Positions 1 through 64,000 of a stretch of DNA of 64,000 nt are shown piece after piece. Position numbers and translations under genes: made by a program. The stretch covers positions 81,923 through 145,922 of the forward strand of contig JAOPTQ010000046.1 of NCBI GenBank assembly GCA_051531915.1, in the 5' to 3' direction. How positions within the stretch are numbered: the stretch's first letter is position 1; every line of letters begins with the position of its first letter. The notes under the pieces are model-generated. The model was not told the DNA's origin and searched no databases. It saw only the letters and a list, made by a program, of their open reading frames with translations. The stretch is from Colwellia sp. Its GTDB lineage: Bacteria > Pseudomonadota > Gammaproteobacteria > Enterobacterales > Alteromonadaceae.

Positions 1-2189
1 TAGTGTAGGCTACTAGATAGGTTGATTATAGCTTGTACAATCGCGGCATCATCAGGATCGGTTGTAATATCACGTACAAATGACTGGTCTATTTTTAATT
101 GTTTCAGTGGCAAGCGCTTTAAACAGGAGAGTGAAGAATACCCTGTACCGAAGTCATCCATTGAAAAATCAATACCGAGTTGATTCAATAGTCTCATTTT
201 CTTAATGGTTATGTCGACATTTTCTAATACCATACTTTCAGTGAGTTCCAATTTTAAGCAATGTGGATTTATGTCCATTGAGGTGATGATATCTTGTATC
301 TGCTTAACAAAATTTTCTTGTTTAAATTGTAAGGCGCTAACATTAACGGATATTTGCCAAGTTTTTCTGTTGGGGATGCTTTCCCATATTTTAAGTTGCT
401 GACATGCTGATTCTAATACCCATTTTCCTATCGGGATGATTAAGCCACTCTCTTCTGCTAAAGGAATAAAATCTAATGGTGAAATCATTCCTCGTTTTGG
501 ATGGCTCCAACGTAATAAAACCTCGGCACCTTGAATGCCTTCGGTTTCATCTACTTGTACTTGATAATACAATTCCAATTCATTGTTATCTATTGCTTGG
601 TGTAGGTCTGATAAAATAGCCGTGTTTTTTTCTAAGGTAGCTTGCATTGTAGGATCAAAAAAGCGAATGGTATTTCTACCCGCGGCTTTCGCCTGATACA
701 TAGCTACATCAGCCTGTTTTAGTATTTCATCGTGGCTAATTAAGTTTGATTTAAATAGGCTGATGCCAATGCTGGGCGTACAATGAAAAACAACTTCATT
801 CTTGACTCCGCCATTTTTTGTGACCGACAATTGATAAGGCTTACCAAGGGAACGTTGTATTTTTTCTGCTAATTTTTCTGCAACATAACTAGCATTCACT
901 TCATCATTACCAAGGTTAGCAATGATAGTAACAAACTCATCACCTCCTAATCGAGCGACAAGATCTTCCTCTCTAAGGCTTTCTTGTATTCTTTTGGCGA
1001 CCGTAATAAGTAGTTGGTCACCCATACTGTGCCCTTGAGTATCGTTAAGGCTTTTAAAGTGATCAAGGTCGATAAAAAACAGTGCATTTAAGTGCTCGTC
1101 ACGAGAATGAGCAGTCATCATCAGTTGTAGTCTGTCTTGTAACATTCTACGATTAGGTAATCGTGTTAGCGGATCATAAAAGGCAAGTTGTTGAATCAAA
1201 TCTTCATGATTTTTTCGTTCAGTGATGTCTCTACTGACGCACATCAAGCCATAGCGAGTGCCATCTAAACCATCAAATGTTTTTTTAATGGTTTCATGTA
1301 GTACTTTACTACCGTCAGGATAAACCACCCATTCATTTTGGCTATAAATTTTACCGCTGGCAATAATTTTCTGCTCATCCAGCTTAGCGGTATTTGAAAA
1401 TTTAAAGTTCCCTGTGAGTTCTTGGTCTGTTTTTCCTTTAAGTTCTTGCTCCTTCATATCTACATATCGTTCAAACGCCTGGTTGCAGCCAAGGTAACGG
1501 CCACGTGTATCTTTAAAGGATATTAAATCAGGCAATGAACCAATTAAGCCCCGCATTAGGCTTTGTTCTCTACTTAACAGTTTTTGATTTTCAGTCAAGT
1601 CACGTTCTGCCTGACGCCGATCACTTTGTCGTTTTAGTATCAGACCGACTAACACAGTACAAATGGGAAATATTAATATTAATGGTAATATAATTGCATT
1701 AATTATTTTGAATCGAAAATTCTCAGGCATTAGTAACATACAAGCCAACACACTGATTTGAATTAACATGCCAAATGCATATAGCTTGAACCAGTCAAGA
1801 GGGAGATTTTTATATTTTAAAATGTAAGCGAATAAATAGCCCAAACAACCGGGAATAATGACGACTAAGGAACCTACAAACGCCCCAGCACCTCCTATGT
1901 AAATTCTTAAACTTACCATCATGACAGCGGCTATTAGTGTTGGCACCAAACCAAAAAACAAACCACAAAGGCTGATCAGCACCCAGCGTGTGTCAAATAC
2001 TACGCCTGGGGCCATTTCCCATGAAGTGTTCATAACGACAAGGCCGAGCATACCGACAAAGAAGCCAGATATTAATTCGCGTACCGCCTTATTCTTGATG
2101 GACTCAATATTTAATGCATCATAAATAACGCCTAAAGATATTAGAAATGCTGCATTGTAGAGTAGACTAATAAAACTACTAGTATCCAT
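1..2189 (-). CDS. Membrane sensor diguanylate cyclase/phosphodiesterase (multi-TM 5TMR-LYT-like N-terminus, PAS, GGDEF, EAL); C-terminus runs off the window
   Basis: Absent from the ORF track because no stop lies inside the window. My reverse-strand translation from ATG at 2189-2187 (MDTSSFISLLYNAAFLISLGVIYD...) stays open to nt 1. It contains RLGGDEFV (~nt 930-960), EVLLRWSHP (~nt 500-540) and DDFGTGYSSL (~nt 130-170). Confidence 0.85.
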   Translation of the reverse strand, partial: MDTSSFISLLYNAAFLISLGVIYDALNIESIKNKAVRELISGFFVGMLGLVVMNTSWEMAPGVVFDTRWVLISLCGLFFGLVPTLIAAVMMVSLRIYIGGAGAFVGSLVVIIPGCLGYLFAYILKYKNLPLDWFKLYAFGMLIQISVLACMLLMPENFRFKIINAIILPLILIFPICTVLVGLILKRQSDRRQAERDLTENQKLLSREQSLMRGLIGSLPDLISFKDTRGRYLGCNQAFERYVDMKEQELKGKTDQELTGNFKFSNTAKLDEQKIIASGKIYSQNEWVVYPDGSKVLHETIKKTFDGLDGTRYGLMCVSRDITERKNHEDLIQQLAFYDPLTRLPNRRMLQDRLQLMMTAHSRDEHLNALFFIDLDHFKSLNDTQGHSMGDQLLITVAKRIQESLREEDLVARLGGDEFVTIIANLGNDEVNASYVAEKLAEKIQRSLGKPYQLSVTKNGGVKNEVVFHCTPSIGISLFKSNLISHDEILKQADVAMYQAKAAGRNTIRFFDPTMQATLEKNTAILSDLHQAIDNNELELYYQVQVDETEGIQGAEVLLRWSHPKRGMISPLDFIPLAEESGLIIPIGKWVLESACQQLKIWESIPNRKTWQISVNVSALQFKQENFVKQIQDIITSMDINPHCLKLELTESMVLENVDITIKKMRLLNQLGIDFSMDDFGTGYSSLSCLKRLPLKQLKIDQSFVRDITTDPDDAAIVQAIINLSSSLH

Positions 2190-2563
2190 ATATGGGACTT
2201 AATTCCTTTGAAAGTTGGTGAGTTTTTTATGCGACCAAAGCGATAATAACAGTATATGATTTTTTGCATTGAGGTTATTCTACTTTAATTGGCAACATTT
2301 TAGGTTGTTTACAATCGCACATGGCAGTGTCCGTTAAGAATAGTCTGAAAGGGCTTGTCATTCAACTTTAAGCAATCACTTGCCGTTGATAATTAAGCGC
2401 TAATCTTTATTTTTCACCTATGTGGTCTGGTCAGATTTTCATTCCAACGCTAGCTAGTTGTAAAGAGGTGTTTACTAAATAACCATTGATTTTTTCTTCT
2501 TCGTCTCTTATTTTAATCAACTATTATTTGCCTCTTAATAAGGCATTATATATACATGGAGGC

Positions 2564-3037
2564 ATGATGATAAACGTTTATCTTTTTGATTGGGGTGATA
2601 CCCTAATGATCGACTTCCCTAACGAGAGTGGCAAAATGTGCGACTGGGAAGTTGTTGAAGCAGTTTCTGGGGCCAAAGAAACGTTAGAAAATTTATCCCA
2701 AAATTCTAAAATATACATTGCTACTGGTGCAGCCGATTCAACAGAGTTAGAAATTAAACTCGCTTTTGAACGAGTAGGTTTAAATCAATTTATATCAGGC
2801 TATTTTTGTAAAGCTAACTTAGGATTATCAAAAGGAACTCCTGAGTTTCTCAAGTCGATTTTAGAAAAGTTAAAAATACCTGCGGTAAATATAGCTATGG
2901 TTGGTGATAATTTCGAAAAAGATATTAAGCCTGCAATTACTGTTGGCATTCAACCGTTTTGGCTTACAAAAAACAGTACCCAATTTGTTCTGGGTAATGT
3001 TAAAGTAATTAATCAGTTAAGTGCTTTGTATAGATAA
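2564..3037 (+). CDS. Small HAD-superfamily hydrolase
   Basis: ORF track 2486..3037. The likely true start is ATG 2564 or 2567, just after GGAGG at 2558-2562. Motif I-like LFDWGDTLM at the N-terminus and MVGDNFEKD near the C-terminus. Confidence 0.7.
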   Translation: MMINVYLFDWGDTLMIDFPNESGKMCDWEVVEAVSGAKETLENLSQNSKIYIATGAADSTELEIKLAFERVGLNQFISGYFCKANLGLSKGTPEFLKSILEKLKIPAVNIAMVGDNFEKDIKPAITVGIQPFWLTKNSTQFVLGNVKVINQLSALYR

Positions 3038-3162
3038 CTAGTTATTAAAGTAGAACCTTTAACGGTTGGCGTGGTTCTTCTTAGTGTCATATTTTAGCCA
3101 ACAATTTCTTGCCTGCTAATGGAGCGTTAATGCACATTAGTTGCGGCAAATGAGGGGATGAA

Positions 3163-3705
3163 ATGGCAAGACCTAAAACTAAGGACGAGTTATTTGAGGC
3201 TGCGGGTACTAATTATGAAGTGTTGTGGCAAATAATTAACTCAATGCCAGAAAATGCATTGAATACACAATTCGACTTTTCAAGTGATCTGAAAAAAAAG
3301 GAAGCACACTGGAGGCGAGATAAAGACCTTAGAGACGTGTTGATTCACTTGTACGAATGGCACCAATTACTTTTAAGGTGGATTCTCTCTAATCAGGCAG
3401 GAAATAAATCTGCGTTTATTCCCAAGCCATATAACTTTAAAACATACGGTGAAATGAACATAGCGTTTTGGAAAAAACACCAAAACACACAACTTGAAGA
3501 TGCGAAAATACAATTTAAAGCTAGCCACAAAGCAGTATTGGCATTAGTGAAAACCTTCTCTGATGAACAGCTTTTTATCAAAAAGTATTTTGACTGGACT
3601 GGCACTACTTCGCTTGGTAGTTATTGTGTATCTGCCATGCCTAGCCATTATGATTGGGCTATCAAAAAATTACGCGCACATGTAAAGAAGTTTCTAAATA
3701 ATTAA
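3163..3705 (+). CDS. ClbS/DfsB-family (DUF1706-like) four-helix-bundle protein
   Basis: 180-aa ORF. Length and pattern (KDELFEAAGTNYEVL..., HLYEWHQLLLRW, C-terminal SHYDWAIKKLR) match my memory of the ClbS/DfsB family. Followed by a hairpin plus T-run. Confidence 0.55.
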   Translation: MARPKTKDELFEAAGTNYEVLWQIINSMPENALNTQFDFSSDLKKKEAHWRRDKDLRDVLIHLYEWHQLLLRWILSNQAGNKSAFIPKPYNFKTYGEMNIAFWKKHQNTQLEDAKIQFKASHKAVLALVKTFSDEQLFIKKYFDWTGTTSLGSYCVSAMPSHYDWAIKKLRAHVKKFLNN

Positions 3706-3707
3706 AT

Positions 3708-3837
3708 ATGCCTATGTAGATTGCTCAGGAACTAATGTAGGTCGGGCTTCAGCCCGTTTTTCTTGATGCCCTAAAGGACAACCTACAAGTAAATTCTATG
3801 ACTTTACAACCTTACCTGAGCTAACTGCATAGGCATG
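3708..3837. repeat. MITE-like palindromic element, variant copy (shares only the termini with the other copies); carries a terminator hairpin
   Basis: The termini ATGCCTATGTAGATTGCTCAGG and CCTGAGCTAACTGCATAGGCATG are inverted repeats. The same termini occur at 10870, 11077, 25031, 59729 and 34488. Confidence 0.75.
3743..3762 (+). terminator. Rho-independent terminator downstream of the ClbS-like gene (inside the MITE copy)
   Basis: CGGGC-ttca-GCCCG followed by TTTTTCTT. Confidence 0.6.
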
Positions 3838-3964
3838 TAATTAAATGAGCATGTAAGACGTTACTCAAAGACAAAGTAGATGGTTTTTCTTATTATTCGC
3901 TTATTTTAACTATCATTGTCCTTTCAATAAAGCGCAATGATTAATTACAACACGGAAGTCAATT

Positions 3965-4456
3965 ATGTACAGAATTATAAGTTTATATGTTTTGATATTT
4001 TCAGAAATTGTTTATGCTGAACAAGTTCCTGTTGAATTAAAAATTTCACCCTCTTTACTTTTAAAAATGGTTTCTAATGGTCAAACAACCTCTGTTTTAC
4101 CTGAATTTGAGGTTTTCAATTCTAAGGGAAACAGTGTTTTTCATCGAAGGTCATTGAGTAAAAAATTCAAAATCATGCTTGTAAACGCAATGCTAAACCC
4201 CATAGAGAATGGGAAAAAACTCCAAGACTCTCTTAAGATTATTTCACAAAAAAATAGTGAAATATCTTATCAAGTAGATCCAAGTAAATATGATTATATT
4301 TTTATCGAGTATTGGGCTTCATGGTGTGCGCCATGCTTTCATCAAATGGCTATAATTCAAGAGGTTTTAACAGAAAATGCTAGTATTAATATTCTTTGGT
4401 TAAAAGTGGAGAAAGACCCTACCAAAATAGAAAGTATTACTAATGATTATTTGTAG
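3965..4456 (+). CDS. Secreted thioredoxin-fold (TlpA/redoxin-like) protein with CxxC
   Basis: N-terminal signal-like MYRIISLYVLIFSEIVYA, and WASWCAPC active-site motif. Confidence 0.7.
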   Translation: MYRIISLYVLIFSEIVYAEQVPVELKISPSLLLKMVSNGQTTSVLPEFEVFNSKGNSVFHRRSLSKKFKIMLVNAMLNPIENGKKLQDSLKIISQKNSEISYQVDPSKYDYIFIEYWASWCAPCFHQMAIIQEVLTENASINILWLKVEKDPTKIESITNDYL

Positions 4457-4469
4457 TGATGAGTAAAAA

Positions 4470-4688
4470 ATGAGAGAAGAGCTAAGAGTTAAAATTATTG
4501 AAGTTTGTGATAAAAAAATATCGAGTAAAGGGGCTAATGTTGGCTTGTCATTTTATGCCTTTTTCGCCAATAAAAATGACAAGCCTGAGTTACTTATGGA
4601 AGTTGCCACTTGGTGGATTCAAACTCACCAATTAGATCATTTTGTGAAAGCTTATATAATTAAAGAAATGATTCAAAATGGATTATAA
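4470..4688 (+). CDS. Hypothetical protein (72 aa)
   Basis: ORF only. It starts 13 nt after the redoxin gene on the same strand. I recognise no motif. Confidence 0.4.
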   Translation: MREELRVKIIEVCDKKISSKGANVGLSFYAFFANKNDKPELLMEVATWWIQTHQLDHFVKAYIIKEMIQNGL

Positions 4689-4829
4689 CGCTTAATTTAT
4701 CTTTTTACACAGATGAAATTTCACCCATTGAAAAAGTTAATTTTGTATCGTATGGTTATAAAGTGTAAAAATTAAATAAGGAAAAATTCACGATTTAACG
4801 AGGATTTTTCCTGTTACAAGAACTGTTAA

Positions 4830-5261
4830 ATGGAGGTAGTAGTGAATTCTAATAGATATTCTATCAAGCTAGAAAGTCCTTCGATTGAGGAGTTTTTGAA
4901 CTTAAGAAATAAAATTGGTTGGGGAGAATTAGGTTTTAATCTCGCTAAAACTAGCTTAAATAATTCTTTATTTCACGTCATCATCCGTGATAAATATCAA
5001 CTTATTGGTATGGGTCGTATTGTTGGCGATGGTGCTATGTACTTTTATATTCAAGATGTAATCGTCGATCCAAGTTATCAAAATTCTGGTGTTGGCTCCG
5101 CTTTAATGGAGCAAATAGAACGTTATTTGTCAGTTACAGCCAAAAAAGGCTCTACTATTGGATTACTCGCTGCAAAAGGAAAAGAAGCATTTTATACTCG
5201 CTATAGCTATATCATGCGACCAAGTAACTCTTTAGGTAATGGTATGTGCCGGTTTGTGTAA
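4830..5261 (+). CDS. GNAT-family N-acetyltransferase
   Basis: RIVGDGAMYFYIQDVIVDPSYQNSGVGSALME is a typical GNAT motif A (Q/RxxGxG/A). The start could instead be GTG 4842, after GGAGG at 4832-4836. Confidence 0.8.
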   Translation: MEVVVNSNRYSIKLESPSIEEFLNLRNKIGWGELGFNLAKTSLNNSLFHVIIRDKYQLIGMGRIVGDGAMYFYIQDVIVDPSYQNSGVGSALMEQIERYLSVTAKKGSTIGLLAAKGKEAFYTRYSYIMRPSNSLGNGMCRFV

Positions 5262-5414
5262 AGTTAGTCATACAAGTCATTTAAAAGGACAAAAAAATAC
5301 AAGCCATTTAACTGGGACAAATAACAGTTAGTTTTTGCTCCTTTGAGGCTTATTTTAACCAACTATCATTTGCCTCTTATTGGGGCGTTGGTACACAGCA
5401 ATCGTTGAGGTTAT

Positions 5415-5873
5415 ATGAAAAATTCATGTTTGGTTTTATTCGCATTATTATCTTTGCCATCATTGGCGAATGAAATATCTTTAGAAGATAGGATGAAGGT
5501 TCTTGATAGAGAGCTTTTTACATCTTTTAACCGTTGTCAAAACGCTAAAGAACTGGATAAACATGCTAATTATTTTTCTCTTGATGTAGAGTTTTACCAT
5601 GATAATGGCGGTGTAACTTGGGATCGTGACACAATGATTTCAAATACTAAAAAAAATGCATGCGGTAATTTCACTCGAAAACTTGTTAATGGGTCTTTTA
5701 AAGCCTATCCAATTAAAGGGTTTGGTGCAATCACAGAAGGAGTCCATATTTTTTGCCAAAATAAAACTAAAAAATGTGAAGGCAAAGCAGATTTTGTGAT
5801 GGTTTGGCGTAATGTAAATGACAAATGGCAAATTACCCGAGTACTAAGTTACGGACATCGAGAAAATAAATAA
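5415..5873 (+). CDS. Secreted NTF2-fold (DUF4440/SnoaL-like) protein
   Basis: Signal peptide MKNSCLVLFALLSLPSLA. Size and C-terminal FVMVWRNVNDKWQITRVLSYGH are typical of DUF4440-like proteins. Confidence 0.55.
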   Translation: MKNSCLVLFALLSLPSLANEISLEDRMKVLDRELFTSFNRCQNAKELDKHANYFSLDVEFYHDNGGVTWDRDTMISNTKKNACGNFTRKLVNGSFKAYPIKGFGAITEGVHIFCQNKTKKCEGKADFVMVWRNVNDKWQITRVLSYGHRENK

Positions 5874-5997
5874 AGTGCGTACAATTGGCTGTTAAATAAG
5901 GACAAAATAAGTTAACTTCCAGCTCGTGTCTTGCTAGTTTTACGCCACTCAGCAAGGTATTGGTGTTACTTTAGTATTATATTAATTAGGAATAAAA

Positions 5998-6189
5998 ATG
6001 AATAATAAAATTATTGGAATAGTACTTATCATTGTCGGTGTTGTTTTAGCTATGTGGGGTTACAATATTTATGATGCCGCTAGCTCTCAAGTTAGCCGAG
6101 CCTTAAGTGGTGATACACCTATTGAAGCATGGGCAGGTTTGGTTGGCGGTGTTGTTTGTGTGTTAATTGGTATCACTAGAGTAAAGTAA
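5998..6189 (+). CDS. Small two-TM membrane protein (DUF3185-like)
   Basis: 63 aa with two hydrophobic helices (IIGIVLIIVGVVLAMWGY and AGLVGGVVCVLIGI). AGGAAT lies upstream of the ATG. Confidence 0.6.
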   Translation: MNNKIIGIVLIIVGVVLAMWGYNIYDAASSQVSRALSGDTPIEAWAGLVGGVVCVLIGITRVK

Positions 6190-6237
6190 ATAATTTTGTG
6201 AACTAATCTAAATTTAGAATAAAAAAACAAAAAAAAG

Positions 6238-6284
6238 TCGATGACAATTCAAAATCATTATTGTTTGTCATCGAGCCGTTTTTA
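6238..6284. terminator. Bidirectional terminator between convergent genes
   Basis: TCGATGACAA...TTGTCATCGA is a 10-bp perfect stem, flanked by an A-run upstream and GCCGTTTTT downstream. Confidence 0.6.
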
Positions 6285-6343
6285 ACGCTTTTTATTCCGC
6301 CTTTTACATAGATTACACAAATAATCTTTGAAGCTTATCAGCT

Positions 6344-7957
6344 TTAGATAGTCACCTTATTGCTAATCGCTTGTGTTGATGTAGAAGGAGATAGCGCCCA
6401 AATACTATCGCGTTCACCCTGTAAAGCACGTCGCTTAGTTTTCAAAGCACCATAATAAAAAACACCTGAAAAAATTAACGCTATTAATTCAACAAGATAA
6501 GCCGAGTAATAATTGACTGACCATAATGCTAGACTTGGCATTACACTAGTTAATATTGTTGTTATTGGAATGCCTAAGCAAACAACAAACAAGGCTTGCT
6601 GTAGATGAATGGCACTTCTTGCCGCGCCTCTAACAAAACTATAAAGCAGTGCAGCAAAAAATACCGTGTAATAACAAGTTAGATAGCTTTGATTAATTTG
6701 GGCTCCCATAATATAGAGCCATTTACTGACAAGTATTGTGCATACCACGGCCAATATTGAACCTAAACAGATACCGATAGTTAGCGAGGCCATAAATCGG
6801 CTTGATTTACTTTGGGTCGCTTGTTTTTTTCTGCGCTTTTCAAGCCATATCAAATTACCACTATAAAATAAAAAGGCACCTAATAAGCCCATAACAAAGT
6901 ATAGCCATCGACCAAACTCTCCGCCCATACCGCCAAAATGCAAGGAGAAAAAGCTTGCAACATAAGGAACATAATATTCGTTATTATTCATTGCTAAACT
7001 ACTAAAGCTCACCTTAAATGAATAAGGATCCATATAAATAAAATCACCGGTATTACTGCGCATCATTTCTTGGCTATTCATTAATCTTATGCCTACGCTA
7101 GGCATTGGAGACGATAAACGGCTAAATTCTAGGGCTATAACTTCATAGCCATCTGTTAGCTCATTAACTTTTTCAAGGTAAGTTGAAATAACCGGTAATT
7201 TATCGACAGAAAATTCAACTTGAGATTTTTGAGGAGGTTCAAATAATGGTTTATCTCCGTACGCTAAGCTTAATCCTCCATAGAATACATCATGAAAAGC
7301 AAAGACGACCACTGTCCATGCAATAATCAAATGAAAGGGTAAGCTAACAATACCGATAAGGTTATGGCTGTCTAACCAAAAGCGATTAGCGCCTTTATTT
7401 TTTCTTAAAGCAAAAAAACTTTTTACTAATGTAGGTAACAAAAAGATGATGCCTGACACTAACGCTAAAAAATATAATACAGCAGCAATACCTAAAACAA
7501 TTACACCTATGTCTTCATGGCCTACTTTTCCCGCGATACCTGCCGTACGGTGTAACATGTCAATGAGTTCACCTAACTCATTGCTGCTTTGGGTTTGAGT
7601 AATTAGCTCACCTTGCTCGGTTAGGCTAGCGTGTTTTACCACTTTATTTAACTGAAGCCCTCGACCACCTCCTTGCTCAACCCAAGTGATTGGCGATGAA
7701 TGCTCATCAAAATTAACGGTAAATCCTTGTTGAGCTTTTTCGTTGTTAGTTAATGTCTTAACTATTAATTCATCGAATTTCTCACTGGGTATTTGCGCTA
7801 AATGGTGGCTTGACGGTGTAGCCCATAGGCTTATGTCATCTTCAAACATAGAAAGCGAACCGGCATAAAAACCAATAAATAACACGAGGCCAGCAACTAT
7901 TCCTGTCCAAGTATGAATTGATTGATATGTGCGAAGAATATCGGCACGAATTCTCAT
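6344..7957 (-). CDS. PepSY-associated TM-helix protein (PiuB/FoxB-like iron-regulated membrane protein)
   Basis: 537 aa. The N-terminal RIRADILRTYQSIHTWTGIVAGLVLF signature, multiple TM helices and a large periplasmic loop are typical of the PepSY_TM family. It sits next to a TonB-dependent receptor. Confidence 0.75.
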   Translation of the reverse strand: MRIRADILRTYQSIHTWTGIVAGLVLFIGFYAGSLSMFEDDISLWATPSSHHLAQIPSEKFDELIVKTLTNNEKAQQGFTVNFDEHSSPITWVEQGGGRGLQLNKVVKHASLTEQGELITQTQSSNELGELIDMLHRTAGIAGKVGHEDIGVIVLGIAAVLYFLALVSGIIFLLPTLVKSFFALRKNKGANRFWLDSHNLIGIVSLPFHLIIAWTVVVFAFHDVFYGGLSLAYGDKPLFEPPQKSQVEFSVDKLPVISTYLEKVNELTDGYEVIALEFSRLSSPMPSVGIRLMNSQEMMRSNTGDFIYMDPYSFKVSFSSLAMNNNEYYVPYVASFFSLHFGGMGGEFGRWLYFVMGLLGAFLFYSGNLIWLEKRRKKQATQSKSSRFMASLTIGICLGSILAVVCTILVSKWLYIMGAQINQSYLTCYYTVFFAALLYSFVRGAARSAIHLQQALFVVCLGIPITTILTSVMPSLALWSVNYYSAYLVELIALIFSGVFYYGALKTKRRALQGERDSIWALSPSTSTQAISNKVTI

Positions 7958-8253
7958 GCTAACCCCCTTAATAAAAAGAATAAGCCATAACTGATGATAT
8001 TTGCAGCGGCTAAATAAATAATGGCTTTAGTACCGGTTTTAAATAAATAACTGAAAGTTAAAATAAGCAGCCAAATAGGGGATATCATCCACATGTTAAA
8101 TTGAACTTTTGCGGGTGCATCGATGCCGCCTGGCCCGTACCATGCGAAAATAGCAACTATGGCGTAAGCTAATGTTAACCCTAAAATTGTTCCTGCAAAA
8201 GTTTTAAGCCACCAATGCGGTTGAATTTTTTGCTCTGCTGTTAGCCTTGCCAC
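7954..8253 (-). CDS. Small membrane protein (DUF3649-like) of the PepSY cluster
   Basis: 99 aa with 3 TM helices. Its stop overlaps the downstream start by 4 nt, indicating translational coupling. Confidence 0.55.
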   Translation of the reverse strand: MARLTAEQKIQPHWWLKTFAGTILGLTLAYAIVAIFAWYGPGGIDAPAKVQFNMWMISPIWLLILTFSYLFKTGTKAIIYLAAANIISYGLFFLLRGLA

Positions 8254-8525
8254 TTTGAATCTCCTTTATGTTTATTGAAGCCAATCAATAGACTCAGTAA
8301 TGGAATACACATTAATACAACCGAAAGCGTGAAAAGCCAAAGAAATATTGAAGCAGATACCGCATGCGTTTGCCACCAGGCAATAAAAGCAAAAGCCATC
8401 ATCAGATAACCAACTATTCGCCAATATTTGGTAAGCGGTTTACTGAGGAATCGTTGATGTTTATTTGACAGGTAAAGGAATACACCACCTAAGAATGAAA
8501 GAATTATCGCAACTATTATCCACAT
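8241..8525 (-). CDS. Small membrane protein (DUF3325-like) of the PepSY cluster
   Basis: 94 aa with 3 TM helices. It overlaps the next gene by 13 nt. Confidence 0.55.
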   Translation of the reverse strand: MWIIVAIILSFLGGVFLYLSNKHQRFLSKPLTKYWRIVGYLMMAFAFIAWWQTHAVSASIFLWLFTLSVVLMCIPLLSLLIGFNKHKGDSKWQG

Positions 8526-8583
8526 TTTGGTATTTACCCTTAAATAGAGACCAGAGATTGAAAAACCAAAATTTTAATTCAAA

Positions 8584-8604
8584 TAAAAATGATTAGCAAT
8601 TAAG
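8584..8604. promoter_or_regulatory. Candidate Fur box in the divergent promoter region (a second AT-hexamer run lies at 8714-8740)
   Basis: AAAAATGATTAGCAATTAA matches about 11 of 19 positions of GATAATGATAATCATTATC. AATAATAATAATAATATT at 8717-8740 resembles NATWAT hexamer repeats. Confidence 0.3.
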
Positions 8605-8793
8605 TGTTTATATTTTTTAATTATAGCTTGTTATATATCACTTTTGTTATAAGTAATAGCTAGTTACTAATGGAAATGGTTTGCATTTAGATTGCTGTTG
8701 TTGTATTTTTCCCGTCAATAAAAATAATAATAATAATATTAAAAAGACTTAGTTAAAAAACACTTAACATTATGTATATAAAGTAGGAATTTC

Positions 8794-10845
8794 ATGAAAC
8801 ATAAACTATTTAAATTAAACGCAATTGTTGCGGCGGTTTTTTGTACAAGCGCACTATCTGTAGCGTTTGCAGATGATGCTCAGCAGTTACAATCAATTGA
8901 ACGCATTACCGTAATGGGTGAAAAAACTGAGCGTTCACTCAAAGATACTAGCTCTTCAGTTTCTGTTATTACTGAAGAAGTCTTAAAAACGATGCAAAAT
9001 TTAAGCATGAGCGAAGCTATTGCTGATATTCCTAACGTTGTGGTTTTATCAGGTGCTGCACCCGATATTCGTGGTGTGTCAGGCAATGGTGGCGCATCAG
9101 GTTTTAATGCCTTTAGCGGCGGCGCTAAAACTCGTGTTTCTACTTTAATTGACGGTGTAGTAGAGCCCTTTGTTGCTTTTGTAACCGGTGATTCAGGTAT
9201 TTGGGATATTGAACAAATAGAAGTGTTTCGTGGCCCACAATCTACCAGTAATGGTCGCAATAGTATTGGTGGTGCAGTTTATATTAAAACGAAAGATCCT
9301 TCATTTGATTGGGAAGGTGCTGCTCGTTTAGGTTATAGAAATCAAGACAGCTATATTGATACCTCTGCTGTTATTTCAGGACCAATAATAGCTAATGAAC
9401 TCGCTTTTAGAGCATCATTTCAACGTTTAGATGGCGATACTATAGATAACCCCGTTATTTTTGATACTAATTTACCTGAGCATGATCTTAACGCAGTAGA
9501 AACCAATCGTTTAAAAGCAAAGTTGTTATGGAAACCTGCAGCTATTGAAGATTTTTCTGCACTATTGACTTACTCAACGAATGATGAAAAAGGTAATGCG
9601 GGGCGTAAATATTATGTTGGTGATGATCCTTATTCTTATCAACCTATCAACCCTACCTATATGGATACAGAATCAGAAACTGTTAGCGTAAAACTTGACT
9701 ATGTTATCAATGACTCTATTTCCATTGACTTTCTTGCGTCAGTAATGGATTTCCAATGGGCAATGGATACTTATGCTGAAACTGAAGCCGCAGAGCAATA
9801 TGTTAAAATGGATGAAGACAACATTATGCTTGATGCCAAAATTAATTTTGGCAACAATAATCCAACTTTGAATGGATTTGTTGGTTTGGCCTATTTTGAA
9901 CGAGAGCAAGATTTCTTTAGTTTAGGTGCTTACCCATACAATGGCGATGACACCAGTGATTCAACCGCTATTTATGGCGAAGTGAGTTACGTATTTGCCG
10001 ATGATTGGACCGTTATTGCCGGCGGAAGAATTGAAAAGGAAACACAAGAACGTGATTTTTCAATGCCGGGCAGTGGTATCAATAATGCTAAGTTGAATGA
10101 AAGTAATACCATTAACTTACCTAAGTTAGTTTTACAGTATAAAATTTCAGATGAAACCACTTTATCACTGAGTGGTCGTCGTGGTTATAATTCTGCCGGT
10201 GGCGCACTAAACTTTTCTACCCTAGAGTACTATTACTATGGTGAAGAAACCGTAAATACTTATGAATTTACAGTGCGTAGTAGTTTATCTGATGATATTA
10301 ACTTAAGTGCAAATGTCTTTTTCAACAATTTTGATGGCTACCAAGCATTAAGTTCATCACGTTCAATTGTTAACATGGATGACGCACAAACTTACGGTGT
10401 AGAGTTTGAAATGTCAGCCATGCTTACTGATAATTTTCAAGTGAATGCCGGTTTAGGTTTATTAAAAACTGAAATAAAAGATGCTGGCGAAAATTATGCT
10501 GATGCCACAGGTAATGAGTTAAACTCAGCACCTGAAATTACCGCTAATGTTGGCGGTAAGTATTGGCTAACTGAAGAATTAAATTTCGGCATTTCAGTAA
10601 ATTATGTTGATGAATACTTTGGTGACTTTGCTAATACCGAAGAACGCGTTGCTGGCGGTTATATGCTCACACGACTTAATGTAAACTATGAAACAGAAAA
10701 CTGGCTAGTTGCTGTATTTGTTAATAATGCACTTGACGAGCAAGAGCTTGTTTCTAACGAACCAGTTGGTAGATCATACCCTAGAGGCTATTCGTCAATT
10801 GTTGACCCAAGAAATATTGGTGCGTCAGTTACTTATTCATTTTAG
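8794..10845 (+). CDS. TonB-dependent outer-membrane receptor (siderophore/iron type)
   Basis: Signal peptide, plug region (IERITVMGEK, FRGPQSTSNGRNSIGGAVYIKTK) and C-terminal beta-barrel ending in ...SVTYSF. Confidence 0.9.
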   Translation: MKHKLFKLNAIVAAVFCTSALSVAFADDAQQLQSIERITVMGEKTERSLKDTSSSVSVITEEVLKTMQNLSMSEAIADIPNVVVLSGAAPDIRGVSGNGGASGFNAFSGGAKTRVSTLIDGVVEPFVAFVTGDSGIWDIEQIEVFRGPQSTSNGRNSIGGAVYIKTKDPSFDWEGAARLGYRNQDSYIDTSAVISGPIIANELAFRASFQRLDGDTIDNPVIFDTNLPEHDLNAVETNRLKAKLLWKPAAIEDFSALLTYSTNDEKGNAGRKYYVGDDPYSYQPINPTYMDTESETVSVKLDYVINDSISIDFLASVMDFQWAMDTYAETEAAEQYVKMDEDNIMLDAKINFGNNNPTLNGFVGLAYFEREQDFFSLGAYPYNGDDTSDSTAIYGEVSYVFADDWTVIAGGRIEKETQERDFSMPGSGINNAKLNESNTINLPKLVLQYKISDETTLSLSGRRGYNSAGGALNFSTLEYYYYGEETVNTYEFTVRSSLSDDINLSANVFFNNFDGYQALSSSRSIVNMDDAQTYGVEFEMSAMLTDNFQVNAGLGLLKTEIKDAGENYADATGNELNSAPEITANVGGKYWLTEELNFGISVNYVDEYFGDFANTEERVAGGYMLTRLNVNYETENWLVAVFVNNALDEQELVSNEPVGRSYPRGYSSIVDPRNIGASVTYSF

Positions 10846-10869
10846 TTTTGAAGGTAAACAATAATTAAA

Positions 10870-11002
10870 GTGCCTATGTAGATAACTCAGGAGTTTATTG
10901 TAAACGTCATCTTCGAAGTCTCTGATCGATGTATTGTTTTTTAGGCACCGGATCCCCGATTAAAAAACCACGGGGATGACGAACCTGGGCCAAGTGCGTA
11001 GT
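10870..11002 (+). repeat. MITE-like palindromic element, copy 1
   Basis: GTGCCTATGTAGATAACTCAGG...GTCATCTTCGAAG...CCCCGATTAAAAAACCACGGGGATGACGAACCTGGG...GTGCGTAG. Alignable with the copies at 11077, 25031 and 59729. Confidence 0.8.
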
Positions 11003-11076
11003 CATTAAAATTAAATAAAGTCTCCTTAATTACCAACTAAGGAGGCTTTTTAATTACTAACACTATATATTATTTC

Positions 11077-11258
11077 ATGCCTATGTAGATAACTCAGGCA
11101 TCCGTTGTAATCATCATCTTCGAGGTGCTTTTGCCTATAGGACGTAGGTACTTTGCTTTGGAACTACAAAACTGAATCGACGATCTAGGTGTTTTTATAC
11201 TTAGATTCCCGTTTAAGACACCACGGGAATGACGAATCTGAGTGAAGTGCATAGGCAC
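11077..11258 (+). repeat. MITE-like palindromic element, copy 2 (longest, ~45-nt internal insertion)
   Basis: ATGCCTATGTAGATAACTCAGG...ATCTTCGAGG...CTAGGTGTTTTTATACTTAGATTCCCGTTTAAGACACCACGGGAATGACGAATCTGAGTGAAGTGCATAGGCAC. Confidence 0.85.
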
Positions 11259-11331
11259 GGTATTTATTACTTTAGAAAATCAGTTAAGTAACAGCATGAA
11301 ATCATTGTGATGTTTAGGGTTCTTTTGTTGT

Positions 11332-13092
11332 TTAATAAACCCTATTGGTGATCCAAACTGTTTGATAAGGCGTAAGCGCTATGCTTTGTGTTATGTTGGT
11401 GATTTCAGTCGCTGAAATAAGTTCAAGCCAGGTTTCTGTGACAATGAGGTTAAGCTCACTTAACAACAATGTTATGGGTTTATCAGTGACATTACTAATA
11501 CAAAAAATGCTTTGTTTTCTATCTAAACTTTGTCGCCAAAAGCCAAAAAGCTGTAAACCTAAATGTAAGGTAAATTGTGTGGCGTTTGGATGAAAAGCCG
11601 GTTGGTTAATTCTTATATCAAGTAGTGATGTTAGTTTTTCTAGCACTTTTTTGTGATGCAATGTTTGATCAGCTAATGCTTCATTTAACAAATGTTCTTG
11701 CCAACGATGACGATTAATAGAGCGATTTTGATGAGTATCCGCTAATTTATCATAGTCATTTTTCGTGCCTAATAAACTATGAATATATAAGCCGGGAACA
11801 CCTTCGAGGGCGAACATTATGGTATGAGCACAAATAAAACGTTCAAAATTCCAATGGTCTTTCCCTTTTACGGTGCCTTGCATTGCGTCATAAAGAGAAA
11901 TGTTTAATTCATAGGCTTTTTGTTGACCGCTCTCTGTCGCTCGCCAAGATATTCTTCCACCAAAATTTTCAATGGCGGCAACTAATTCATTCAATTCTTG
12001 ATCGTTTAGCAATCCCTCTGCAGGTCTTAAACCAATACCATCGTGTGAGGCGATAAAGTTAAAATACATCGTGCCATTTTGAGCTGGTGGCATACTCATT
12101 AACCAGCGTTTTAGATATAAACAGTTACCGGTTAATAGCGTGTTTATCAATAACGGCGGTAATGAAAAATTATAAATTCCATGAGCTTCGTTGGCATTAC
12201 CAAAGTAAGTAAGATTTTGCGTATTGGGAATATTCGTTTCAGTAATAATAATTGCATCGGGTGTTTTTATTTCAATGAGCGTTCTTAATAATCTAACAAT
12301 TTCATGTGTTTGCGGTAAATTTATGCATTTGGTACCAACCACTTTCCATAAAAAGGCGATAGCATCAAAGCGAAAAATTGTGATGCCGCTATCAAGGTAT
12401 TGTTTTACGATGGCAACAAAGGCTTTTAATACCGCAGGATTTCTAAAATCAAAATCGACTTGGTCATGGCTAAAGGTACACCAAACAAATTTTTTCCCGT
12501 TATTTGTTTCAACTTCTTTGAGTAACGGTGATGTTCTTGGTCTGATCACCTCAGATAAGTTATTTTCTGGTAAAGCAGTATAGAAAAAATCACATCCTAC
12601 GCCTTCGCCTTTTATAAAATTAGCAAACCATTGACTACGGCTTGAGCAGTGATTGATAACAATGTCTGACATAACGTTATAGTCTTTTGCTATTGCCGTT
12701 ATATCAGTCCATGAACCCAGTGATTCATTCACCGATGAGTAGTCAATAACTGAAAAGCCATCATCTGAGCTATAAGGAAAAAAGGGTAAAATATGGACAC
12801 TATTTACCTGCTGACTAATGGTATTATCAAGAAAACGTTTGAGTGTTTGTAAAGGCTGTTCATCCTCTTTAATAATACTGTCACCGTAGGTAATTAAACA
12901 GATATCACGCTCTGACCAGTTGTTTTTATGAGGAATGGGGAGTTCGTGCTTATCCGTAATTTCCATCAATTCAAGCAGGTCTTGAGCAAGGCTTGAAGTC
13001 TCTTGTGCTAAGGTAATATATTGATAAATAAAATCAAGTTGCTGTGTTATTTTTTGTTTAAGGGGCGAGTTATTATTTGCCATTGACATCAT
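11332..13092 (-). CDS. GH13_18 sucrose-phosphorylase-family sugar phosphorylase (candidate glucosylglycerate phosphorylase)
   Basis: LITYGDSI, VHILPFFPYSSDDGFSVIDY, IVINHCS, IFRFDAIAFLWK, ITETN and YNFSLPPLL blocks match the sucrose phosphorylase family. Last gene of a 4-gene operon. Confidence 0.8.
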   Translation of the reverse strand: MMSMANNNSPLKQKITQQLDFIYQYITLAQETSSLAQDLLELMEITDKHELPIPHKNNWSERDICLITYGDSIIKEDEQPLQTLKRFLDNTISQQVNSVHILPFFPYSSDDGFSVIDYSSVNESLGSWTDITAIAKDYNVMSDIVINHCSSRSQWFANFIKGEGVGCDFFYTALPENNLSEVIRPRTSPLLKEVETNNGKKFVWCTFSHDQVDFDFRNPAVLKAFVAIVKQYLDSGITIFRFDAIAFLWKVVGTKCINLPQTHEIVRLLRTLIEIKTPDAIIITETNIPNTQNLTYFGNANEAHGIYNFSLPPLLINTLLTGNCLYLKRWLMSMPPAQNGTMYFNFIASHDGIGLRPAEGLLNDQELNELVAAIENFGGRISWRATESGQQKAYELNISLYDAMQGTVKGKDHWNFERFICAHTIMFALEGVPGLYIHSLLGTKNDYDKLADTHQNRSINRHRWQEHLLNEALADQTLHHKKVLEKLTSLLDIRINQPAFHPNATQFTLHLGLQLFGFWRQSLDRKQSIFCISNVTDKPITLLLSELNLIVTETWLELISATEITNITQSIALTPYQTVWITNRVY

Positions 13093-13096
13093 CCTT

Positions 13097-14326
13097 CTAA
13101 AGCTCGTTACTAAACTCTTGGTTATCTAATTCTACCGCTTCTTTTAATTGCGATAAAATATCAGGAACGGCACTAATAACACGATTCCAAGAGGGCATAA
13201 AAGGGGTTTCCATCGGTTGCTCTAAAAATATGTTACCCGCGGTTAAAATATTTTGGGCAAACATTTCTACTGACTTTTCTTCGGTGTGTAAATCTAATGA
13301 TAAGCCATTCATAATGGCGTCATTACGATAAGTTTCAACGTAGTCTAAAGCAATACGATAATAGGTTGCTTTAAGCGTTCTAAACTTTTCAGCGGTAAAC
13401 GTTTCACCTTGAGTTGCTAATTTTCGAATAAAGGCTTTGCTGATATCAATCGACATTTTTGATAACCCAGCTTCGGTATTTTCTAAGGATAAATCTTGAT
13501 GTTTATGATCGTAATTATTGGCAATATCAACCTGACAAATATGGTTTGATGAATAATTACGGTACATTTCTGAAAGCACGCCAATTTCTAGCCCCCAATC
13601 ACTGGGAATGCGAATATCTTTTAAAACATCTTTTCTAAAAGAAAACTCGCCTGCCAGTGGGTACAAAAAGCTGTCCATGTATTCTAAATAATCGCAATGA
13701 CCAACGGTTTTCTTTAATGCTTTTATTAATGGTGTCACTAATAAGCGCGACACTCTGCCGTTAATTTTTCCATCTGCAATACGTGCATAATAGCCTTTAG
13801 AAAAATCATATTGAAAAAGTGGGTTGGCAACGGGATAGAGTAATTTGGTCAATAAATCACGTTGATAAGTTAAAATATCACAATCATGTAAAGCGATAGA
13901 CTCAACTTTGTTCGACGCCAAAATATAGCCCATGCAATACCAAACATTTCTGCCTTTTCCTAACTCTTTTGGCGCTAACCCTAATGTTTGTAGTTTAGCG
14001 TCAAGCTCCTTTAATCGAGGTCCATCATTCCAAAGCACTCTATGGTGTTGTTTTAGCGTCGAAAAAAACGATAAAGCATGTTTGTATTGTGCTAAATCAG
14101 CTCTGTCTAAACCAATAACAATTTGTGATAAATACTTAACATCTTTTATTTTATTGATAATATCAGGCAGCGCTGCGCCTTCTAATTCAGAGAATAAAGA
14201 CGGTAATATTAACCCCAAGGGACGCGTTTTTGAGAATGTTAATAGCTCAGCTTCCATATCTGCTGGATCTCGTTGCGCTAGATTATGTAATGTTGTCACC
14301 ACACCATTTTGATAAAAATCAGTCAT
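13097..14326 (-). CDS. Glucosyl-/mannosyl-3-phosphoglycerate synthase-like glycosyltransferase
   Basis: 409 aa. N-terminal FYQNG..TLHNL and HDCDI (DxD-type) motifs, as I recall for the ~400-aa GpgS/MpgS family. Flanked by an MPGP-type phosphatase. Confidence 0.6.
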   Translation of the reverse strand: MTDFYQNGVVTTLHNLAQRDPADMEAELLTFSKTRPLGLILPSLFSELEGAALPDIINKIKDVKYLSQIVIGLDRADLAQYKHALSFFSTLKQHHRVLWNDGPRLKELDAKLQTLGLAPKELGKGRNVWYCMGYILASNKVESIALHDCDILTYQRDLLTKLLYPVANPLFQYDFSKGYYARIADGKINGRVSRLLVTPLIKALKKTVGHCDYLEYMDSFLYPLAGEFSFRKDVLKDIRIPSDWGLEIGVLSEMYRNYSSNHICQVDIANNYDHKHQDLSLENTEAGLSKMSIDISKAFIRKLATQGETFTAEKFRTLKATYYRIALDYVETYRNDAIMNGLSLDLHTEEKSVEMFAQNILTAGNIFLEQPMETPFMPSWNRVISAVPDILSQLKEAVELDNQEFSNEL

Positions 14327-14344
14327 GGTTTATCTCCCATTAAA

Positions 14345-15247
14345 TTAAATTGAATTAGGTCTAACTTGTTTTGGTACGGTTATCATTTGTTTTGGCATTA
14401 AGTGCTGCAGAGCTTCAGCCCAACCGGCAGGGCCAAAATTGGTTGTTTGATAAATTTGCGTTTGATTTATAAGTTTTGGAAAACCGTGCACAGGAGAGCG
14501 AACTTGTACTGCAATACTTGCTGCTTCTAACATAGCTATGTCATTTTCCCCATCTCCTAGGGCAATAGTACAAATGTTTTCTTCTTTATAATGATCTCTA
14601 TAGCATTGGGTTAACCACTTTAGCGCTAAGCCTTTATCAGTTTTACCGCTGACGTGAAAAAAGCGTCCGCCTTGCAGTATTGTTGCTCCTAAAGTTTGGA
14701 GGTGTTTGATAAATACTTGTTTAGTTGCTTGAGAGCCAAACCAATGAATTGGCTCGCCATAGGCTCTATTTTTAGCTAATTTAGCGTCAGCTTGGTTTAG
14801 ATTAGTCAGTTGTACTAGTTGCTTAACTGTCATTGACGAAAAACCTTGGTAAAGGTGGCGAAATTCTGGTGGCGTTTGTTCAATAATGTTCAACCAATGC
14901 TGTCTGGGTAAACAAAACGATTTAAGCCAATAATTTTGGTTGCTTTCTTCTTTATTTCCTTTTTTGTTTTCAGTATCTTGTGGTTGTTTTTTAAATAAAC
15001 CATAAGGAATATAAACAGCAGCACCATTTTCAATAATCATCGGTGTATCAATGGTAAGCGCCTGTTGTAGCTTGACTACTTCGGCTAAGGTTTTGCTCGT
15101 TGTCAGTATAATAGGAATATTTGCTGACTTTAGTTGCTTGATAGTCGGCAATGCATCATCAAATTGATAGGTGTTATGATCAAGTAAAGTACCATCGAGA
15201 TCAGAAAAAATTAAGGTGCGTGGTTCAGTCATTTTTCTTGCCTTCAA
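14345..15247 (-). CDS. HAD-IIB mannosyl-/glucosyl-3-phosphoglycerate phosphatase (YedP/MPGP family)
   Basis: LIFSDLDGTLLDHNTYQFD..., ILTTSKTLAEV, ALGDGENDIAML. The start may be the internal ATG at 15232. Confidence 0.75.
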   Translation of the reverse strand: MKARKMTEPRTLIFSDLDGTLLDHNTYQFDDALPTIKQLKSANIPIILTTSKTLAEVVKLQQALTIDTPMIIENGAAVYIPYGLFKKQPQDTENKKGNKEESNQNYWLKSFCLPRQHWLNIIEQTPPEFRHLYQGFSSMTVKQLVQLTNLNQADAKLAKNRAYGEPIHWFGSQATKQVFIKHLQTLGATILQGGRFFHVSGKTDKGLALKWLTQCYRDHYKEENICTIALGDGENDIAMLEAASIAVQVRSPVHGFPKLINQTQIYQTTNFGPAGWAEALQHLMPKQMITVPKQVRPNSI

Positions 15248-16109
15248 TGGCGCGGTTAACTTGACGGTTTTGATCTAATAAAAAAAGGGAATCAGCCGTT
15301 TGCGCTAAAGTTTTTAAACCATGCTCAGTTAGTCGTTGAAAATACCGAATAAAATCTAACACTTGTGTATCATTCATTATTTTACATTGCTCAGTAATCG
15401 GCAATGATTGAGCAAGCTTTTGTTCTTGCTCTAAACGCCAGCGATAAACACAGTCAAATGAAGGGGCTTGCAAAACTACCCAATAGTTGATGAATGAATA
15501 TAGTGGTTGATAATATTCAATTAATTGTTGGTTTACATAGTTTCGCCAAATACCTTGTTGATCTTTATGCTGTTCAAGCGCATTTATTGGTGTACTCAAT
15601 TGGCTTTGTTCTTGCGCAGAAACTCCCCAACACCAACCTTCTACAATGATAATATCAACAGGAGCGTTTATATGTTGCCATTCATTTTTGTCATTCGGCT
15701 CATCGGTTGCCTTGTTAAATGTTGGGATTGCAATCGCTGGGCATTGATCTTTTAATTGACCTAATACTTGTTTTAGTTTGGTAATATTGTGGGTTCCCGG
15801 CACACCACGGGTGTTAAAGAGTGGATGAATGTTTTTAGCCACTTTATTTCGTTCACCGCTAGACAGATAAAAATCATCTAGCGACATAACAACAACATTT
15901 AATGCCAACGAGGTTGATAAATATTCAGCCATAAATGCTGAAAGTGTTGATTTTCCACTACCTTGACAACCGTTAACGCCGACAAAATACGGAGACTGTT
16001 CAGCTTTATACTGCTTGAAAATACGTTGTGTTAGCGGTAAATAATGATCGACAGCCAATTTGTTGAAATCGTCAGATAATTTATTTCTTTTAATAAAATC
16101 TGTAATCAT
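15225..16109 (-). CDS. P-loop kinase of the D-glycerate 3-kinase (plant/cyanobacterial GLYK, COG4240) type
   Basis: GVNGCQGSGKSTL Walker A, SLDDFYL, RGVPGTH, PTFNKA and VEGWCWG blocks parallel GLYK as I recall it. It overlaps the phosphatase gene by 23 nt. Confidence 0.6.
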   Translation of the reverse strand: MITDFIKRNKLSDDFNKLAVDHYLPLTQRIFKQYKAEQSPYFVGVNGCQGSGKSTLSAFMAEYLSTSLALNVVVMSLDDFYLSSGERNKVAKNIHPLFNTRGVPGTHNITKLKQVLGQLKDQCPAIAIPTFNKATDEPNDKNEWQHINAPVDIIIVEGWCWGVSAQEQSQLSTPINALEQHKDQQGIWRNYVNQQLIEYYQPLYSFINYWVVLQAPSFDCVYRWRLEQEQKLAQSLPITEQCKIMNDTQVLDFIRYFQRLTEHGLKTLAQTADSLFLLDQNRQVNRAIEGKKND

Positions 16110-16506
16110 TATTCATGCCCTTTAGCTATCACACTGAATGTTTACCAATCAATTTTTAGACCAATTATTAAAAACAAACCCATACTAATTGTAGGGCATT
16201 GAAAGTAAACTGTTTTTAAGTATGTTTGATAAAGTGTTTAAATGGTGGTTTTGAATCTTTCAGTAAAGGTTGCCACCTAAAAAAATATTTATTCACTACA
16301 TTGGTGCGAATTTTCCATAACTATCAAGCAGGTCGCCGTTATTTAGCGGAACTAATATTTATTAATTAATTGTTTATAAAGGATGAAATGACTTAGACAA
16401 AAATAGAATTGTCGTACTATAATTATTTTTTAAGTTATAAATAAAAATAATAAAATGATGATCTTTGGCTGCTTTGGCTGATTTTGTTAAAATATTAGTT
16501 CAATGG

Positions 16507-18150
16507 ATGGTGTTTTCTATGTTTAAAAAGCCGGTATTAATTCCGATAATATCTTTGTTTTCCGCATTACTTAGTGTGCTTATTGTCTATTTAAGTTTTG
16601 CGGTGGTGTCTAATACTATTATTCAGCTGCTGCTTGTTTTTATTTTAATTTCTGTTGGTCATTATTTACTTTTTCATACGCTGCATTCTTTACCTTTTAA
16701 GCAACAACAAACAGCTCAATTAAAATCATTGGGTATTGAAAATGCTAATTTAATGTTGGAAGATTTTTTACAACAGCAGCTTGAAGGTATTGCCAGTACA
16801 GGGAAAAATATTGATGACAAAGCAAGTGAGCTTGCGATTAATTCAGCAGAAGTGAGTTTTTTCTTAGATAAACTGAATCATGATATTAATAAATCAGGAG
16901 AAGATGTTGATAGTCTTGTTTCTGCAGCTGAGCTGTTGTCATCAAATAGTAAAGAAATAAAGGAAAACGCAACAGTCGCTTCTCAGCAGTCGAACAAAGC
17001 GATGGATGCAACGCAAGCAGGATCAGAGTCTGTTAGTAGTAACATGAACATTATTACGCAACTAAATGATGATGTGATAAGTGCTTCTGAAAGAATCAAA
17101 TCGTTATCTCAAAAAACCCATGAAATACAAGATATTACCAATGTTATTGATGGCATATCAGCACAAACTAATTTATTAGCGCTTAATGCGGCTATTGAAG
17201 CTGCAAGGGCAGGTGAACAAGGGCGAGGGTTTGCTGTGGTTGCTGACGAAGTACGTGCTTTAGCATCAAAAACGGCAGAGGCAACGGATCAAATTGGTAC
17301 CATGTTAGGTCAGGTTAATTCAGAAACAGAAAATACCACTATAGTGATGAATAAAATTGTTGGTCAAACTGAAAGTGTTGTTGGTAGTATGGAAAATCTT
17401 TCTGATTTATTAATAAATATTAATCAATTAATGTCTGAATCATCAGGTGCAAGCGATCAAATTAGTGTCGCATTACAAGAGCATAATTGCACTGCCGATG
17501 AAATATCCAGAGCTATTGCTAATTTACATAATTTTTTAATCAGTAAAGGAAAAGACACCCAGCATGTTTCTTCAAAAGCCGATAAACTTTCACAAGGAAC
17601 TGAATCAATTTTTGTTGAGTTATCTCATTTTAATACTGATTCATTGATAGATAATATGTGTACAGTCGTTCAAAAATCGGCACAACAAGTCGTTTCATTA
17701 TTTGAGAAAAAAATAGCATTAAATGAAATAAGTCAGCATGATTTATTTCATTTTTCGTATGAAGAAATTAAAAACACTTCTCCACTTAAATATACAACGA
17801 GTTTCGATAAGTTTACCGATAAACACCTTCCTAGCATTCAAGAACCAATATTAGAAAAACATAACGAAATTATTTATGCCGGTGCTGTTGATATAAACGG
17901 TTACTTCCCGACACACAATAAGTGCTTTACTAAAGCCTTAACCGGAAATCATGACGTTGACGTGCTACAAAATAGAACCAAAAGAATATTTGATGACCCA
18001 ACAGGAATTCGCTGTGGTAAACACACGGATAAATTTTTATTACAAACGTATAAGCGTGATACCGGGGAAGTTATGCACGATGTTTCTGCGCCAATAGTTG
18101 TTAACGGTAAGCATTGGGGAGGATTTAGAATTGGCTTTAAAGCGAAATAA
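16507..18150 (+). CDS. Methyl-accepting chemotaxis protein with an extra C-terminal Cache/PDC-like domain
   Basis: Two N-terminal TM helices with almost no periplasmic loop. Canonical MCP hairpin ISAQTNLLALNAAIEAARAGEQGRGFAVVADEVRALA. About 160-aa C-terminal module ending in NRTKRIFDDPTG...QTYKRDTGEVMHDVSAPIVVNGKHWGGFRIGF. The start is ambiguous (TTG 16465, ATG 16507 or ATG 16519). Confidence 0.85.
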   Translation: MVFSMFKKPVLIPIISLFSALLSVLIVYLSFAVVSNTIIQLLLVFILISVGHYLLFHTLHSLPFKQQQTAQLKSLGIENANLMLEDFLQQQLEGIASTGKNIDDKASELAINSAEVSFFLDKLNHDINKSGEDVDSLVSAAELLSSNSKEIKENATVASQQSNKAMDATQAGSESVSSNMNIITQLNDDVISASERIKSLSQKTHEIQDITNVIDGISAQTNLLALNAAIEAARAGEQGRGFAVVADEVRALASKTAEATDQIGTMLGQVNSETENTTIVMNKIVGQTESVVGSMENLSDLLININQLMSESSGASDQISVALQEHNCTADEISRAIANLHNFLISKGKDTQHVSSKADKLSQGTESIFVELSHFNTDSLIDNMCTVVQKSAQQVVSLFEKKIALNEISQHDLFHFSYEEIKNTSPLKYTTSFDKFTDKHLPSIQEPILEKHNEIIYAGAVDINGYFPTHNKCFTKALTGNHDVDVLQNRTKRIFDDPTGIRCGKHTDKFLLQTYKRDTGEVMHDVSAPIVVNGKHWGGFRIGFKAK

Positions 18151-18196
18151 AGTTAGCAGAGATAACAATAAAGCCAATAGGGTATGAAGCGTATCC

Positions 18197-20815
18197 CTAT
18201 AAATAAGGGTTAGGTGACAACGCTCGCACTTGTTCAAAGGTTGATGATGCCAGTGCTTTATCGGCAAGCGCGACACAATCGGCTTTTGTTAAAGTGCGAA
18301 TTTGTGCTTTAACTTCAGGAATTGAAGGTATAGAAACACTTAACTCATCAATACCCAAGCCAATTAAAATAGGAACAGCTTGTGGATCTCCAGCAAGACC
18401 ACCACAAATACCTGCCCATTTACCATACTTATGAGCAGCATCAGCCGTCATTTTAATTAAGCGCAGTACTGAAGGATGTAAGCCATCTGCTTTTGCGGCT
18501 AATTTAGGGTGACCGCGATCTATTGCCATAGTGTATTGCGATAAATCATTAGTGCCTATTGAAAAGAAGTCGACCTCTGCAGCAAATTGCTCAGCCAGTA
18601 GTGCCGCCGAAGGTACTTCAATCATAATACCTAGCGCAACAGGGGCTATATTTAATGCGGTTCGCTCCGCTTCAAAAATTGCTTTAGCTTCGCGCCATTC
18701 TTGTATATCGCCAACCATAGGAAACATAACATGTAAGTTGCCATGCAATGAAGCACGCAATAACGCACGAAGTTGGGTTCTTAACAGCTCGGGTTGCTCT
18801 AAACCTACGCGAATACCGCGCACACCTAAAAAGGGGTTTTCTTCTTCAGGTAAGGGTAAATACGCTAATGGCTTATCTCCACCAACATCTAAGGTGCGAA
18901 TAATCACTTTATCGGTCGGTTTTACCGCATCAAGTACCGCTTTATAGGCTTGATACTGTTCTTCTTCTGTTGGTGGGGTTGTTCTATCTAAAAAGATAAA
19001 TTCAGAGCGCAGTAAGCCTACCCCTTCTCCACCTAAGTTAGGTATATCAAGAGCTTCCGTTGGTTTGCCAACATTGCCAACGACCTCAATAGTGGCACCG
19101 TCATCAGTGGTTGCCTGTAGTTGACAAGCGGCTAACTCTTGCTCATGCCTACAACGCGTCTGTTCTTGGCGAATTTCAATTTGCGCTACATAGTCAGCGT
19201 CAGCATCAGTTTTTAAGGTGCCATTAGTGGCATCTAAAATAACCATAAGATCATTGTCTAACCTCATTATGCGCTTATCCATACCAACAATGGCAGGAAT
19301 ACCTAATGAGCGCGCTAAAATAGCAACATGGGAAGTTGCTCCGCCTAAAACAGTACAAAAGCCTTTAATGATAGAAGCATCTAAATTCGCCGTTATTGAC
19401 GGCGTTAAATCTTCAGCAACAAGGATCGCACCTTGCGGAAACTCGGTTTCTCTTATTTCAATGCCTAAAAGAATTGCCAATACACGCTTACCGACATCAA
19501 GTAAGTCATTAGCACGACCAGCAAGCACTTCACTTGATAGTTCTGATAATGCTTTTGCTTGAGCTTTATAACTATGTTGCCAAGCATAGGGCGCAGATTT
19601 TCCAAGATTTAATTGATGCTCGACTAAATCAATTAATTCAGGATCATCAAGTAACTCAAGGTGGGCAATAAAAATTGCCGCTTTTTCAGGATCTTCTTGA
19701 TGAAATTTACTGTAAAGGCGCTCAACAGCCAATTTACCTAAACGCAGTGCTTGCGTAAATATTTCTTGCTCTTGAGTTTTAAGAACAGCATATTCAACCA
19801 CATCAAATTGTTGTTCTTCAATTCTAAAAATTCGACCAATAGCAAGCCCGGCAGAAGCACTTGTTCCTTTTAACAAGCTAATATCGCCAATAGGCTCATC
19901 TGCAATTGCAAGTGTTGCTTGTTGTGCTTGGGTATTCTCACTATCACTCATTGCTTTAACTTTAACATCTGCATTGGTATCAATATCAGCAATAGTAACA
20001 GGCATACAACCTTCATCACCAAGACCAGATTCAACTTGTGGAACAATTTTAGCCAGTGCCGCTTTTGCATCACTGCCAGTGGCAACGATAATAATGCTAT
20101 CGCCATGAGTGCTATCAAGCTTTAATAAAGAGGTAACACTTTTCGCATTAGCGACTTTATCGCCTAGCTTCATTTCAATTTTAGCGGTAAATTCATTCGC
20201 TAATTGTACCAATACTGCGGCAGGTCTGGCATGTAACCCCGTTGGATTTGTTAAAGTAATAGGGTTTGAGCTCATTGAGTGCGAACTAAGGGGGGAGCTA
20301 ACAGAGTTATGCGCATCATTTTGTGCAAGTGAATCTTGAGTTTCATGCAGGTGAACACAACATAACGCATCACCTACCGCAATTTCATTATTCGCTACTA
20401 TGTCTATATGTTTGACTAAATCCATTGTTGAAACAACCATTTGCGTTAACAAATAGGGCGCTTTATTGGCAATAAGTTTCATATCAAACTCAATAAGTTT
20501 GTCACCTGCTTTTACGAGGTCACCACTGTTAACTTTGGTGGTAAAACCTTCACCATTAAGTTTTACTGTTTCAAGGCCAATATGAATAAGTACTTCAACA
20601 TCATTGTGGGTTTTAATGGTGAGCGCATGAGCGCTTTTGTGAATAAAAACTATTTCGCCATCACAAGGGGCATATAACATACCTTCAAGAGGGTCAATGG
20701 AAGTACCGTCACCCACCATTTTTTCGGCAAATACCGGATCAGGCACTGCTGCTAGCGGAATGACCATGCCACGTAAAGGGGCAACTAAGGTTAATTTTTT
20801 ATCTAAATTGCTCAT
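18197..20815 (-). CDS. PTS multiphosphoryl transfer protein: EIIA(Glc-type)-HPr-Enzyme I fusion
   Basis: The N-terminal EIIA-Glc block (VPDPVFAEKMVGDG...LIHIGLETVKLNGEGF), the HPr block (LTNPTGLHARPAAVLV) and the EI blocks (GGATSHVAILARSLGIPA, FFSIGTNDLSQY) are all present. Confidence 0.9.
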   Translation of the reverse strand: MSNLDKKLTLVAPLRGMVIPLAAVPDPVFAEKMVGDGTSIDPLEGMLYAPCDGEIVFIHKSAHALTIKTHNDVEVLIHIGLETVKLNGEGFTTKVNSGDLVKAGDKLIEFDMKLIANKAPYLLTQMVVSTMDLVKHIDIVANNEIAVGDALCCVHLHETQDSLAQNDAHNSVSSPLSSHSMSSNPITLTNPTGLHARPAAVLVQLANEFTAKIEMKLGDKVANAKSVTSLLKLDSTHGDSIIIVATGSDAKAALAKIVPQVESGLGDEGCMPVTIADIDTNADVKVKAMSDSENTQAQQATLAIADEPIGDISLLKGTSASAGLAIGRIFRIEEQQFDVVEYAVLKTQEQEIFTQALRLGKLAVERLYSKFHQEDPEKAAIFIAHLELLDDPELIDLVEHQLNLGKSAPYAWQHSYKAQAKALSELSSEVLAGRANDLLDVGKRVLAILLGIEIRETEFPQGAILVAEDLTPSITANLDASIIKGFCTVLGGATSHVAILARSLGIPAIVGMDKRIMRLDNDLMVILDATNGTLKTDADADYVAQIEIRQEQTRCRHEQELAACQLQATTDDGATIEVVGNVGKPTEALDIPNLGGEGVGLLRSEFIFLDRTTPPTEEEQYQAYKAVLDAVKPTDKVIIRTLDVGGDKPLAYLPLPEEENPFLGVRGIRVGLEQPELLRTQLRALLRASLHGNLHVMFPMVGDIQEWREAKAIFEAERTALNIAPVALGIMIEVPSAALLAEQFAAEVDFFSIGTNDLSQYTMAIDRGHPKLAAKADGLHPSVLRLIKMTADAAHKYGKWAGICGGLAGDPQAVPILIGLGIDELSVSIPSIPEVKAQIRTLTKADCVALADKALASSTFEQVRALSPNPYL

Positions 20816-20856
20816 ATATTTTCCAAACTTATCAGTATGACTGGTTTATTTTATGG

Positions 20857-22620
20857 TTATGCTAATTTGCGAAACTCATCGGCAACAAATTCTACTTCAG
20901 TACCAACGATTACTTGTGCCGTTGTTTTATTCAGAATTAAAACACCCGCAGTAATTTTGGTTAAAGCGGTTTTGTCAATTAACGAACTGTCGACTACATC
21001 AAGGCGAAGGCGAGTAATACAGTTGTCTATCGCTGTTATATTTTCTTTGCCGCCGAGTAAAGGCAAAATAGCCGCCGCTAATTCTGCATGAGAACTAATG
21101 TTAACTTTTTCTAACGTGGCTTTATTACTGCTGTTAATTGGTGATTTTTTGGCCGAAGTACCCATTGTGCCGGTAGTATGCAAGGTGAGTGCATCGGCAA
21201 TAAAAGCCGCTTGAGTGCCAATCACCAGTTGTGCAGAAGTGTTATCTAACGTTAAAAAACCAGGTATAAGGTTGTTTAATGTTGCTTCATTAAAATGGTT
21301 TGTGTCTTTAACATGTAAATGAATGCGAGAAATATCAGCGTTAACCTTGATAATATTTTCTTTACCTCCTAGCAAAGGTAATAGATCAGCTGCAAGTTTT
21401 ACCTGGTTTTCGTTCACTCGAACTAACGCTTCTTCGTCATCCTCGCGACCGGGGGTTTTCATTTTAAATTTAACAATTAAAAAAGTAAAACTAAAATAAT
21501 AAAGTGCAAAAAAAACAATGCCTTGAGCAATCAACATATACCAATTAACGGCAAGAGGATTTTTAGCGGAAAGCACAAAATCGACAAAACCAGCACTAAA
21601 GCCAAAACCAGATATCCACTGCATTTTGGCGGCAATAGCTAAAGAAATACCACTAAAAACAGCATGTAAAAAATATAATGGTGGCGCTAAAAACATAAAA
21701 GAAAATTCAAGCGGTTCCGTAACGCCGGTGAAAAATGAGGCAAAACCGGCGGCAATCATGATAGAAGATATTTTTGCCCTATTTTCAGATTTAGCCGTTT
21801 TAATAAACGCGAGCGCAGCCCCTAATAAACCAAACATCATAATGGGGAAGAAACCCGCTTGGTATATTCCCACAACCCCCTTAATAGACTCACCTTGTTC
21901 TGCAATGGTTTTTGCACCGGCTAGAAAATAAGGAATATCATTAATACCGGCAACATCAAACCAAAAAACTGAATTTAGCGCGTGATGAAGTCCAAAAGGG
22001 ATTAATATACGATTGGTAAAACCAAAGATACCAGCTCCGGTAGCACCAAGCCCTTGCACGGACTCACCAAAGGTAACTAAAGTGCCGAAAATAGCGGGCC
22101 AAACATAAAGTAGGATAAATGATAAAGCAATCATGGCAAATGACATGATAATAGGAACTAAGCGTTTACCGCTAAAAAAAGACAGCGCTTTATGGAGTTG
22201 AACTTTATGGAATCGATTATAAAGTTCAGCGCCAATAACGCCGACAACAATACCAATAAATTGATTATTTATTTTGTAAAAAGCCGCAGACACTTCTGTT
22301 ATTTCAATGCTTTGTAACATGGAAACACTCGTAGGCGACAGTAACGTTGTTACTACTTGAAAGCCAACAAGGCCGGTTAATGCTGCAGAGCCATTTTTGT
22401 CGGTAGACATGCCAAAAGCAATACCAATAGCAAATAGCATTGACATATTGTCAATGATTGCTGAGCCTGAGTTAATCATTAAGGCAGCAATCATACTATT
22501 AGTACCCCAACCTGTTGGGTCAATCCAGTAGCCAATACCCATTAAAATGGCTGCAGCGGGTAAAATAGCCACTGGGATCATGAGTGCGCGACCAATTTTT
22601 TGCAGGTAAGAAAACACCAT
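20857..22620 (-). CDS. PTS glucose/N-acetylglucosamine-family EIIC with two tandem EIIB domains
   Basis: The EIIC N-terminus MVFSYLQKIGRALMIPVAILPAAAILMGIGYW is PtsG/NagE-like. C-terminal repeats are LLPLLGGKENIIKVNADISRIHLHV and LLPLLGGKENITAIDNCITRLRLDV. Confidence 0.9.
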   Translation of the reverse strand: MVFSYLQKIGRALMIPVAILPAAAILMGIGYWIDPTGWGTNSMIAALMINSGSAIIDNMSMLFAIGIAFGMSTDKNGSAALTGLVGFQVVTTLLSPTSVSMLQSIEITEVSAAFYKINNQFIGIVVGVIGAELYNRFHKVQLHKALSFFSGKRLVPIIMSFAMIALSFILLYVWPAIFGTLVTFGESVQGLGATGAGIFGFTNRILIPFGLHHALNSVFWFDVAGINDIPYFLAGAKTIAEQGESIKGVVGIYQAGFFPIMMFGLLGAALAFIKTAKSENRAKISSIMIAAGFASFFTGVTEPLEFSFMFLAPPLYFLHAVFSGISLAIAAKMQWISGFGFSAGFVDFVLSAKNPLAVNWYMLIAQGIVFFALYYFSFTFLIVKFKMKTPGREDDEEALVRVNENQVKLAADLLPLLGGKENIIKVNADISRIHLHVKDTNHFNEATLNNLIPGFLTLDNTSAQLVIGTQAAFIADALTLHTTGTMGTSAKKSPINSSNKATLEKVNISSHAELAAAILPLLGGKENITAIDNCITRLRLDVVDSSLIDKTALTKITAGVLILNKTTAQVIVGTEVEFVADEFRKLA

Positions 22621-22716
22621 GTTTCTCCTTATTTAATATTCAAACGTGAATCAAAAAAGCTTGTTTGAATCTATAATTTACGTTAAATGAAAACTGAACA
22701 AATTTCATTCTACATC

Positions 22717-22746
22717 AAAAATGACAGCGTTGTCATTTTTTATTTT
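22717..22746. terminator. AT-rich palindrome, possibly a bidirectional terminator or operator between the cysG-like and PTS genes
   Basis: AAAAATGACA-gcgt-TGTCATTTTT followed by TATTTT. It lies 64 nt downstream of the cysG-like stop and ~100 nt upstream of the PTS EIICB start. Confidence 0.4.
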
Positions 22747-22803
22747 GAATAATATTAACAAGTAGAAATGATCACAGCGTTATTGGGATTGATATTAACT
22801 ATC

Positions 22804-23769
22804 TTAACAACCGCTAACGATCTCTTTAGTGACGATGCCACTCATTGCAAGCGCTTCATTTATTGGTAATTCGTTATTGCCCGCCAATAAGTAAATCACT
22901 TTTTTTCCTTGTTGCGCCAACTCTAATACATGTTGATAATTAATTAATATATTTGAGCTAATACATTGAGGAAATTTTTCTGCATCACGGCGTATATATT
23001 CTATCAAATTGACATTGACAGCCTCATCGTAAAAAACTGCGTCGGTAAACTGCATAGCTCTGTGGGCGTTCAATGTTAAGTTGTCTGGGTTGCCATCTTG
23101 GGTATGAATAAAGACAATCTCCCCTGAAGGTGGTGCTATTTCTTGTTTAATACTGGCAATTAATTGTTGCTCAGCGTGTTGTTGATTACCGTCAAGAATC
23201 GCTTGACCAATAGGGCCTCTTAAGGTGTTCTCCCAAAAACTTCGTCTGTTACGTAAGCCTTTTACCCGCGCTTTAACATGATCGCGAAATTTATGAGAAA
23301 AGCGGGCCAGTTTTCCATAGTCTTGCGGCAGCATTTTTTCAATTTGCTCGCGTAACATACGAATAAGAATAGGTGAACTTCCTGAACTAGATAGCGCAAT
23401 AATCATTGGGCTTCTATCAATAATTGCCGGCGTAATATAAGTACAAAGCTCAGGCTGATCTACCACGTTGACTAAAATATTAAGCGCCGTTGCTTCAGTC
23501 GATATCTTTTTATTCACTGTTATGTTATCGGTTGCGGCAATAACTAAGGTGGCATTAGCTAATTGACCCGTTTGGTAGTTATGTTGTTGCCATGTTAATT
23601 GATGAACCGAAATTAAGCGCGCCACGGTATTACAGGTATGCTCTGCTATTACCGTAATATTAGTTGTTGATTTTAATAGTAATTCAATTTTTCGCGCGGC
23701 AACATCGCCACCACCAACAACAATAGCCGATATTTTGTTTGCATCGAGAAAAACAGGAAAATATTTCAT
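22804..23769 (-). CDS. CysG-like precorrin-2 dehydrogenase/sirohydrochlorin ferrochelatase with a truncated, degenerate methylase remnant
   Basis: The N-terminal 200 aa align to E. coli CysG (VVGGGDVAARKIELLL, ATDNITVNKKIS, NVVDQPELCTYITPAIIDRSPMIIALSSSGSSPILIRMLREQIE). The C-terminal ~110 aa align to the first half of the SUMT domain only, with GAGPGD replaced by HTQDGNPD and GGDPFIFG replaced by AGNNELPI. Confidence 0.8.
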   Translation of the reverse strand: MKYFPVFLDANKISAIVVGGGDVAARKIELLLKSTTNITVIAEHTCNTVARLISVHQLTWQQHNYQTGQLANATLVIAATDNITVNKKISTEATALNILVNVVDQPELCTYITPAIIDRSPMIIALSSSGSSPILIRMLREQIEKMLPQDYGKLARFSHKFRDHVKARVKGLRNRRSFWENTLRGPIGQAILDGNQQHAEQQLIASIKQEIAPPSGEIVFIHTQDGNPDNLTLNAHRAMQFTDAVFYDEAVNVNLIEYIRRDAEKFPQCISSNILINYQHVLELAQQGKKVIYLLAGNNELPINEALAMSGIVTKEIVSGC

Positions 23770-23997
23770 GGCATCGCCTTATATAGGAATAATATACCCA
23801 AACCACTCCTAGCTGAATCCTGCATCTTCAAGTGAAACGGGTATATAATGCTATCACGATCAAATACCTAAAACCTCGTTAATTGCTTATCTCTTGTTAG
23901 GTTATTTAATTAATTTGTTCCTACTTTAACTTCAATGAATGGTAAACTATCAAGTTATATTATTTTGTTTATAGTAAACATTGATAGAGAATGAAAA

Positions 23998-24903
23998 ATG
24001 CCTTGGATACAACTTAGATTAAGTGCAGATGAAGATAGCGCTGAAAAATACAGTGATTGGTTATCGGCTTGCGGTGCTCAAGCGGTTACTTTTATTGACG
24101 CGCAAGACACGCCTATTTATGAACCACTACCGGGCGATGAGGTGATTTATTGGTCAAATACCGTGGTAATGGGCTTATATGATGCCAGTCATGATATGGA
24201 TAAAGTGATTAGTTATTTACAAGGCATTCACCCTGACAAAGCGAATATGCACTACAAGTTAGAACAATTAGAAGATAAAGATTGGGAACGTGAGTGGATG
24301 GATAACTTTCATCCGATGAAATTTGGCGAACGTTTGTGGGTTTGTCCAAGTTGGCGTGAAGTGCCAGATCCTACCGCGGTTAATGTTATGTTAGATCCCG
24401 GACTTGCTTTTGGTACAGGTACACACCCCACAACAGCCTTGTGTTTAACTTGGCTTGATGGTTTAGATTTACAAGGTAAAACCGTGGTTGATTTTGGTTG
24501 CGGATCTGGAATTTTATCTTTAGCCGCGCTTAAATTAGGCGCGAAAAAAGTTATTGGTATTGATATTGACCCGCAAGCATTACAGGCCAGTTTAGCGAAT
24601 GCTAAGCGTAATAAGGTTGATGACCGATTGGCGTTATATTTACCGAAAGATTTACCACAACATTTATCACCAGAAAAATCAGCAATGAAAGCAGATGTTG
24701 TGGTGGCTAATATTTTAGCAGGGCCACTGCGTGAGTTAGCACCTACTATTATGGAATTTGTCGGTGATAAAGGCTTGTTAGCATTATCAGGTGTGTTAGA
24801 AGAGCAAGCGCAAACGTTACAAACACTGTATGGTCAATGGTGCGATATGAAGCCTGTTACGGTGCAAGAAGAATGGGTTCGTTTGAATGGACAACGGAAG
24901 TAG
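23998..24903 (+). CDS. prmA: Ribosomal protein L11 methyltransferase
   Basis: MPWIQLRL..., [33 protein letters not shown]. Confidence 0.95.
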
Positions 24904-25030
24904 TTTTTAGCCATGTTATTGTTAAATGTTGCCGAATAAACCCTTCTTTAGGGCTCTACACAAACGCCCATACTTGTGAAGCTCACTTTTATCACTGCTA
25001 TTAACTATTTTTATATTAATCAATCTATTA

Positions 25031-25168
25031 CATGCCTATTTAGATGGATCAGGAGTCAGTTGTAATCGTCATCTTCGAGATGTGTTAATCGAAGATCTAG
25101 GTGTTTTTATACTTAGCTTCCCGATTAAAACACCACGGGAATGACTAACCAGAGCGATGCGCGATGCA
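25031..25168 (+). repeat. MITE-like palindromic element, copy 3
   Basis: CATGCCTATTTAGATGGATCAGG...GTCATCTTCGAGATGTGTTAATCGAAGATCTAGGTGTTTTTATACTTAGCTTCCCGATTAAAACACCACGGGAATGAC... Confidence 0.8.
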
Positions 25169-25237
25169 TTATCATTTAAGTGATAGTATTTTGGCACGAG
25201 AGACTCGTATTTTATAAAATAAAAATTGACGCGGCTG

Positions 25238-26059
25238 TTATAACACTAGCGTCAATATTGGTTTTTCCTTAAGCGGAAATTCTTGCTTATCTAATGCGGC
25301 TAACTTATCTAATATCGCTTGGTTTGGTTTCATCTTCTCGCTGGGCGGTATCACTAAAGTGGTGTGCATAAATAATTCAGCATCAATTAAATCAACCAAC
25401 TCGATATGTTCAGCGCGCATAGTTTCTATGGGTAACACTTTAGCTTGATACAAAATCACTTGATGATCAGCAGGGTAGTTTTCAAGTAATAAATTGACTA
25501 ATACTTGCCGGTAAGCTTTTCCTGTTGAGAACTTAGCAATTGATTTATCGCCAGCTAAGCCGACTTGCCATAAAATAAGGTGAGCTGAAGGGTCAACATT
25601 TCGTTTATAAAACATAAATTGACTTGCTTCATAATGCGCACAGCCGGTAGTACCAGGGTCAATGCCTAAATCAGCAAATAAACAATCTTCTGCAGAAATA
25701 CCGGGTTCCATGTGAGCATTAATGTTTTCAAGTTTTGCTTGCTTAATGGCCTTATGTGCTACACAGGCAAAGACACCGGGATGACCGTAAAAAGCCCCTA
25801 CCACTTTTTTACCGGCACGTACTTCAGTTAATAAAGCTTCTACCATTTCTCGGTAAGTAATATTTCTATTTTTACCTTCTTGATAATAGCATTGTAAACT
25901 ACGCACATCGTGATGCATTTCATCAATCCAACGCTCAGTAATACCACTAGACATTAAAGAAAAAACAACATCAGCTTGCTCGATGTGACTTTTTGCTATT
26001 GGGCTTATATGGGCACCTAAGGTCATGCCGGTACCAACACAAACTAAACTTGCTGACAT
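25238..26059 (-). CDS. Tetrapyrrole-methylase-fold SAM methyltransferase of the borosin (OphMA/SonM-like) peptide backbone alpha-N-methyltransferase type
   Basis: SLVCVGTGM, ADVVFSL, YYQEGKNRNITYREMVE, KVVGAFYGHPGVFACVAH, MEPGISAEDCLFADLGIDPG, HYEASQFMF, LILWQVG and LVIPPSEK follow the block order I recall for SonM and the OphMA methyltransferase domain. It lacks the GAGPGD and GGDP motifs of SUMT. Confidence 0.7.
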   Translation of the reverse strand: MSASLVCVGTGMTLGAHISPIAKSHIEQADVVFSLMSSGITERWIDEMHHDVRSLQCYYQEGKNRNITYREMVEALLTEVRAGKKVVGAFYGHPGVFACVAHKAIKQAKLENINAHMEPGISAEDCLFADLGIDPGTTGCAHYEASQFMFYKRNVDPSAHLILWQVGLAGDKSIAKFSTGKAYRQVLVNLLLENYPADHQVILYQAKVLPIETMRAEHIELVDLIDAELFMHTTLVIPPSEKMKPNQAILDKLAALDKQEFPLKEKPILTLVL

Positions 26060-26113
26060 GTAATGTAGTCCTTGTTATCAATTTGCTATGATTTTCTATT
26101 ACGCAAGTACTTA

Positions 26114-26686
26114 TTACTCGTTAATAAGTACTTGCGTAATGATTTGTTGTTGCCATTGTTCTTTGCGGCAGTATTCAAAATAATCGGTTGACTCTTTTGA
26201 TTGTAATTCGGGATTAAAGACAAAACCAAGCTTTTTTATAAAACGTTTTGTCGCCAAATTCTTCTTGGCATAAAAAGCATTAATTTGTTTCACCAATAAA
26301 TAATGAAAAGCATACTCTATTAACGCACCCATTGCCTCTTCTGGAAAAAGCTGACCATTGGCTGTTGTTAATAACATAATACCAATGTCAGCTGCATTAA
26401 TCTCAGGGGTATGAAAGTGTTCATTTTTAGTATTGCGCCAATGCAATGCTTGAATGCCAATAGGTTTATTATCAGATAAAGAAATTATTACCCAAGTTAT
26501 TATACTGGGTTTTGGTTTTTTCATTATTGTTAAGGTGCGATTAAAAGCCGCTTTTGCCTTTTTTTCACTAAGCGTGCAACCAATACTTCGCATCACTTTA
26601 TTATCAGTATAAAGGCTGACATATAATGCTTCATCTTGTTTGGTTAAGGGTTTAATTAATAATCGTTCAGTGGTAAAGCGGTGCAT
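26114..26686 (-). CDS. GNAT (RimJ/RimL-type, Acetyltransf_3-like) N-acetyltransferase
   Basis: The N-terminal TERLLIKPLTKQD is typical of the RimJ/RimL subfamily. C-terminal AFYAKKNLATKRFIKKLGF. It lies 54 nt upstream of the methyltransferase on the same strand. Confidence 0.7.
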   Translation of the reverse strand: MHRFTTERLLIKPLTKQDEALYVSLYTDNKVMRSIGCTLSEKKAKAAFNRTLTIMKKPKPSIITWVIISLSDNKPIGIQALHWRNTKNEHFHTPEINAADIGIMLLTTANGQLFPEEAMGALIEYAFHYLLVKQINAFYAKKNLATKRFIKKLGFVFNPELQSKESTDYFEYCRKEQWQQQIITQVLINE

Positions 26687-27004
26687 ATTATGTATTCTTC
26701 ATTATTTCTCTGGGGTACTTTGGTAACATACACTAAATGTCTGATAAAAAGTGGCATAAACCACATTAATTATTTCAATAGCGATGTATCAAACGGTTAA
26801 TGAATTGTACGAAAACTAGTCGCATTAAAGATTTGGCAAAAGTCAATATCAAAAACATGAAAAAAATCAAAGTTTGTTCAAATTCTATGCTTTTCAAGTG
26901 CTCAAAAAACACGTAAACTGAGCGCCCTTTTAGCAGGTAGCTTAAAAAATAATCAGTGTTAACGTAGTCAGTATTAAAGTAATCAGTTTAAAAAAGTAAA
27001 TATC

Positions 27005-28018
27005 TTGAAGATAGGCCCATACCAATTAACTAGTAATGTTCTTCTTGCTCCAATGGCGGGAATAACCGATCAGCCTTTTCGAGAGGTCTGTTGTCGATTA
27101 GGTGCAGGATTAGCGGTATCTGAAATGCTTTCGTCAAATCCGAAAGTGTGGCATACCCAAAAATCTAAGCTAAGAATGCTGCATAGTGAAAATGCGGGTA
27201 TTCGCAGCGTACAAATTGCGGGTAGTTGTCCAGATGAACTTGCTTTTGCAGCGAGGGTTAATGCTGAAAATGGTGCTCAAATTATTGATATCAATATGGG
27301 CTGCCCAGCAAAAAAGGTAAATAAAAAATTAGCGGGTTCTGCTTTATTAAGAGAACCAACACAGGTTGAACGTATTGTTCGATCGGTGGTTGAGTCGGTA
27401 AATATTCCGGTAACGTTAAAAATTCGCACTGGTTGGTGTGAAAATACCCGTAACGGTATTGAAATAGCAAAAATTGCTCAAGAAAACGGTATTGCCTCAT
27501 TAGCAGTGCATGGTCGAACTCGTAATGACTTTTATAAAGGCAATGCTGAGTACGATACCATTAAAGCAATTAAAAAAGCGGTTTCAATCCCAGTGGTAGC
27601 AAATGGTGATATTACGTCGGTAGAAAAAGCTGAACAGGTTTTAAGTTATACCGGCGTTGACGCTATTATGATAGGTAGAGGCGCTCAAGGACGTCCTTGG
27701 ATTTTTCGAGAAATAAATCATTTCTTAAAAACGGGAACTCAACTACCAATTATCTCATTGGATGAGACTCGTTCAATATTAGTTGAACATATAAAGGTAT
27801 TACACCAGTTTTATGGTGATTTTATGGGTGTTCGCATCGCCCGAAAACATGTGTCTTGGTATATAAATTCACTTGTTTTAGCAGAAAAAGGTTTTAGTCA
27901 GTTTTTTACACTTGACCAAGGTAAAGCCTTTAGGGCTATTTTTAATGGTTTATCGTCAACAAGTGAACAGCTTGACGCATTAAACTTTTATTTTGATGAT
28001 TTAAACTCAGTGAATTAA
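27005..28018 (+). CDS. dusB: tRNA-dihydrouridine synthase B
   Basis: A TTG start gives MKIGPYQL...APMAGITDQPFR, DINMGCPAKKV, HGRTR. Collinear with E. coli DusB. Confidence 0.95.
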   Translation: MKIGPYQLTSNVLLAPMAGITDQPFREVCCRLGAGLAVSEMLSSNPKVWHTQKSKLRMLHSENAGIRSVQIAGSCPDELAFAARVNAENGAQIIDINMGCPAKKVNKKLAGSALLREPTQVERIVRSVVESVNIPVTLKIRTGWCENTRNGIEIAKIAQENGIASLAVHGRTRNDFYKGNAEYDTIKAIKKAVSIPVVANGDITSVEKAEQVLSYTGVDAIMIGRGAQGRPWIFREINHFLKTGTQLPIISLDETRSILVEHIKVLHQFYGDFMGVRIARKHVSWYINSLVLAEKGFSQFFTLDQGKAFRAIFNGLSSTSEQLDALNFYFDDLNSVN

Positions 28019-28088
28019 ATAATTATTTCATTCGGTATCATTATAATCATTTTATTTTTTACTTAAATTTATAAAGAGTTGTACACTT

Positions 28089-28376
28089 ATGTTCGAACAA
28101 AATATTTCTTCTCCATTTATCACTGGCGATATTCAAACTCAAACAAAAACTTCACCGTTGCGTAGCCAAGCTAAAATAGCTATCAGTAACTATTTATCTC
28201 AACTTAATGGTAATGATGTTGATGATATGTATGACCTTGTACTGAGTGAAATTGAAGCGCCAATGTTAGAAGAGGTAATGATGTATACTCGCGGTAATCA
28301 AACCCGAGCAGCTAATTTACTAGGTATTAATCGTGGTACTTTACGTAAAAAATTAAAAAAATATGGTATGAACTAA
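28089..28376 (+). CDS. fis: DNA-binding protein Fis
   Basis: C-terminal [27 protein letters not shown]. Confidence 0.95.
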
Positions 28377-28392
28377 GCCAATATTTTTATAA

Positions 28393-28421
28393 AAAGCACC
28401 TTCGGGTGCTTTTATGTTTTT
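28393..28421 (+). terminator. Rho-independent terminator after fis
   Basis: AGCACC-ttcg-GGTGCT followed by TTTATGTTTTT. Confidence 0.75.
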
Positions 28422-28516
28422 AATCACTCTAATTTTTCAGGTAACGTTGCAAGTTAGTGCTACCCGTTACTGGTAATAGTCTAGCCGTAGGTTACAACTA
28501 AAAAGGTAAATAATTG

Positions 28517-30118
28517 ATGGATAACCCTCGTCCAATTAAACGCGCACTATTAAGTGTTTCTGATAAAAATGGCATTGTTGAATTTGCTCAACGCTTAAGT
28601 GAGAAAGGTGTTGCACTTCTTTCTACCGGCGGTACTGCAAAATTGTTAGCAGACAATGGTATTAAAGTTACCGAAGTTTCTGACTATACTGGGCACCCTG
28701 AAATTATGGATGGTCGAGTTAAAACATTGCACCCTAAAGTACATGGCGGTATTTTAGCGCGTCGTGGTACAGATGAAGCGGTAATGACAGAAAACGATAT
28801 TAGTGCAATTGATATGGTAGTGGTTAATCTATATCCTTTTGCAAATGCGGTAAGTGATGAAAATTGTACGCTAGAAAATGCCATTGAAAATATTGATATT
28901 GGCGGGCCTGCCATGGTACGTGCTGCAGCAAAAAATCATAAAGATGTCACCATTGTTGTTAATGCAAGTGATTATTCGCGTGTTATTGCTGAAATGGATA
29001 ACAACAATGATTCATTGACCTATCAAACACGCTTTGATTTAGCCATTGCGGCTTACGAGCACACAGCAAGCTATGACGGTATGATTGCTAATTACTTTGG
29101 TCAAATGTTGCCGGCTTACGGTGACAAAGATTCAGAGGCAAGTTTGACCAACAAGCAAAAATTCCCACGTACTTTTAATAATCAATTTATTAAAACTCAA
29201 GATTTACGTTACGGTGAAAATTCTCATCAAGATGCGGCTTTTTATGTGGAAGCAAGCCCTGAAGAAGCGTCAATTGCAACATCTAAGCAATTACAAGGTA
29301 AAGCACTATCTTATAATAATATTGCTGATACCGACGCTGCTTTAGAATGTGTGAAAGAATTTGATGAACCTGCTTGTGTTATTGTCAAGCATGCTAATCC
29401 ATGTGGTGTTTCTATTGGTGATAATATTTTAGCTGCTTATGAAGGTGCTTATAAAACGGATCCAACATCAGCATTTGGCGGCATTATTGCCTTTAACCGA
29501 GAGTTAGATGCCGATACGGCTGAAGCAATAGTTTCTCGTCAATTTGTCGAAGTGATCATCGCGCCAAGTATTTCTGATGCCGCAGCACAAATTGTTGCCG
29601 CTAAGCCAAACCTTCGTTTATTAGAATGTGGTCAATGGTCAACCCAAACAACAGGTTTTGATTACAAACGTGTTAATGGTGGCTTGTTAGTGCAAGACAG
29701 AGACCAAGGGAAAGTAGCGAGTAATGAATTAAAAGTAGTTACTAAGCGCCAACCAACGACAGATGAAATGCGAGATTTACAATTTTGTTGGAAAGTTGCT
29801 AAATATGTAAAATCTAATGCCATTGTTTATGTTAAAAACAGCATGACTATTGGTGTTGGTGCCGGTCAAATGAGTCGCGTATATTCTGCTAAAGTTGCCG
29901 GTATTAAAGCCGCTGATGAAAATTTAGAAGTACAAGGCTCTGTTATGGCGTCAGATGCATTCTTTCCATTTCGTGATGGTTTAGATGCCGCCGCAGCAGC
30001 AGGAATAACAGCGGTAATACAACCGGGCGGTTCCATGCGTGACAATGAAGTTATTGCCGCTGCAGATGAACATAATATTGCGATGGTATTCACCTCTATG
30101 CGTCACTTCCGCCATTAA
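28517..30118 (+). CDS. purH: Bifunctional AICAR transformylase / IMP cyclohydrolase
   Basis: [31 protein letters not shown], and C-terminal MRHFRH. Confidence 0.95.
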
Positions 30119-30144
30119 TCTTGTTTCTTGTCGCTGTTAAACTT

Positions 30145-30550
30145 AATTTCTGCGTCAAAAGTACTCACTGACTAGCGTCAGCTCCGTGCTTTTTTCTTGA
30201 ACTTAAGTCGAACAGCTTAAAGAAAGGTAATTATAAGTTGTTATAATTAATTTCTGCGTCAAAAGTACTCACTGACTAGCGTCAGCTCTGTGCTTTTTTC
30301 TTGAACTTAAGTCGAACAGCTTAAAGAAAGGTTATTATAAGTTGTTATAATTAATTTCTGCGTCAAAAGTACTCACTGACTAGCGTCAGCTCCGTGCTTT
30401 TTTCTTGAACTTAAGTCGAACAGCTTAAAGAAAGGTTATTATAAGTTGTTATAATTAATTTCTGCGTCAAAAGTACTCACTGACTAGCGTCAGCTCCGTG
30501 TTTTTTTCTCGAACTTAAGTCGAACAGCTTAAAGAAAGGTTATTATAAGT
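30145..30550 (+). repeat. Tandem direct repeat, 104-bp unit x 3.9 copies, about 97% or higher identity
   Basis: Unit starts (AATTTCTGCGTC) are at 30145, 30249, 30353 and 30457. Each unit holds a TATAAT box, an imperfect hairpin CACTGAC-tagc-GTCAG..GTG and a T6 run. Confidence 0.95.
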
Positions 30551-30647
30551 AGTGTTGATTTATTAGATAACAAATGAATTCAGCACTGCTTGTTTATCTA
30601 AATTTTGCTATAACTAGTGGTCTACATTATTAATTAACGGAGAAATT

Positions 30648-31493
30648 ATGCTAACAACAATAAAATCCTTTTTAATGACTTCAACGCTTGCTTTAGGTGC
30701 ACTCTCAAGTTTCGCTTTATTAGCGCATGCAGAACATGAGAATAAATTGGTGAAACCGTCAGGAAAGTCGTTTATACAGGCGCTTAATGGTGATCATCGT
30801 TCAGCAAAAAATAAAGCGCGAGATCAATATAGACACCCGGTTGAAACCCTAAACTTTTTTGGTTTTAAACCAACAATGACCGTGGTTGAAATTACCCCCG
30901 GTGGTGGTTGGTACACTGAAATTTTAGCGCCCGCGTTAAAAGGCTCAGGTAAACTATATGGCGCCCACTACCCTGATACCGGCGAAGATAGTTATGCCAG
31001 TAAATCCCGTAAAAAATTAGAAAGAAAACTCGCCTCAAATGCCGTTTTTAGTGAAATGGTATTAACGGATTTTGTCCCGCGTAAACAAAGTCAGTTAGCA
31101 CCGGCAGGTAGTGCTGATTTAGTGCTTACGTTTAGAAATTTACATAATTGGCAAGATGCAGGTGTTGAGCAAGTCTTTAAAGATGCTTTTACTGCGCTTA
31201 AACCCGGCGGAATATTAGGAGTGGTTGAACACCGATTGCCAGCAGGTTTATCGCCTGAAAAAGCCGTGGGTTATGTTTCTGAAACTAAAACTATTAAACA
31301 AGCTAAAGCGGCGGGTTTTCGTTTTGTTGCGGCGAGTGAAATAAATGCTAATGCAAAAGATATGGCACAGCACCCAAAAGGGGTTTGGACTTTACCGCCA
31401 GTGTTAAAATTAGGTGAAAAAGATAAAGCAAAATATTTAGCGATTGGTGAAAGTGATCGCATGACCTTAAAATTTGCTAAACCAGAAAAATAA
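30648..31493 (+). CDS. Class I SAM-dependent methyltransferase-like protein with an N-terminal signal peptide
   Basis: Signal-like MLTTIKSFLMTSTLALGALSSFALLAHA. VVEITPGGGWYTEILAP (SAM motif I-like) and LKPGGILGVVEH (post-I/II). Confidence 0.65.
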   Translation: MLTTIKSFLMTSTLALGALSSFALLAHAEHENKLVKPSGKSFIQALNGDHRSAKNKARDQYRHPVETLNFFGFKPTMTVVEITPGGGWYTEILAPALKGSGKLYGAHYPDTGEDSYASKSRKKLERKLASNAVFSEMVLTDFVPRKQSQLAPAGSADLVLTFRNLHNWQDAGVEQVFKDAFTALKPGGILGVVEHRLPAGLSPEKAVGYVSETKTIKQAKAAGFRFVAASEINANAKDMAQHPKGVWTLPPVLKLGEKDKAKYLAIGESDRMTLKFAKPEK

Positions 31494-31590
31494 ATAACTA
31501 TTTAGTAGTGAGTGAGCATATTCCCTTGAGAATAATGACCTAAAATCTCACCGACAAAATTTGAAAAAATATTAAATTAGGAAGTCATAA

Positions 31591-32883
31591 ATGAAAATCT
31601 TAGTTATTGGTGGTGGCGGTCGTGAACACGCATTAGCGTGGAAAGCTGCACAATCAAGTCAAATTACTAAAGTCTTTGTAGCACCGGGAAATGCGGGTAC
31701 TGCAACCGAAGAAAAATTAGAAAACGTAGCGCTAGACATAAGTGATAATGACGCTTTAGTGGCTTTTGCTAAAAAAGAAAATGTTGCGCTAACGATTGTT
31801 GGCCCCGAGCAACCTTTAGTTGATGGTGTTGTTGATGCTTTTCAAGCACAAGGTTTAGTGATCTTTGGACCAAGTGCCAAAGCGGCTCAACTTGAAGGTT
31901 CAAAATCATTTACTAAAGACTTTTTAGCCCGCAATAAAATTCCAACCGGCAGTTATTCTAACTTTACCGAGGTTGATCCTGCTTTAGCGTATGTACGTGA
32001 ACAAGGCGCGCCTATTGTTGTTAAAGCTGATGGTTTGGCGGCAGGAAAGGGCGTTATTGTTGCTTTAACCTTAGTTGAAGCAGAAGATGCCATTCAAGAT
32101 ATGTTAGCAGGTAATGCTTTTGGTGATGCCGGTCATCGTGTTGTTATCGAAGAGTTTCTTGAAGGCGAAGAGGCCAGTTTTATTGTTATGGTTGACGGTA
32201 AAAATGTATTGCCTATGGCAACTAGTCAAGATCATAAACGCGCACTTAATGGTGATTTAGGCCCTAATACCGGCGGCATGGGTGCTTATTCTCCTGCGCC
32301 AGTAGTAACACCGCAAATTCATGATCGCATTATGTCAGAAGTTATTATGCCTACGGTTGAAGGTATGGCGGCTGAAGGAGCACCTTATAGTGGCTTCTTA
32401 TATGCCGGTTTAATGATTGCCGAAGATGGTACGCCTAATGTGATTGAATATAACTGTCGTTTTGGTGATCCTGAAACTCAACCTATTATGATGCGTTTGC
32501 AATCTGACTTAGTTGAACTCTGTTTAAGCGCTTGTCGTGGTGAGCTTGATAAAACCACCATTGAATTTGATAGCCGAGCCGCAGTAGGTGTTGTTTTAGC
32601 CGCTAATGGTTATCCCGCTGACTATCCTAAAGGTGATGTGATTTCTGGGCTTGATACTAATACCAATGTATTAGCGAAAACATTTCATGCCGGCACTAAG
32701 CTTAATGAGCAAGGAGAGGTTATTACTAATGGTGGTCGGGTTTTATGTGCTACGGCGTTAGGTGACAATGTCACGCAAGCACAGAAGTTAGCTTATGAAC
32801 TATTACATCAAATTTCTTGGCAAGGCGTTGGCTACCGTACAGATATCGCTTACCGCGCTATTGCTAGAGAAACATGTAATTGA
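31591..32883 (+). CDS. purD: Phosphoribosylamine-glycine ligase
   Basis: MKILVIGGGGREHALAWK, VVKADGLAAGKGV, EYNCRFGDPETQ. Confidence 0.95.
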   Translation: MKILVIGGGGREHALAWKAAQSSQITKVFVAPGNAGTATEEKLENVALDISDNDALVAFAKKENVALTIVGPEQPLVDGVVDAFQAQGLVIFGPSAKAAQLEGSKSFTKDFLARNKIPTGSYSNFTEVDPALAYVREQGAPIVVKADGLAAGKGVIVALTLVEAEDAIQDMLAGNAFGDAGHRVVIEEFLEGEEASFIVMVDGKNVLPMATSQDHKRALNGDLGPNTGGMGAYSPAPVVTPQIHDRIMSEVIMPTVEGMAAEGAPYSGFLYAGLMIAEDGTPNVIEYNCRFGDPETQPIMMRLQSDLVELCLSACRGELDKTTIEFDSRAAVGVVLAANGYPADYPKGDVISGLDTNTNVLAKTFHAGTKLNEQGEVITNGGRVLCATALGDNVTQAQKLAYELLHQISWQGVGYRTDIAYRAIARETCN

Positions 32884-32998
32884 ATCACAAAAAGTAAAGC
32901 ATAAATGTCTTTAAAGTTAACGTGAAAACGACTAAAATAAGGCAATAAGTAATTTTATACCAAATTTGTTAAAATTTTATTATTAGGAAGAAAGATCT

Positions 32999-34075
32999 AT
33001 GACTAAAATCTCTGAAGTTGTAAAACCTGGTGTTATCACTGGTGATGATGTTCAAAAAGTATTTGCAGTTGCAAAAGAAAATAAATTTGCACTTCCCGCG
33101 GTAAACGTTGTTGGTTCTGATTCAATCAATGCAGTACTAGAAGCAGCTGCTAAGGCTAAAGCGCCAGTTGTAGTTCAGTTCTCTAACGGCGGTGCAGCAT
33201 TTAACGCAGGTAAGGGCCTTAAACTTGAAGGTCAAGAAGCCGCTATTCTTGGTGCAGTTTCAGGTGCAAAACACGTTCACGCAATGGCAGCTGCTTACGG
33301 TGTTCCAGTTATTCTTCATACTGACCATGCAGCTAAAAAATTGCTTCCTTGGATTGACGGACTATTAGATGCATCTGAAGCACACTTCAAAGAGACGGGT
33401 GCACCACTATTCTCTTCTCACATGATCGATCTTTCAGAAGAGCCACTTGAAGAAAATATCGCAACTTGTGCTAAATACCTAGAGCGTATGTCTAAAATGG
33501 GCATGACACTAGAAATCGAACTAGGTTGTACTGGTGGTGAAGAAGATGGCGTAGATAACTCTGATATGGATGAGTCTTTACTTTACACTCAACCTTCAGA
33601 AGTTGATTACGCATACGTTGAATTATCAAAAATCAGTCCTCGTTTCACTATCGCTGCTTCTTTTGGTAACGTACACGGTGTGTACAAACCAGGTAACGTT
33701 AAATTAACTCCAACTATCTTACGTGATTCTCAAGCATACGTTTCAGAAAAGCACGGTATTGCTTCTGACGCATTAAACTTCGTATTCCACGGTGGTTCTG
33801 GTTCTTCTGAAGCAGAAATCCAAGAGTCTATCGGTTACGGCGTTATCAAAATGAACATTGATACTGATACACAGTGGGCTTGTTGGGACGGTATCCGTAC
33901 TTATGAAGCTGCTAACCGTGATTTCTTACAAGGTCAAATCGGTAACCCAACGGGTGATGATGCTCCTAACAAGAAATACTACGATCCACGTGTTTGGTTA
34001 CGTTCTGGTCAAGCATCAATGGTTGCACGTTTAGAGAAAGCTTTCGCTGACTTAAACGCTGTAGACGTACTATAA
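32999..34075 (+). CDS. fbaA: Class II fructose-1,6-bisphosphate aldolase
   Basis: 358 aa. FALPAVNVVGSDS, ILHTDHA, LEIELGCTGGEEDGVDN, FGNVHGVYKPGNV, FVFHGGSGS. Confidence 0.95.
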   Translation: MTKISEVVKPGVITGDDVQKVFAVAKENKFALPAVNVVGSDSINAVLEAAAKAKAPVVVQFSNGGAAFNAGKGLKLEGQEAAILGAVSGAKHVHAMAAAYGVPVILHTDHAAKKLLPWIDGLLDASEAHFKETGAPLFSSHMIDLSEEPLEENIATCAKYLERMSKMGMTLEIELGCTGGEEDGVDNSDMDESLLYTQPSEVDYAYVELSKISPRFTIAASFGNVHGVYKPGNVKLTPTILRDSQAYVSEKHGIASDALNFVFHGGSGSSEAEIQESIGYGVIKMNIDTDTQWACWDGIRTYEAANRDFLQGQIGNPTGDDAPNKKYYDPRVWLRSGQASMVARLEKAFADLNAVDVL

Positions 34076-34102
34076 TTTAGCCTAGTTAAATTAAGTATTG
34101 TA

Positions 34103-34128
34103 AGCCTGCTTTAAGCAGGCTTTTTTTT
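34103..34128 (+). terminator. Rho-independent terminator after fbaA
   Basis: AGCCTGCTT/AAGCAGGCT perfect palindrome followed by T8. Confidence 0.85.
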
Positions 34129-34129
34129 G

Positions 34130-34417
34130 CCCTGCGAAGCTAGAAACCCGATAGGCGGAAAGAAGCCTTATCACCTCGACTTAGGGGTAGGTGTTTCTCC
34201 TGAAATATCTGTATTTCCGCCACCCATGGCGGTCAAGCCATATGGGGCTTACCTAATAAAAAGCTAATAGGGAGCTAGTGCAGTAATAACTGAGGAAGCC
34301 TGGCATCTAAACTTACTTGTAGGTAAGTGGCTTAAATTCAAGAATAAACTCAAAGTTTAATGTTGGTGTGAGGTGGCAGGTGCACCTGTAATAGGGGAGC
34401 CAGTGTCTAAAAAGCAA
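34130..34417. other. ORF-free, GC-richer, hairpin-dense segment (candidate structured RNA/leader or unclassified repeat); strand unknown
   Basis: GGCGGAAA (34154-61) can pair with TTTCCGCC (34214-21), which overlaps the hairpin CCGCCA-ccca-TGGCGG (34217-32). Nested AAGCC..CTTAC-ttgtag-GTAAG.GGCTT (~34297-34332). Direct repeat TAATAGGGAGCTAGTG / TAATAGGGGAGCCAGTG (34266, 34390). Confidence 0.35.
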
Positions 34418-34488
34418 TAGATCTTCGAATAGAAACATCGAAGATGAAGTTTACAACAAAAACCTGATTTATCGACATAGGCATGTCA
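34418..34488 (-). repeat. Partial MITE-like element (one half only)
   Basis: TAGATCTTCGAATAGAAACATCGAAGATGAAGTTTACAAC...CTGATTTATCGACATAGGCATG aligns with the right half of the copy at 59729..59868. Confidence 0.7.
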
Positions 34489-34564
34489 AATTAATTATTT
34501 GCCATTACCTAATTAGTAGGTTAACTTGACCACTTACTTAGCACGAAAATAGAAGGATAAATTG

Positions 34565-34879
34565 ATGTTAATAAGCAACTTAGAAATAATTCCAGGTAAA
34601 AATATTGTTGAACACTTCGGCTTAGTACAAGGTAGTACTGTGCGAAGTAAGCATGTTGGTAGGGATATCATGGCGGGTTTAAAAAATATCTTTGGTGGCG
34701 AACTCATTGGTTATACCGAGTTATTACAGGAAGCTCGTGAAGAAGCCGTTAATCGTATGAAGCAGCAAGCACAAGCTATTGGTGCCAATGCGGTGGTCAA
34801 TGTGCGTTTTTCAACCTCGTCAGTAACTCAAGGTGCTGCGGAGTTATTTGCTTATGGCAGTGCAGTAACCGTGGAGTAG
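34565..34879 (+). CDS. YbjQ/UPF0145-family (heavy-metal-binding-like) protein
   Basis: FGLVQGSTVRSKHVGRDIMAGLKNIFGGELIGYTELLQEAREEA...ANAVVNVRF...AELFAYGSAV is the classic YbjQ pattern. Confidence 0.85.
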   Translation: MLISNLEIIPGKNIVEHFGLVQGSTVRSKHVGRDIMAGLKNIFGGELIGYTELLQEAREEAVNRMKQQAQAIGANAVVNVRFSTSSVTQGAAELFAYGSAVTVE

Positions 34880-34883
34880 TATT

Positions 34884-35345
34884 ATGGAAGCGCTACAATA
34901 TCAAATTGGTACCGGTTTCGTTTTATTATTGCTTGGTTATTTTTTTGGTCGTTATTTTGAGAAAAAACACTTTGAATCAATTATAAAAAGAGAAGCCGAG
35001 TATGCTAGCGTCATAGCCATTACCACAAAAACAGTGCCGTTAATTGAGCAAACAAACTCGGCAATGTTAGTGACTGGCAGTGTGGTGATTTCTGTCGATT
35101 ATTTCAAACGATTTTTAGCGATGTTACGCTCAATTTTGGGTGGCAGAATAACGGCTTATGAAACCTTATTAGATAGAGCTAGACGTGAAGCTATTTTAAG
35201 AATGAAGCAAGAAGCACGGTCATATAATGCGACTAAAATTTTCAATATAAAACTTGAAACAGCTTCAATATCAAAAAATGCAAGCGGTAATATTGGCTCT
35301 ATAGAAGTGTTTGCTTACGGCACTGCATTAATTAACGTTAACTAA
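34884..35345 (+). CDS. Membrane-anchored YbjQ/UPF0145-like paralog
   Basis: An N-terminal TM helix (GTGFVLLLLGYFFG), then a domain paralogous to the upstream gene (GGRITAYETLLDRARREAILRMKQEA...EVFAYGTAL). Confidence 0.75.
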   Translation: MEALQYQIGTGFVLLLLGYFFGRYFEKKHFESIIKREAEYASVIAITTKTVPLIEQTNSAMLVTGSVVISVDYFKRFLAMLRSILGGRITAYETLLDRARREAILRMKQEARSYNATKIFNIKLETASISKNASGNIGSIEVFAYGTALINVN

Positions 35346-35363
35346 ACGAATGTTGAAAGCGCT

Positions 35364-36230
35364 GTGAGATATTCCAATCCTAAAATACCTGAAGGTATTA
35401 ACACCAGTGAAGAAAGTCCGTTAAAAGAATTTGCGGTGCTCATTACGGGTGTGGTTGCCTTGGTTATATTGTTGGCAGTTATGCTCAGTTTTATTTTAGA
35501 CTGGGCTACGCAATACATTCCCTTTAGTTATGAGCAAGCCTTGGCCAAGCCTTTCGTTGAAGAATTCTCGAATGAGCGAGGAGACATCGATAATTATTTG
35601 CAAGACTTAGCCAATAAAATCACACCGTTATTGTCTATGCCTGATGATATGGTAATTAACGTGCATTATGTTGATCAAAGCGTTGTTAATGGCATGGCAA
35701 CGCTTGGCGGAAATATTTTCATTTATCGAGGTTTGTTGGAAAAACTACCCAGTGAAAATGCGCTGGTTATGTTGTTAGCGCATGAAATTTCTCATGTGAA
35801 ATTTCGTCACCCATTAAAATCACTTAATAAAAGCATAATCATCAATTTGTTGATGGTACTGATTGCAGGGCAAAGTAATAGTGATATTTCAGGCTTATTA
35901 TCTGATACAAGCTTGCTAACACTGTTAAGTTTTAGTCGAAGTCAGGAGCAAGCATCTGATCGTGAAGCAATTGTTGTTACTCAAGCGTTATATCAGCACA
36001 CCCAAGGTTCAACTGAATTATTTACCGTGTTAAAAAGCAGTGAGCAATCAACGTTGCCAACGGTTTCATTATTTAATTCTCATCCTGATATTGAAGTGCG
36101 AATTAAACTTATTGAGAAAATGGTTATAGAAAATCATTGGCGCAGTAATGGTCAAATAACCCTTATCCCCAAAAACATAATTGAGCAAATAAATCGAAAA
36201 AATTTAGATGATAGTGAAGAAAATAAATAG
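35364..36230 (+). CDS. M48-family zinc metallopeptidase (membrane-anchored)
   Basis: GTG start, TM helix (FAVLITGVVALVILLAVMLSFIL), and LLAHEISHVKFRHP (HExxH). Confidence 0.8.
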   Translation: MRYSNPKIPEGINTSEESPLKEFAVLITGVVALVILLAVMLSFILDWATQYIPFSYEQALAKPFVEEFSNERGDIDNYLQDLANKITPLLSMPDDMVINVHYVDQSVVNGMATLGGNIFIYRGLLEKLPSENALVMLLAHEISHVKFRHPLKSLNKSIIINLLMVLIAGQSNSDISGLLSDTSLLTLLSFSRSQEQASDREAIVVTQALYQHTQGSTELFTVLKSSEQSTLPTVSLFNSHPDIEVRIKLIEKMVIENHWRSNGQITLIPKNIIEQINRKNLDDSEENK

Positions 36231-36343
36231 TTGAAGTTAATTGTTTATAGTTGATTTAAAACGGTTGAACTAGCTATAGTTATATTGCTTGATTAACTGT
36301 TTAGTTTTGAAATTTCATTTTGAAGTAGTTTAGGTAATTTTAT

Positions 36344-36766
36344 ATGCAATTTAATGAACACGGACATTATCAATTAGAAAGCGATGGTAATATTATTTTT
36401 TATCGTATTACCGGCAGTTGGAATTATGAGGCTTCAGTGTCTTGTATTAAAGATATAAACCAATGCTTTGAAGAAATAGACAATCAACCCGTGATGATGA
36501 TTGTTGATACTATTGATTTCGAAGGCAGTTTAAACGAAGGCTATTTATTATGGTCAGAAGCAACGGTTGATTGGCTTAAGCGTAACTTAACTCACTTTAT
36601 TCGTATTGATAATGTCAATACCGCGCATTATAAATTGTTCGTTGCTAGAATGGATGCCGCATTGAAAGAAAAAACCACTTTTAATTTAGCGCACTGTTTT
36701 GATGAGGCTATTCAAAAAGCGCATGCGCTAGGTTTTTCAGGTTTTGAAACGTCAGAAAAATCTTGA
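36344..36766 (+). CDS. Hypothetical protein (140 aa)
   Basis: ORF only. No motif recognised. Confidence 0.45.
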   Translation: MQFNEHGHYQLESDGNIIFYRITGSWNYEASVSCIKDINQCFEEIDNQPVMMIVDTIDFEGSLNEGYLLWSEATVDWLKRNLTHFIRIDNVNTAHYKLFVARMDAALKEKTTFNLAHCFDEAIQKAHALGFSGFETSEKS

Positions 36767-36804
36767 GTTAATCTTGAGTTGATATTGAGTTAAAAAAGGG
36801 AAGA

Positions 36805-36930
36805 ATGAAAAAAAAATTATTACAGTGGTGGCATACCGATTGTCAATTTTGTCGAAAGGCAAGGTTGATATTACTGTGGCTTATACTAATGTTAGTGGTA
36901 GATTATTTTTGGTTTCGGCTGCTTTTTTAA
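36805..36930 (+). CDS. Possible small membrane protein (41 aa) with CxxC
   Basis: Below the ORF-track length cutoff. AGGGAAG lies before the ATG. MKKKLLQWWHTDCQFCRKARLILLWLILMLVVDYFWFRLLF has a basic N-terminus, CxxC and one TM helix. Confidence 0.3.
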   Translation: MKKKLLQWWHTDCQFCRKARLILLWLILMLVVDYFWFRLLF

Positions 36931-36954
36931 CGGCATTATTTGAGGAATAATATA

Positions 36955-37167
36955 ATGAACTCAATACTCGGCTTAAAATGGATTGACTCGTTAGAAATTG
37001 CTTTAGATTTAATAGAAAAACACCCAGAAGTTGATCCTTTAACATTACACTTCACCCAACTAAGGCAATGGGTGCTTGAACTAGAACGTTTTAATGATGA
37101 CCCAGACCATTGCGGTGAACGTGTGTTAGAAGCGATTCAATTAGCATGGATTGATGAAGTAGATTAA
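36955..37167 (+). CDS. iscX: Fe-S assembly protein IscX (YfhJ) homolog
   Basis: LGLKWIDSLEIALDLIEKHPEVDPLTLHFTQLRQWVLELERFNDDPDHCGERVLEAIQLAWIDE is collinear with E. coli IscX. ATG 36955 is preferred over the TTG at 36940. Confidence 0.85.
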   Translation: MNSILGLKWIDSLEIALDLIEKHPEVDPLTLHFTQLRQWVLELERFNDDPDHCGERVLEAIQLAWIDEVD

Positions 37168-37320
37168 ACCTTAAAAAAAGTATCACTTGCCTTAACCGTT
37201 ATTATTCCAACCTTATCTTCTTTTCTGCATGATAAATTTCAACTATACTCTAGCTATCTATTAATAAAGACTTTTTTATTATTTGTGAAAATAATAAAAC
37301 ATAAGTAGCAATATAAGCCC

Positions 37321-39009
37321 ATGATCTCATCTAAGCGTCCATTATATATTCCTTACGCAGGATCAATTCTGTTAGAAACCCCTTTACTCAACAAGGGCAG
37401 TGCCTTTGATAAAGAGGAGCGAATAAACTTTAATTTAACGGGGTTGCTACCACCAAGATTTGAAACAATAAAGGAACAAGTTGATAGAGCTTATCGACAA
37501 TATAGTAGCTTTCGCACCAATATGAATAAGCATATCTACCTTCGAGCTATTCACGATAACAATGAAACCTTGTTTTTTCGGTTGGTACAAGCACATTTAG
37601 CCGAAATGATGCCTATTATTTATACGCCTACGGTAGGTGATGCTTGCGAGCAATTTTCTGATATTTACCGAAACTCTCGTGGTTTGTTTATTTCTTATGA
37701 AGATCGCTTTTATATTGATGATATTTTACGTAATGCCACTAAAAATAAAGTGAAAGTTATTGTAGTCACTGACGGTGAACGCATATTAGGGTTAGGCGAC
37801 CAAGGCATTGGTGGCATGGGCATTCCTATCGGAAAATTGTCTTTATACACGGCGTGTGGAGGTATTAGCCCAGCGTATACCTTGCCAGTAATGTTAGATG
37901 TAGGCACTAATAATCAAAAATTGCTTGATGATCCTATGTATATGGGATTGCGCCAAGAGCGTATTGGACAAGCTGAATATGATGAGTTTTTAGAGCTTTT
38001 TATTAGCGCCGTTAAACATCGTTGGCCACATGTATTATTGCAGTTTGAAGATTTTGCTCAACCTAATGCCATGCCATTGTTGCAGCGCTATAAAGAAGAA
38101 ATTTGTTGTTTTAACGACGATATTCAAGGAACAGCAGCGGTTACCGTAGGAACCTTACTTGCTGCTTGTCGAAGTAAAGGCGTTAAATTATCCCAATTAA
38201 AAGTGGCTTTTGTTGGCTCTGGATCCGCAGGTTGTGGTATTGCAGAACAAATTATTACTCAAATGATAAGTGAAGGTTTAGCACCATTACAGGCACGTAG
38301 CCAAGTATTTATGGTAGACCGATTTGGTTTGTTAACCCAAGGAATGTCTGATTTAAGAGATTTTCAACAAAAACTGGTACAAAGTAAATTAGCCCTTGAG
38401 CACTGGCATATTGCCGGTGAGTTTGCATCACTTGTTGAAGTGATGCATGGCGCTAAACCAGATATTTTGATTGGTGTTTCAGGGCAGTCAGGCTTATTTA
38501 CTGAAAAAGTTATTAAAGCGATGAAGCAACACTGCGCAATGCCGATTGTTTTTCCATTAAGTAATCCGTCGAGACAAGTTGAAGCAACGCCTAGCCAAGT
38601 TATTCATTGGACACAAGGGGAGGTTATTATTGCCACTGGCAGCCCATTTGAACCGGTTGAGTATCAAGGTAAAACTTATCCAATAGCGCAATGTAATAAC
38701 AGTTATATTTTCCCCGGTATTGGTTTAGGCGTTGTGGCGGCCAATATTAATCGCATTACCGATGAAATGTTATTGGTTGCGAGTGAAACGTTAGCTGCGG
38801 CATCACCCCTAGCGAATACGAAAGAAGGTGAATTATTACCCCCGTTAACAGAAATAGCTCAACTGAGTAAGCAAATTGCTTTTGCGGTTGCTAAAGTTGC
38901 TTTTGAACAAGATTTAGCGTTAGCAATCACCGATGAACAGTTAACGTTGAAAATTGAACATAATTTTTGGCAACCAGAATATCGTCAATATCGAAGAACG
39001 AGTGTGTAG
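37321..39009 (+). CDS. maeA: NAD-dependent malic enzyme
   Basis: Collinear with E. coli MaeA/SfcA throughout ([59 protein letters not shown] end). Confidence 0.95.
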
Positions 39010-39120
39010 TTAATTTTATCGAACACCACAATTCATAACCTGTCAGTTACAAAGGTAAACAACTAAGTTGATAGTGATTGTTAAAATATCACCATGAATT
39101 TAAATTGACAGGTGCCTATT

Positions 39121-39654
39121 ATGGTTATTCAAAGAGTTTCATCGATAAATACCAATAATTTTGATGCAATAAAGCAAAATGCGTTAACGACTTTATCTGA
39201 TGTAAAAAAAAGTGACGGTGAACTTTTAACACCAGAACAAAAAAACACCTTACAAAATGACGCTAACGATAAAATCACCAATCAAGCCAATGAAATAAAG
39301 TCAAATTTTCAAACCGCAAAAGATTTAGATTTAACTCGCGCTTATTATGAACAGCAACAAAAATTGCTTGATATTTATATGCAATCAAACACCGCTGAAA
39401 CAAAAAGTAATAGCGACGATGTCAGTGCCACGAAAGCGTTAACTGACACCTATTCTTCACTTTATCAGTTGCACCAAACCATTAAAGATGGTTTTGGACA
39501 GTTACCGAGTATTCCTGAAGAAACGCAACCACCGAAAAATATGCCAGAAATTCAACCGGTAGAAATATTGCCACTCACGGCAAGCAAACAAATGGATACT
39601 TATAATAGCTTTATGATGCCAACAACCAATTCATATTTACAATTAAGTGCTTAA
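39121..39654 (+). CDS. Hypothetical Q/N/T-rich protein
   Basis: ORF only. ATG 39121 is preferred over GTG 39112. Confidence 0.4.
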   Translation: MVIQRVSSINTNNFDAIKQNALTTLSDVKKSDGELLTPEQKNTLQNDANDKITNQANEIKSNFQTAKDLDLTRAYYEQQQKLLDIYMQSNTAETKSNSDDVSATKALTDTYSSLYQLHQTIKDGFGQLPSIPEETQPPKNMPEIQPVEILPLTASKQMDTYNSFMMPTTNSYLQLSA

Positions 39655-39732
39655 AATGATAAAGCTAATTTTTAAAAAATGACTATAATTATTCAAGTGG
39701 TACGGGTATAAGTTGTATTAACGAGGTTTTCG

Positions 39733-39972
39733 ATGTCAAAAACAGATCCGAATGAAATTATTAGCCAAGCTGAAATAGATAACTTGTTGCATATTAACGA
39801 GCTTATTGAAGCTCAGGGTGAAAACTCATTGATTGACGAGCTTAAGCAAGCAATTTTAGATTCTGGAAAATTAGAATTAGCGCAATGGCAATCCTTACGC
39901 GAGCACTTACATGAAATAGAGCAATTAATCCCTCATATTGACTTGATTATTAAATTGAAAAAAGAAAAGTAA
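39733..39972 (+). CDS. Hypothetical small acidic helical protein (79 aa)
   Basis: ORF only, with GAGG upstream of the ATG. Confidence 0.4.
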   Translation: MSKTDPNEIISQAEIDNLLHINELIEAQGENSLIDELKQAILDSGKLELAQWQSLREHLHEIEQLIPHIDLIIKLKKEK

Positions 39973-40161
39973 ATTCTTCAAAAATATAAGGGTGAAATAA
40001 CAGCTGCTTATTTGCATAACTACACGTAAAGCCAACAGAGCCTTTGCCTTTTGTTGTGCCTATTCGTTATTTGCTTACTTGTGTTAGCCTACAGTATCGA
40101 CTACAATCGCGCCAAAATTTATATCGTTATCATCTTCTTTATTAATAGTTAGGGGCTTATC

Positions 40162-40593
40162 ATGGCTATCGAACGTACTTTTTCTATCGTAAAACCTGAT
40201 GCAGTAGCTAAAAATGTTATTGGTCAAATCTACAACCGTTTTGAAACGGCGGGTTTAAAAATTGTAGCATCAAAAATGTTACATCTAAGCAAAGAAAAAG
40301 CCGAAGGTTTTTATGCTGAGCATAGCGAACGCCCTTTCTTTGATTCTTTAGTTGAATTTATGACTTCTGGTCCGGTAATGGTTCAAGTGTTAGAAGGTGA
40401 AAATGCGGTGCTTAAAAACCGCCAAATTATGGGGGCTACTAATCCAAGCGATGCATTAGCCGGAACTATTCGCGCTGACCTTGCCAATAGCGTTGGTGAA
40501 AATGCTGCGCATGGTAGTGATGCGTTAGCGTCAGCCGCACGTGAAATTGCCTATTTTTTCTCTGATGAAGAAATTTGCCCACGTACTCGTTAA
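40162..40593 (+). CDS. ndk: Nucleoside diphosphate kinase
   Basis: [15 protein letters not shown]...NAAHGSD. Confidence 0.97.
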
Positions 40594-40646
40594 TTAACGC
40601 GTAAACTGTTTTGTTTATTGCTTAATTAACATTAGTTGAGTATTTA

Positions 40647-40684
40647 AGGATTTTGCTGTTGATTCAGTAAAATCCTTTTTATTT
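40647..40684 (+). terminator. Rho-independent terminator after ndk
   Basis: AGGATTTT...AAAATCCT stem followed by TTTTATTT. Confidence 0.65.
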
Positions 40685-40801
40685 CTGCCATGCCTTTAGT
40701 GAGATTAATGGTATTGGCGCGGTAAATTGCTACATTTACGTAAAAAGCGTACAATTCGCCTGTTATTACTTCCTGTTTTTAGTTATTGAGATTGTTGTTT
40801 T

Positions 40802-41971
40802 ATGTCCATCGTTGCCAAAAAAATTAATCTACTGAATTTTGATCACCAAAGTATGCGTGAGTATTTTGATTCTATTGGTGAAAAGCCTTTTAGGGCTGAT
40901 CAAATAATGAAGTGGATTTATCACTTTGGTTATAGCGACTTTGAGCAAATGACCAATTTGAATAAAAAGTTACGGGAAAAACTACAGCGCAATTGTGAAA
41001 TAAAAGCACCTGAAATTTCAGAAAAACAAGTGTCAGATGATGGCACCATCAAATATGCGCTAGTACTTGAAGGAGGTCAAGAAGTTGAAACCGTATGGAT
41101 CCCTGAAAATGATCGCGCTACGTTATGTGTTTCTTCTCAAGTGGGTTGCGCCCTAGAATGTACTTTTTGCGCTACGGCTCAACAAGGATTTAATCGTAAC
41201 TTATCGATGGCTGAAATTATTGGCCAAGTTTGGCGGGTAGCAAATGATATTGGAGCCACGCGTATTGCTGGCACTCGACCTATCACCAATATTGTTATGA
41301 TGGGAATGGGCGAGCCTTTATTAAATGTTAAAAACTTAATTCCAGCACTTGATACCATGTTGAATGATTTAGGCTACGGCTTATCTAAGCGTCGAGTCAC
41401 GGTAAGTACTTCGGGTGTTGTACCGGCTTTGGATATGCTTAAAGAAAAAATTGATTGTGCGTTAGCTATTTCTATTCATGCACCTAATAATGTTTTACGT
41501 GATGAATTAGTGCCTATTAATAAAAAATATCCACTCGAAGATTTTTTAGCCGCCGCCGGACGTTATATTGATGGCTCTAAAGCGAATAAACAAGCAACGA
41601 TTGAATATGTAATGCTTGATCATGTCAATGATAGTACTGATCAAGCCCATGAGTTAGCTCATGCTTTAAAAGACTTGCCAAGTAAAATTAACTTGATCCC
41701 CTTTAATCCTTACCCAGGCTCTTCTTATAAGCGTTCAAGTAATTCACGTATTGACCGGTTTGACAAAGTATTACAAAGTTATGGCTTAACGGTTATAACA
41801 CGCCGAACGCGTGGTGGTGATATTGATGCTGCGTGTGGTCAATTAGCGGGTGATGTTTTAGATCGCACTAAGCGTACAGGAATGCGTACAGGAACACGAA
41901 CAGAAAATAATGATGATAATTATCAGGAAAAACAGGCACAACACGAGACAATTTCTGTAAAAAGCGTTTGA
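40802..41971 (+). CDS. rlmN: 23S rRNA/tRNA m2A methyltransferase (radical SAM)
   Basis: [46 protein letters not shown]. Confidence 0.95.
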
Positions 41972-42057
41972 TAAGTGTTTATCTTGAAGTCGTTTGACTA
42001 TGAGTATAAGCTCTAAGATCAGTAATCAATAATCTGACAAAGAAGTATTCGCATAAT

Positions 42058-43575
42058 ATGGATAAAACGTTATCTAAAATTATTATCATTGCATTGGCTT
42101 TACTGTTGCCTGCTTGTGTAACGCAAGAGTTTGAAAGTGATGATACGCCAGTTGTTAAAAACCAATCTAATAGAGATGAAATGGCTATAACGCGCATCTC
42201 TTTAGGCTTAGGTTATTTAAAAATGGGTAATATGTCGCAGGCTAAATTTAATTTAGATAAAGCGAAAAAATTCTCCCCTAAAATGGTACAGGTTTATACG
42301 GCCTTTGCGCATTATTATGCCACTGTTGGCGAACATGAATTAACAATAACGGCTTATGAAAAAGCATTATCTATTCAAAGTGACAATGCAGACACTTTAA
42401 ATAATTATGGTGTGTATCTATGCCGTCAAAATCAAGTACCCGCAGCGGAGAAGCAATTTTTAAAAGCGATTGCTGTACCAAGTTACACTTTAGTAGCACA
42501 AAGTTATGACAACTTAGCGTCATGCTATTTGCAAATTGATGATTTTGAAAAGTCAGAACTGTATTTAAATAAAGCGATTTTACATAGCCCTAGTGCAGCG
42601 TCGATATTATTCAAAATGGTACGTTTACAGTACGCTAAAAGTGATTATAAAGAGGCTAGAATATTTTTACAGCGCTTTGAAAAATCCACTCGTCGTTTTA
42701 CCCCGCAATCGCTAGCACTCGCTTATAAAGTCTATTTTAAACTGGGTCAGCGTAGAACTGCCAGAAACTATGGTGCTATGTTAGTTAAAATGTATCCGCA
42801 GTCTTGGGAAGCGAATCAATATTTACTCAATAAACTTGAATTAATTGACGCTGATAATTTAGCAAAAAAATTCAAATTAGCTCAAACTAAACTTTCACAG
42901 TCGGGCAACTCTAATATCATTAAAACGAAAAAGCGTGTGGTGAAGTTGTCACCTAAAAAACCGACAAAAGATAAAGTACTTTCAACAAAATCAATTAACG
43001 CTAAAGTGGTTTCTGCCAATACAACCGTTTTGAATAGTATAGCACCAACAAACCAAGCTTCTATAGCGAGTATTAGTCAAGCTCTTACCAAAAATGAAAA
43101 AGAGGCAGTTGTTATAGTGTCAGAGGTATTAACGGTTAAAAATACGCCTGTTGTAGAAAGTGAACATAAGATAACCGCTGAAACAGCGCATGCCGCTGAC
43201 GTTGCTAAAAGCTTAACCGCATCAGATGAAGCAACAGCGATAGCGATAAAAGAAGCAAAAGTAGCGGCTATATTAGCAAAAGCTGAGCCGAATGACGCAA
43301 GTATAAAAGACGTTAGTAAAAAAGTAGCCAGTAATACGGATGAAAAAGTATTACAGAGTCAACCAAAGCCAAATCAAGAAAATGGTAACGTTGAAAAACC
43401 AAGTGAACCGGTGAAAGCGTTGGCAACACATAGTATTGTTAAGGGCGACACGCTTTATAGTGTTTCCGTAAAATATAATATTAAAATAAAAGCATTAAGA
43501 AAATGGAATCAAATGTCGACTAGAAAAAGATTATATGTCGGTAAAACACTATTTTTAGAAAATCCTAATAAATAA
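42058..43575 (+). CDS. pilW: Type IV pilus biogenesis/stability lipoprotein PilW (TPR) with a long low-complexity linker and a C-terminal LysM domain
   Basis: Lipobox LLLPAC. TPR region of ~240 aa in the conserved rlmN-pilW-rodZ position. The C-terminal HSIVKGDTLYSVSVKYNIKIKALRKWNQM...LYVGKTL is a LysM signature. Confidence 0.8.
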   Translation: MDKTLSKIIIIALALLLPACVTQEFESDDTPVVKNQSNRDEMAITRISLGLGYLKMGNMSQAKFNLDKAKKFSPKMVQVYTAFAHYYATVGEHELTITAYEKALSIQSDNADTLNNYGVYLCRQNQVPAAEKQFLKAIAVPSYTLVAQSYDNLASCYLQIDDFEKSELYLNKAILHSPSAASILFKMVRLQYAKSDYKEARIFLQRFEKSTRRFTPQSLALAYKVYFKLGQRRTARNYGAMLVKMYPQSWEANQYLLNKLELIDADNLAKKFKLAQTKLSQSGNSNIIKTKKRVVKLSPKKPTKDKVLSTKSINAKVVSANTTVLNSIAPTNQASIASISQALTKNEKEAVVIVSEVLTVKNTPVVESEHKITAETAHAADVAKSLTASDEATAIAIKEAKVAAILAKAEPNDASIKDVSKKVASNTDEKVLQSQPKPNQENGNVEKPSEPVKALATHSIVKGDTLYSVSVKYNIKIKALRKWNQMSTRKRLYVGKTLFLENPNK

Positions 43576-43589
43576 AGTGATCACTATTC

Positions 43590-44597
43590 ATGAATGAAAA
43601 TATAGCGACAGTGAAAGCAGAAAAAGTCACACAAAGCAGTGAGCTTAGCGAAGACATGGAAATGATAAGTCCAGGACAAATGCTAAGTGATGCACGAGAG
43701 AAAAAGGGATTGACTCAAGAGCAAATAGCCGCGACATTAAATTTTAGACTGGCGTTGGTTATCAATATCGAGCAAGATTATTTAGATCAATCTCTGCCCG
43801 CTACTTTTAATCGAGGCTACTTGTGTAACTATGCCAAGCTAGTTGGCGTTAATTTAGTTGATATTATAGCAAGTTATGATGCTTTAGGTGCGGCTAAAAT
43901 TCAACGTAGTGAGTTGCAGAGTTTTTCTAATTTAACCGAAAAGCAAGCCGAACATAGTCGTTTAATGTGGGTAAGTTATTTAATTGTTGCCATTTTAATT
44001 GGTTTAACCGTGTTGTGGTGGCTTCAAGATAACAATCAGCAAGCCGTTAATAAAGCGCAAGAGAATAAAGCCATAAACAGTTCGTTAGTTCAGGTAAAAA
44101 CTACCCTGCCGGAAAATTCAAAGGAAGTTGAACAAGCCTTATTAGTTGAAAAGGCAGTCGAAAAAACCGTAAACAAAACAGAACTTAAACATGCTGAATC
44201 TACATTGACGACAAAAAGTGAACAAGAACAAACGGCCGCGACTATTCAACCAGAAGATCTTGCTAACACTGATGTTGCTAGCAACCGCACAGAGCCGTTA
44301 GCGCAACCGTCATCGTTAGTTGAACCTACGTCGCTTATTGCTCCGGCAGAAAGTACTGCAATTTTTACCTTTTCCGGTGACTGTTGGGTGAATATATATG
44401 ATGCATTAGGCGAGCGCATTGCTTGGGGTGTAAAAAAAACAGGTTATGTGATGACTGTAAAAGGAATATCACCGCTTAAAATAACGCTAGGAAGACCTGA
44501 ATTGGCGACTATTGTTTTTAACGATCAACCTATTGATATGTCGCCATTTAATGTGGGTAATATCGCTAAATTTACGCTGCCAATTGATCCAGAATAA
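43590..44597 (+). CDS. rodZ: Cytoskeleton protein RodZ
   Basis: The N-terminal HTH (GQMLSDAREKKGLTQEQIAATLNF), a single TM helix, and a C-terminal DUF4115-like domain (CWVNIYDALGE). Confidence 0.9.
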   Translation: MNENIATVKAEKVTQSSELSEDMEMISPGQMLSDAREKKGLTQEQIAATLNFRLALVINIEQDYLDQSLPATFNRGYLCNYAKLVGVNLVDIIASYDALGAAKIQRSELQSFSNLTEKQAEHSRLMWVSYLIVAILIGLTVLWWLQDNNQQAVNKAQENKAINSSLVQVKTTLPENSKEVEQALLVEKAVEKTVNKTELKHAESTLTTKSEQEQTAATIQPEDLANTDVASNRTEPLAQPSSLVEPTSLIAPAESTAIFTFSGDCWVNIYDALGERIAWGVKKTGYVMTVKGISPLKITLGRPELATIVFNDQPIDMSPFNVGNIAKFTLPIDPE

Positions 44598-44655
44598 ATC
44601 CAGAATAAATTGACTGTTAGTATTTATTCTCTCAAATCGTATTTAAAGAAAAATT

Positions 44656-45774
44656 ATGTTTAAAGAATCTCCTATTATCCGTCGTGTTTCACGCCAAATT
44701 ATGGTTGGCAATGTTCCCGTCGGTGGTGACGCACCTATTACGGTGCAATCGATGACAAATACCCAAACGACCGATGTTGCTGCAACCGTTGCGCAAATTA
44801 AAGCGTTGGAAGCGGTTGGTGCTGATATTGTTCGCGTGAGTGTGCCAACAATGGATGCTGCGGAAGCTTTTCGTGAAATAAAAAAGCAAGTGTCTGTGCC
44901 CTTGGTAACCGATATTCATTTTGATTACCGTATTGCTTTAAAAGTTGCTGATTATGGCGCAGATTGTTTACGTATTAATCCGGGTAATATTGGTCGAGAA
45001 GATAGAGTGCGTAGTGTTGTTGAATGTGCTCGTGATAAAAATATTCCTATAAGAATAGGGGTAAATGGCGGTTCGCTTGAAAAAGATATTCAAGAGCGTT
45101 ATACCGAACCCACGCCAGAGGCATTGCTTGAATCAGCGATGCGCCATGTAGATATTCTTGACAAGCTTAATTTTGATCAATTTAAAGTCAGTGTAAAAGC
45201 CTCCGATGTTTTTTTAGCAGTAGAGTCATATAAATTATTAGCCAAACAAATTGATAATCCCTTGCATTTGGGCATTACTGAAGCCGGCGGTTTACGCTCT
45301 GGTTCGGTAAAGTCGTCAGTGGGTTTAGGATTACTATTAGCACAAGGTATTGGCGATACTTTACGAATTTCGTTAGCCGCAGACCCTATCGAGGAAATTA
45401 AAGTCGGTTTTGATATTTTAAAATCATTAAAACTGCGTAGTCGAGGAATTAATTTAATTGCTTGCCCTAGCTGTTCAAGACAAGAGTTTGATGTGGTTGC
45501 TACGGTTAACGCGCTTGAACAACGCATTGAAGATATTATGACGCCAATGGATGTGTCTATTATTGGCTGTATTGTTAATGGCCCCGGTGAAGCAATGATT
45601 TCAGACCTAGGTTTAACCGGCAGTAACAGAAAAAGCGGTTATTATCTGGATGGTATTCGCCAAAAAGAACGTTTTGACAATAATGATCTCGTTGACCAAT
45701 TAGAGCAGCGAATTCGTGCTAAAGCAGCGTTATTAGATGAGCAAAATAAAATTGATATCAAAGAAGTCGAGTAA
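44656..45774 (+). CDS. ispG: 4-hydroxy-3-methylbut-2-en-1-yl diphosphate synthase
   Basis: [40 protein letters not shown]. Confidence 0.97.
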
Positions 45775-45906
45775 ATATCATTTTATCGATGAAGTCTACA
45801 TCTTGAGCTAACATGGCTATATAAGGTACAATGCGCGCTGCGTAAAATATTGTAGTTATATTCAGTAATTATATTGAGTAATAAAAGTAAGAGAGAAGTA
45901 ATTAAA

Positions 45907-47187
45907 GTGGCTAAAAATAAGGCACTACAAGCAATTCGTGGTATGAATGACTGCCTTCCGTCAGAAACCAATGTATGGCAAATGGTTGAATCAGTATTGC
46001 GACGTGTTGCCAGTAATTATGGTTTTGCAGAAATTCGTATGCCTATTGTTGAGTCAACAGCGGTATTTAAACGTGGTATTGGTGAAGTTACCGATATTGT
46101 TGAAAAAGAAATGTACACCTTTGATGATCTCAATGGTGATAGTTTAACATTGCGTCCAGAAGGCACGGCAAGTTGTGTGCGTGCGGGTGTGCAACATGGT
46201 TTATTATATAATCAAGAGCAGCGTCTTTGGTATATGGGACCGATGTTTCGTCACGAAAGACCACAAAAAGGTCGTTATCGTCAGTTTCATCAATTTGGTC
46301 TAGAGGCCTTTGGTATTGCCACGCCTGATATCGACGCTGAAATTATTTTACTAACTTCTCGTTTATGGCGGGAACTTGGGCTCAATGAATTTGTCACACT
46401 AGAGTTGAACTCGTTAGGGTCGAATGAAGAGCGAGCTAACTATCGCGATGCTTTGATTGTTTATTTAACCAAACATGAAGAATTACTTGATGAAGATTCT
46501 AAGCGGCGTATGCATACCAATCCGCTCAGAGTACTTGATAGTAAAAACCCACAAGTGCAAGCAGCATTAGTGGATGCGCCTAAATTGTCAGAACATTTTG
46601 GCGAAGAAACGCAAGCACACTTTGCAAGTTTATGTCAGCGTTTAGATGCCGCCGGTATTCAATACGTATTAAATGAACGTTTAGTACGAGGTTTAGATTA
46701 TTATAATCGTACGGTATTTGAATGGGTTACCACCAGTTTAGGGGCACAAGGTACTATTTGTGCCGGTGGGCGCTATGATGGTTTAGTGGAACAACTGGGC
46801 GGTAAAGCAACACCCGCTTTTGGCTTTGCTTTAGGTATTGAACGCTTGATACTGATTTTAACCGAGTTAAATAAAGCGACTAATATTCGCCCGCAAGTTG
46901 ATGCTTACGTGGTGATTTTAGGTGATGATGCGCAAATTAAAGCGAATGCGTTAGCCGAGCAATGGCGTGATCAAGTACCGAATATTCGTTTGCAATGTCA
47001 TTGCGGTGGCGGCAATATGAAAAAACAGTTGAAACGAGCAGATAAATCAGGCGCGCAAATAGCGCTGATTTTAGGTGATAATGAAATTGCCGAGCAAAAA
47101 GTGATGGTTAAATACCTTCGCGGACAACAAGAACAGCAAAACTTAGCATTTGAACAAGTGCCAAGTTTATTATCAGAATTAATTTAA
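45907..47187 (+). CDS. hisS: Histidine-tRNA ligase
   Basis: Collinear with E. coli HisS from [18 protein letters not shown] 45907 is preferred over the track's TTG 45874. Confidence 0.95.
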
Positions 47188-47210
47188 GGGCTTTTAGTTA
47201 AGGTGTAGTC

Positions 47211-47885
47211 GTGGAAATTTATCAAACAGAAGAACAACAAGTAGAAGCTATTAAAGGTTATTGGGCTGAAAATGGTAATACTATTATTGCGGGTATTGTT
47301 TTAGGTTTTGCTGGTTTTATTGGTTATAGCCTTTTTCAAGAAAGCAAGTTAGAGCAAGAGCTTGCAATATCTACTAATTATCAAACATTAATTGAAAGCT
47401 CGGCTAAAGACAGTAGTGCTTTTAATGAAAAGGCAGCACAGTTTATTGCCGAAAATGGTGAAACGAGTTATGCAGCACTTACCGCTTTAGCATTAGCGAA
47501 AGAAGCGGCTAGTCATAAAGATTGGTCTCAAGCACAAAAATATTTAGTTACCGCTATTGATACAGCGCCAAGCGATGGTGTTAAAGGTATTGCTAGTGTG
47601 CGTTTAGCACGTGTTCAAATTCAGTTATCGCAGTTTGAACAAGCATTAGCAACGTTAGCCAAACCTTTACCTGACTCTTTTACCGCTTCAGTTGAAGAAA
47701 TAAAAGGTGATATTTATTTGCAACAAGATAAAAAAGAACTCGCGCGTAACGCCTATCAAGCGGCTATTGCTGCGGATGGTTTGGCAACGAGCCCTAACTT
47801 ACAAATGAAGTTAGACGATTTAGCACCGTTGATAAATTTAGCAACCGCTAATATTGTTTCCGCTGATAATTTATCGACTAAGTAA
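47211..47885 (+). CDS. yfgM: YfgM-family ancillary SecYEG translocon subunit (TPR-like)
   Basis: A GTG start gives VEIYQTEEQQVEAIKGYWAENGN. Single TM helix. Conserved hisS-yfgM-bamB position. Confidence 0.85.
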   Translation: MEIYQTEEQQVEAIKGYWAENGNTIIAGIVLGFAGFIGYSLFQESKLEQELAISTNYQTLIESSAKDSSAFNEKAAQFIAENGETSYAALTALALAKEAASHKDWSQAQKYLVTAIDTAPSDGVKGIASVRLARVQIQLSQFEQALATLAKPLPDSFTASVEEIKGDIYLQQDKKELARNAYQAAIAADGLATSPNLQMKLDDLAPLINLATANIVSADNLSTK

Positions 47886-47893
47886 GGTCTACA

Positions 47894-49126
47894 ATGTGCT
47901 TATTGAATAAAAATATTTGTTTAAAAAAGTTGCTGATATTTGCGCTATTGTCAGCAGGTTTAATGTCTTGTTCTTCAAGTGATGAAGAAGATATTAGTGA
48001 AATAGTTGCTGAATTAACTGAAATTAATGCCCAGTTTGAACCAGAATTGTTGTGGGATGAGAGCGTAGGAAATGGCGTTGATGATTTCTTTTCACGCTTA
48101 AAACCAGCAGCAGCTTACGAAAAAGTTTTCAGTGCTAGCCGAGAAGGTGATGTTGTTGCACTCGATGCTAAAACAGGTCAAATAATCTGGGAAGTTGATT
48201 TAAGTAACATTGACGATGAACGTGGCTTTTTTGAAAGTAGAACATCGGCTTCACTTTCAGGCGGGCCAGTTACGGGTTTAAATAAAATATTTTTAGGCAG
48301 TGAAAATGGTAAGGTTTTTGCGTTAAATGCAGAAACAGGCGCGTTAGTTTGGCAAGGTACTATAAAAGGTGAAGTCATTAATTCACCGGCAATTGATTCT
48401 GGTATTTTAGTGGTTAATAGCGCTTCAGGTATTTTAAAAGCTTTTGATGCAAATACCGGTGAAGAAATATGGACTGTTGAACAAGATGTTCCAGCACTCA
48501 CGTTACGGGGTATTAGTGCACCAGTAACGGCATCTGGTGGTGTTTTTATTGGTACGGGTAAAGGCTCAATTAATGTTTATATCTTAGAAAAAGGCCAGCA
48601 AGGTTGGACCGCTCAAGTAGGTGAAGCGACAGGCTCTACAGAGTTAGAAAAAGTGATTGATGTTGACTCAGCCCCCGTGGTATTTGGCGATAAAATTTAT
48701 GCAATATCTTCTCGAGGCAACTTAGTTTCTATTGAATTGAAATCGGGTCGAGTTTTATGGAAACGTCAATATTCTTCTTACCGTCAAATTTCAGTACATC
48801 GAAACAGTGTCTATTTAACGACATTACGTGGTCATGTTTATGCTATTGATAGAATCAATGGACTTGAGCGTTGGAGTAATTTAAGCCTAACTAATCGTGG
48901 TGTCACAGGTCCTGTAGTGGTTGGTGCTTATGTCGTTGTGGGTGATTTTGAAGGTTACTTACATTGGTTGAACCGAGAAACAGGCGAAATAGTTTCTCGC
49001 CATAGCGTAGATGGTAGTGGTATTTATGCAACCCCGACGGTTGATGGCAATATTTTGTATGCCCAATCACGTGATGGTGATTTACAGGCTATTGAAACAC
49101 CGACTATGGTTACTGCTGAAAAATAG
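47894..49126 (+). CDS. bamB: Outer membrane protein assembly factor BamB
   Basis: Lipobox LSAGLMSCSS, PQQ-like beta-propeller repeats, and position before der. Confidence 0.9.
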   Translation: MCLLNKNICLKKLLIFALLSAGLMSCSSSDEEDISEIVAELTEINAQFEPELLWDESVGNGVDDFFSRLKPAAAYEKVFSASREGDVVALDAKTGQIIWEVDLSNIDDERGFFESRTSASLSGGPVTGLNKIFLGSENGKVFALNAETGALVWQGTIKGEVINSPAIDSGILVVNSASGILKAFDANTGEEIWTVEQDVPALTLRGISAPVTASGGVFIGTGKGSINVYILEKGQQGWTAQVGEATGSTELEKVIDVDSAPVVFGDKIYAISSRGNLVSIELKSGRVLWKRQYSSYRQISVHRNSVYLTTLRGHVYAIDRINGLERWSNLSLTNRGVTGPVVVGAYVVVGDFEGYLHWLNRETGEIVSRHSVDGSGIYATPTVDGNILYAQSRDGDLQAIETPTMVTAEK

Positions 49127-49209
49127 CAAAATAATTTAGTTTGAACAAAATTTAACCACGAAAGGTCAACAAGCCCTAGTAATAAGTAAAACTTAGGCTA
49201 AAATTATAT

Positions 49210-49255
49210 ACGGCTCCAAGTGCTTAGTTGCATATTGGAGCCGTTATTTATTTAA
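49210..49255 (+). terminator. Rho-independent terminator after bamB
   Basis: ACGGCTCCAA...TTGGAGCCGT is a 10-bp stem, followed by TATTTATTT. Confidence 0.65.
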
Positions 49256-49276
49256 ATTTAAAAAATTGAGGTTTTC

Positions 49277-50740
49277 ATGCTTCCTGTTGTTGCGCTTGTT
49301 GGGCGTCCTAATGTGGGTAAATCAACTTTATTTAACCGTCTTACGCGCAGTAGAGATGCGTTAGTTGCTGATTACCCCGGTTTAACTCGAGATCGTCAGT
49401 ACGGTCAGGCTGAAGTTGAAGAACATCCTTTTATTGTTATTGATACTGGTGGTATTAATGGCGATGAAGAAGGCATTGATATATTAATGGCTGAGCAGTC
49501 TTTAATGGCGATTGAAGAAGCGGATGCCGTGCTTTTTTTAGTGGATGCACGTGAGGGTTTAACGTCTGCGGATTACGGCATTGCTGACTATCTGCGCAAG
49601 CAAGATAAAAAAGTTTTTCTTGTTGCCAATAAAATTGATGGTATTGATGCCGATTCTGCCGTCGCTGAGTTTTACTCGCTAGGTTTAGGGGAGCATGTTC
49701 ATCAAATAGCAGCAGCTCATGGCCGAGGTGTTACCCAATTGCTTACCCTGGCGCTAACACCCCATATTGAAGCGTTATCACAACCTAAAGAAGATAACGA
49801 TGAGTTTGAAGGCGAGTTGTCAGAAGCAGCGCTTGAAAAACAAATAGCAGAAGCACCTGAAGAAAATGATACCATAAAGCTGGCTATTATTGGTAAGCCT
49901 AATGTGGGTAAATCTACCTTAACGAATCGTATTTTAGGTGAAGAGCGCGTTGTTGTTTATGATATGCCGGGCACAACGCGTGACAGTGTTTATATTCCCA
50001 TGGAACACAATGGTCGCGCTTATACGTTAATTGACACCGCAGGTATTCGACGTCGTAAAAACGTGACGGACGTTGTTGAAAAATATTCAGTTATTAAAAC
50101 ATTACGCGCCATTGAAGATGCTAATGTTTGTTTACTCCTCATTGATGCTCGCGAAGGGATCAGTGATCAAGATTTAAGCTTATTGGGCTTTATTCTTGAA
50201 GCCGGGCGCTCACTGGTAGTGGCGGTAAATAAGTGGGATGGTTTAGAGGAACATGCAAAAGATAGAATTAAAACCGAATTAGACAGACGCTTAGGTTTTA
50301 TCGATTTTGCAAAAATTCATTTTATTTCTGCTTTACACGGCACCGGTGTTGGTCATTTATATGAATCGGTTGAAGAAGCTTTTGTGTCGGCAACTAAGCG
50401 CATTTCTACCGCAATGGTAACCAAAATATTAGATATGGCGGTATTTGATCATCAGCCACCAATGTATCAAGGCCGCCGTATTAAGCTTAAATACGCCCAT
50501 GCAGGTGGGTATAATCCACCCATTATTATTATTCACGGTAATTCAGCGAAAAAATTACCGCTCTCTTATAAACGTTATTTAATGAATTATTACCGTAAAT
50601 CATTAAAAATTATGGGTACGCCTATACGCATTCAATTTAGGGAAACTTCTAATCCTTTTGCCGGTAAAAAGAAGCTGTCTTATACCGAACAGAAGAAATT
50701 AGCGAGAGCAACTCAAGGCTATAATAAAGAAAACAAATAA
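49277..50740 (+). CDS. der: Ribosome-associated GTPase Der (EngA)
   Basis: Two G domains ([12 protein letters not shown] and [12 protein letters not shown]) plus a KH-like C-terminus. Confidence 0.97.
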
Positions 50741-50743
50741 GTT

Positions 50744-50817
50744 GAGTGATAAGTTTTAAGTGTCAAGTCATAAGTTTCAAGTGATAAGTTTCGAGTGTCG
50801 ATAAATTTACGCTTGTG
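50744..50817 (+). repeat. Four imperfect direct repeats of AGTG..ATAAGTTT
   Basis: AGTGATAAGTTT is exact at 50745 and 50780. Variants are AGTGTCAAGTCATAAGTTT (50759) and AGTGTCGATAAATTT (50794). Confidence 0.7.
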
Positions 50818-50936
50818 ATTTGTTATTTGCCACTCGATAACCTTATCTACCGCTTGCATTTAACTTTTCCTTTGGCTAGTGTGATATATATATTTCATTC
50901 AACCTAGCGTGCTTTGTCTACATGGAGGATAAATAA

Positions 50937-51620
50937 ATGGCGGACCAACCTACTCAAGTAGAGATGACTAGTCGACTTAACCGCAATTTAGGTTTGTTTC
51001 ATGCAGGCTCTATGGTCACTATTGAGATCGTTACGCCAGCAGGACAAAAAGGCAAATTCAGAACCGTTTTTATTGGCTACTTATCTAAACAGTATGTGTT
51101 GATTCAATATCCAGATCCTAAAAAAATAGGCGGATTCTCTCAATATATAACCCAAGGGACGGCGGTTACTGTGCGAGGGTTAATTGAAGGGCATGAAGGA
51201 TCTGTCGTTGCTTTTGCTACAACGATTAAACAAACATTGCAAATGCCTTCACGTATTATGGTATTAGAATTTCCACGTCGAGTTACTTTACAAAATTTAC
51301 GTTCTTCCGTGCGCATAGAAACTCAAATTACGGCAAAAGTAAAAGTAGATGACATTTATTGGCAAACAACCATCACCGATTTATCGATTAATGGTTGTCA
51401 CCTTGATATCGTTAATGGCGAAAAATTAGCTTTGGCTAATGATAAGTCCATCAATATTGTTATTGAAAACTTTAAAGGGCTACTTAATATAAACTTAGCG
51501 GCAACTATATGTAACCTTAAACAGCAAAGCCAAGGGCTTTCTTTTGGTGTTCAATTTAAAGCAAAAAGTAAAAAGCAAGTCACTAATTTACTGCATCATG
51601 CGGTTACTATCGAAAGTTAG
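50937..51620 (+). CDS. PilZ-domain c-di-GMP receptor (YcgR-like two-domain architecture)
   Basis: LRSSVRIE (RxxxR) and DLSINGCHL (DxSxxG) lie in the C-terminal half. Confidence 0.8.
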   Translation: MADQPTQVEMTSRLNRNLGLFHAGSMVTIEIVTPAGQKGKFRTVFIGYLSKQYVLIQYPDPKKIGGFSQYITQGTAVTVRGLIEGHEGSVVAFATTIKQTLQMPSRIMVLEFPRRVTLQNLRSSVRIETQITAKVKVDDIYWQTTITDLSINGCHLDIVNGEKLALANDKSINIVIENFKGLLNINLAATICNLKQQSQGLSFGVQFKAKSKKQVTNLLHHAVTIES

Positions 51621-51686
51621 TAGCCGAGTTATAAAACTCTCAACTTAACTTACCATCTAAAATAATCCACCTAAAATCACTTTTGT

Positions 51687-53009
51687 TTAAATCACTTTAG
51701 CTGCGATTTTACCATCACTTAACTGCACGGTGATTTTATCATTTGTCTCAATTTGCGTTGTCGAAGTGACCACTTCATTTTTATCATTTCGAATGACACT
51801 ATAACCTCTAGCGATAGTGGCTAAAGGGCTTACTAAGTGTAACTGTTCAATAATATGCACAAAACGGTCACTTTTATGTTGTAAACTATTTTGCATGGCG
51901 TTAATTAATCGCTGTTGATTTTGTTGCGTTGCCTTTTGCTGTATAGCTATCGTTTTGTTTGGTGATAAGTGCAATAAACGCTGTTGTAATTGCTGTGGTT
52001 GCTGGTTTGCGTTTAAAATAAGGTTATTGATGAGTTGTTTTAAACGTAAGGTTAACTCGTCAGACTTTTGCTGTTGTATCAGTAGCTGTTGCTCAGGATG
52101 TACTTGTGCTAAGCGATGTTTTAAATGATGATGTTTTTGAGCAATGTCAGCATTTTTTCTTTGTATTGCATTCACCAAACGTTGCGTGAAGCTCGTTACT
52201 TTATCTTTTAGTTCATTACTGTCTTGAGAAACCAGTTCGGCAGCGGCTGACGGTGTTGCCGCGCGTAAATCGGCAACATAATCACTCAGAGTGGTATCAA
52301 TTTCATGACCAACCGCGCTAATAATGGGGAGCGCGCTATGGTAAATGGCATGCACAACATTTTCTTCGTTAAACGACCATAAATCTTCTAATGAGCCACC
52401 ACCTCGACCAACGATAAGTACATCACACTCTTGTCGTTGGTTTGCTATTTTTATCGCATGACAAATATCTTGTTGAGCATATTCGCCTTGCACTAGTGCA
52501 GGATAAATTACGATCTTAATATTTGGGTTTCTTCGCTTGAGCACGGTTAAAATATCTTTAACGGCAGCACCTGTTGGCGAGGTAATAATGCCAACACATT
52601 GGATATGAGTGGGTATTATTTTTTTATGCTGTTGATCAAATAAACCTAAGGCATTAAGTTTGTTTTTAAGTTGTTCAAACTGCTGACGTAATAGCCCTTC
52701 ACCGGCCTCTTCCATTTGCTCAATAATTAATTGAAAGTCGCCTCTTGGCTCGTACAAAGATACTTTTGCTCTGACTAGTACTTGTTGACCATTACTCGCC
52801 TTGACTCGAACTCGACGATTATTGCCTTTAAACATGGCACAACGTACTTGCGATTTACTGTCTTTAAGCGATAAGTACCAATGACCGGAGCTAGCAGCAA
52901 CAAAATTAGATATTTCACCGGTGAGCCAAACGGTGTTTAATTCACTTTCTAACATAAAGCGTACTTTTTTTGTCAATTCACTGACTTGTAAAATGTGTTG
53001 TTGATTCAT
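51687..53009 (-). CDS. xseA: Exodeoxyribonuclease VII large subunit
   Basis: VSELTKKVRFMLE...VWLTGEISNF and GRGGGSLEDLW. ATG 53009 is preferred over the track's TTG 53045. Divergent from guaB, as in E. coli. Confidence 0.93.
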   Translation of the reverse strand: MNQQHILQVSELTKKVRFMLESELNTVWLTGEISNFVAASSGHWYLSLKDSKSQVRCAMFKGNNRRVRVKASNGQQVLVRAKVSLYEPRGDFQLIIEQMEEAGEGLLRQQFEQLKNKLNALGLFDQQHKKIIPTHIQCVGIITSPTGAAVKDILTVLKRRNPNIKIVIYPALVQGEYAQQDICHAIKIANQRQECDVLIVGRGGGSLEDLWSFNEENVVHAIYHSALPIISAVGHEIDTTLSDYVADLRAATPSAAAELVSQDSNELKDKVTSFTQRLVNAIQRKNADIAQKHHHLKHRLAQVHPEQQLLIQQQKSDELTLRLKQLINNLILNANQQPQQLQQRLLHLSPNKTIAIQQKATQQNQQRLINAMQNSLQHKSDRFVHIIEQLHLVSPLATIARGYSVIRNDKNEVVTSTTQIETNDKITVQLSDGKIAAKVI

Positions 53010-53211
53010 AAAAGTGAAAATTTCAATAATAAATAAAAGCGTCAATTAGCCGCTATTATTTATTGATTATCATTGATATTCAATTTATTTTGGTTTTTTA
53101 TCTGCATTTAAACAAATTTTGGTTTACCTAAAACGTTAAAACGGTTAAAATTCTGCCGCAATATTTACTACCAATCCTTAACTGAATTCCAAACTAAGGT
53201 GATATATTGCG

Positions 53212-54684
53212 ATGCTAAGAATTGCCCAAGAAGCACTAACTTTCGACGATGTTCTACTTGTGCCTGCTCATTCACAGGTACTACCCCATACAGCCGATTT
53301 AAAAACCCGCTTAACCCGTAAAATTAATTTAAATATACCGATGATTTCTGCGTCTATGGACACAGTAACTGAAGCGCGCTTAGCGATTAGGCTTGCCCAA
53401 GAAGGTGGCTTAGGTTTTATTCATAAAAATATGACCATTAGTGAGCAAGCGCGTAATGTTTCTAAGGTAAAGAAATATGAAAGTGGTATTGTTTCTGATC
53501 CCCAAACAGTGAGCGCAACTGACACTATTGCACAAACCATGAAACAGGCTGAAGCGTCAAGCTTTTCAGGCTTTCCAGTGGTTGATGGTGATAATAATTT
53601 GGTTGGTATTATTACTGGCCGTGATATGCGTTTTGAAAATGATTTATCACAACCTGTTTCGGCATTAATGACGACTAAAGAGAATTTAGTTACCGTTAAA
53701 GAAGGAGCAAAGCGAGAAGAAATTTTAGGTTTAATGCACGAGCACCGTATTGAAAAAATATTAGTGGTGGATGATGCTTTTAAATTAACCGGTCTTATTA
53801 CCGCAAAGGATTATCAAAAAGCTGAAAACAAACCCAATGCGTGTAAAGATGAATTAGGACGTTTACGTGTAGGTGCCGCCGTTGGTGTTGGCGCAGGAAC
53901 TGATGAACGTATAGATGCCTTAGTTATTGCTGGCGTTGATGTGTTGCTAATTGATACGTCACACGGACATTCTCAAGGTGTATTAGATCGCGTTAAAGAA
54001 ACGCGTGATAAGTATCCAGAATTACAAATTATTGCGGGTAATGTTGCTACTGGTGCTGGCGCTAAAGCACTTGTTGATGCGGGTGTTGACGCGGTAAAAG
54101 TAGGTATTGGCCCCGGTTCAATTTGTACTACACGTATTGTTACGGGTGTTGGTGTACCGCAATTAACGGCTATTTCTAATGCGGTTGAAGCCTTAAAAGG
54201 TACTGATATTCCGGTAATTGCTGATGGCGGTATTCGCTTTTCAGGTGATATTGCGAAAGCATTAGTTGCCGGTGCACATTGTGTGATGGTTGGCAGTATG
54301 TTTGCGGGTACTGAAGAAGCGCCGGGCGAAGTTGAACTCTATCAAGGTAGATATTACAAATCTTATCGTGGCATGGGCTCTTTAGGCGCTATGAATCAAA
54401 AAGAAGGTTCAAGTGATAGATACTTCCAAAAATCTAATGGTGAAGCCGATAAATTAGTGCCAGAGGGTATTGAAGGTCGTGTTGCTTATAAAGGCCCTGT
54501 ATCGGCTATTATTCATCAACAAATGGGTGGCTTGCGTTCATCAATGGGCTTAACGGGTTCTAAAGATATTGAAACCATGCGTACCAAACCTGAGTTTATG
54601 ACGATATCGTCAGCAGGTATGGGTGAGTCTCATGTACATGACGTAACAATTACTAAAGAAGCCCCAAATTATAGGTTGGGTTAG
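53212..54684 (+). CDS. guaB: IMP dehydrogenase
   Basis: [10 protein letters not shown], two CBS repeats, [11 protein letters not shown], and GGIRFSGD. Confidence 0.97.
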
Positions 54685-54711
54685 ATCTGCTAGGCATTGG
54701 CCTTTTTATCT

Positions 54712-54775
54712 GACTTCTGCGTTGGAAGTACTCATTGACTAGCGTCAACTCCGTGCCTCCGCCTTGAATTCAAAT
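54712..54775 (+). repeat. Solo, diverged copy of the core of the 104-bp purH-purD repeat unit
   Basis: CTTCTGCGTTGGAAGTACTCATTGACTAGCGTCAACTCCGTGCC compared with TTTCTGCGTCAAAAGTACTCACTGACTAGCGTCAGCTCCGTGCT. Confidence 0.75.
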
Positions 54776-54931
54776 CAAAATTCTCAATGCTTGATTGACT
54801 CACAAAGAAAAAATTCAAACAGGCTGAGTTGTAATTCTCTTTAAGGGATAAAACTTAGCCTTTTTATTTATACACATTGCTCGTTATAAATAAACTTATT
54901 CATGACGAGCAAAAAAAGCAGGAAAACAAAC

Positions 54932-56509
54932 ATGAGTAAAGACATTCATGATCATCGCATACTGATTTTAGATTTTGGTTCACAATACACACAGCTTATT
55001 GCTCGTCGTGTTCGCGAAATTGGCGTTTATTGTGAACTTTGGTCATGGGATGTGACCGAAGCGCAAATTAAAGAGTTTAACCCAACAGGTATTATTCTTG
55101 CCGGTGGCCCAGAGTCGGTTACTGAAACTAATTCTCCACGTGCACCGATGTATGTATTTACCGCAAATGTTCCTGTGTTAGGCATTTGTTACGGCATGCA
55201 AACTATGGCTGAGCAGCTTGGCGGCAGCGTAGAAAGTAGTGAGCATAAAGAATTTGGTTATGCTGCTGTTGAAGTGGTTTCTCAGTCTGCTTTGTTCAAA
55301 AACATTGAAGATCATATTAGTGCTAGCGGTACTGCTTTGTTAGATGTTTGGATGAGCCATGGCGATAAAGTTTCCGCTATTCCGACAGGTTTTGAAACAG
55401 TTGCTAAAACTGATAGCTGTGCGTTTGCTGCAATGGCCAATGAAGACAAGCATTTCTATGGCGTACAATTTCACCCAGAAGTTACTCACACTAAACAAGG
55501 TATGCGTATTTTAGAGCATTTTGTTGTTGATATTTGTCAGTGTGAAAAACTATGGACGTCAGCATCAATTATTGAAGATGCCATTGCGAAAATGAAAGCG
55601 CAAGTGGGCGATGATGAAGTTATTTTAGGTTTGTCAGGTGGTGTTGATTCATCGGTTGTTGCCATGTTATTACAACGCGCTATTGGTGATAAATTAACTT
55701 GTGTATTTGTTGATAACGGTTTACTTCGCTTAAACGAAGGTCAACAAGTGATGGACATGTTTGGTGATCACTTTGGCTTAAACATTGTGCATGTTAAAGC
55801 CGAAGACAGATTTTTAGATCGCTTAGCCAGTGAGGATGATCCTGAGAAAAAACGTAAAATTATTGGTAATGTTTTTATTGATGTTTTTGATGAGGAGTCG
55901 AAAAAACTTAACAATGCTAAATGGTTAGCGCAAGGCACTATTTACCCAGATGTTATCGAATCAGCGGCTTCTGCTACCGGTAAAGCTCATGTGATTAAAT
56001 CACATCATAACGTTGGTGGTTTACCAGATGATATGGAGCTTGGTTTAGTTGAGCCATTACGTGAGTTATTTAAAGATGAAGTGCGTAAAATCGGTTTAGA
56101 GCTAGGTTTACCGTACGACATGCTTTATCGTCACCCTTTCCCTGGTCCTGGTTTAGGGGTACGTATTTTAGGTGAAGTGAAAAAAGAATACGCAGACTTA
56201 CTACGTCGTGCTGATGCGATATTTATTGAAGAGCTTCACAAAGCAGAGTTATACCATAAAGTAAGCCAAGCCTTTACCGTATTCTTGCCAGTTCGCTCGG
56301 TTGGTGTAATGGGTGATGCGCGTAAATACGATTGGGTAGTTTCACTTCGCTGTGTTGAAACCATCGACTTTATGACTGCGCGTTGGTCACATTTACCGTA
56401 TGATTTCTTAGGGTTAGTTTCTAACCGCATTATTAATGAAATTGATGGTATTTCTCGTGTCGTTTATGATATTTCAGGAAAGCCGCCAGCCACTATCGAG
56501 TGGGAATAA
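54932..56509 (+). CDS. guaA: GMP synthase (glutamine-hydrolysing)
   Basis: Collinear with E. coli GuaA from [22 protein letters not shown] to [11 protein letters not shown] 54932 is preferred over 54902. Confidence 0.97.
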
Positions 56510-56624
56510 TATATTTCATTAATAATATAAACACTGTGCTTAGGTGATTTTACAAACAGTTAGGTAAATAATCTATGCATTAGTTTGTGTTTCTTATAAA
56601 CTGTCCTTCTCTTTTAAAGAGCAT

Positions 56625-56669
56625 GTTAATCAACTAATTATGTGATTAGTTGATTAACGTGTTTTTTTA
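56625..56669 (+). terminator. Strong rho-independent terminator after guaA
   Basis: GTTAATCAACTAAT-tatgtg-ATTAGTTGATTAAC (14-bp perfect stem) followed by GTGTTTTTTT. Confidence 0.85.
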
Positions 56670-56683
56670 TATCGATTTAAGGA

Positions 56684-59600
56684 ATGATGATGGTTGATAA
56701 TATGTGGTTGATTTTATCAGCGCTATTAGTTTTTTGTATGCAGGCAGGTTTTCTTTGTTTAGAAAGCGGAAAAACCCGTAGTAAAAATAACATTAATGTT
56801 GCTGCTAAAAATGTTATTGATTTCATTGTTTCTATTTCTATTTTTTGGTTTGTCGGCTTTGGTTTAATGTTTGGCACATCAATATCTGGTTTGTTCGGCA
56901 GTAGCTTTTTCCTTTTTGGTGATACTCAATCCCCTTCAAATATTACCTTTTTCTTTTTTCAAATGATGTTTTGTGGCACCGCCGCTACTTTGATGTCTGG
57001 CGCTGTTGCTGAGCGTATGAGTTTTTTCGGTTATGTTGCTTTAACTGTTATTTTGAGTGCTGTTATTTATCCTATTGCTGGCCATTGGGCATGGGGAGGT
57101 ATGTTTCAAGCGGTGCATAGTGGTTGGTTAGAGCTCAAAGGATTTGTTGATTTTGCAGGCTCTACCGTTGTCCATTCTGTTGGTGGTTGGGTTGCTCTAG
57201 TTGCGGTGACCATTATAGGGCCACGTTACAAGCGTTTTGATAAAAGCTATAAATTCCCATCAGGTAGCAGCCTGCCCATGGCGAGTCTCGGCGTTTTTCT
57301 TATTTGGTTTGGTTGGTTTGGTTTTAATGCGGGCAGTACTTTAGCTTTTAATGATCAAGTACCACTTATTTTGTTGAATACCAGTTTAGCTGCAGCATGG
57401 GGAGGATTAGCTGTTACGCTTGTTCATTATATCGATAAAAAATACATGAACATTAGCTTTTGTCTTAATGGCATCTTAGCTGGCTTGGTTGGTATTACCG
57501 CCTCTTGTCATGCCGTTTCTCCAACAGAAGCTGTTGTTATTGGTGCGGTGTCAGGTGTAATTATGTATTACGGTGACTCATTATTGAAAAAATTTCATAT
57601 TGATGATGCTTTATCTGTGGTTCCCGTACATTTATTTGCCGGTATCTGGGGAACTTTAGCGGTTGCTTTTTTTGGTGACACAACCATTCTCGCTACCGGG
57701 CTCAGTTTCTCTCAGCAATTGCAGATACAACTGTTAGGTATTGTTAGCATAGGATTATATTGCACAACCGTTGGTTTTATACTTTTTAAGCTAGTTAACA
57801 AAATTTTACCGTTGCGGGTTTCTTTAGCCGATGAAGTAAGAGGACTAAATGTTACTGAACATCATGCGAGTAATGAATTGGTGAATTTACTTTCTGAAAT
57901 GGAGTTTCAGCAAAGCCAAGGTGATTTTACTTCCTCGGTAGAAGAAGAGCCTTTTACTGAAGTTGGTCAAATAGCTCAAAAATATAATCAAGTTATTGCA
58001 CGTGTCAGTCAAGAAATGAGTGAACGCGATAAAGCCATTAAATCTTTTCAAATGAGTGAAAAACGAAAAAGTGCTATTTTAGATTCCTCAATGGACAGTA
58101 TTGTCAGTATTGACATCAAAGGTAAAATTATTGAGTTTAACCCTGCGGCCGAGCGTATTTTTGGCGTACCCAAAAAGAATATGTTAGGAAAATATTTTTT
58201 TAATTTATTTATGTTAGAGCAAGATAAACAAGAAGCTTTTGAGAGCTTAAAACACTCATTTTCTGTTGCCAATACGCTAGTACTTAACAGAAGATCAACC
58301 ATTGAAATACAGCGTATTTCAGGAGAGGTTTTTCCTGCGGAAATTACTATTACTAGCGCTCAATTGGGTAATAAATATACCATTGAATTTACTTTACATA
58401 TACGTGACGTTGCTCGTAAAGTTAAATTACAATCACGGTTACATTTTTTGGCTTATAAAGATCCCTTAACTGAACTATCGAATCGAACACACTTAATGAG
58501 AGAGCTTAACGCCGCTGTTAAGCAATCAAAAAAACAATTATTTAGTATTGCGTTGTACTTTTTAGATTTAGATAAATTTAAAAAAATTAATGATACTTTA
58601 GGTCATAAAGCGGGAGATCAGTTGTTATGTGAGGTGGCCAATCGTTTAACCTTTTTAGCTAGATCTACCGATGTGATTGCTCGTTGGGGTGGCGATGAAT
58701 TTGTATTAGTGATGACAGGTAAGCTAACGCAGTCATTGATTATAAAAAAAGCTGAAAATATGCTGCAAGAAATGCGAAAACCAATAAAAATACTAGAGCA
58801 GTTATATAACATTCCTACCAGTATTGGCGTGGCTGTTTCTACTAATGGTGAAGTTGAATCTGACGCTTTATTACAGCAAGCTGATATTGCCATGTATAAA
58901 GCAAAAGATAGAGGTCGAGATAATTATCAAATTTATACCACGGAAATGGGTAGAGATGCAGCGAGAGTATTAAGCTATGAGCAAGAGATTAAACAAGCTA
59001 TTATTGATGAGCAGTTTTATTTAGACTATCAGCCTAAGGTAAATGATAAGCAGGAAATTATGGGTTTAGAAGCCTTAATTCGTTGGTCTCATCCTCAGAG
59101 AGGAAAAATTTCCCCTGCCGAGTTTATTCCTGTTGCAGAAGAAAGCCACTTAATTGTTGATATTGGTAGTTGGGTAATAACCTCTGTTTTAAAGCAACTA
59201 AAAGAGTGGATAGAAGCAGGCATTGAAGTGAAACCTGTTTCAGTCAATATTTCCGGTCATCAATTAATGGCTAACGACTTCATTGCTTTTATTGAAGACT
59301 CATTGGCTAAATATCATATTAGTGGCAAATTGCTTGAAATTGAAATTACCGAAGGCGTATTAATTAATGAAATTGAGCGCTGCATTGAAGTATTGGCTGT
59401 GCTGAAGTCATTAGGTATCCAAATTTCTATCGATGATTTTGGTACAGGCTATTCATCGCTAAATTATTTACGTCGTTTACCTTTAAATATTTTAAAGATT
59501 GACCGTGCTTTTGTTCGAGAATGTAACACTATTGATGAAGATAGAGAAATTTGTGCGGCAATTATTAACTTGGCTCAAGGTATGCGTTTATCAGTGATTG

Positions 59601-59722
59601 CAGAAGGGGTTGAAACTAAAGCCCAAATTGATACGTTACTGAGTCTAGGTTGTAATCACTTTCAAGGCTTTTATTATTATAAACCTATGAGCAAACAAAA
59701 AATTGCCGATCTTTTAATATAA
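56684..59722 (+). CDS. Ammonium transporter (Amt) domain fused to PAS-GGDEF-EAL
   Basis: The N-terminal ~400 aa is Amt-like ([48 protein letters not shown], about 11 TM helices). It is followed by PAS, [19 protein letters not shown] and [13 protein letters not shown]. Confidence 0.9.
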   Translation: [1012 protein letters not shown]

Positions 59723-59728
59723 AACTAC

Positions 59729-59868
59729 GTGCCTATGCACTTCACTCAGGTTCGTCATTCCCGTGGTGTCTTAAACGGGGATCTAAGTATAAAAACACCT
59801 AGATCTTCGATTAACACACCTCGAAGATGACGATTACAACTGATGTCTGAGTTATCTACATAGGCATG
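59729..59868 (-). repeat. MITE-like palindromic element, copy 4 (inverted orientation)
   Basis: GTGCCTATGCACTTCACTCAGGTTCGTCATTCCCGTGGTGTCTTAAACGGGGATCTAAGTATAAAAACACCTAGATCTTCGATTAACACACCTCGAAGATGACGATTACAAC...GAGTTATCTACATAGGCATG. Confidence 0.85.
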
Positions 59869-59892
59869 TAAAACTATTGTACACAGGAAACT

Positions 59893-60249
59893 ATGAACAT
59901 TACCCGTTTAGAAACCAAGCAACGTATGAGTCGTATCGTAAAACATAACGGCACTATTTATTTATGCGGTCAAGTGGCTGCTGATGCCACCAAAGATATC
60001 ACCGAGCAAACGCAAACCATGCTTGATAAAGTGGATACTTTACTATCACAAACGGGCAGTGATAGAGAGCACATATTATCAGCAACCATCTATGTGAAAG
60101 ACATGAGTTACTTTGCTGATATGAACGCAGTTTGGGATGCTTGGATTCCAGAAGGACATGCGCCAGCTCGCGCTTGTGTTGCTGCTAAAATGGCGCGAGA
60201 AGCCTTACTCGTTGAAATTTCGGTAATTGCTGCTGAAATTTCACATTAA
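59893..60249 (+). CDS. RidA/YjgF-family (reactive intermediate deaminase-like) protein
   Basis: 118 aa with [22 protein letters not shown] near the C-terminus. The size is typical of the family. Confidence 0.75.
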
Positions 60250-60429
60250 CAGTAACATTAACGCTTTAGTAAAGCCTTGTTCTCACCTAGTTAACTTCTT
60301 ATTTTATACATACGTATGTATTTGTGCTTAAATTAAGTTTTTAGTAAAATTTACCCTTAATTAAGGTTGGTTATAGACTATAGTTAACCTTTATACCAAT
60401 AATAATCTATTTATTTAAGTGAGGATGTT

Positions 60430-61635
60430 TTGCGCAGTATTTTATTTGTCTTATGTGCATTTTTCTTGTGCTTTAATAAAGTGGAAGCTAAAAAAGTTAC
60501 CTTACATTTTTGGTATACATTATCTTCAGATGGTTTTTTTAATGATCTTGCTCAACAATTTTCTGATCAACACACAGATATAGACATTATTACTGAAAAT
60601 TATCCAACCGATAATATGGCGTCAATGCTTATTTTCTCAATGTTGAAAAAGGAAGCACCAGATATTGTCTTATTTCCAAGTGATCTACTGGGCTACTATA
60701 GTGCATTAAAGTTAGGAGAAGTGCCTAGTGGTTGGTTTTCTAAAGCGATAACTAAAGAGTTAATACAGTTAACAGGCGGTGAACGTAAGCATTATGGCAT
60801 TCCTATTTATACAGGAAACCACCTCTTACTTTTTTATAATAAAAGCCTCATTAATAAGCCGGCAACAACATGGCAAGAAATGGCCGAACAAGCGCCTTTG
60901 TTGATGGCTAAAGGTGTTTTACCTTTAGCTATGCGAATAAACAAAATGTACTGGTTTATTGCTTTTTTGAATGCCTATGACGGATTTCCTATTGTGAATG
61001 ATGAAATTGTTATTAATCGTACTGCCATGATCAAAGCGCTTAATGCTTATAAGTTTTTGTTAGAAAAACAGCTCACCCTGAGTGATTGTGATTTAAATTG
61101 TACTAATGACAAGTTTTTTCAAGGTGATTTTGCCTACTCGTTTAATGGCCTATGGTCATATCGAAAAACGAAAGAAAAATTAGCTGAAAATTTTGGCATC
61201 ACTGTATTGCCAACCATTAATGGTTTGCCTCTTAAACCCATGCGCGCTACTACAGTATTAGCGTTTCCTAATAACGCTTTACATAATGAAAAATCGGTGG
61301 CAATAGAAAAATTTTCAATGTATTTGCAAAGTTATGCGGTACAGCAGCAGTTTTATGAAAGAGTGGGTGTTATTCCCGCGCACCGTGATTTAGCAAACGA
61401 GTTAACTAAAAATAATAATAACCATGACACGGTAATATTAGCTCAATTAAAAAATACCATTGCTATGCCAGCCTCACCAGCGATGTCAGCTTTATGGCCT
61501 GGCATGACAAAAACAGTAGCACTGTTTTTAGCGGGTGAATTAAGCGCGGAACAAGCGACAGTACTTATTGAAAATAAAGCAGAGAGAGAGTTAAAAAAAA
61601 TAAAACGATTAGTCGTGGTTAATAATAATGAGTAA
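60430..61635 (+). CDS. Periplasmic solute-binding protein, family 1 (MalE-like), paralog 1
   Basis: TTG start after TGAGGA, and a signal peptide. LHFWYT, DIVLFPSDLLG and GIPIYTGNHLLLFYNKSL match sugar/oligosaccharide SBP patterns. Confidence 0.75.
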   Translation: MRSILFVLCAFFLCFNKVEAKKVTLHFWYTLSSDGFFNDLAQQFSDQHTDIDIITENYPTDNMASMLIFSMLKKEAPDIVLFPSDLLGYYSALKLGEVPSGWFSKAITKELIQLTGGERKHYGIPIYTGNHLLLFYNKSLINKPATTWQEMAEQAPLLMAKGVLPLAMRINKMYWFIAFLNAYDGFPIVNDEIVINRTAMIKALNAYKFLLEKQLTLSDCDLNCTNDKFFQGDFAYSFNGLWSYRKTKEKLAENFGITVLPTINGLPLKPMRATTVLAFPNNALHNEKSVAIEKFSMYLQSYAVQQQFYERVGVIPAHRDLANELTKNNNNHDTVILAQLKNTIAMPASPAMSALWPGMTKTVALFLAGELSAEQATVLIENKAERELKKIKRLVVVNNNE

Positions 61636-62830
61636 ATTACCATTAAAAACTACGCTAGCTGTTTGTTTTTGTTTTGTTTTTTCGGTACCGGTATTTGCAA
61701 AAACCACGTTAAACTTGTGGTATAGCTCTTTTGAAACATCACCACTTTGGCAAAAATTAGAGCAAGACTTTAATTCAACCCATAAAAATATCAAACTACA
61801 AAGTAAAGCCTTTGATCATGAAGAGATGAAACATGCCGTTTTAACTTCTGGTTTTAAACGAAAGTCAGCTGACATTTTATTAATGCCTTCTGATTGGCTC
61901 GGTTATAACAACATGATGGAATTTTCTATTATTCCTGAAAATATCATTCACCCCGAAGTATCAATAAGCACTATTGAAGAAAGCAGCGTTAATGGTTTTT
62001 TGCGAGGTATCCCTTTTTTTAAAGGTAATCATTTACTGTTTATGTACAATAAATCGTTAGTGAGCCAACCCGTTACAACATGGGCTGCGTTATTAGCAAG
62101 CAAAAAAGAATTAGCACAACAAAATGTCACACCGTTGGCTATTGTTTACAATGAAATGTATTGGCTTGTACCCTTTATTGATGCCTTTGGTGGGGAATTT
62201 TTACATCAAGAAAAAGCACTGTTAGATACTCAAGCAACGGTTGCCGCGTTGAAATATTATAAACAATTAGCGCAATTAAAGGTTGTTAATCGTAATTGCT
62301 CTTATCAATGTATAACCACTGACTTTTATAATGGTAAGTATGCTTATGCTATTTCTGGTGCATGGGCTTATCAAGAAGCAAAAGAAGCTTTAGGCAAAAA
62401 CTTTGGTTTAGCACTTTTTCCGTCGTTACAAGGGCATGAATTTAGTTCTTTACGTGCTAATTTGATTTTTACTTTTCCGAAAAATACATTTCATGGGGTA
62501 AAAAATGAAGCACTAATTGAATTTAGTCGCTTTATTCAACAAGAAAAATATCAGCAGCTTATATTTGAGCAAAGTGGTCTTTTACCGGTAAATGAAAAAG
62601 TAATGACAAAAATTTTGAGCCATGCTGATGATGATTTTCAATTATTAGTCAAACAATTTCAGCGCAGTAATAGCACACCCGCAAGCACTTCTGTCGCGGC
62701 TGCATGGAATGGTATGAGTAAAGGTTTTTCTCTTTATATGAATGGAGAAATTAGCGCATCACAAGCCGCTAAATACATGCAGAAAACGGTCGATCGTGAA
62801 CGAGAAATTTTAAATAGGAAGCTTCATTAA
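61628..62830 (+). CDS. Periplasmic solute-binding protein, family 1, paralog 2 (tandem duplicate)
   Basis: Signal peptide. The blocks parallel paralog 1 (LNLWYS, DILLMPSDWLG, GIPFFKGNHLLFMYNKSL). The start overlaps the upstream stop by 8 nt. Confidence 0.75.
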   Translation: MSKLPLKTTLAVCFCFVFSVPVFAKTTLNLWYSSFETSPLWQKLEQDFNSTHKNIKLQSKAFDHEEMKHAVLTSGFKRKSADILLMPSDWLGYNNMMEFSIIPENIIHPEVSISTIEESSVNGFLRGIPFFKGNHLLFMYNKSLVSQPVTTWAALLASKKELAQQNVTPLAIVYNEMYWLVPFIDAFGGEFLHQEKALLDTQATVAALKYYKQLAQLKVVNRNCSYQCITTDFYNGKYAYAISGAWAYQEAKEALGKNFGLALFPSLQGHEFSSLRANLIFTFPKNTFHGVKNEALIEFSRFIQQEKYQQLIFEQSGLLPVNEKVMTKILSHADDDFQLLVKQFQRSNSTPASTSVAAAWNGMSKGFSLYMNGEISASQAAKYMQKTVDREREILNRKLH

Positions 62831-64000
62831 TGCTCGCGAAATTTTTTAAAAGTTTACGTAAAACTTTGTTTCTTTGGACCTTCACCTTTGCGCTTGTACC
62901 CACCTATTTTATTTCTAGCTATCTTATTGGTGAGTTTCAACGCATTCAAATAAATGAACAAATAGAAAAGTTACAGTTTGAAAATTTAAATGTTGCTCAA
63001 TCCGTTGAATTTGAGTTGCAGTTACTCAATGCTCAGTTAATACAAACGTCACAAGATTCTGATGTGGTTTTATCTGCTTATACCGGTGCTTTTGGGAAAA
63101 AAGCTCGAGTAAAGTTGAATCAATTAACCCGTCATAATGCGATGTTAAGTGCAGTAATGATACTGGATAAATCAGGTTGGATTGCTGAAGCATCACCCAG
63201 TAAAGCAGAGCTTATTAACATCGAGGAATTATTAAAAGAAATAGAGAAATTACCTAAGAAAAACCTCAATCGTTTACAGTTTTTCGCTAAAAGGATTAAC
63301 TCGACACTATTTAGTGACGATCTACGTGCCAAATCCTCAATAAATAAGGATATTTTTAATAGTCAAAGTGGGCAGGTATTACTTTATATTACGCCATTAA
63401 TTTTTACTGATTCAGAAATTATCAATACGGGATACTTAGTTGGCTTAGTACCTATAGAGCGCATATTTGATAATTGGCAGTCAAAATTACCGAATAGCCA
63501 GTTAGTTGCCTTGTCGTTGGCTCAAGAAAACTTAATGTTAACTACTAACGATAGTGAAGAAAGTGTTATTTCAGTGAATGCAGATATTGTGCTTGATAAA
63601 AGTGTTTTTACTTATGATTATCTTAATAATAATGAAGCCGTTGATACACAACAGATGTTATTAAGGGCAAGTGTTGAGCGAAATAAAGCCGAAGCATTAA
63701 GTAAAGTGAATCTCTTTATTAATGAATTTAAATTTGTTACTTTGGCTGTTTTATTGATCATATTACTTTTGAATGCTCTTATTATTCATAAATTAGTGAG
63801 TCCATTGAATAAACTTTTACTGGTTGTTAGTAAATATGCAAGTGGAAACTTGCAGCCAGATAAACCTGAACTTTTTTTTAATGAAATAAATCAAATTATT
63901 ACCGTATTAGCAGAATTAGCTAAACGGATTCAATATGACCAACAAAAATTAGAGAGTAGGGTTGAGCAACGTACAGCAGATTTGCAAGTGGCTTACAATA
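62830..64000 (+). CDS. Membrane sensor protein (TM, ~260-aa periplasmic domain, TM, HAMP, coiled coil); output domain lies beyond the window
   Basis: Absent from the ORF track because no stop lies in the window. The ATG overlaps the upstream TAA (TAATG). My translation stays open to nt 64000: MLAKFFKSLRKTLFLWTFTFALVPTYFISSYLIG...FVTLAVLLIILLLNALIIHKLVSPLNKLL...LESRVEQRTADLQVAYN. Confidence 0.8.
   Translation, partial: MLAKFFKSLRKTLFLWTFTFALVPTYFISSYLIGEFQRIQINEQIEKLQFENLNVAQSVEFELQLLNAQLIQTSQDSDVVLSAYTGAFGKKARVKLNQLTRHNAMLSAVMILDKSGWIAEASPSKAELINIEELLKEIEKLPKKNLNRLQFFAKRINSTLFSDDLRAKSSINKDIFNSQSGQVLLYITPLIFTDSEIINTGYLVGLVPIERIFDNWQSKLPNSQLVALSLAQENLMLTTNDSEESVISVNADIVLDKSVFTYDYLNNNEAVDTQQMLLRASVERNKAEALSKVNLFINEFKFVTLAVLLIILLLNALIIHKLVSPLNKLLLVVSKYASGNLQPDKPELFFNEINQIITVLAELAKRIQYDQQKLESRVEQRTADLQVAYN

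Follow-up and report, generated by a model that had tools for sequence, protein, structure and literature searches.

A remnant of an integron without an integrase, consisting of two joined parts, a decayed CALIN (an attC cluster lacking an integrase) and an orphan head, is in all probability what positions 2448-6285 represent within the window, the whole 64-kb stretch of DNA that was analysed. The first part (2448-4688) would be an old cassette array carrying the HAD, DUF1706 and thioredoxin-like + DUF6500 genes, with attC sites that share a family with those of the genome's sedentary chromosomal integrons and in which a large share of the stem pairs has been lost. The second part (4717-6285) would be an orphan head, that is, a copy of an attI region with a cassette-directed promoter and no adjoining intI, followed by the three cassettes GNAT, DUF4440 and DUF3185, among which one attC is well preserved and another is only a half-site, and terminated by a hairpin. 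The cassettes would once have been delivered by IntI, an enzyme that recombines double-stranded attI at G|TT with attC, the latter as a folded bottom strand.

Gene content and boundaries of the cluster

Seven ORFs on the + strand with intervening gaps of 13-259 nt were found between 2567 and 6189 (ORF listing), in agreement with the run of short, closely spaced genes described in the earlier note. Its gene assignments were likewise confirmed by Pfam as HAD, DUF1706, a weak thioredoxin match, DUF6500, GNAT, DUF4440 and DUF3185. The features of the locus, with attC scores from covariance model R1, are as follows.

2448-2552, + strand: attC relic A, 5′ of the HAD gene (48.3 bits, E 2.5e-9)
2567-3037, + strand: cassette ORF, HAD-family hydrolase, 156 aa (Pfam PF00702, PF13419)
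3032-3133, + strand: attC B, R box TAAC ... GTTA (57.1 bits, E 1.6e-11)
3163-3705, + strand: cassette ORF, DUF1706 (ClbS/DfsB-like), 180 aa (Pfam PF08020, 7e-54)
3706-3840, no strand: MITE-like 133-nt repeat between the DUF1706 ORF and its attC (inverted repeat; genome copies)
3848-3941, + strand: attC relic C, heavily decayed, R box TAAG/GCAA (21.3 bits, E 0.013)
3965-4456, + strand: thioredoxin-like ORF, 163 aa, WCAPC motif (Pfam PF00085, 6.7e-5, just under the curated cut-off)
4470-4688, + strand: DUF6500 ORF, 72 aa (Pfam PF20110, 4e-28)
4717-4830, + strand: orphan attI/Pc-like element in the DUF6500-GNAT gap (homology to attI/Pc regions; 48.6 bits with model R2, of which the window copy itself was part)
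4842-5261, + strand: GNAT acetyltransferase, first cassette ORF 3′ of the attI-like site (Pfam PF13508, PF13673, PF00583)
5294-5394, + strand: attC D, weakened R box ATAC ... GTTG (80.2 bits, E 2.8e-17)
5415-5873, + strand: cassette ORF, DUF4440/NTF2-like, 152 aa (Pfam PF14534)
5879-5966, + strand: attC relic E, half-site 3′ of DUF4440 (14.2 bits, E 0.8, 5′ arm only)
5998-6189, + strand: ORF, DUF3185 small membrane protein, 63 aa (Pfam PF11381, 1.7e-23)
6228-6285, no strand: strong hairpin separating DUF3185 from the convergent PepSY gene (inverted repeat)

The longest GNAT ORF begins at ATG 4830, and the likely start is GTG 4842 behind GGAGG at 4832-4836. The translations of the thioredoxin-like and the DUF4440/NTF2-like ORFs both begin with a hydrophobic stretch resembling a signal peptide. 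The thioredoxin-like and DUF6500 genes are regarded as a putative cassette unit only, since the unit lacks an attC of its own: none was found 3′ of the DUF6500 gene, and the next junction (4717-4830) is a different element. An 83% homolog of DUF6500 is located on the cassette side of an integron of Psychromonas marina.

The hairpin at 6228-6285 (DNA fold −13.7 kcal/mol, z −3.6) reached only 13.8 bits with the attC model and is probably a bidirectional intrinsic terminator forming the end of the cluster. The MITE-like repeat is bounded by inverted repeats of 22 nt and contains a hairpin resembling a terminator (3743-3756, terminator scan); seven further near-full copies with 89-95% identity are present on other contigs and on both strands. 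No transposase ORF was noticed beside the cluster in the ORF listing of the window.

The attC family and its eroded members in the window

The four copies of a ~48-nt motif that the earlier note had located in the intergenic gaps are present there far beyond chance (E 4e-12 to 3e-19 in a genome-wide profile search). The repeat is real, but it covers no more than the 3′ half of an element of ~100 nt, and the family to which it belongs is one of attC sites. Throughout the genome, a profile from the four window copies retrieved about 78 copies at E<1e-3, mostly in tandem arrays with 350-900 bp spacing on small contigs. Two of these arrays start beside intI genes on contigs other than that of the window; one intI is located on contig C101, the second is split over C38/C68, both are free of internal stops and both pass TIGR02249 (465 and 358 bits, cut-off 265). 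Contig C101 shows the order intI, attI ending in GCTGTTAG, and single-ORF cassettes each ending in an attC copy, and these copies score 103-106 bits with R1, which was built from non-window copies only. Besides the window, the genome contains at least eight more scattered attC clusters.

In the 59 non-window copies, stem pairing was retained in 91.8% of cells, compared to 80.4% after shuffling and 21-49% when the partners were slid, with compensatory changes at 17 of 29 pairs and the bulged positions on the R′′-L′′ arm. R1 also detected 240 sites beside intI in 80 integron loci/genomes of Colwellia, Thalassotalea, Psychromonas and Vibrio. They lie on the strand opposite to intI, apart from three weak hits that echo strong ones on the reverse strand, and 127-130-nt sites of Vibrio cassette arrays are among them, consistent with the likeness to Vibrio VCRs suggested previously.

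A generic intergenic element unrelated to integrons, such as a REP, a MITE or a promoter/leader module, would be compatible with the genome-wide occurrence of the repeat, with the distance of only 8-27 nt between its 3′ end and the start codons, and with an Rfam search that yielded no integron-site match. This explanation has nevertheless hardly any chance of being correct, as it is contradicted by the tandem, co-oriented arrays starting at intI/attI, by the strong covariation of the stem and by the R1-detected sites beside intI in other genomes, and the region shows no enrichment of promoter-like sites (23 versus 16.7 ± 5 expected, promoter scan). The promoter or leader module considered in the earlier note is rejected for the 48-nt motif; the note had taken occurrence upstream of unrelated genes throughout the genome as speaking against attC sites, and such an occurrence was formally found, but the copies are cassette arrays.

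Compared to the array sites, the window sites are strongly eroded and are the worst-folding members of the family. Sites A-D retain 13-23 of 29 pairs versus 26-29 in the arrays, and their bottom strands fold with −6.5 to −11.1 kcal/mol versus −15 to −26; array sites carry TAAC/GTTA R boxes, whereas a single R box is intact in the window. This box belongs to attC B (22/29 pairs, −10.8 kcal/mol), whose R′′ overlaps the HAD stop codon. In attC A (20/29 pairs, −6.5 kcal/mol, z −0.4) the R box reads TAGC/ATTA and the conserved G of GTT is gone; attC C retains 13/29 pairs (−8.9 kcal/mol), and the conserved GTT of the R′ box is missing in two of the three sites of the 2448-4688 part. Site D has the best-preserved sequence in the window (23/29 pairs, GTT kept; −11.1 kcal/mol, z −1.6), with a minimum-energy fold that differs from the canonical hairpin, and half-site E folds no better than its shuffles (z +0.66). 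No further attC with E better than 0.5 was detected by R1 in the 64 kb. The R′′ boxes assigned previously (CTTTAAC 3057-3063, ATTTAAC 5306-5312) lie in the inner stem, the actual R′′ positions being ~25 nt further upstream (ATAAC 3034-3038 and a degenerate ATAC near 5298), and the left-hand motif noted after the GNAT and NTF2-like genes is indeed shared but is the 5′ (L′′) arm of attC. Most window sites are predicted to be no longer recombinogenic. Low scores and weak folds can, however, be compatible with activity, as attC function is structural and recombination is still possible at divergent sites.

The attI/Pc-like junction and the missing integrase

The DUF6500-GNAT gap was rejected as an attC site. 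Over ~115 nt it shows homology to genuine attI/Pc regions (alignment), in contrast to the earlier statement that the window contains no attI. The element contains promoter-like sequences (−35 TTGAAA 4728-4733, −10 TATGGT 4751-4756, 17-nt spacer; promoter scan), an imperfect palindrome (4778-4812) and two CTGTTA boxes, and the crossover would fall between G4825 and T4826. The Pc-like promoter (4728-4756) is predicted to be active and would now drive transcription of GNAT, DUF4440 and DUF3185.

Four related copies, including that of the window, are present in this genome. A profile built from them gave 24 matches from 18 species, 21 of which fall in the attI region of integrons, 41-158 nt from the intI start and on the cassette strand. 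It did not retrieve the genome's own two canonical attI regions; the link to attI therefore rests on integrons of other species and on the alignment. The window copy is the most divergent and lowest scoring of the four, with TTTCAC in place of TTTAAC and a damaged inner GTTTAAAC, and the subfamily (CCTGTTAAAAnnCTGTTA) is distinct from the canonical attI type (CTAATAAGCTGTTA).

Related integrons have the homologous region ~130 nt from intI, but no integrase gene lies beside the element. The absence of intI from the window noted earlier extends to the whole 164-kb contig (C46), on which neither intI nor an intI remnant was matched. In the assembly of 208 contigs, the integrons lie at least 80 kb from the locus. 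A model search revealed six orphan attI-like copies besides that of the window in this genome and up to 19 hits per genome in the family, compared to 0-2 intI genes. These heads are conserved across genera as one lineage in which TTG...GTA...TGTTA is invariant, and 13 of 17 examined are followed by high-scoring attC sites on the same strand. In genome G037 they keep a LexA-box-like motif and one retains about 16 codons of intI, indicating descent from integron platforms. The attI copy in the window probably originated from duplication or rearrangement of such a platform together with loss of intI.

The cluster might still serve as a live satellite platform at which the genome's IntI inserts and excises cassettes in trans, using the attI-like site and attC B and D. 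The two uninterrupted intI genes (the second split between two contigs), the intact TAAC/GTTA of attC B, the 23/29 pairs and 80 bits of attC D, and the cross-genus conservation of heads with attC sites behind them would fit this possibility, and integrases encoded elsewhere may mobilise the cassettes of CALINs, as argued by Cury et al. (2016, PMC4889954). It is nonetheless doubtful: the sites fold worst in the family, GTT is missing in two of them, and the attI-like copy is the most degenerate in the genome. The reading as a CALIN, the first option of the earlier note, is preferred because members of the attC family lie beside intI/attI elsewhere and covary, the window sites are eroded and the contig lacks intI.

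Distribution of the locus and comparison with known systems

The HAD and GNAT genes are patchily distributed (21 and 46 of 151 family genomes, respectively), and GNAT was found in none of three other genomes sampled from the same genus. A HAD ortholog of 75% in genome G131 lies directly 3′ of an attC in a cluster without intI nearby, and most homologs of both genes in the family are not flanked by the window attC type. Five related species keep the block from the TonB receptor to PepSY but lack all seven genes as well as any attC at the syntenic place. The cluster is an accessory locus absent at this place in related species.

Insertion of free cassettes by IntI, one at a time, into an ordinary chromosomal GTT site (attG) would agree with this absence and with the lack of a noticeable transposase ORF, and the route is documented and was shown experimentally for IntI1 (Loot et al., bioRxiv 10.1101/2022.09.11.507474). 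It appears improbable here, as the same study describes attG sites as differing in structure from attI, while the second sub-array is headed by an attI/Pc homolog and the G037 heads carry traces of an integron platform.

Alternatively, the cluster might not be a separate platform but a fragment that an inversion or translocation has carried away from the main sedentary chromosomal integron; Cury et al. (2016, PMC4889954) list this among the routes to CALINs. The attC family is common to the intI-linked arrays, and the cluster marks a break in synteny. Of nine relatives searched, only G011 has a full-length ortholog of the GGDEF-EAL flank gene, and there this flank and the PepSY flank are found on separate contigs. 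This origin is rather unlikely, since the separate attI-like subfamily and the number of further attC clusters and orphan heads, many for simple fragmentation, argue against it, as does the greater erosion of the window sites, which implies that any split would be old.

The integrase-less remnant resembles CALINs (Cury et al. 2016, PMC4889954) in having two or more attC sites spaced by less than 4 kb on one strand, neither an intI nor a recognisable pseudogene of it in the vicinity, complete integrons in the same genome, and small accessory, non-resistance cassette genes. It differs in its visibly eroded attC sites and in one attI/Pc-like junction; a chromosomal-integron junction of this kind lies outside the CALIN definition and the IntegronFinder description consulted in that article, according to which attI is annotated for classes 1-3 only. 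The layout, with an attI/Pc-like junction inside an integrase-less cassette cluster, recurs many times in genomes of the Colwelliaceae, a marine bacterial family.

As with the VCRs of Vibrio superintegrons, the attC family of this genome consists of homogeneous long sites with a TAAC...GTTA R box, and its IntI shares 56-63% identity with that of Vibrio. The sites are shorter (~100 versus ~127 nt), those of the window are decayed, no intI is present in the window, and the host belongs to the Colwelliaceae. Remnants of class 1 integrons from which the integrase has been deleted, still carrying attI1, Pc and cassettes, are recent deletion products on mobile elements. They share with the window an attI and promoter head followed by cassettes without a working integrase beside them, whereas the heads described here represent a multi-copy, cross-genus chromosomal family, with as many as 19 model hits in a genome against one intI. 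Finally, attG-inserted cassettes and SALINs (bioRxiv 10.1101/2022.09.11.507474) are similar in that cassettes reside outside an integron in an IntI-encoding genome, but the landing site in the window is attI-like in sequence and not a simple attG.

The attC family and integrons of this genome

The genome-wide search for the motif and for intI that the earlier note had proposed returned 78 motif copies (E<1e-3) spread over 25 contigs, using a profile of the four window copies, and two integrase genes that both head arrays of motif copies. The assembly has a size of 4.7 Mb, a G+C content of 36.5% and 208 contigs; the window corresponds to C46:81923-145922. Most copies were found in tandem on small contigs with a spacing of 350-900 bp, a pattern characteristic of repeat-rich arrays that break an assembly. 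The integrase genes exceeded the curated cut-off of the integron-integrase model TIGR02249 in a six-frame search of the genome:

C101:17234-18181, intI gene, 465 bits
C38:82620-83453, intI gene, 358 bits, N-terminus continuing on C68

Both genes are followed by motif copies on the strand opposite to intI. Contig C101 shows the layout of a textbook integron, with intI, approximately 200 nt carrying TAATAAGCTGTTAGCAGG at the end (attI), and three single-ORF units, each closing in a motif copy, up to the contig end. The second intI gene (C38:82620-83453 and C68:19-141) is split over two contigs, presumably by an assembly break; its attI, CATAATAAGCTGTTATATG at C68 ~545-572, is of the canonical type and was missed by the attI-like model described below. 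Complete integrons, defined as intI, attI and at least one attC at one locus, are present at C101 and C38/C68 and not in the window.

attC sites are located at the 3′ end of mostly single-ORF cassettes, which form co-oriented arrays from intI and attI onward. They are imperfect inverted repeats (R''-L''...L'-R') folding as hairpins, with a structure better conserved than the sequence, conserved AAC (R'') and GTT (R') triplets in the R box, and extrahelical bases on the R''-L'' arm as the source of strand selectivity. IntI recombines attC as folded bottom-strand DNA, and attI is bound and recombined as double-stranded DNA. The element found here, approximately 100 nt including flanks, has the consensus aTAACAAGc-CATTnAAaCgGGAC-AAAAAACAGTTGGC-loop-GCCAACaATTTTTT-GCCcGTTAATGGgG-CGTTAg. 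Its structure was evaluated on 59 non-window copies using RNAalifold and a 29-pair structure completed by hand, TAAC/GTTA R box included. Pairing was observed in 91.8% of cells compared to 80.4 ± 0.5% in shuffled alignments and 21-49% with the partners slid, and none of 500 shuffles matched the observed structure score. Compensatory two-sided changes were detected in 17 of the 29 pairs (e.g., CATT/AATG, TGTT/AACA, TGCT/AGCA, CGTT/AACG). Unpaired bases are restricted to the 5′ arm (alignment columns 17, 21 and 25), with the bulges visible in the array fold; for one array copy, the fold energy is -24.1 kcal/mol (z -5.1).

A covariance model built from these 59 copies (the attC model) was run on the surroundings of IntI homologs (80 loci) from Colwellia, Thalassotalea, Psychromonas, Litorilituus and Vibrio. 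It matched 240 sites at E≤0.001, including the 127-130-nt sites of Vibrio arrays, all on the strand opposite to intI save three weak reverse-strand echoes of strong matches. The ORF-plus-site arrangement of C101 was also seen in the 80 other loci, and the best IntI identities reach 75%, placing the organism in the Colwelliaceae. Because sites of this model recur in 80 IntI-centred loci on the strand opposite to intI, Vibrio arrays included, the motif family is the attC family of this Colwelliaceae bacterium. A reading of the motif as a REP, a MITE or a generic promoter repeat was rejected, as the copies stand in tandem at cassette spacing in arrays starting at intI.

One attC subset ends in CGTTGG(TA) rather than CGTTAG/T (C86:7375, C145:1008, C67:3229, C168:3948, C60:38395, C30:41678 and window 5294-5394). 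R'' is degenerate in nearly all of these sites, which tend to occur in scattered clusters and not in the main arrays.

Eroded attC sites and accessory genes in the window

Scanning all 64 kb with the attC model, filters off, yielded five sites or relics, each preceded by a same-strand ORF, and no further site better than E 0.5:

2448-2552, + strand, site A: 48.3 bits, 20/29 pairs, bottom-strand fold -6.5 kcal/mol, R box TAGC/ATTA
3032-3133, + strand, site B: 57.1 bits, 22/29 pairs, bottom-strand fold -10.8 kcal/mol, R box TAAC/GTTA
3848-3941, + strand, site C: 21.3 bits (E 0.013), 13/29 pairs, bottom-strand fold -8.9 kcal/mol, R box TAAG/GCAA
5294-5394, + strand, site D: 80.2 bits, 23/29 pairs, bottom-strand fold -11.1 kcal/mol, R box ATAC/GTTG
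5879-5966, + strand, site E: 14.2 bits (E 0.8), 5′ arm only, bottom-strand fold -6.5 kcal/mol

Array copies elsewhere score 60-113 bits, fold at -15 to -26 kcal/mol on the bottom strand and keep 26-29 of 29 pairs. Sites A-D of the window keep 13-23 pairs, and the folds of the window copies rank among the weakest in the family. The R box is intact in one of these four sites (B), weakened in one (D) and lost in two (A and C), whereas nearly all array copies carry TAAC/GTTA. Most of the window sites have probably lost their competence for recombination.

The four motif copies described in the earlier note are real, their mutual alignment spanning approximately 80 nt, and the difficulty of folding them by hand is explained by their weak folds. 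Folding of the bottom strands, as suggested there, gave -11.1 to -6.5 kcal/mol in the window, with extrahelical bases seen at the family level; the boxes taken for R'' fall in the inner stem and not at the site end.

Seven + strand ORFs are found within 2190-6300, assigned by Pfam to HAD, DUF1706, a weak thioredoxin match with a WCAPC motif, DUF6500, GNAT, DUF4440 and DUF3185. The cluster is flanked by two genes:

3-2189, - strand, GGDEF-EAL gene, divergent flank
6344-7957, - strand, PepSY gene, convergent flank

The cassette cluster abuts the 3′ end of a block (6344-10845) that consists of the PepSY-domain protein, two small membrane ORFs and a TonB-dependent receptor in divergent orientation. 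Within a cassette, between the DUF1706 ORF and its attC, lies a 133-nt MITE-like repeat (3706-3840), which is bounded by terminal inverted repeats of 22 nt and contains a terminator-like hairpin; seven more near-full copies with 89-95% identity occur on other contigs in both orientations (at least eight genome-wide). A hairpin at 6228-6285 was rejected as a short attC (13.8 bits by the attC model, without TAAC) and is read as a terminator. The promoter scan showed no significant enrichment across the cluster, and an Rfam scan of 1-12000 (E≤10) gave weak matches to unrelated families alone, all far under gathering scores. One such match, to COG2908 RNA within the TonB-dependent receptor gene (10380-10416; 22.3 bits compared to a gathering score of 58.7, E 0.036), is most likely due to chance.

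A CALIN is defined as an attC cluster for which neither a nearby integron integrase nor, within 10 kb, an intI pseudogene is found (Cury et al. 2016, PMC4889954). In the window, an interval of 3 kb contains four sites with E≤0.013, each of them on the + strand, and the 164-kb contig C46 contains no intI-like match (TIGR02249 six-frame, E≤0.001), a search that a very short remnant could escape. The locus fits this definition, and at least eight scattered attC clusters occur elsewhere in the genome. The window holds a decayed CALIN, the downstream half of which is headed by an orphan attI/Pc-like element.

The locus is accessory. Five related species, with PepSY identities of 54-72%, share the block of TonB-dependent receptor, orf94, orf99 and PepSY, and neither the seven cluster genes nor attC were found there beyond the PepSY gene. 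A full-length ortholog of the GGDEF-EAL gene was detected in only one of nine relatives searched, on a contig other than that of the PepSY flank and with no attC nearby. As only this genome has both flank orthologs, on separate contigs, no empty site could be demonstrated in a synteny test for a clean insertion. Homologs of HAD and GNAT are patchy, present in 21 and 46 of 151 family genomes, respectively, with best matches in other genera. A HAD ortholog (75%) in genome G131 directly follows an attC in a cluster without intI nearby, the only attC-flanked case among 14 HAD loci examined; for GNAT, none of 14 loci was flanked by attC. Among the 80 integron loci, DUF6500 is the sole cluster gene with a homolog, in Psychromonas marina. 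This homolog (83% identical; strain NBRC 103166, L077 3006-3221) is found on the cassette side of intI at a distance of 2.8 kb, and the attC model found weak sites only around it (best 26 bits). For the window itself the meaning is modest: seven small accessory genes, probably gained as cassettes and now largely fixed in place.

The orphan attI-like element between DUF6500 and GNAT

DUF6500 and GNAT are separated by a gap of 141 nt that shows similarity to three sites of contig C60 and a weak similarity to one site of C26. Its features were assigned by alignment and, for the promoter boxes, also by promoter scan:

4728-4733, + strand, predicted -35 box
4751-4756, + strand, predicted -10 box
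4778-4812, imperfect palindrome
G4825/T4826, inferred crossover

GGAGG and then the likely GTG start of GNAT follow the crossover; GNAT and site D lie downstream of the element. DUF6500 ends 28 nt upstream of the match to the attI-like model (4717) and ~11 nt upstream of the onset of similarity among the four copies (~4700). Two short attC-like hairpins in the gap (4678-4766 and 4762-4826) were rejected, since their folds do not surpass those of shuffled sequences (z 0.04 and -1.7) and they reach 10-12 bits with the attC model; the gap is attI-like instead.

A profile of the four orphan copies of this genome, run on the 80 integron loci, gave 24 matches at E<1 (best E-values 1e-7, 5e-6 and 2.5e-5). 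Twenty-one of them, in 18 species, fall on the cassette strand and upstream of the start of intI, at a distance of 41-158 nt, where the attI/Pc region is located. The alignment revealed a shared promoter-like architecture pointing at the cassettes (TTGAnn, 17 nt, (G)TAnnnT), an imperfect palindrome centred on GTTTAAAC with modest covariation, and an invariant TGTTA at the 3′ end, where the similarity stops and the cassette begins. The promoter of the window element, as predicted from its sequence, may be active. Nhmmer detected no homology between the orphan copies and the canonical attI regions of this genome, their likeness appearing by alignment only and, for C101, by the attI-like model, in the training set of which C101 is included. 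By definition, attI sits between intI and the first cassette. As no intI adjoins the window element, we refer to it as orphan attI-like and not as attI.

The Colwelliaceae attI palindrome covers approximately 38 nt (alignment A3 columns 76-114; window 4778-4812), with pairing of 72.9% compared to 44-60% when slid and double changes in 12 pairs. It could be a binding site for IntI or a regulator, or a structure.

Orphan heads in the family

The attI-like model, a sequence-only model from 25 attI-like regions, matched 73 of 151 family genomes, often many times each (19 in G037, 12 in G121 and eight in this genome), whereas intI genes number zero to two per genome in the twelve genomes checked. 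It finds the canonical site on our own C101 and in G037, G143, G116, G055, G033, G096 and G125, and is considered valid because this intI-adjoining match sits ~130 nt from each intI. Matches not beside intI are orphans; genome G007 contains orphans and no intI. At least one attC was found within 5.5 kb downstream in 13 of 17 orphans fetched from G037 and G143, and all 43 attC sites in these loci have the same orientation as the attI-like element. In one of them (L192), an attC array also lies upstream of the head, as in the window. Further heads in this genome are:

C60:2483-2610, - strand, orphan head
C60:17324-17439, + strand, orphan head
C60:19544-19662, + strand, orphan head
C26:44692-44803, + strand, orphan head
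C157:1184-1301, - strand, orphan head
C82:1411-1527, - strand, orphan head

No integron-integrase gene was detected on these four contigs. The C157 head and all three heads on C60 were checked for attC, and each of these four is followed by small ORFs and an attC site. The C60 heads each have an ordinary gene on one side and, on the other, the first small ORF of a cluster that bears attC. At C60:16900-19700, the 3′ part of an L-rhamnose-mutarotase-like gene is duplicated together with the attI-like element at a distance of ~2.2 kb. Three small ORFs and a toxin-antitoxin-like pair lie between the two copies, and the second of the mutarotase fragments forms an in-frame fusion with the ParE-like ORF.

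In G037, orphans and real intI alike carry a LexA-box-like motif (CTGT-N8-ACAG) ~75 nt upstream of the attI-like region (L191-L201), and in orphan L198 a 5′ remnant of intI survives, ~16 codons long, its start changed from ATG to ATT. Both features argue for descent of the orphan heads from integron platforms. The alternative that the element is a MITE was rejected: no clear terminal repeats or target duplications were seen, and the G037 homology extends into the LexA-box-like motif and the intI 5′ remnant. The head in the window probably originated by duplication or rearrangement of such a platform.

CALINs are common, and their origin is debated between integrase loss, rearrangement and secondary-site insertion (Cury et al. 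2016, PMC4889954; Loot et al., bioRxiv 10.1101/2022.09.11.507474). In this family, many integrase-less arrays open with a recognisable attI/promoter copy, and heads far outnumber intI genes; no description of orphan attI families or additional attI sites was found in the literature library searched. We tentatively suggest, as a possible rather than a favoured view, a Colwelliaceae "distributed integron", in which each genome would have one or two IntI genes acting on many platforms that lack an integrase and lie at different chromosomal places, each platform being an attI-like site of ~120 nt with its own cassette-directed promoter heading a short array. Window 4717-6285 would then be one ageing platform, and many CALINs of the family would be secondary capture-and-expression sites descended from duplicated integron heads instead of debris or attG insertions. 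That IntI still uses the orphan heads in trans appears somewhat doubtful. The attI-like model offers a practical marker for sorting CALINs by origin, and the survey raises the testable question of one integrase feeding many platforms, each with its own promoter, which, if true, would have more cassettes expressed simultaneously than the single-Pc model permits.

Follow-up and report, generated by a model that had tools for sequence, protein, structure and literature searches.

A SonM-type borosin N-methyltransferase between prmA and dusB in Colwellia: a probable remnant of a split borosin cluster

Described borosin systems and the methyltransferase at this locus

The described system that serves as the main point of comparison is SonM/SonA, the type IV split borosin system of Shewanella oneidensis MR-1 (SO1478-SO1481; PDB 7LTC/7LTE; product, Shewanellamide A), whose BGC has the order SonM-SonA-GGDEF-efflux. 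Split borosin N-methyltransferases (NMTs) act in trans by nature, and in the SonM/SonA pair the binding domain provides most of the substrate affinity. Mutational roles have been published for the SonM active-site residues Y58, R67, Y71, and Y93. In a survey of more than 1600 pathways, Imani et al. found a GGDEF gene in 56% of split borosin BGCs and based borosin-specific HMMs on the NMT signature motifs YGHP and DCLFAD; they also reported that bacterial NMTs expressed alone show no detectable self-methylation. The fungal proteins OphMA and dbOphMA are fused borosins (types I-III), in which the homologous methyltransferase domain is continued by a clasp and a fused core.

We analyzed a 64-kb stretch of Colwellia DNA (the window) that contains an intact SonM-type methyltransferase ORF of 273 aa (MT; 25238-26059, minus strand; NCBI accession MGL1957349.1). 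When the PDB is searched with phmmer, MT matches SonM (7ltc_A) at E=7.7e-82 over residues 3-254, with 52% identity, and dbOphMA/OphMA at E of about 1e-46 over residues 3-265. All 25 PDB matches at E<=0.01 are borosin NMTs; there is no tetrapyrrole methylase (CobA/CysG) among them. MT does share the PF00590 fold (E=1.5e-17 in a profile search) with the uroporphyrinogen-III/precorrin C-methyltransferases CobA, CbiF, and the C-terminal domain of CysG. Unlike these enzymes, however, it has neither the GAGPGD nor the GGDP motif in its translation, and its scores against the tetrapyrrole NCBIfam equivalogs (19-24 bits) are far below the cut-offs of 163-391. The blocks listed in an earlier, sequence-only reading of this DNA are all present in the translation (SLVCVGTGM, KVVGAFYGHPGVFACVAH, MEPGISAEDCLFADLGIDPG, HYEASQFMF, LILWQVG, and LVIPP, with KPILTLVL in the tail), and both borosin signatures are there as well, in the contexts FYGHPGVF and AEDCLFADLG. 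Furthermore, all four active-site residues are kept; the equivalents of SonM Y58, R67, Y71, and Y93 are invariant in an alignment of MT with SonM and 22 homologues. As that reading had proposed, MT can be securely assigned by homology to the borosin alpha-N-methyltransferases (the SonM/OphMA clade of PF00590), with the corresponding predicted activity, and not to SUMT/CobA.

MT is a full-length homologue of SonM, a discrete enzyme of ~265 aa without clasp or core; it can be aligned with the 263-aa SonM chain from one end to the other and likewise carries no fused clasp or core. A tail of ~35 aa had been pointed out, but it is not a novelty of that length. The SonM alignment ends at residue 254, so that only about 19 residues extend past the aligned chain; the tail is ~12 residues longer than that of SonM and ends in LTLVL. 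With respect to OphMA, MT ends 8 residues past the aligned region, whereas OphMA runs ~140 residues further through its clasp and core. The same ...RP.LTLVL ending is common in our alignment to the Colwellia MTs that own SonA-like precursors. Because the tail is conserved in these precursor-bearing relatives, we read it as a clade feature, and predict that it is neither a hypervariable core nor a substitute for one.

The dusB-prmA site in this genome and its relatives

MT lies 54 nt downstream of a GNAT ORF of the RimJ/RimL type (26114-26686, minus strand; 190 aa; MGL1957350.1), and the pair is situated between prmA (23998-24903, plus strand; PF06325 E=1e-100, TIGR00406 322 bits) and dusB (27005-28018, plus strand; TIGR00737 401 bits), with fis following dusB (28089-28376, plus strand; NF001659 135 bits). 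The scores of PrmA, DusB, and Fis are all far over the curated cut-offs, and the coordinates confirm the pairing, gap, and placement that had been noted from the sequence. The GNAT matches PF13302 (E=1.2e-21); searches of the PDB (E<=0.01) and of NCBIfam give no match. It shares 48-50% identity with the GNATs encoded in two related clusters. A GNAT is found directly upstream of MT in 33 of 40 Colwellia-type loci, and the one here is the predicted orthologue of the acetyltransferase that holds this position in most related clusters. In this respect the locus differs from the four-gene S. oneidensis BGC as described. A variant chemistry coupled to the GNAT had been listed as one possible reading, but PF13302 partners are already published, in about 26% of the split borosin BGCs surveyed by Imani et al.

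In relatives the same site holds a larger cluster. In Colwellia relatives whose flanking sequence is long enough, the order is nearly always GNAT, MT, a SonA-like peptide of 81-96 aa, and a GGDEF gene, followed by prmA; a GNAT-MT-small ORF-GGDEF arrangement occurs at the dusB/prmA site in Colwellia sp. MT41, C. psychrerythraea, C. marinimaniae, C. demingiae, C. ponticola, and many MAGs. Just as in S. oneidensis, MT in these genomes is followed by a binding-domain precursor and a GGDEF gene. We found a SonA-like ORF in 72 of 73 non-redundant related loci and a downstream GGDEF gene in all 58 with enough downstream sequence. Among Colwellia-type loci whose flanks are long enough, 18 of 21 have dusB and prmA on either side, as against none of 24 more distant loci. 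The two nearest relatives (83-84% identical) both have a small ORF downstream of MT; in the 84% relative, the next gene, in the GGDEF position, runs off the contig end and has no Pfam call. When the PDB is searched with a profile of 29 small-ORF sequences, the seven best matches are all SonA chains, aligned over the binding domain at E=6e-5 to 2e-4; phmmer with one SonA-like peptide alone finds no SonA there. Past the binding domain, where SonA has its core, the precursors of the Colwellia clade carry a conserved Cys and an acidic PAEDDE tract instead. With their TP_methylase NMT, YGHP/DCLFAD signatures, PF13302, and GGDEF, the intact Colwellia clusters match the split borosin BGCs of Imani et al.

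This genus-wide, son-like cluster changes fast, with one to three SonA-GGDEF(-GNAT) modules. Five multi-module clusters have one MT and up to three modules, which lie up to about 8 kb away; pepsin-like proteases are optional, and MT, GNAT, or the precursor has been lost independently. In one related locus, L019, the MT stop is 78 nt from prmA with no MITE in between; sonA and GGDEF are lost and the MT frame is uninterrupted. In C. maritima (L046), MT is frameshifted and the GNAT absent, and the GNAT is missing in several other related lineages. This variation could help reveal the roles of bacterial borosins and their GGDEF partners. Comparison of the prmA-dusB junction across relatives bears out the inserted islet but not its description as an orphan, given the four-gene cluster found there throughout the genus. 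Judged by gene content, the islet corresponds to the Colwellia son-like cluster minus its SonA-like and GGDEF genes, and is not a new architecture.

The spacer between the methyltransferase and prmA

The slot taken up in relatives by the SonA-like gene and the ~600-aa GGDEF gene (about 2.1-2.5 kb) is here a spacer of 334 nt (24904-25237). A SonA-like profile, which is positive at 45 of 46 related loci, detects no precursor in the six-frame translation of the 64-kb window (best E=8.5), nor does tblastn with SonA-like proteins. In the spacer itself there is no tblastn or HMM match to the cluster-type GGDEF protein and no blastn match to, or remnant of, the sonA/GGDEF DNA of relatives. The only GGDEF-domain matches in the window, at 633-1196 and 58412-58945, belong to unrelated proteins. 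Thus, unlike the S. oneidensis BGC, this locus has no separately encoded precursor with a borosin binding domain beside the NMT and no ~600-aa GGDEF gene downstream of it; with no precursor there, it is an incomplete type IV split borosin cluster. Since the BGCs of Imani et al. include a precursor by definition, it stands as an incomplete or degenerate example of them.

That no precursor lies nearby had been proposed from the sequence, and this part of the claim stands; the accompanying statement that only ORFs of 8-33 codons are present does not, as the spacer ORFs reach 42, 45, and 55 codons. We rejected these three as precursors: none matches the SonA profile and none is conserved as coding sequence. 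Weak SonA-like tblastn matches at 58.0-58.1 kb were also set aside, lying as they do inside a 1012-aa Amt-PAS-GGDEF-EAL protein. On the other side of the pair, 26796-26960 (plus strand) is conserved DNA, probably regulatory, upstream of dusB-fis, with 75-85% DNA identity across 16 relatives; the 45-codon ORF, on the minus strand within it, was rejected as coding sequence, its frame being broken by stops in nearly all relatives.

The spacer contains a MITE copy (about 25031-25170, plus strand) with a degenerate 3' terminal repeat. The repeat reported at the prmA-side edge is real: it is 88% identical over 130 nt to a copy at 59742-59871. The window has at least five copies in all, some of them partial, as at 10855-11245 and 34389-34486, and the others are 72-90% identical to the one in the spacer. 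The best-preserved copy, at 59.8 kb, has a 24-nt terminal inverted repeat (79% complementary) and an 8-bp TAGTTTTA target duplication. Its short length, its copy number, the terminal inverted repeats, and the target duplication identify the family as a MITE, a non-autonomous DNA transposon. The copy lies 127 nt from prmA and 67 nt from the MT stop, and neither interval holds a sonA/GGDEF remnant; a MITE at the MT-prmA position is absent from all relatives compared.

Explanations for the missing precursor

We favor, with a probability of roughly 0.6, the explanation that a lineage-specific deletion has reduced a type IV split borosin cluster, of a known kind, to a remnant of two genes. The ancestral state would be a genus-level insertion between dusB and prmA with the order GNAT - SonM-type NMT - SonA-like precursor - GGDEF, where the precursor would consist of a five-helix borosin binding domain and a C-terminal core. 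In the intact cluster, a dimeric MT would dock on the binding domain and methylate backbone amides of the core stepwise in a SAM-dependent manner, as shown for SonM/SonA and expected here by homology. Acetylation of the peptide would probably be the task of the GNAT, and the GGDEF protein, whose gene is tightly linked, may couple the system to c-di-GMP signaling. A deletion would then have taken the precursor and GGDEF genes; the spacer would be its scar, which now carries the MITE. The decay of the cluster in L019, in C. maritima, and in the lineages that lack the GNAT supports this explanation.

The MT and GNAT reading frames are both full length, with no frameshift or internal stop, so either the loss was fairly recent or the genes are still used. 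MT has six private substitutions in highly conserved columns, all of them conservative. Its branch-specific N/S of 0.75 is at the top of the set, but it overlaps the values of intact-cluster relatives (0.62-0.64) and so gives no clear sign of relaxed selection; this lineage is a long branch in housekeeping genes too. Given that there is no substrate in cis, MT is most likely idle and decaying in this strain. The precursor and GGDEF genes were lost naturally in this strain and, as a separate event, in L019; it is improbable, in our estimate, that the intact pair has been kept after such a loss for a use free of a cis precursor, be it on another protein or on a substrate that is distant or divergent. 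Should MT-GNAT prove active on a different substrate, it would represent a natural case of a trans-acting or repurposed backbone methyltransferase and be of interest to peptide engineers.

The sequence-only reading had framed the locus as an orphan calling for a trans-encoded precursor, a self-substrate tail, GNAT-coupled chemistry, or a non-RiPP role; the 70 or more related loci point instead to a known cluster that has been depleted. A deletion remnant was not among its options. MT could still be in use, acting in trans on a SonA-like precursor whose gene, probably paired with a GGDEF gene, lies in another part of the genome outside the 64-kb window. Such an arrangement would suit an enzyme class that naturally acts in trans, and the two intact ORFs, the retained catalytic residues, and the conservative nature of the private changes are all consistent with it, as are the distant modules that accompany a single MT in the multi-module clusters and the MT frame that L019 keeps after losing sonA-GGDEF. 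On the other hand, no SonA-like ORF occurs across the 64 kb, and in a SonA-anchored metagenome scan all 45 loci were inside MT/GNAT/GGDEF clusters, with stand-alone precursors never seen and every locus with long flanks at the dusB-prmA site; the scan was queried with 8 close Colwellia peptides, and such cluster-derived patterns could miss a divergent copy. Because all 45 loci fall within clusters, we consider a trans precursor unlikely.

There is little chance that the gap is an artefact in which sonA-GGDEF lay between two near-identical MITE copies that were collapsed and skipped by the assembler. The MITE is exactly at the junction, which is spanned by the MAG contig only: of the Logan contigs from the same run (SRR21695763), one breaks off within the MITE, at 25110, and the one on the MT side stops at 25440, leaving the junction without an independent span. 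But the MITE shares a run of ~36 identical nt with the 59.8-kb copy, which accounts for the break, and with the other copies in the window just 72-90% identical, a collapse would need an unusually identical pair. The intervals on either side of the MITE, free of any sonA/GGDEF remnant, also argue against an artefact, and L019 has the MT-prmA adjacency without a MITE. We give still less weight to a role independent of any precursor, in which MT would methylate its own tail as a minimal fused borosin or work with the GNAT on a non-RiPP substrate. The hydrophobic KPILTLVL at the end of the tail and the retention of the GNAT-MT pair would fit such a role; the conservation of this tail where SonA-like precursors exist, the missing ~140 C-terminal residues of OphMA, the failure of bacterial NMTs alone to self-methylate detectably, and the affinity supplied by the binding domain in SonM/SonA all speak against it.

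With the deletion remnant as the preferred explanation, the locus has little discovery value: the enzyme family, the split architecture, and the GNAT/GGDEF partners have all been described before, and gene loss best accounts for the absent precursor. As a worked example, it shows why one should look at the same locus in relatives before invoking new chemistry for an 'orphan' RiPP tailoring enzyme.

We also looked for regulatory features. Rfam gives no credible match in 23.5-28.5 kb (two hits, both far under their gathering scores), and a promoter scan is not over shuffled expectation. A perfect 20-21 bp palindrome or hairpin (26097-26141) spans the GNAT stop codon and the GNAT-MT spacer and is specific to this strain; the 116-nt stretch that contains it has a folding energy of -31 kcal/mol, and the best 60-nt hairpins upstream of MT in 14 relatives range from -10 to -19 kcal/mol.

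A borosin-type methyltransferase between prmA and dusB

The methyltransferase (MT) ORF (25238-26059, minus strand; 273 aa; Pfam PF00590, E = 1.5e-17) is preceded, 54 nt upstream, by the end of the GNAT ORF (26114-26686, minus strand; 190 aa; PF13302, E = 1.2e-21). As the sequence-only reading had proposed, the pair sits between prmA (23998-24903, plus strand) and dusB (27005-28018, plus strand), with fis downstream of dusB; Pfam and NCBIfam confirm all three flanking families. These three genes are contiguous in E. coli K-12. The MT is identical to the NCBI Colwellia sp. MAG protein MGL1957349.1, encoded on a 164-kb contig, and the GNAT corresponds to MGL1957350.1.

In a search of all PDB chains, the best match of the MT is SonM, the N-methyltransferase of the Shewanella oneidensis type IV split borosin (7ltc_A, E = 7.7e-82; MT residues 3-254 align to residues 2-256), followed by dbOphMA, OphMA and MroMA (E 1e-42 to 1e-46). 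Indeed, all 25 matches at E ≤ 0.01 are borosin N-methyltransferases, with no tetrapyrrole methylase among them, and the NCBIfam equivalogs for precorrin methylases reach 19-24 bits where the cut-offs are 163-391. The MT is 52% identical to SonM, and the equivalents of Y58, R67, Y71 and Y93, residues whose mutation cripples SonM, are invariant in an alignment of the MT with 22 homologues. The motif blocks quoted in the sequence-only reading are all found in the MT translation, and the GAGPGD and GGDP blocks that it had reported missing are indeed absent. These results show that its borosin-type call was correct and refute the SUMT/CobA alternative; at the sequence level, assignment as a borosin-type N-methyltransferase is firmly supported. 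There are more than 7,600 homologues at E ≤ 1e-20, and a length of 273 aa is characteristic of those from Colwellia and Thalassotalea.

A perfect 20-21 bp palindrome (26097-26141) covers the stop codon of GNAT and the spacer between GNAT and MT; the GNAT C-terminus, ITQVLINE, is encoded in its left arm, and the 116-nt stretch that holds it folds at about -31 kcal/mol. Nothing like it occurs in 14 relatives, where the best 60-nt hairpin reaches -10 to -19 kcal/mol. An inverted duplication private to this strain, an element for RNA processing or stability, and a binding site for a protein are all possible explanations. Nearby, 22804-23769 (minus strand) encodes a 321-aa CysG-like protein with N-terminal dehydrogenase/ferrochelatase and dimerisation regions and a methylase domain cut to its first ~80 residues; because Colwellia relatives carry the same 321-322 aa form, the shortening is conserved and does not mark a strain-specific pseudogene.

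The cluster in relatives

In Colwellia sp. MT41 and one more Colwellia contig, the dusB/prmA interval holds GNAT, MT, a small ORF (85-94 aa) and a GGDEF protein (~600 aa), an order that Thalassotalea and Shewanella electrodiphila also have, elsewhere in the genome. Searching reference genomes with the MT added 41 loci; in every Colwellia locus that extends far enough, dusB and prmA enclose the cluster and the MT is followed by a GGDEF gene, the gap between MT and GGDEF nearly always being filled by a small ORF. Common to these ORFs are a helical region at the N-terminus, a conserved Cys, an acidic PAEDDE tract and a short tail that varies. Given that SonA chains are the top seven PDB matches of a 29-ORF profile (E = 6e-5 to 2e-4, over the borosin binding domain), we consider the ORFs SonA-like precursors.

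Among non-redundant loci with enough sequence, a SonA-like ORF is present in 72 of 73, a tally biased towards SonA because it includes loci found through SonA (L050-L094); the MT-anchored subset by itself gives 45/46, to which two further loci (L047, L049) add a small ORF called directly after the MT and a third (L048) is uninformative, ending ~170 nt past the MT stop. A GGDEF gene lies downstream of the MT in all 58. Among Colwellia-type loci the GNAT is directly upstream of the MT in 33 of 40, and dusB and prmA flank the cluster in 18 of 21 (0 of 24 more distant loci). The two nearest relatives of the MT (83-84% identical) both have the small ORF; in the 84% relative a further gene occupies the GGDEF position, but the contig stops within it and no Pfam family is called for that reason.

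The SonA-like peptides of Colwellia, Thalassotalea and Rheinheimera (L001-L049; alignments A1 and A3) share the SonA binding domain. Past it come a short hydrophobic stretch with a conserved Cys, a long PAEDDE-rich acidic tract and a short tail, in many of them ...VIGF or ...IVNG; this differs from the SonA core, DSSYQSYLVISHGNGD. In Thalassotalea, S. electrodiphila and the window's nearest Colwellia relatives (L004:3996-5303, L005:3619-5373, L047:388-1743, L048:1061-1576), the gene directly upstream of GNAT encodes a pepsin-like aspartic protease (PF00026), a candidate maturation protease that descriptions of the four-gene S. oneidensis son cluster do not include. Both nearest relatives of the MT have this gene, but only the 84% one has it at full length. 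Some Colwellia dusB-prmA clusters have 2-3 tandem SonA-like peptide - GGDEF - GNAT modules upstream of a single MT (L010, L015, L016, L018, L062, L074; e.g. L062:4147-11995). In those inspected, the SonA-like ORF lies only tens of nt upstream of the ~600-aa GGDEF gene, suggesting that peptide and cyclase form a functional pair.

The missing precursor

The SonA-like HMM, run unfiltered on every stop-to-stop segment in the 64-kb window, gave a best E of 8.5 (3.4 bits), and tblastn for SonA-like sequence was negative, in line with the earlier failure to see a precursor near the MT. Nothing in the 334-nt MT-prmA spacer resembles any relative's sonA or GGDEF at the DNA level, and a MITE copy fills ~140 nt of it. 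At least four more copies or fragments of this ~145-bp family lie in the window (59726-59870, minus strand; 10855-10998; 11071-11245, with a ~35-nt internal insertion; 34389-34486); the best preserved, at 59.8 kb, has TIRs of 24 nt and an 8-bp target duplication, TAGTTTTA. The ORFs of 42, 45 and 55 codons in the spacers around the two genes are not SonA-like; the 45-codon one, upstream of GNAT, is part of the conserved DNA ahead of dusB-fis, and stop codons break its frame in relatives. Weak matches of SonA-like peptides to a 1012-aa protein (56684-59722, plus strand) with an ammonium-transporter-like membrane domain and PAS, GGDEF and EAL regions are spurious, with no tie to the MT locus.

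Collapse of a repeat during assembly could have removed sonA and GGDEF, as the spacer MITE is spanned by the MAG contig only. Over 23997-25110 and 25440-27304 the window is matched at 100% by Logan contigs of SRR21695763, which confirm the dusB-GNAT-MT side and run from prmA through unique DNA into the MITE with no GGDEF 3' end. Collapse is unlikely, since the MITE copies are just 72-90% identical to each other and a Colwellia MAG contig (L019) independently lacks both genes. A precursor might still be encoded in trans, the analysis covering 64 kb and one MT being accompanied by up to three SonA-GGDEF(-GNAT) modules in some Colwellia clusters; however, all 45 loci of a SonA-anchored metagenome scan fall within such clusters and none stands alone. 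Other suggestions of the sequence-only reading fared less well. The proposed self-substrate tail, ...RP.LTLVL, is conserved in Colwellia enzymes that do have precursors; SonM aligns to MT residue 254, the clasp and core of OphMA have no counterpart in the MT, and bacterial NMTs expressed alone did not self-methylate. As for GNAT-coupled variant chemistry, PF13302 acetyltransferases are already published in ~26% of split borosin BGCs (GGDEF in 56%). Nothing was found to support a non-RiPP role.

Comparison of the locus in relatives is, as sequence evidence, decisive: the window locus is most likely a lineage-specific deletion within a published cluster type, to which it adds a degenerate example. 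Its "orphan" status is real but ordinary. In the SonM/SonA system, the dimeric SAM-dependent enzyme docks on the precursor's five-helix binding domain and methylates core backbone amides in the N-to-C-terminal direction; by homology, Colwellia-type clusters would work likewise, with the GNAT probably acetylating the peptide and the GGDEF partner probably tying the system to c-di-GMP. Deletion of the precursor and GGDEF genes would leave the window MT without a substrate in cis, most likely as an idle remnant.

Condition of the surviving genes

Both MT and GNAT are full-length. Private changes in the MT number 12 nonsynonymous and 16 synonymous, a ratio of 0.75; this is the highest of seven taxa, but two intact-cluster relatives come to 0.62-0.64, and for prmA and dusB, too, the window has the longest branch. 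Six private changes, all conservative, fall at columns at least 95% conserved in relatives (median 1; one intact-cluster relative has 7).

Elsewhere, L019 (L019:1-1924) has no sonA, GGDEF or MITE, its MT ending 78 nt from prmA; C. maritima MSW7 (L046:10001-10818) keeps sonA and GGDEF but has a frameshift that splits the MT and has no GNAT; and the GNAT is missing in several lineages. These different, independent decay states show that the cluster is dispensable.
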